Assembly (NCBI GenBank): GCA_003144275.1
Contig: NJBF01000088.1
Coordinates: forward strand, 1-6,815
From: Candidatus Heimdallarchaeota archaeon B3_Heim
GTDB lineage: Archaea; Asgardarchaeota; Heimdallarchaeia; Hodarchaeales; Hodarchaeaceae
Reading direction: 5' to 3'
DNA length: 6,815 bases
Numbering within the stretch: position 1 is the stretch's first letter; every line of letters begins with the position of its first letter. Position numbers and translations under genes: made by a program. The notes below the pieces were generated by a model. That model saw only the letters and a list, made by a program, of their open reading frames with translations. It searched no databases and was not told where the DNA came from. Below are positions 1 through 6,815 of the stretch, piece after piece.

Positions 1-57
1 ATCCTAAGCACTAAATCCTAAACAAATCCAAATTACACAAATTTAAATGTTCAAAAC
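1..57. repeat. Degenerate AAAT/ATCCTAA-rich short-period repeat tract, probably truncated by the window edge
   Basis: ATCCTAA GCACTAA ATCCTAA (1-21, 7-bp period), then ACAAATCC AAATTAC ACAAATTT AAATGTT CAAAAC. Strong strand asymmetry, with only 2 G in 57 nt. Confidence 0.55.
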
Positions 58-172
58 CTTGTCTGGCTTGACAGATAATGCTTTTTGGCGTGTATCTGCT
101 GATACGAAAACGTGCGGTTCTCCGCTAAATCTTTCGCCTGCTGGCGGTTTATGTTAGCCTGCTGGCTAACAT
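53..172 (-). ncRNA. Candidate multi-hairpin small RNA with repeated AGCA tetraloops
   Basis: Lies directly downstream of the minus-strand promoter, with predicted +1 near 172. Minus-strand hairpins: (U)AUGUUAGCC-AGCA-GGCUAACAU(A) (173-150), CGCC-AGCA-GGCG (146-135), GCGG-AGAA-CCGC (125-114), GUAUC-AGCA-GAUAC (105-92) and UGUC-AAGCCA-GACA (73-60), followed by a short U4 tract (56-53). No long ORF. The 3' end is uncertain. Confidence 0.5.
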
Positions 173-178
173 AGGCGT

Positions 179-207
179 ATTATACCATAAAACAGGTTAA
201 ATTTCAA
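179..207 (-). promoter_or_regulatory. Strong sigma70-type promoter with extended -10
   Basis: On the minus strand: -35 TTGAAA (207-202), 17-bp spacer (201-185) ending TGG, and -10 TATAAT (184-179). The -10 is a perfect consensus with the TGn extension. Confidence 0.8.
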
Positions 208-240
208 GACAATTCGTTAAAAATGTCCGAGACACGGCAC

Positions 241-282
241 TTGTATTGAGTATTGCGTATCGCGTGAAGCGTATTGCGTATC
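241..282. repeat. Tandem heptamer repeat, 6 units, consensus GCGTATY
   Basis: TTGTATT GAGTATT GCGTATC GCGTGAA GCGTATT GCGTATC at 241, 248, 255, 262, 269 and 276. Confidence 0.8.
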
Positions 283-300
283 TTTTCGCCCAAAATCTGC

Positions 301-329
301 TTGATTTTCGTTGGCCGGGGTGGTAAGTT
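301..329 (+). promoter_or_regulatory. Sigma70-type promoter for the operon
   Basis: -35 TTGATT (301-306), 17-bp spacer ending TGG, and -10 TAAGTT (324-329) with the TGn extension. It lies about 50 nt upstream of the RBS-preceded ATG at 381. Confidence 0.55.
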
Positions 330-380
330 TAGTTTTTTAAGAGATTTGCATCACGTGGGGTTATTTTAGGAAATAACGTA

Positions 381-536
381 ATGGCGAGGAATAAAGAAAG
401 TAAAGCGAAACTTCCAAGCATAGGAAAAGACGACGATGACGCGATGGTGGCAATCGAAAAGGAAAACCCCATTGTCAAAAGCGTATTGCATAAAGTTATG
501 CTTAAATTACCAATGTTTCTCAGAGATTGTGTATAA
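381..536 (+). CDS. Small 51-aa hypothetical protein (MARNKESKAKLPSIGKDDDDAMVAIEKENPIVKSVLHKVMLKLPMFLRDCV), first gene of the operon
   Basis: AGGA (368-371) lies 9 nt before ATG 381, and the frame is open to TAA 534-536. The stop is separated by one base from the methyltransferase ATG at 538 (TAA C ATG). Not in the supplied ORF track. Confidence 0.6.
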   Translation: MARNKESKAKLPSIGKDDDDAMVAIEKENPIVKSVLHKVMLKLPMFLRDCV

Positions 537-537
537 C

Positions 538-1893
538 ATGCTCGAACACGATAATAAGTTAGATATGCTTATCAAAGAATACGCGAGTGTTCAAAAACCA
601 CTAAGCGTTGATTTCCGGAAAATGGTTCCCGGCCTAAAAGCGGATCGTTACACGCATTTTATCCATCCTTATCCGGCAAAACTTCTTGTACATATCCCTT
701 ATTTCTTTTTGGCAAATACCCTGCTGTCGAAACCCGGCGATACAGTTTTGGATCCATTTTGCGGGTCCGGTACGGTTTTACTCGAGGGTAAGCTTTTAAA
801 AAGAGAAGTTATTGGAGCAGATATAAACCCTATTGCTCGTTTGATATCAAAAGTCAAAATTTTACCTTTATCTGAAAAAAAATTGAGAAATAAATTCGAT
901 TCAATATTAAAAGAGATACCAAACAAATCAAGCCTTGCACCTCCTGATGTAATCAACCTAGATTATTGGTTTTTTCCCCATGTTACGAAACAACTGTTGT
1001 GTATTTTTGAATCGATAAAAAAGCTGGATGACCCTGAAATTAGAGATTTTTTTCTAGTTTGTTTTTCTTGTTGCGCACGAAAAGTGAGTTTGGCTGATCC
1101 AAGATTAACTGTACCGGTTCGTCTTCGAGAAGGCCAATATCCAAAAGGGCACTGGCTTCGGGAACGAACAGACGCTCATTTGCGTAAACTTCGACGAATT
1201 AATGTAATTAAAGCTTTCGAAAATATCGTTGAACAAAATATTCAGCGTATGAGTCTTTTGGAGAAAGTAAATAAAGATTACTCACAACCTATTATTTGTA
1301 ATGATGCTAAAGCTCTAATGACAGGTGATTCCTTCTTTGAGAAAAAAAAGAACACCCTGATTCCTGAGAATAGTGTACAGCTTGTTATTACATCGCCACC
1401 TTATTCAGGGGCGCAAAAATATATTCGTTCGACAAGCCTAAATATAGGCTGGCTCGGCTTCTGTGCAGCATCTGAACTTAGAACTTATAAAAAGGCAACC
1501 ATTGGCAGAGAAGAATATCATAAGGATGAATACGAGAAATATGTCGATACTGGTATTTTGGCGGCTGACAGAATATTGAAAAAGCTTCGAAAAACAAATC
1601 CCCTCCGTTCTCATATTACTTCAAATTATTTGATTGAAATGCAAGAGGCACTGAGAGAAACGGCACGTGTTCTTAAACCTAAGGGGTATCTCCTTTTAGT
1701 AACAGCAAATAATCAAATATGTGGGCACAAATTCCGAACTCCAATATATCTGAGAACTATTGCTGAGAAACTTGGATTTTCTTTGAAACTATGTCTAATT
1801 GACGATATTAAATCGAGAGGTTTGATGACCAAACGGAACAAAACATCAAGTATAATAACAAGAGAATGGGTTATGCTTTTTGAAAAGGCCTAA
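538..1893 (+). CDS. Amino-type DNA methyltransferase, probably N4-cytosine, alpha motif order (about 451 aa)
   Basis: N-terminal THFIHPYPAKL, SAM-binding motif I VLDPFCGSGT, a long intervening region (putative target recognition domain), then catalytic motif IV VITSPPY and later ARVLKPKGY. Start moved from 436 to 538 because 381-536 is occupied by an RBS-preceded ORF that is coupled to ATG 538. Confidence 0.85.
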   Translation: MLEHDNKLDMLIKEYASVQKPLSVDFRKMVPGLKADRYTHFIHPYPAKLLVHIPYFFLANTLLSKPGDTVLDPFCGSGTVLLEGKLLKREVIGADINPIARLISKVKILPLSEKKLRNKFDSILKEIPNKSSLAPPDVINLDYWFFPHVTKQLLCIFESIKKLDDPEIRDFFLVCFSCCARKVSLADPRLTVPVRLREGQYPKGHWLRERTDAHLRKLRRINVIKAFENIVEQNIQRMSLLEKVNKDYSQPIICNDAKALMTGDSFFEKKKNTLIPENSVQLVITSPPYSGAQKYIRSTSLNIGWLGFCAASELRTYKKATIGREEYHKDEYEKYVDTGILAADRILKKLRKTNPLRSHITSNYLIEMQEALRETARVLKPKGYLLLVTANNQICGHKFRTPIYLRTIAEKLGFSLKLCLIDDIKSRGLMTKRNKTSSIITREWVMLFEKA

Positions 1894-1896
1894 AGG

Positions 1897-2859
1897 ATGA
1901 GAGAATTATATCAACAATTAAACAAAAAGATAAAAACTCTAAATGAACTTCTATGGGGACGTAGGATTACAAATCCTGTGGTTGAGCAATGGTTAAACAA
2001 TTTTACTGGAGAACTGCCTGATAGCAAAGAAAAAATTCATGCATTATATATACTCTCTTGTTTTATGTATTTTGGTGATAGAGAAATAAGGGCATTGTTA
2101 AAAACATTGTTTTATGAACTATTTAAATGCCGGATAATATCAGATATCAGAACACGCAACAATGATACGAGTGATTTAGATTTAATTAATAAAGAATTTA
2201 AAAAAGAATTAAAAGCGACAATATTTTTAGGGGTCGGTAACCCTTCAGAGAGTGGTTGCCATCTATTATATTTTTTTCGCCAAGAAAACTCATTAGATAT
2301 AAATCTTTTTGCCAATGACAGTGATATTTTGAAGATTAGCCGAAATAGCAAAGGTGAACCAATTCCAAAACTAAGACACCCAGAAATTAAGAGATATGTA
2401 TACATTGATGATTTCTGTGGTTCTGGCCAACAGATAATAGAATATTTGTATGAAAGGACAAAGTTAATTAAGGAACTTAAATCTGGTGTGGAATTATGTT
2501 ATTATGTTCTCTTTGGTTCTTTAAGTACATTACAAACGATAAAATCTGCTGGGAACTTTGACAGAGTCGATACCGTTTGTGAATTGGGTGCTTCCTATAA
2601 ATGTTTTCAAAGCGATAGATATTTTAAAGAATACGGTGATAAATTAGATAAACATTTTGCAAAAAACATGTGTCAAACTTATGGCGATAAATTATTTCCT
2701 GCGCATCCCTTAGGCTACAAAGGGGGCGAGTTTCTTATTGGTTTTTATCATAATGTGCCAGATAACACACTACCAATAATATGGTCCGAAGGTAATGGGG
2801 ATGACATCAAGTGGCATCCAATATTTAAAAGATATCCTAAAATAAATTTTGAATGGTAA
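1897..2859 (+). CDS. Phosphoribosyltransferase-like protein, 320 aa (conflict-associated PRTase type)
   Basis: PRPP-loop-like motif YVYIDDFCGSGQQ (about 2395-2433; canonical form hhhhDDhhxTGxT). C-terminal PLGY...F.HNVPDNTLPIIW...W.PIFKR block that I associate with conflict-system PRTase-like proteins. Starts 3 nt after the methyltransferase stop, with AAAAGG upstream. Confidence 0.7.
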   Translation: MRELYQQLNKKIKTLNELLWGRRITNPVVEQWLNNFTGELPDSKEKIHALYILSCFMYFGDREIRALLKTLFYELFKCRIISDIRTRNNDTSDLDLINKEFKKELKATIFLGVGNPSESGCHLLYFFRQENSLDINLFANDSDILKISRNSKGEPIPKLRHPEIKRYVYIDDFCGSGQQIIEYLYERTKLIKELKSGVELCYYVLFGSLSTLQTIKSAGNFDRVDTVCELGASYKCFQSDRYFKEYGDKLDKHFAKNMCQTYGDKLFPAHPLGYKGGEFLIGFYHNVPDNTLPIIWSEGNGDDIKWHPIFKRYPKINFEW

Positions 2860-2871
2860 AAGGTTAACTTT

Positions 2872-4866
2872 ATGGAAAATCCTTTTAATATCACAAAAGC
2901 TTTTAATTTCAACGATGAACAGATAAATGACTATTGGGTTGATCTGGGCGACAATGGTTTCCATAAAATTATATCGCCTAGTTCTTCTATGCCTCTTTTA
3001 ATTCTTGGCGGCAAAGGGAGCGGCAAAACACATATTATGCGATATCATTCTTATTATCTGCAAAAAATGAGATGTACCGGCAATTTACTTAATCATCTTT
3101 CAAATGACGGTTATATTGGGATATACTTTACACTTAGCGGATTAGAGGCATCTAGGTTTTTTAATAAAGATAATATTGAAAGCAATTCAAAAGAAAAATT
3201 ACTTGCATTATTTATTTATTACATGGAGCTTTGGATTGCCCAAAAAGCTATAGAGATAATATCTGATATGGCTAAAAGTAGCCCTGATGCCTTCAAAGAA
3301 AAGGAAATATGCAATTCAATTTGTGATTTATTTGATGAGAATCTGAATAATGCCGAAAGCTTCGATGATTTATTTGGCCAATTGAGCAACTTTAAAAAAC
3401 AAGTGGATATTGCATTAAATAACTACTCTTTTACAGCAAGTCTCAATGTTAAAATTAATATTTCTCGTGGCAAGCTGATTTTTGGTATTCCACAAATACT
3501 TGTAGACAAAGTAAAAGAGTTAAAAAAGTGCCGTGTTGTTTATCTTATGGATGAGCTTGAAAACTTGTATCCAATACACCAAAAGTATATTCAGACACTT
3601 TTACGAGAGCAACAACATCCTGTTACTTTTAGAGTCGGTGCTAGGAAATACGGAGTTAAAACATATAGTACTTTTTGTGGGGACGAAGAAAACAAAGCTG
3701 GGGCTGAATATACGCCGATTTATTTAGACAATCTACTGAGAGGAAATGATGGGTATAAAGAGTTTGCAACAAATCTTATTATTAAGAGACTAATAAAGGC
3801 CGGATTTTTTTTGAAAACTGATGTGACGTTAGGGGATTATTTTGAACAATATTCTGAATCTGTAGAAGAATGGATGTTGAAAGTCATCTCAAATAGCAAA
3901 GAGCTAGAGAGAAAATATTTCAAAAAACTGAGGAACAAATTGGAAAAGGCAAAAAAACTTTTTCAGGAGTTTTCTGATAATGATATCCATACGATAATTA
4001 ACGCTTTGAGGATTGACTCTAATCCCTTATTGGAGAAAGTTAACATTCACTTATTCTATATGGCATGGTCGGCATTAGGAAATAACGGAAGTTTAGTCGA
4101 TGAAGCAACAAAAATATCTAAAAGGTGTAAATCGTATCTCCATAATTCAGACAACGATAAAAATTACAAAGAACTTAAAAAGCATTTTAAGCAGGATTTT
4201 ATCGCTCAATTCTGCAGAGAGTATCGACAGCCTGAGCGTGGCTATTTTGATTTGGAAACATACATCCATATGTCGCAGGGACTGCCTCGTAATTTGCTTA
4301 TGATTTTTCAAAAGGTATATGACTGGGCTATTCAAAACGGTGAGAAGCCTTTTATGGAAGGAAAGATTTCAATTAATTCTCAGTCTAATGGGCTTGCTAA
4401 TGCCGCGGATTGGTTTTGGACAGATGCGAGGATTCATGATGGCAAAGACGCAGATAGAATGGAAAGTATTCAGCGATTAGCTGAATTATTTAGAGAAATC
4501 AGATATTCTGATAAACCGGTGGAATGCTCATTATGCACCTTTAGTTTTAATAAAAATGAATGCCCTAGAGAAGTTTTTGAAATTATTGACGGTTCAGAAA
4601 AAGTGTCATTGCTTATAGAGGTCCCTAAAGGACGTCCAGACAAAAACAGTATGAGAGTTGACTTAAGATATCAACTTAATAGCATGTTAGCTACAACGTG
4701 GAAACTACCGATATATAGGCGAGCAGATATAAGGTTATCAAAATCGGAATTAATGGCTATTTTTAAACCAACAAGTGGCCATGATTATTTAGAATGTAAA
4801 AAGAAACGTCTTTCAAAAATGATGGCTCCTTTTAAAGAAAGCGAGCCAACTTTGTTTTGTGATTAA
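2872..4866 (+). CDS. STAND/ORC-CDC6-like P-loop ATPase, 664 aa
   Basis: Walker A GGKGSGKT (3007-3030), Walker B VYLMDELENL (about 3538-3567), downstream FRVGARKYG strand, and a GxP-type helical motif SQGLPRNLL. N-terminal NPF motif. AAGG RBS lies 8 nt upstream. Confidence 0.8.
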   Translation: MENPFNITKAFNFNDEQINDYWVDLGDNGFHKIISPSSSMPLLILGGKGSGKTHIMRYHSYYLQKMRCTGNLLNHLSNDGYIGIYFTLSGLEASRFFNKDNIESNSKEKLLALFIYYMELWIAQKAIEIISDMAKSSPDAFKEKEICNSICDLFDENLNNAESFDDLFGQLSNFKKQVDIALNNYSFTASLNVKINISRGKLIFGIPQILVDKVKELKKCRVVYLMDELENLYPIHQKYIQTLLREQQHPVTFRVGARKYGVKTYSTFCGDEENKAGAEYTPIYLDNLLRGNDGYKEFATNLIIKRLIKAGFFLKTDVTLGDYFEQYSESVEEWMLKVISNSKELERKYFKKLRNKLEKAKKLFQEFSDNDIHTIINALRIDSNPLLEKVNIHLFYMAWSALGNNGSLVDEATKISKRCKSYLHNSDNDKNYKELKKHFKQDFIAQFCREYRQPERGYFDLETYIHMSQGLPRNLLMIFQKVYDWAIQNGEKPFMEGKISINSQSNGLANAADWFWTDARIHDGKDADRMESIQRLAELFREIRYSDKPVECSLCTFSFNKNECPREVFEIIDGSEKVSLLIEVPKGRPDKNSMRVDLRYQLNSMLATTWKLPIYRRADIRLSKSELMAIFKPTSGHDYLECKKKRLSKMMAPFKESEPTLFCD

Positions 4867-4868
4867 AA

Positions 4869-5810
4869 ATGATAGATTATTCGATTTATTACAGAGAAAA
4901 ACATAGTACCTTGGAATCGTTGTCTGATTTTTACCAGTGGGACTACTATGTTTCTGCATTTAGATCCGATGAGAGAGTAGAAAGGCTTTTCGCTAATATT
5001 AATGCTCATAGAAAAGATTGGCTGATTTTCCCCGAATATAAATATAGCAAAGATGAATATCCGAAAACAAAAACAGAAGAGGATGTAATTGAATTGTCGG
5101 GCAAAACGGAAAGTGAAATTATTAATCCATATGTAAAAAAGTTGATGGCGGATATTAAGGACAAAACTATCTGTATTGACATTACAGGTTTCATCCGTCC
5201 TCATTTAATGTGTTTTCTCAAGTGTTTAAAACGAGAAGGTATCAATAAATTTGACATAATATATGTCGAGCCCGGATGGTATATAAAACGCGAACTTACA
5301 AAATTTTCATATAAGGTTTTAGATGTTAGATTGGTGCATGGTTATGAGGGAATTCAAAAGTTGGATAATAAGGATGATTTACTGATTATTGGCTCAGGCT
5401 ATGATGACCAATTGATTGCAGCCGTTGCAAATAAAAAATCGTCCGTAAGAAATAAAATACAAATTTTTGGTTTGCCAGCCCTTAGTCCTGCATTTTACCA
5501 GGAAAACCGACTTTGTGCTCATAAGGCTGAAGATGTCAAAGATGGAGAGTCTTATTTTGCTCCGGCATATGACCCATTCGCAACAGCAGAAACGATAAGT
5601 AGTATTGTTAAGCAAAAAAAACCAACAAATTTATATCTATGCCCTTTAGCGACAAAACCGCAAGTATTAGGTTTTGCTTTATATTATCTTTTAGAAAGAG
5701 AAAATACTGCCACGAGTATTATTCATCCATTTTATGAATCTTACTCAAAAGAAACTTCTGAGAAGATAGGACGCATATGGAAGTATAGAATTGAATTTCC
5801 TAAAGTGTAA
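4869..5810 (+). CDS. Hypothetical protein, 313 aa, probable tandem alpha/beta (Rossmannoid, possibly CARF-like) domains
   Basis: Starts 2 nt after the ATPase stop. It has two similar beta-alpha-beta units: ICIDITGFIRPHLMCFLKCL...FDIIY and LLIIGSGYD...LYLCPLATKPQVLGFALYY...SIIH. The CDS is secure; the fold call is inference. Confidence 0.75.
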   Translation: MIDYSIYYREKHSTLESLSDFYQWDYYVSAFRSDERVERLFANINAHRKDWLIFPEYKYSKDEYPKTKTEEDVIELSGKTESEIINPYVKKLMADIKDKTICIDITGFIRPHLMCFLKCLKREGINKFDIIYVEPGWYIKRELTKFSYKVLDVRLVHGYEGIQKLDNKDDLLIIGSGYDDQLIAAVANKKSSVRNKIQIFGLPALSPAFYQENRLCAHKAEDVKDGESYFAPAYDPFATAETISSIVKQKKPTNLYLCPLATKPQVLGFALYYLLERENTATSIIHPFYESYSKETSEKIGRIWKYRIEFPKV

Positions 5811-5845
5811 CGTAACAATGTCAGGTGGTAGGATATAGGGCTATT

Positions 5846-6469
5846 TTATATTTTGGACGATATCGCATTAAGGTTATCGATACACAATTGTGACCAGGTT
5901 TCCATTTTATCTCTCACATCTTTGAGGTCATCAATTTTTATGAATCGAAGTTTACAAATCTCCTGTTCTCGACTTTTTACATTTGGCTTTGCTAATCGCC
6001 AAAGATGAATTATCCCAAAGTGTACTCGGCCTACCTCGTTAGAATCATCATTAATAAGACCTACAATCTTGTCGTCGTGTTCAGTTTCAACAATAACTTC
6101 TTCTTCTACCTCTCGCGCAAGAGCATTGAGATATACTTCTTTGATATTTTTACTGGAAACCGAAATTCTATCAGAAGGATTAATATGGCCCCCAATTCCT
6201 ATTGAAGCCTTTTGAGCCAGACGTTTTTCATCGACTCCTATACCTCTGATATAGCAAAGATATGTGTCTTCATAGGCCATAATTACATAGGGAATTAATT
6301 GCTTGTATGCTGGATTCTTCTCGGCCTCCGGTCGAGCCATAAAGCTCACCCCGTTACCCTTCCACAGCTCACCTAAGTAACGATCAACATTAAAGCTGAC
6401 CCCTTGACATAAACCGAGCCCCTCGAGAATATGTCGTTCTATAACAAGAACTTTTTCAATTTTTCCCAT
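5846..6469 (-). CDS. NUDIX (MutT-family) hydrolase / predicted phosphoesterase, about 207 aa
   Basis: YKQLIPYV, EKRL..KASIGIGGHINPSD, a NUDIX box with insertion ending AREVEEEV, and GLINDDSNEVGRVHFG, a pattern I recognise as the COG4112-like NUDIX subgroup. Preferred start is ATG 6469 (GGAAG 8 nt upstream); ATG 6484 is an alternative. Confidence 0.8.
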   Translation of the reverse strand: MGKIEKVLVIERHILEGLGLCQGVSFNVDRYLGELWKGNGVSFMARPEAEKNPAYKQLIPYVIMAYEDTYLCYIRGIGVDEKRLAQKASIGIGGHINPSDRISVSSKNIKEVYLNALAREVEEEVIVETEHDDKIVGLINDDSNEVGRVHFGIIHLWRLAKPNVKSREQEICKLRFIKIDDLKDVRDKMETWSQLCIDNLNAISSKI

Positions 6470-6562
6470 AGGGATTACTTCCATGAATCCATTTTCAGCA
6501 CACCATTCCTTTGCGCCCGACACAAGTTCTCTCACCTTAGCCAGGATCAAATCCAATCCTAA

Positions 6563-6591
6563 ATCTTAACCACAAACATCATATTAGTCAA
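6563..6591 (-). promoter_or_regulatory. Sigma70-type promoter for the NUDIX gene
   Basis: On the minus strand: -35 TTGACT (6591-6586), 17-bp spacer, -10 TAAGAT (6568-6563). Predicted +1 near 6556. Confidence 0.6.
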
Positions 6592-6642
6592 TGCTACTTA
6601 ATTCTCAGCGCCCTCCGCGACTGTCCTTTGCTTAGGGCTTTA

Positions 6643-6659
6643 ATCCACCTGAGGCGGAT
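6643..6659. repeat. Short REP-like palindrome
   Basis: ATCCACC-TGA-GGCGGAT. On the minus strand it reads ATCCGCC-TCA-GGTGGAT, a 7-bp stem with one G.T pair. Confidence 0.5.
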
Positions 6660-6687
6660 AAATATCAAGAAACAGTTAAGTCGAAGA

Positions 6688-6707
6688 TCCTGAGTGAAAT
6701 CGAAGGA
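6688..6707. repeat. REP-like imperfect palindrome
   Basis: TCCTGAGTGAAATCGAAGGA has TCCT/AGGA ends and resembles the recurrent intergenic motif CCTGAGCGAAGTCGAAGG as I recall it (not verified). Confidence 0.35.
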
Positions 6708-6710
6708 ATA

Positions 6711-6745
6711 TTTTCATCCCTCGTCTTTCGTCCCTCGTCTCTCGT
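6711..6745. repeat. Tandem heptamer repeat, 4-5 units, consensus CYYTCGT
   Basis: TTTTCAT CCCTCGT CTTTCGT CCCTCGT CTCTCGT at 6711, 6718, 6725, 6732 and 6739. Confidence 0.8.
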
Positions 6746-6815
6746 ATCGCCCGATAACCAAAGCATTTGTAGTAAAACTGTTAAACTCCGAGGTCAAAAA
6801 GGTCGATTTTCTTCC

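Follow-up and report, generated by a model that had tools for sequence, protein, structure and literature searches.

A promoter and probable structured 5' leader of a multicopy intergenic element on a contig binned with an archaeal genome

Main finding

We consider it likely that positions 53–207 of the window, read on the minus strand, hold the promoter and the 5' structured cis leader of a composite multicopy intergenic element. The window is the whole stretch of DNA analysed here, the complete 6,815-bp contig of a 103-contig metagenome-assembled genome (MAG), 36% G+C. The element would start with a strong sigma-70-type promoter with an extended −10, followed by a leader of ~95 nt with four hairpins (H1–H4), the first of them no more than a few nt from the start site. 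A low-complexity spacer and then a conserved block that opens an array of mini-ORFs would complete the unit. The unit is multicopy and modular, its leader holds a fixed position behind the promoter, its base pairing is conserved, it is linked to the array, and it is independent of the neighbouring genes. The element is real and structured, and it is apparently undescribed.

The promoter and hairpins of the window

The minus-strand promoter TTGAAA-17-TGG-TATAAT proposed in the preliminary description was borne out. It scored 11/12 in a consensus scan, with the TG present, and is the sole strong site within positions 1–600. The spacer between TTGAAA (207–202) and TGG-TATAAT (187–179) is 17 nt. 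The same window region carries further conserved blocks upstream of the promoter (Table 1). In 23 canonical copies H1 starts 5–8 nt past the −10, i.e. at the expected +1.

Table 1. Features of the window, with strand and basis of assignment.
Feature	Position	Strand	Basis
-35 hexamer TTGAAA, 'type A' promoter module	202..207	-	Sequence and consensus scan; kept in 17 related loci
Extended -10, TGG-TATAAT	179..187	-	Sequence and consensus scan
Predicted transcription start, 7 nt past -10, base of H1	172..172	-	Spacing rule only
Hairpin H1, UAUGUUAGCC-AGCA-GGCUAACAUA, 10 bp	150..173 (173-164 / loop 163-160 / 159-150)	-	Sequence and fold
Hairpin H2, CGCC-AGCA-GGCG	135..146 (146-143 / AGCA / 138-135)	-	Sequence and fold
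Hairpin H3, GCGG-AGAA-CCGC, nearly invariant core	114..125 (125-122 / AGAA / 117-114)	-	Sequence and fold
Hairpin H4, CGU-(UUUC)-GUAUC-AGCA-GAUAC-ACG	89..112 (GUAUC 105-101, AGCA 100-97, GAUAC 96-92; CGU 112-110 and ACG 91-89 across the UUUC bulge)	-	Sequence; most conserved piece of the family
Weak hairpin H5, UGUC / AAGCCA / GACA, then UUUU	53..73 (UGUC 73-70, GACA 63-60, UUUU 56-53)	-	Sequence; not convincing as terminator
Start of low-complexity spacer, GGATTT-type short repeats, ended by the contig end	1..52	-	Near-identical to L010, L011 and L018
Block GTGCCGTGTCTCGGACATTTTT upstream of -35, conserved together with the type A promoter	208..240	-	16/17 type A loci
GTATTGCGTATC short repeats	243..282 (250-261, 271-282; partial copy 243-250)	.	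Sequence
Block E/F: TTGATT-17-TAAGTT promoter-like site and conserved leader ...GCATCACGTGGGGTTATTTTAGGAAAT..CGTAATGGCG	296..390	+	Heads the plus-strand operon
Divergent operon (context only): N6/N4 DNA methyltransferase, PRTase-CE, ORC/Cdc6-like ATPase, CARF6-like protein	436..5810	+	Pfam, PADLOC

Five consecutive hairpins had been described behind this promoter, and four of them stand. The minimum free energy fold of positions 175–40 recovers H1–H3 at −39.5 kcal/mol, versus −22.9 ± 3.3 kcal/mol for shuffled sequences (z = −5.0; none of 200 shuffles was equally good), and RNAalifold independently predicted H1–H4 from 23 related copies. The stem of H5, however, is only 4 bp, and the structure is lost in more distant copies, including those of the L020/L055/L060 type. 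Therefore, the solid structural unit is made up of four hairpins. H5 is one of several alternatives, and other modules take its place in many copies. A scan of the minus strand found no terminator-like site, with H5 and its UUUU run included; a terminator at this point is thus not supported.

The search against the covariance models of Rfam 15 gave no family match, in line with the expectation of an undescribed RNA. There was none at E ≤ 10 in positions 1–300 of the window and none at the gathering score in 15 related loci. The broader claim of a promoter-driven, structured non-coding RNA element also held, as its homologues keep both the promoter and the hairpins.

Distribution of the family and origin of the contig

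A BLAST search with positions 1–330 found no second copy in the window's own assembly. With positions 53–176 as the query, each of four Sedimentisphaerales-type Planctomycetota MAGs of 5.2–6.8 Mb gave 41–42 scored matches, to be read as at least 40 copies, and a fifth planctomycete MAG of 1.9 Mb gave 14. The preliminary description had stated that dispersed genome-wide copies would speak against its small RNA, and in the source lineage such copies are what we found. A repetitive extragenic palindrome (REP) of this genome was also considered; it fails for the archaeal bin, with its single copy, but holds for the planctomycete genomes.

The leader family was present in 13 of 201 sampled genomes of the Sedimentisphaerales-type order and in none of 300 other genomes sampled across Planctomycetota. 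Its H3–H4 core occurs on at least 120 metagenome contigs, with no match among viral contigs, and look-ups of the sequencing runs indicate metagenomes of marine sediments. There the family is abundant, and we found no description of it.

Among 60 related genomes, only one had a match, namely a genus-mate MAG (Candidatus Hodarchaeota archaeon, hereafter G018). The match lies on a 4.6-kb contig that begins inside the element and has the promoter and several upstream blocks in common with the window. The GTATTGCGTATC short repeats differ in copy number among loci and number three in G018. Compared to the window, the stems of G018 differ at two hairpin positions, and the downstream gene is a different one.

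The exact 20-mer across the promoter spacer and the −10 was found at 26 loci in the species-representative collection, of which 17 are true relatives. Nearly all of these relatives are in Sedimentisphaerales, Pirellulales or Phycisphaerae MAGs, with several per genome. One MAG carries the identical 20-mer at 6 loci and two others at 3 loci each, every time with different neighbours.

The window begins and ends in repeat modules of the leader-rich planctomycete genomes. By tetranucleotide usage the contig ranks 95th of 103 in its bin and so belongs to the most atypical ones, although its G+C content fits the bin. We infer that the contig is probably planctomycete DNA that was mis-binned into an archaeal MAG. 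An Asgard reading of this MAG would be misleading where the contig is bacterial DNA.

Conservation of the leader

Nearly all hairpin arrays of the 30 copies that were fetched begin a few nt after a TG-preceded TATAAT or TAAAAT box. At least three different, unrelated −35/spacer modules precede the leader in these copies, and a TGnTAWAAT box is common to all three promoter module types. The TAWAAT box is present in 68 of 75 independent metagenomic copies, and 66 have a −35 as well; the modal distance to H3 is 53 nt.

Pairing in H1 and H2 is kept by compensatory changes, as explicit variants in relatives demonstrate. The variants at the H1 position include GTTAGCC/GGCTAAC, GTTTGCC/GGCAAAC and GTTTACC/GGTAAAC; other hairpins found there are an AT-rich ATATGATATA-G-TATATCATAT and CCTTGTACT/AGTACAGGG. 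For H2, they include CGCC/GGCG, CCGCC/GGCGG, CCCGC/GCGGG, GCCAU/AUGGC and GCCGCG/CGCGGC, with many different loops. Across H1 and H2 the loops range over AGCA, AGAA, AGUA, CGUA, GGCA, CGAC, CAAC, CAGGA and others, and the stems are kept. H3 and H4 are far more uniform. The pairs of the H3 stem are G-C/C-G in 54–59 of 61 copies and its loop is AGAA in at least 45 of them, while the H4 loop is AGCA in 51. The H4 core GTATCAGCAGATACACGC is unaltered in most of the divergent copies, down to ~78% overall identity. Inserts of 19–50 nt sit within loops and leave the stems intact; in the H3 loop they measure 25–50 nt. The recurrent loops of the window had been taken as a sign of selection on loop display. 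This interpretation does not agree with the family, in which the H1 and H2 loops drift while their stems stay, and the H3 and H4 stems are as invariant as their loops.

A separate suggestion, that CAGCAG is a methylation or restriction motif of the adjacent methyltransferase, was rejected, since the H1 and H2 loops vary freely in relatives.

When 61 copies were aligned to a covariance model, 93.8% of the cells paired, and double changes occurred in 23 of the 25 pairs. The covariation score was 0.193 for this alignment, which was fitted to the structure model and laid unrelated hairpins on the same stems. Shuffles gave 0.070, with none of 500 reaching the observed value, and slid controls gave 0.013–0.044. 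Among close copies covariation was almost nil, with one true double change in 28 sequences, a divergence too small for the test. The balance of G-U against A-C mismatches tips toward the sense strand by no more than 42 to 23, and one pair accounts for 17 of the G-U cells. The family shows the compensatory pairing, on the transcribed strand and at a fixed distance from the predicted start site, that is expected of a structured cis-acting leader; the alignment behind this is model-fitted and the strand bias is weak.

An alternative explanation is a DNA-level repeat of the REP/BIME, BOX or MITE type. Its hairpins would be inverted repeats that arose from, or serve, transposition or recombination on DNA in single-stranded or cruciform form, with the promoter carried along incidentally and any RNA structure a by-product. 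This would be consistent with tens of copies per genome in mosaic combinations, and with other repeat modules of the same genomes at both window ends. One copy (L019) has a deletion that fuses H1 to H2 exactly at the shared CCAGCAGGC, and small GC-rich hairpins have been inserted in the loops of other hairpins. The uncompensated mismatches in close copies resemble neutral decay, and the weak preference for G-U over A-C likewise suits a DNA repeat. We nevertheless regard it as unlikely. In ~90% of the copies the order and orientation of H1–H4 are fixed relative to the promoter, unlike in REP/BIME clusters, and a hairpin begins at the predicted +1. Moreover, no transposase or RAYT gene adjoins any copy examined, nor did we notice terminal inverted repeats or target duplications when aligning the flanks.

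The mini-ORF array and the extent of the transcript

The sequence after H4 is variable. A low-complexity, heptamer-like spacer of 140–400 nt lies between the leader and the conserved block CTCTACAAATC...ATGCAAAACAAACCCAAT (also CTCTACAAATC...TTTATGCAAAACAAACCCAAT), which opens a tandem array. The array comprises 1–5 tandem modules of ~90 nt, each with a mini-ORF of 25 codons and made up of ATGAAYGTAAA, then 74 nt, then AAACAAACCCAAT. In copies with at least 700 nt downstream, an array of the NKPN type followed the leader in 30 of 30 genome copies and in 43 of 45 metagenome copies. The last 60 nt of the window match three copies (L010, L011 and L018) that run on into the conserved block and the mini-ORF array. 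The window's unit is thus truncated where the contig stops, 52 nt beyond the weak H5.

Of 54 modules, 53 keep the 25-codon frame open, and the remaining frames are for the most part closed. A third-position excess is absent, and the ratio of synonymous to non-synonymous changes is 131:485. Since the frame is open in nearly all modules yet shows neither of these signs of peptide conservation, it looks as if the frame, and not the peptide sequence, is under constraint. A 116-aa read-through product had no match in Pfam, NCBIfam or the ESM Atlas. Possibly, the conserved CTCTACA block could hold a second promoter, and leader and array would then be transcribed separately.

The preliminary description had envisaged a stand-alone sRNA of 110–120 nt. 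In its multicopy form, such an sRNA of ~100–120 nt would end at or soon after H4 or H5 and act in trans, for instance on a protein bound via H3–H4. The strong promoter and the compact, conserved four-hairpin structure would suit it, the sequence invariance of H3–H4 is as expected for a binding site, and UUUU follows H5 in the window's subtype. However, the minus strand offers no terminator-like site for its 3' end, the 4-bp H5 is absent from other subtypes and often replaced, and the sequence past H4 varies. The near-constant presence of the array behind the leader also runs counter to a transcript of this length.

RNA data bear on both sides of this argument. Positions 73–190 are covered by contigs of four metatranscriptome runs on sediment, from three studies; the summed depth there is high relative to both flanks, as an sRNA would give, in a profile confounded by the differing copy numbers of the modules. 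Several RNA-library contigs bridge H4, H5 and the U run into positions 14–60, which an sRNA ending there would not do. Some continue into other promoter modules, possibly by DNA carry-over or read-through. Positions 193–288 are without RNA-contig cover in three runs, a kind of gap that, like the depth differences, is not readable as a start. The data are assembled contigs summed over paralogues, and as such cannot show start, strand or ends. They are consistent with transcription and with read-through past H5, and prove neither. All in all, a stand-alone sRNA seems to us quite improbable.

Neighbouring genes

The gene neighbours vary among leader copies, with groEL, a Thi4-like gene, sulfatases and genes for secreted proteins as examples. 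Downstream, the next gene is co-oriented in ~20 loci (groEL, Thi4-like, secreted proteins) and convergent in ~14, which argues for a self-contained unit rather than a leader made for one gene.

Block E/F lies between the leader and the operon of the window, and its own conserved leader contains CACGTG. G018 and 11 of the 17 type A loci have the block as well. Three of the five leader-rich genomes (G061–G063) have 7–11 copies each, and the other two (G064 and G065) have one each. At least 16 of ~19 loci have genes of the restriction-modification (R-M) or defence type behind it. Elsewhere its cargo consists of methyltransferases, Eco57I/MmeI-type enzymes, PLD nucleases and a helicase-PLD fusion, and further of a McrB-like AAA_5 ATPase, REase-ARP, and PRTase-CE fused to a STAND NTPase. 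One conserved promoter/leader block thus stands ahead of many unrelated restriction-modification and defence cassettes, and this sharing suggests that these bacteria control or exchange their defence genes by a common mechanism. The literature yielded nothing specific on planctomycete repeats or on a PRTase-CE / ORC-Cdc6 / CARF6 system.

The preliminary description had further suggested a protein-sequestering RNA or an RNA antitoxin that might be paired with the divergent operon. Adjacency and the divergent arrangement would agree with an RNA that serves the methyltransferase / PRTase-CE / ORC-Cdc6-like / CARF6-like operon as sponge, antitoxin or regulator, as would the type A promoter beside E/F-headed R-M or defence cargo in the 11 loci mentioned. 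Yet, E/F lies within 900 nt of only 3 of 68 metagenomic leaders, and E/F copies without a leader exist. The leader also flanks unrelated cargo, from methyltransferases, a PLD-helicase, Eco57I/MmeI-type enzymes and DUF429 to ordinary genes. The window's operon was not found in the five leader-rich genomes, and the leader has neither direct repeats of the ToxI kind nor GGA loops. From the distribution of the leader, this pairing appears close to refuted, and the adjacency in the window is best read as a mosaic arrangement, not a dedicated pairing. However striking, a promoter-plus-hairpin array next to such an operon is not by necessity a dedicated regulator.

A possible role of the leader

A structured leader of the composite element would act in cis on its own transcript, and not in trans as a sponge or antitoxin. 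Its 5'-terminal stem may protect the transcript from 5'-end-dependent decay, and the invariant H3–H4 may be a site for processing or for a binding factor. If the leader does stabilise or mark transcripts, it would be a ready-made expression module of uncultured Planctomycetota, and would offer a handle on the role of the peptide arrays.

A bolder idea, to which we assign little probability, starts from the observation that H3–H4 (GCGG-AGAA-CCGC ... GUAUC-AGCA-GAUAC) opens tens of units per genome. It might be a platform for a dedicated RNA-binding protein or RNase, and hence define a lineage-specific post-transcriptional regulon over arrays of fast-diverging 25-residue peptides. The residues of these mini-ORFs show no purifying selection.

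Comparison with known systems

Several classes of structured RNA were considered and set aside. A type III RNA antitoxin (ToxI-like) does not fit, as the four hairpin sequences are different, they are divergent from the operon, and they occur without it. Retron msr/msd, IS110 bridge RNA, IscB/TnpB omega RNA and integron attC were rejected because no reverse transcriptase, recombinase or transposase adjoins any copy; PADLOC matches to retron-type PRTases are confined to the divergent operon.

Like CsrB and RsmZ, the leader has several short hairpins in succession, downstream of a strong promoter. The preliminary description had held that it is not a canonical member of this group, and our results concur. 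Unlike CsrB, RsmY and RsmZ, it has no GGA in any loop, no Rfam match and no terminator, its H1 and H2 loops drift, there are tens of copies, and an ORF array follows. The sole GGA, in GCGGAGAA, has both G residues inside the H3 stem.

The stem-loop stabiliser of the ompA 5' UTR, reportedly described by Emory, Bouvet and Belasco in 1992, is said to be a stable hairpin at 0–2 nt from the 5' end that protects from 5'-end-dependent decay. The leader similarly has a stable hairpin at or near the predicted 5' end of the transcript. In contrast to the single hairpin of a single gene, four hairpins are common to tens of units here, and a stabilising effect is putative.

With REP and BIME sequences the family shares short palindromes, mosaic composition, high copy number and an extragenic position, all copies being intergenic. 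REP/BIME sequences have alternating orientations, lie mostly at gene 3' ends, carry no promoters and are linked to RAYT genes. None of this was seen in the copies examined or right beside them, and the order H1–H4 is fixed.

The BOX elements of Streptococcus pneumoniae have the composition boxA-boxB(n)-boxC (PMC3049150). Like these, the family consists of multicopy, modular intergenic cassettes with predicted stable hairpins, restricted to a lineage, and BOX is transcribed with neighbouring genes. However, BOX has no promoter of its own at a fixed position, no mini-ORF array and another module logic, and the two are dissimilar in sequence.

Correia repeat enclosed elements (CREEs) of Neisseria (PMC2649163) and other promoter-bearing MITEs (PMC2229807, PMC10969869) are small dispersed repeats able to supply promoters, and their transcribed hairpins are RNase substrates or shields. 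The family likewise is dispersed, multicopy, non-autonomous and promoter-carrying. CREEs are bounded by terminal inverted repeats and a TA duplication, with promoters created at the ends, whereas in the family a complete consensus promoter lies inside the unit, four distinct hairpins follow in fixed order, and no inverted termini were noticed in the aligned flanks.

Reused or 'mobile' prokaryotic promoters are near-identical promoters before non-homologous genes, shared between genomes (PMC3575422). Similar promoters before non-homologous genes in one genome were also found here. Unlike mobile promoters, the promoter of this family comes with a structured leader and a peptide-array payload, and unlike with a simple promoter donor, ~40% of the leader copies face a convergent gene. 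Among known kinds, promoter-bearing and hairpin-rich dispersed repeats come closest, i.e. BOX, Correia elements, BIMEs and reused promoters, and the fixed promoter-leader-array architecture sets the family apart from all of these.

Predicted defence genes behind a possible control region

The four-gene operon that runs divergently from the hairpin leader (Table) is predicted to be a defence system. Its CARF6-like protein matches PADLOC PDLC01914 (E = 3e-101), and we found no experimental paper on a system that combines the methyltransferase, PRTase-CE, ORC-CDC6-like and CARF6-like genes. Block E/F, which heads this operon, is also present at the related loci L009, L017, L024, L028 and L093-L104, and three planctomycete genomes carry 7-11 copies of it. 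At least 16 of about 19 such loci have restriction-modification or defence cassettes headed by block E/F, and these cassettes are mutually unrelated. Block E/F may be a control region common to defence genes, or a point at which such genes are exchanged.

The 51-codon ORF that opens within block E/F stops only 1 nt ahead of an ATG (538) that lies in frame within the methyltransferase ORF, and judging from the sequence it may encode a coupled leader peptide. Alternatively, the conserved ATGGCG may be no start codon at all, because the ORFs that open there differ greatly in length among the other loci.

Features of the window and of related loci (window positions unless a locus is named)
Feature	Position	Strand	Remarks
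GTATTGCGTATC-type short repeats	243-282		between the two divergent promoters
Block E/F	296-390		conserved; promoter-like TTGATT-17-TAAkTT, then leader ... GCATCACGTGGGGTTATTTTAGGAAAT..CGTAATGGCG
51-codon ORF and the ATG after it	381-538		begins at conserved ATGGCG of block E/F; stop codon 534-536
Four-gene operon	436-5810	+	N6/N4 DNA methyltransferase, PRTase-CE (PF24390), ORC-CDC6-like ATPase (PF24389), CARF6-like protein
Weakly NUDIX-like gene	5846-6556	-	convergent, after the operon
Further repeat modules	6634-6680 and 6738-6814		common to G061, G062, G063 and G065 (leader-rich planctomycete MAGs)
Tandem ~90-nt modules	L010:300-1100 and ~70 other loci		outside the window; one 25-codon frame each

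Repeat modules and origin of the contig

Conserved modules also occur at the far end of the window, and hence the cargo is bracketed on both sides. The sequence GGGCTTTAATCC(A/G)CCTGAGGCGGATAAATATCAAGAAACAGTTAAG was found at the distal cargo end in contig G061:C178 as well. Resembling the GTATTGCGTATC-type short repeats of the window, runs of the heptamers CGTATTG / ATACGCA, variable in length, occur throughout the related loci on either side of the leader. At its non-coding ends, the window has repeat modules that belong to Sedimentisphaerales-type Planctomycetota. In tetranucleotide usage, the contig ranks 95th of 103 within its archaeal bin. By its sequence, this is probably a bacterial contig that was mis-binned; the 4.6-kb contig G018:C257 of the genus mate is probably mis-binned bacterial DNA too.

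Variation of hairpins and mini-ORFs

In the copy at L019:4319-4401, a deletion precisely between the CCAGCAGGC sequences that both hairpins contain has joined H1 to H2, which suggests slippage or recombination between the two. At seven other loci (L035, L038, L045, L055, L060, L081, L083), the loop of H1, H2 or H3 hosts a small GC-rich hairpin module (GCCCC-TTA-GGGGC, CTTGTCCGCC...GGCGGA or GTCC-GTAA-GGAC), while the host stem is intact.

In the mini-ORF arrays, the 25-codon frame (consensus MNVNSLITKDYEN...NKPN) stays open in 53 of 54 modules; purifying selection on its residues was not detectable. Repeats of CAAACCCAAT, 10-13 nt long, lie between the modules and shift the reading frame from one module to the next.

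A shared genomic site

The leader unit occupies one and the same site in three genomes (L009, L011, L021), and in all three the next gene downstream is the same sulfatase-like gene in convergent orientation. The upstream cargo differs among them, comprising a methyltransferase pair, a PilZ-PRTase-CE-STAND protein or other genes. By its layout, this appears to be an orthologous position that serves as a defence hotspot.

What the first reader, a model, noticed from the sequence alone, without database searches (positions are those of the whole stretch)
381..5810. Candidate uncharacterised defence system: methyltransferase + PRTase-like + STAND ATPase + Rossmannoid protein, with no nuclease
Seen: five genes with gaps of 1, 3, 12 and 2 nt behind a single promoter, so they are very likely one unit. 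Established: DNA methyltransferases provide self-marking in RM, BREX and DISARM; STAND ATPases act as infection sensors in Avs systems; a PRTase domain is the toxic part of ShosTA. I recall PRTase-like and ORC-CDC6-like families being described together computationally as conflict modules, but I do not recognise this combination as a named, tested system. Inference: methylation marks self, the ATPase senses or scans non-self DNA, and the PRTase-like enzyme depletes or makes a nucleotide that the last protein reads.
Basis: partly seen in the sequence, partly recalled or inferred. Interest (0 to 1): 0.8.

Follow-up and report, generated by a model that had tools for sequence, protein, structure and literature searches.

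The report
Methylase-PRTase-ATPase-CARF defence-like cassette
This marine-sediment bacterium carries a horizontally acquired four-gene cassette (DNA methylase, phosphoribosyltransferase, ORC/Cdc6-like ATPase, tandem-CARF nucleotide sensor) that keeps the same gene order across many bacterial phyla. It looks like an untested immune system that contains no DNA-cutting enzyme.

Summary
The gene cluster is real, but it has four conserved genes, not five. They are an SPPY amino-methyltransferase (538-1893), a PRTase-CE enzyme (1897-2859), an ORC-CDC6-like AAA+ ATPase (2872-4866) and a protein (4869-5810) that is a tandem CARF/SAVED-like sensor of the CARF6 family. The 51-aa first ORF has no homologue, and the single promoter cannot be shown.

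78 of 80 loci fetched through the ATPase, from many phyla, keep the order MTase-PRTase-ATPase-CARF with intact catalytic motifs. In 29 of those 78 a dUMP/dUTP-type enzyme (ThyX, dUTPase, MazG-like or Nudix-like) lies next to the cassette. Here that role falls to the convergent Nudix-like gene (5846-6556). Neither the ATPase nor the Nudix-like gene was found in 40 relatives.

A complex prediction supports ATPase-CARF binding (score 0.72, best control 0.00). No nuclease, cyclase, reverse transcriptase or BREX component is present. I found no paper or solved structure for the cassette.

My best reading is a methylation-gated, nuclease-free defence system with an ATPase-CARF sensor and a PRPP-consuming PRTase as output. 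This is unproven. Earlier agents of this scan reported the same cassette in more than 20 other genomes.

The parts
1..380 (.). Non-coding leader upstream of the operon. It holds a hairpin/terminator-like element (134-172) and two copies of GCGTATTGCGTATC (about 255-290). It is a possible regulatory region, function unknown.
   Evidence: Sequence read; promoter/terminator scan (not above shuffles); no Rfam or tRNA match.
381..536 (+). It is probably not a conserved part of the system.
   Evidence: No Pfam or NCBIfam family; no tblastn match in 80 related loci or in its own genome; overlaps the alternative 436 start of the methylase frame.
538..1893 (+). DNA amino-methyltransferase. Motif I (DPFCGSG) comes first, then a roughly 200-aa variable region, then motif IV (SPPY). 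This is the predicted self-marking enzyme; N4-cytosine is more likely than N6-adenine as the target.
   Evidence: PF01555 E 2.9e-16; PADLOC MTase_II E 1.1e-45; SPPY kept in 74 of 78 orthologues; the nearest solved sequences are N4-cytosine methyltransferases, over the motif I region only; start site supported.
1897..2859 (+). PRTase-CE family phosphoribosyltransferase: an N-terminal helical domain plus a type I PRTase core. It keeps the PRPP loop (IDD-x-CGSG) and a G-x14-P-D-N-x-L-P motif. Predicted output enzyme.
   Evidence: PF24390 E 9e-64; PADLOC retron PRTase_III-A E 1.6e-36; AF2 model pLDDT 94.7; best Foldseek hits are uracil, xanthine-guanine and orotate PRTases; D171 and D172 invariant; motif counts.
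2872..4866 (+). ORC-CDC6-like AAA+ ATPase with Walker A GGKGSGKT and Walker B D227-E228. Predicted sensor/switch, and predicted to bind the CARF protein.
   Evidence: PF24389 E 1.1e-108 over residues 3-622; more than 500 homologues; invariant motifs; complex prediction.
4869..5810 (+). Stand-alone tandem CARF/SAVED-like protein of the CARF6 family, with no fused effector domain. Predicted nucleotide-ligand sensor docked on the ATPase.
5846..6556 (-). Convergent Nudix-like (MutT-family) phosphoesterase. Probable accessory gene in the same niche as ThyX, dUTPase and MazG-like genes at other copies. The true start is probably about 25-30 codons downstream of the TTG.
   Evidence: Weak PF00293 match (E 0.0016), with E-x7-R-E-V-x-E-E retained. 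Homologues lie next to the cassette in L007, L010 and L075 and in the 97%-identical copy L108. Not found in 40 relatives. Atlas clusters are named MutT/Nudix, and structural neighbours include fusions to dCTP deaminase and dCMP deaminase.

Best explanation
The locus is one copy of a horizontally mobile four-gene conflict cassette that most likely works as a methylation-gated defence system without a nuclease. The steps below are all inferred; none is shown. (1) The SPPY methyltransferase marks the host's own DNA. (2) The ORC/Cdc6-like AAA+ ATPase, carrying the tandem CARF protein as a bound regulatory subunit, is the sensor/switch. It responds to unmarked or invading DNA, or to a nucleotide-type ligand bound by the CARF pocket. 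(3) The switch activates the PRTase-CE enzyme, which consumes PRPP and disturbs nucleotide supply, stopping replication of the invader, as shown for its retron and ShosT relatives. (4) The adjacent Nudix-like hydrolase, replaced elsewhere by ThyX, dUTPase or a MazG-like enzyme, is an accessory that handles pyrimidine deoxynucleotides, either protecting the host pool or sharpening the effect.
For: Operon and unit: in 78 of 80 loci from many phyla the order MTase-PRTase-ATPase-CARF is kept, with median gaps of about 12-22 nt. Active enzymes: SPPY in 74 of 78 orthologues, the PRPP-loop DD invariant, Walker A in 77 of 80 and Walker B DE. Self-marking logic: a distant copy on a Moraxella plasmid keeps PRTase-CE, ORC-CDC6-like and CARF6 but pairs them with a different methylase family in another position (N6_Mtase/Eco57I-like), so the methylase is an exchangeable module. 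PRTase as effector: the protein hits the PADLOC models of retron type III-A PRTases (E 1.6e-36) and has a motif like their Gx14PNNxP. Retron-Eco11's PRTase causes PRPP depletion and abortive infection (PMC12746101). ShosT toxicity needs the DD motif (PMC11961720). Sensor complex: ATPase plus CARF scored ipSAE 0.72 (runs 0.69, 0.72, 0.77) against a best control of 0.00. That mark was reached by 58 of 80 solved complexes and 2 of 110 mismatched pairs. The runs agree in at least 88% of contacts and the partner pLDDT is at least 81. No solved relative exists by sequence, so the pass is not from memory of a known complex. CARF fold and ligand signature. Mobility and conflict context: not found in 40 relatives; present on 11 plasmid records; integrases or resolvases lie within 3 kb in about 13 loci; several neighbours match defence HMMs. 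Accessory niche: 29 of 78 loci carry ThyX, dUTPase, dUTPase_2, MazG-like or Nudix-like genes directly beside the cassette.
Against: There is no experimental evidence for any member of the cassette. Which protein reads DNA methylation is unknown, and no DNA-binding domain was demonstrated. A CARF domain normally reads a signal made by a cyclase, and none is in the cassette or was found in this 94%-complete genome, so the ligand is unknown and could be the PRTase's own product. Distant relatives of the PRTase-ATPase-CARF triad occur without a recognised methylase next to them: some with sugar-phosphate enzymes (SIS, PfkB, HAD), one with a TIR protein. This fits a biosynthetic or signalling PRTase at least as well as a PRPP-burning toxin. 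The link to ThyX and dUTPase is not explained by simple PRPP depletion. The defence-island association was not measured against a control.
Confidence: 0.45

Rival explanations
1. Signalling model. The PRTase is not the toxin but the synthase of a phosphoribosyl-derived messenger. The tandem CARF bound to the ATPase is its receptor. The ORC-like ATPase is the output acting on unmethylated DNA, for example by blocking replication.
For: A CARF sensor is present, but no cyclase is in the cassette or was found in the genome. CARF is predicted to dock next to the ATPase's Walker B region. Distant triads carry sugar-phosphate enzymes that could feed a PRTase (SIS, PfkB, HAD), or an extra TIR effector (L098), which suggests the PRTase need not be the effector. 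The adjacent NTP pyrophosphatases could degrade a signal or clean the nucleotide pool.
Against: The only characterised relatives of this PRTase clade act as PRPP-consuming effectors (PMC12746101, PMC11961720). No PRTase-made second messenger is known. Nothing shows what would switch the PRTase on.
Confidence: 0.2
2. Nucleotide or DNA modification system rather than immunity by depletion. The PRTase, guided by the ATPase, modifies bases or nucleotides (for example by phosphoribosylation of DNA, or synthesis of an unusual pyrimidine nucleotide). Methylation blocks or complements this, and ThyX, dUTPase or Nudix supply or clean precursors.
For: There is a strong, specific association with dUMP/dUTP enzymes in 29 of 78 loci. 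The best structural matches of the PRTase core are uracil PRTases. A second PRTase-CE in this genome sits between a protein with a Type I specificity (TRD) domain and an Nmad3 'nucleotide modification associated' protein.
Against: The Foldseek TM-scores are low (0.25-0.30 normalised by the query), so the uracil preference is only a hint. No enzyme of this family is known to act on DNA. The patchy, mobile distribution fits conflict systems in general and does not single out this model.
Confidence: 0.12
3. Selfish addiction module. The cassette mainly stabilises itself or its plasmid, in the way some restriction-modification systems and toxin-antitoxin pairs do. Loss of the methylase unleashes the PRTase against the host.
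For: It occurs on plasmids and next to integrases, is not found in close relatives, and carries a PRTase related to a known toxin.
Against: Addiction and defence are not exclusive. Four conserved proteins including a ligand sensor are more machinery than simple addiction needs.
Confidence: 0.1

Closest known systems
Retron type III-A systems (e.g. Retron-Eco11, type III-A3)
   Same: The effector belongs to the same conflict PRTase clade. PADLOC PRTase_III-A models hit at E 1.6e-36. It has a PRPP loop ending in GSG-x-Q and a G-x14-P-[ND]-N motif. Activation of the retron enzyme depletes PRPP and aborts infection (PMC12746101).
   Different: There is no reverse transcriptase and no msr/msd RNA here. 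The regulator is an ATPase-CARF pair, and a DNA methylase is always attached.
BREX type 1
   Same: Methylation-based self-marking combined with a large P-loop ATPase and a phosphate-chemistry enzyme, with no recognisable nuclease. That BrxC is ORC/Cdc6-like is from my own knowledge.
   Different: No PglZ, BrxA, BrxB or BrxL, and no BREX model among the PADLOC hits. The methylase is a small SPPY amino-methyltransferase, not PglX. A CARF sensor and a PRTase are present instead.
CARF/SAVED second-messenger receptors of type III CRISPR-Cas and CBASS (Can1, Card1/Can2, Csm6, Cap4/Cap5)
   Different: There is no fused effector domain. No Cas10 or CD-NTase is in the cassette or was found in the genome. 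It is predicted to act through a separate ATPase.
ShosTA toxin-antitoxin defence
   Same: A PRTase with an essential DD motif acts as the toxic enzyme and disturbs nucleotide metabolism (PMC11961720).
   Different: ShosT has an N-terminal pyrophosphatase domain and pairs with a DprA-like antitoxin. Neither is present here. The match to the NCBIfam PRTase-like anti-phage model DS32_1 is only 19.8 bits against a 250-bit cut-off.
Type II restriction-modification
   Same: A stand-alone DNA methyltransferase with a variable target-recognition region, tightly linked to genes predicted to act against unmodified DNA.
   Different: No restriction endonuclease or any other nuclease domain was detected.

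Membership tests
Uncharacterised MTase + PRTase-CE + ORC-CDC6-like + CARF6 cassette (catalogued only as separate Pfam and PADLOC families) | PRTase-CE (PF24390) protein | tested here: met
   E 9e-64, 216 bits against a 27-bit cut-off.
Uncharacterised MTase + PRTase-CE + ORC-CDC6-like + CARF6 cassette (catalogued only as separate Pfam and PADLOC families) | ORC-CDC6-like (PF24389) ATPase directly downstream of the PRTase | tested here: met
   E 1.1e-108; the same order in 78 of 80 loci.
Uncharacterised MTase + PRTase-CE + ORC-CDC6-like + CARF6 cassette (catalogued only as separate Pfam and PADLOC families) | CARF6-family tandem CARF protein directly downstream of the ATPase | tested here: met
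   PADLOC PDLC01914 E 3.2e-101; fold match to Can1, Csm6 and Card1.
Uncharacterised MTase + PRTase-CE + ORC-CDC6-like + CARF6 cassette (catalogued only as separate Pfam and PADLOC families) | Adjacent DNA methyltransferase | tested here: met
   PF01555 with SPPY; a different methylase family sits in the distant Moraxella plasmid copy.
Retron type III-A | Reverse transcriptase and msr/msd non-coding RNA next to the PRTase | tested here: not met
   No RT family in any ORF; no Rfam match.
BREX | PglZ phosphatase, PglX methylase and BrxC/BrxL/BrxA/BrxB | tested here: not met
   No BREX model among the PADLOC hits of any of the six proteins.
Type III CRISPR-Cas cOA signalling (CARF ancillary protein) | A Cas10 cyclase in the locus or genome | tested here: not met
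   Not in the window. TIGR02578 and TIGR02577 gave no match in the window's own genome, which is 94% complete, so this is soft.
CBASS (SAVED/CARF-like receptor) | A CD-NTase (SMODS) cyclase | tested here: not met
   PF18144 gave no match in the window's own genome, and none lies beside the cassette in the loci scanned.
ShosTA | ShosT architecture (pyrophosphatase plus PRTase) and a DprA-like ShosA | tested here: not met
   The N-terminal domain of the PRTase is helical, not a Rossmann-type pyrophosphatase. No ShosA-like gene or PADLOC hit.
Avs / STAND NTPase sensors | NACHT/NB-ARC-type STAND NTPase with a sensor repeat domain and a fused effector | tested here: inconclusive
   The best family is ORC-CDC6-like. 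NPHP3_N/NACHT-type and AAA_22 matches are far below their cut-offs. Atlas look-alikes are generic KAP/STAND/AAA P-loop proteins at scores of 0.89 or less.
Type II restriction-modification | A cognate restriction endonuclease | tested here: not met
   No nuclease family in the window, and none recurring next to the cassette.

The most novel reading that the evidence does not exclude
The cassette is a CARF signalling pathway that works without a cyclase. The PRTase makes a new phosphoribosyl-derived messenger, or phosphoribosylates DNA directly. The tandem CARF protein bound to the ORC-like ATPase reads it and gates the ATPase on unmethylated DNA. That would be restriction without cutting, with ThyX, dUTPase or Nudix tuning the pyrimidine precursor pool.
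Probability: 0.2. Interest if true: 0.85.

Novelty: new variant of a known kind. Interest (0 to 1): 0.62.

Why it matters
If it is a defence system, it would join BREX as a second widespread immunity type that is based on methylation and lacks a nuclease. It would also be the first case in which a CARF sensor works with an AAA+ ATPase and a PRTase instead of a CRISPR or CBASS cyclase. It is compact (about 5.3 kb), found across many phyla and on plasmids, and every protein has clear mutable motifs, so the question is directly testable. The recurrent ThyX, dUTPase and Nudix partners point to an unexplored link between immunity and thymidylate or dUTP metabolism.

Tried and rejected
- A locus search with the single ATPase sequence found nothing. 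An alignment was needed.
- Foldseek against the PDB for the CARF model gave only KaiC at TM 0.22, which is uninformative. The exhaustive aligner gave the CARF/SAVED answer.
- Profile searches of the PDB sequences found no relative of the PRTase, CARF protein or ATPase.
- Rfam and tRNA scans were empty.
- The promoter and terminator scan was not above shuffled sequence.
- The contig ends are not repeated elsewhere in the genome, and no meaningful repeats flank the cassette. The window is the whole 6815-nt contig, so insertion borders cannot be seen.
- No RNA holder is listed for the stretch. DNA holders are sediment and marine-sediment metagenomes from at least 8 studies.
- The exact-sequence contig look-up for the Nudix-like protein found nothing.
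- The idea that the SIS/PfkB/HAD genes of distant variants are the GmhA/HldA/GmhB heptose pathway was not supported. NCBIfam gave only generic sugar-kinase, ribose-1-phosphate-kinase-like and Cof-type HAD hits.
- The Atlas search for the ATPase gave only generic P-loop look-alikes.
- Literature searches found no paper describing this four-gene combination. The two papers most likely to mention it (Makarova et al. 2020, CARF classification, PMC7498327; Burroughs et al. 2015, PMC4678834) are not held, so a prior computational description cannot be excluded. I recall one only vaguely.
- The small ORF's PADLOC hit to a Type I methylase model (E 3.9e-5 over 34 residues) was judged to be chance, because nothing else supports the ORF.
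Full report
**What is in the window**

The window is a complete 6815-nt contig (C12) of a 3.95-Mb, 36% GC metagenome-assembled genome that is 94% complete. The + strand carries ORFs at 381-536, 538 (or 436)-1893, 1897-2859, 2872-4866 and 4869-5810. A convergent ORF lies at 5846-6556.

| Gene | Identification | Evidence |
|---|---|---|
| 538-1893 | N6/N4 amino-methyltransferase with DPFCGSG then SPPY | PF01555; PADLOC MTase_II E 1.1e-45 |
| 1897-2859 | PRTase-CE | PF24390 E 9e-64; also hits the PADLOC retron type III-A PRTase models at E 1.6e-36 |
| 2872-4866 | ORC-CDC6-like ATPase | PF24389 E 1.1e-108 |
| 4869-5810 | CARF6 family; no Pfam family | PADLOC PDLC01914 over its full length, E 3.2e-101 |
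| 381-536 | No family | |
| 5846-6556 (-) | Weakly Nudix | E 0.0016 |

**Is it a unit?**

The ATPase has more than 500 full-length homologues. An alignment of 24 of them (A1) retrieved 80 loci from one-genome-per-species contigs. They span Planctomycetota, Acidobacteriota, Verrucomicrobiota, Bacteroidota, Alpha-, Beta-, Gamma- and Deltaproteobacteria, Nitrospirota, Latescibacterota, Spirochaetota and others.

tblastn with the window's proteins shows the order MTase-PRTase-ATPase-CARF on one strand in 78 of the 80. One exception is cut by a contig end. The other (L076) has lost the methylase and most of the PRTase. Identities are 31-57%, and the estimated median gaps are 12, 15 and 22 nt.

Catalytic motifs are under selection:
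- SPPY in 74 of 78 methylases.
- The PRPP-loop IDD-x-CGSG in the PRTase, with D171 and D172 invariant.
- A G-x14-P-D-N-x-L-P motif that resembles the Gx14PNNxP hallmark of retron PRTases (PMC12746101).
- Walker A GGKGSGKT in 77 of 80 ATPases, and Walker B DE.

The 51-aa ORF has no counterpart anywhere. In homologues the methylase frame is often closed only 2-20 codons upstream of the residue equivalent to M538. The conserved unit is therefore four genes, starting at or near 538. A single promoter cannot be shown.

**The last protein**

With a 70-sequence alignment (A2) AlphaFold2 gives a confident model (pLDDT 94.9, pTM 0.93). It has two Rossmann-like halves.

The first half carries D104-x-T106-x3-R110 after a strand. 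The second half has an invariant K263. Both fit the [DN]X[ST]XXX[RK] basic-residue signature of the CARF pocket (PMC4012209). The protein has no effector domain.

**The PRTase**

The model (pLDDT 94.7) has a helical N-terminal domain of about 105 residues and a type I PRTase core. Its best Foldseek hits are uracil PRTases, then xanthine-guanine and orotate PRTases. The E-values are down to 2.5e-5, but the query-normalised TM-scores are low (0.25-0.30).

**No solved relatives**

Sequence profiles of the PRTase, CARF protein and ATPase find nothing in the PDB.

**Predicted complex**

The ATPase (A1) and the CARF protein (A2) were folded together.
- The score (ipSAE) was 0.72 (runs 0.69, 0.72, 0.77). 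The best of three controls scored 0.00.
- The mark was reached by 58 of 80 solved complexes and 2 of 110 mismatched pairs. These counts hold only roughly, because my own alignments were used.
- The runs agree in at least 88% of contacts, and the partner pLDDT is at least 81.
- No similar complex is solved, so memory of a known structure is unlikely.

The model supports binding but does not show it. Contacts involve ATPase residues 87-101, 121-128, 172-187, 228/231 (beside Walker B) and 514-526, and CARF residues 148-168 and 180-194.

**Accessory genes**

I clustered the ORFs that flank the cassette in the 78 loci and annotated representatives. In 29 loci the immediate neighbour, usually less than 200 nt away and on either side or strand, is one of the following:

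| Neighbour | Loci |
|---|---|
| ThyX (PF02511) | 17 |
| Trimeric dUTPase (PF00692) | 5 |
| PRA-PH/MazG-like pyrophosphohydrolase (PF01503) | 3 |
| Dimeric dUTPase (PF08761) | 2 |
| Homologue of the window's Nudix-like protein (L007, L010, L075) | 3 |

One locus (L006) carries both ThyX and a dUTPase, so the rows sum to 30.

The other 66 neighbours share no recurrent family and no recurrent nuclease.

The Nudix-like gene also follows the cassette in a 97%-identical copy from another sample (L108). It was not found in 40 relatives, the same result as for the ATPase. Its Atlas relatives are annotated as MutT/Nudix phosphoesterases. Structural neighbours include fusions to dCTP deaminase and dCMP deaminase domains. 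I therefore count 5846-6556 as an accessory gene occupying the ThyX/dUTPase niche. Why a pyrimidine-deoxynucleotide enzyme accompanies the cassette is unexplained.

**Variants**

A Moraxella osloensis plasmid carries dUTPase_2, PRTase-CE, ORC-CDC6-like, CARF6 and then an N6_Mtase/Eco57I-like methylase. The ATPase there is only 23% identical. The methylase family and position differ while the triad is kept, which fits the methylase being an interchangeable self-marking module.

In the window's own phylum PF24389 is rare: 13 of 400 genomes, all with much lower scores than here. These distant members still sit in PRTase-ATPase-CARF triads, but their partners differ:
- In L102, SIS+HAD and PfkB genes.
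- In L100, a PfkB+SIS fusion.
- In L098, a CAP12/Pycsar-type TIR protein.
- In L101, from the same genus, an N6_N4 methylase.

**Context**

The cassette is on 11 plasmid records (rhizobial megaplasmids, Moraxella). It is essentially absent from phage records. Integrase or resolvase genes lie within 3 kb in about 13 loci. Some immediate neighbours match defence models: pAgo-associated REase, PDC candidates, Dsr1 and Type II REases. This was not controlled. The closest relative (53% identity, L107) sits beside further orphan methylases and DUF2958. No Cas10 or CD-NTase was found in the window's own genome.

**Interpretation**

The evidence fits a mobile conflict system in which DNA methylation marks self. 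The ATPase-CARF pair is the sensor/switch. The PRTase is the output.

For the output, the only experimental anchors are relatives. Retron-Eco11's PRTase depletes PRPP and causes abortive infection. ShosT's toxicity depends on its DD motif. A preprint states that defence PRTases form one clade and that only ShosT's PRTase has been characterised (10.1101/2025.09.30.679545).

The main rival is that the PRTase makes a ligand for the CARF protein. Three things keep it alive: the absence of any cyclase, the sugar-phosphate partners of distant triads, and the TIR variant.

**Comparison with the known**

The locus meets every feature of the catalogued but unnamed PF24390/PF24389/CARF6 + methylase cassette. 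It fails the defining features of retrons, BREX, type III CRISPR or CBASS signalling, ShosTA and Type II restriction-modification.

Earlier agents of this scan reported the same cassette in at least 21 other genomes and also found no functional study. I re-tested their main points here:
- Conservation of the cassette.
- The CARF fold.
- The ThyX and dUTPase accessories.
- Exchange of the methylase family.

I add three things:
- The ATPase-CARF complex prediction.
- The Nudix-like accessory.
- The variants without a recognised methylase.

**Verdict**

This is an uncharacterised combination of known kinds of parts, of real interest but without functional proof.

Noticed in passing
G000:C57:60746-65126 (L109:3747-8127, minus strand): A second PRTase-CE gene in the same genome (PF24390 E 1.1e-30). 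It sits in a different operon, between a 532-aa protein with a Type I specificity (Methylase_S) domain plus NOV_C and, downstream, a 229-aa unknown protein and an Nmad3 'nucleotide modification associated' protein. This is another PRTase-CE paired with a DNA-sequence-recognition module.
   Followed up: partly
G000:C30:1276-3171 (L110, minus strand): A distant ORC-CDC6-like gene split by an in-frame TAA into 230-aa and 401-aa ORFs. It may be a decayed second copy of the ATPase family.
   Followed up: partly
L102:4927-12258 and L100:542-7177: Distant PRTase-ATPase-CARF triads in the same phylum have no recognised methylase next to them but carry sugar-phosphate enzymes (SIS+HAD and PfkB in L102; a PfkB+SIS fusion in L100). 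The kinase is weakly like ribose-1-phosphate kinase or fructokinase. This may be a substrate-supply pathway for the PRTase.
   Followed up: partly
L098:865-6241: A triad preceded by a 275-aa protein with a CAP12/Pycsar-type TIR domain. This would give that copy a second candidate effector.
   Followed up: no
window:134-290: The leader holds a near-perfect hairpin (about 150-172, ATGTTAGCC...GGCTAACAT) overlapping a terminator-like stem, and two copies of GCGTATTGCGTATC. The strongest promoter-like site (207..179, 11 of 12 matches, with TG) faces away from the operon.
   Followed up: no
window:6712-6739: A tandem 14-nt repeat, TTTC(A/G)TCCCTCGTC, in the non-coding end of the contig beyond the Nudix-like gene.
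   Followed up: no
L010:6524-10001: In the Desulfovermiculus copy the PRTase match stops at residue 202, and about 2.9 kb separate it from the ATPase gene. The PRTase gene is probably disrupted by an insertion.
   Followed up: no
L076:9813-12870: A copy that keeps the ATPase and CARF genes but has no methylase and only a C-terminal remnant of the PRTase. This is a decaying cassette.
   Followed up: no
L025, L035, L052, L072 (about 2 kb downstream of the cassette): Prokaryotic E2 family E + Multiubiquitin genes (a ubiquitin-like conflict system) recur near the cassette in four loci.
   Followed up: no
L107:13098-16065: In the closest relative (53% identical ATPase) the cassette is followed by two more orphan methylases (DUF3102+N6_N4_Mtase and MT-A70) and DUF2958, which suggests a mobile element.
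   Followed up: no
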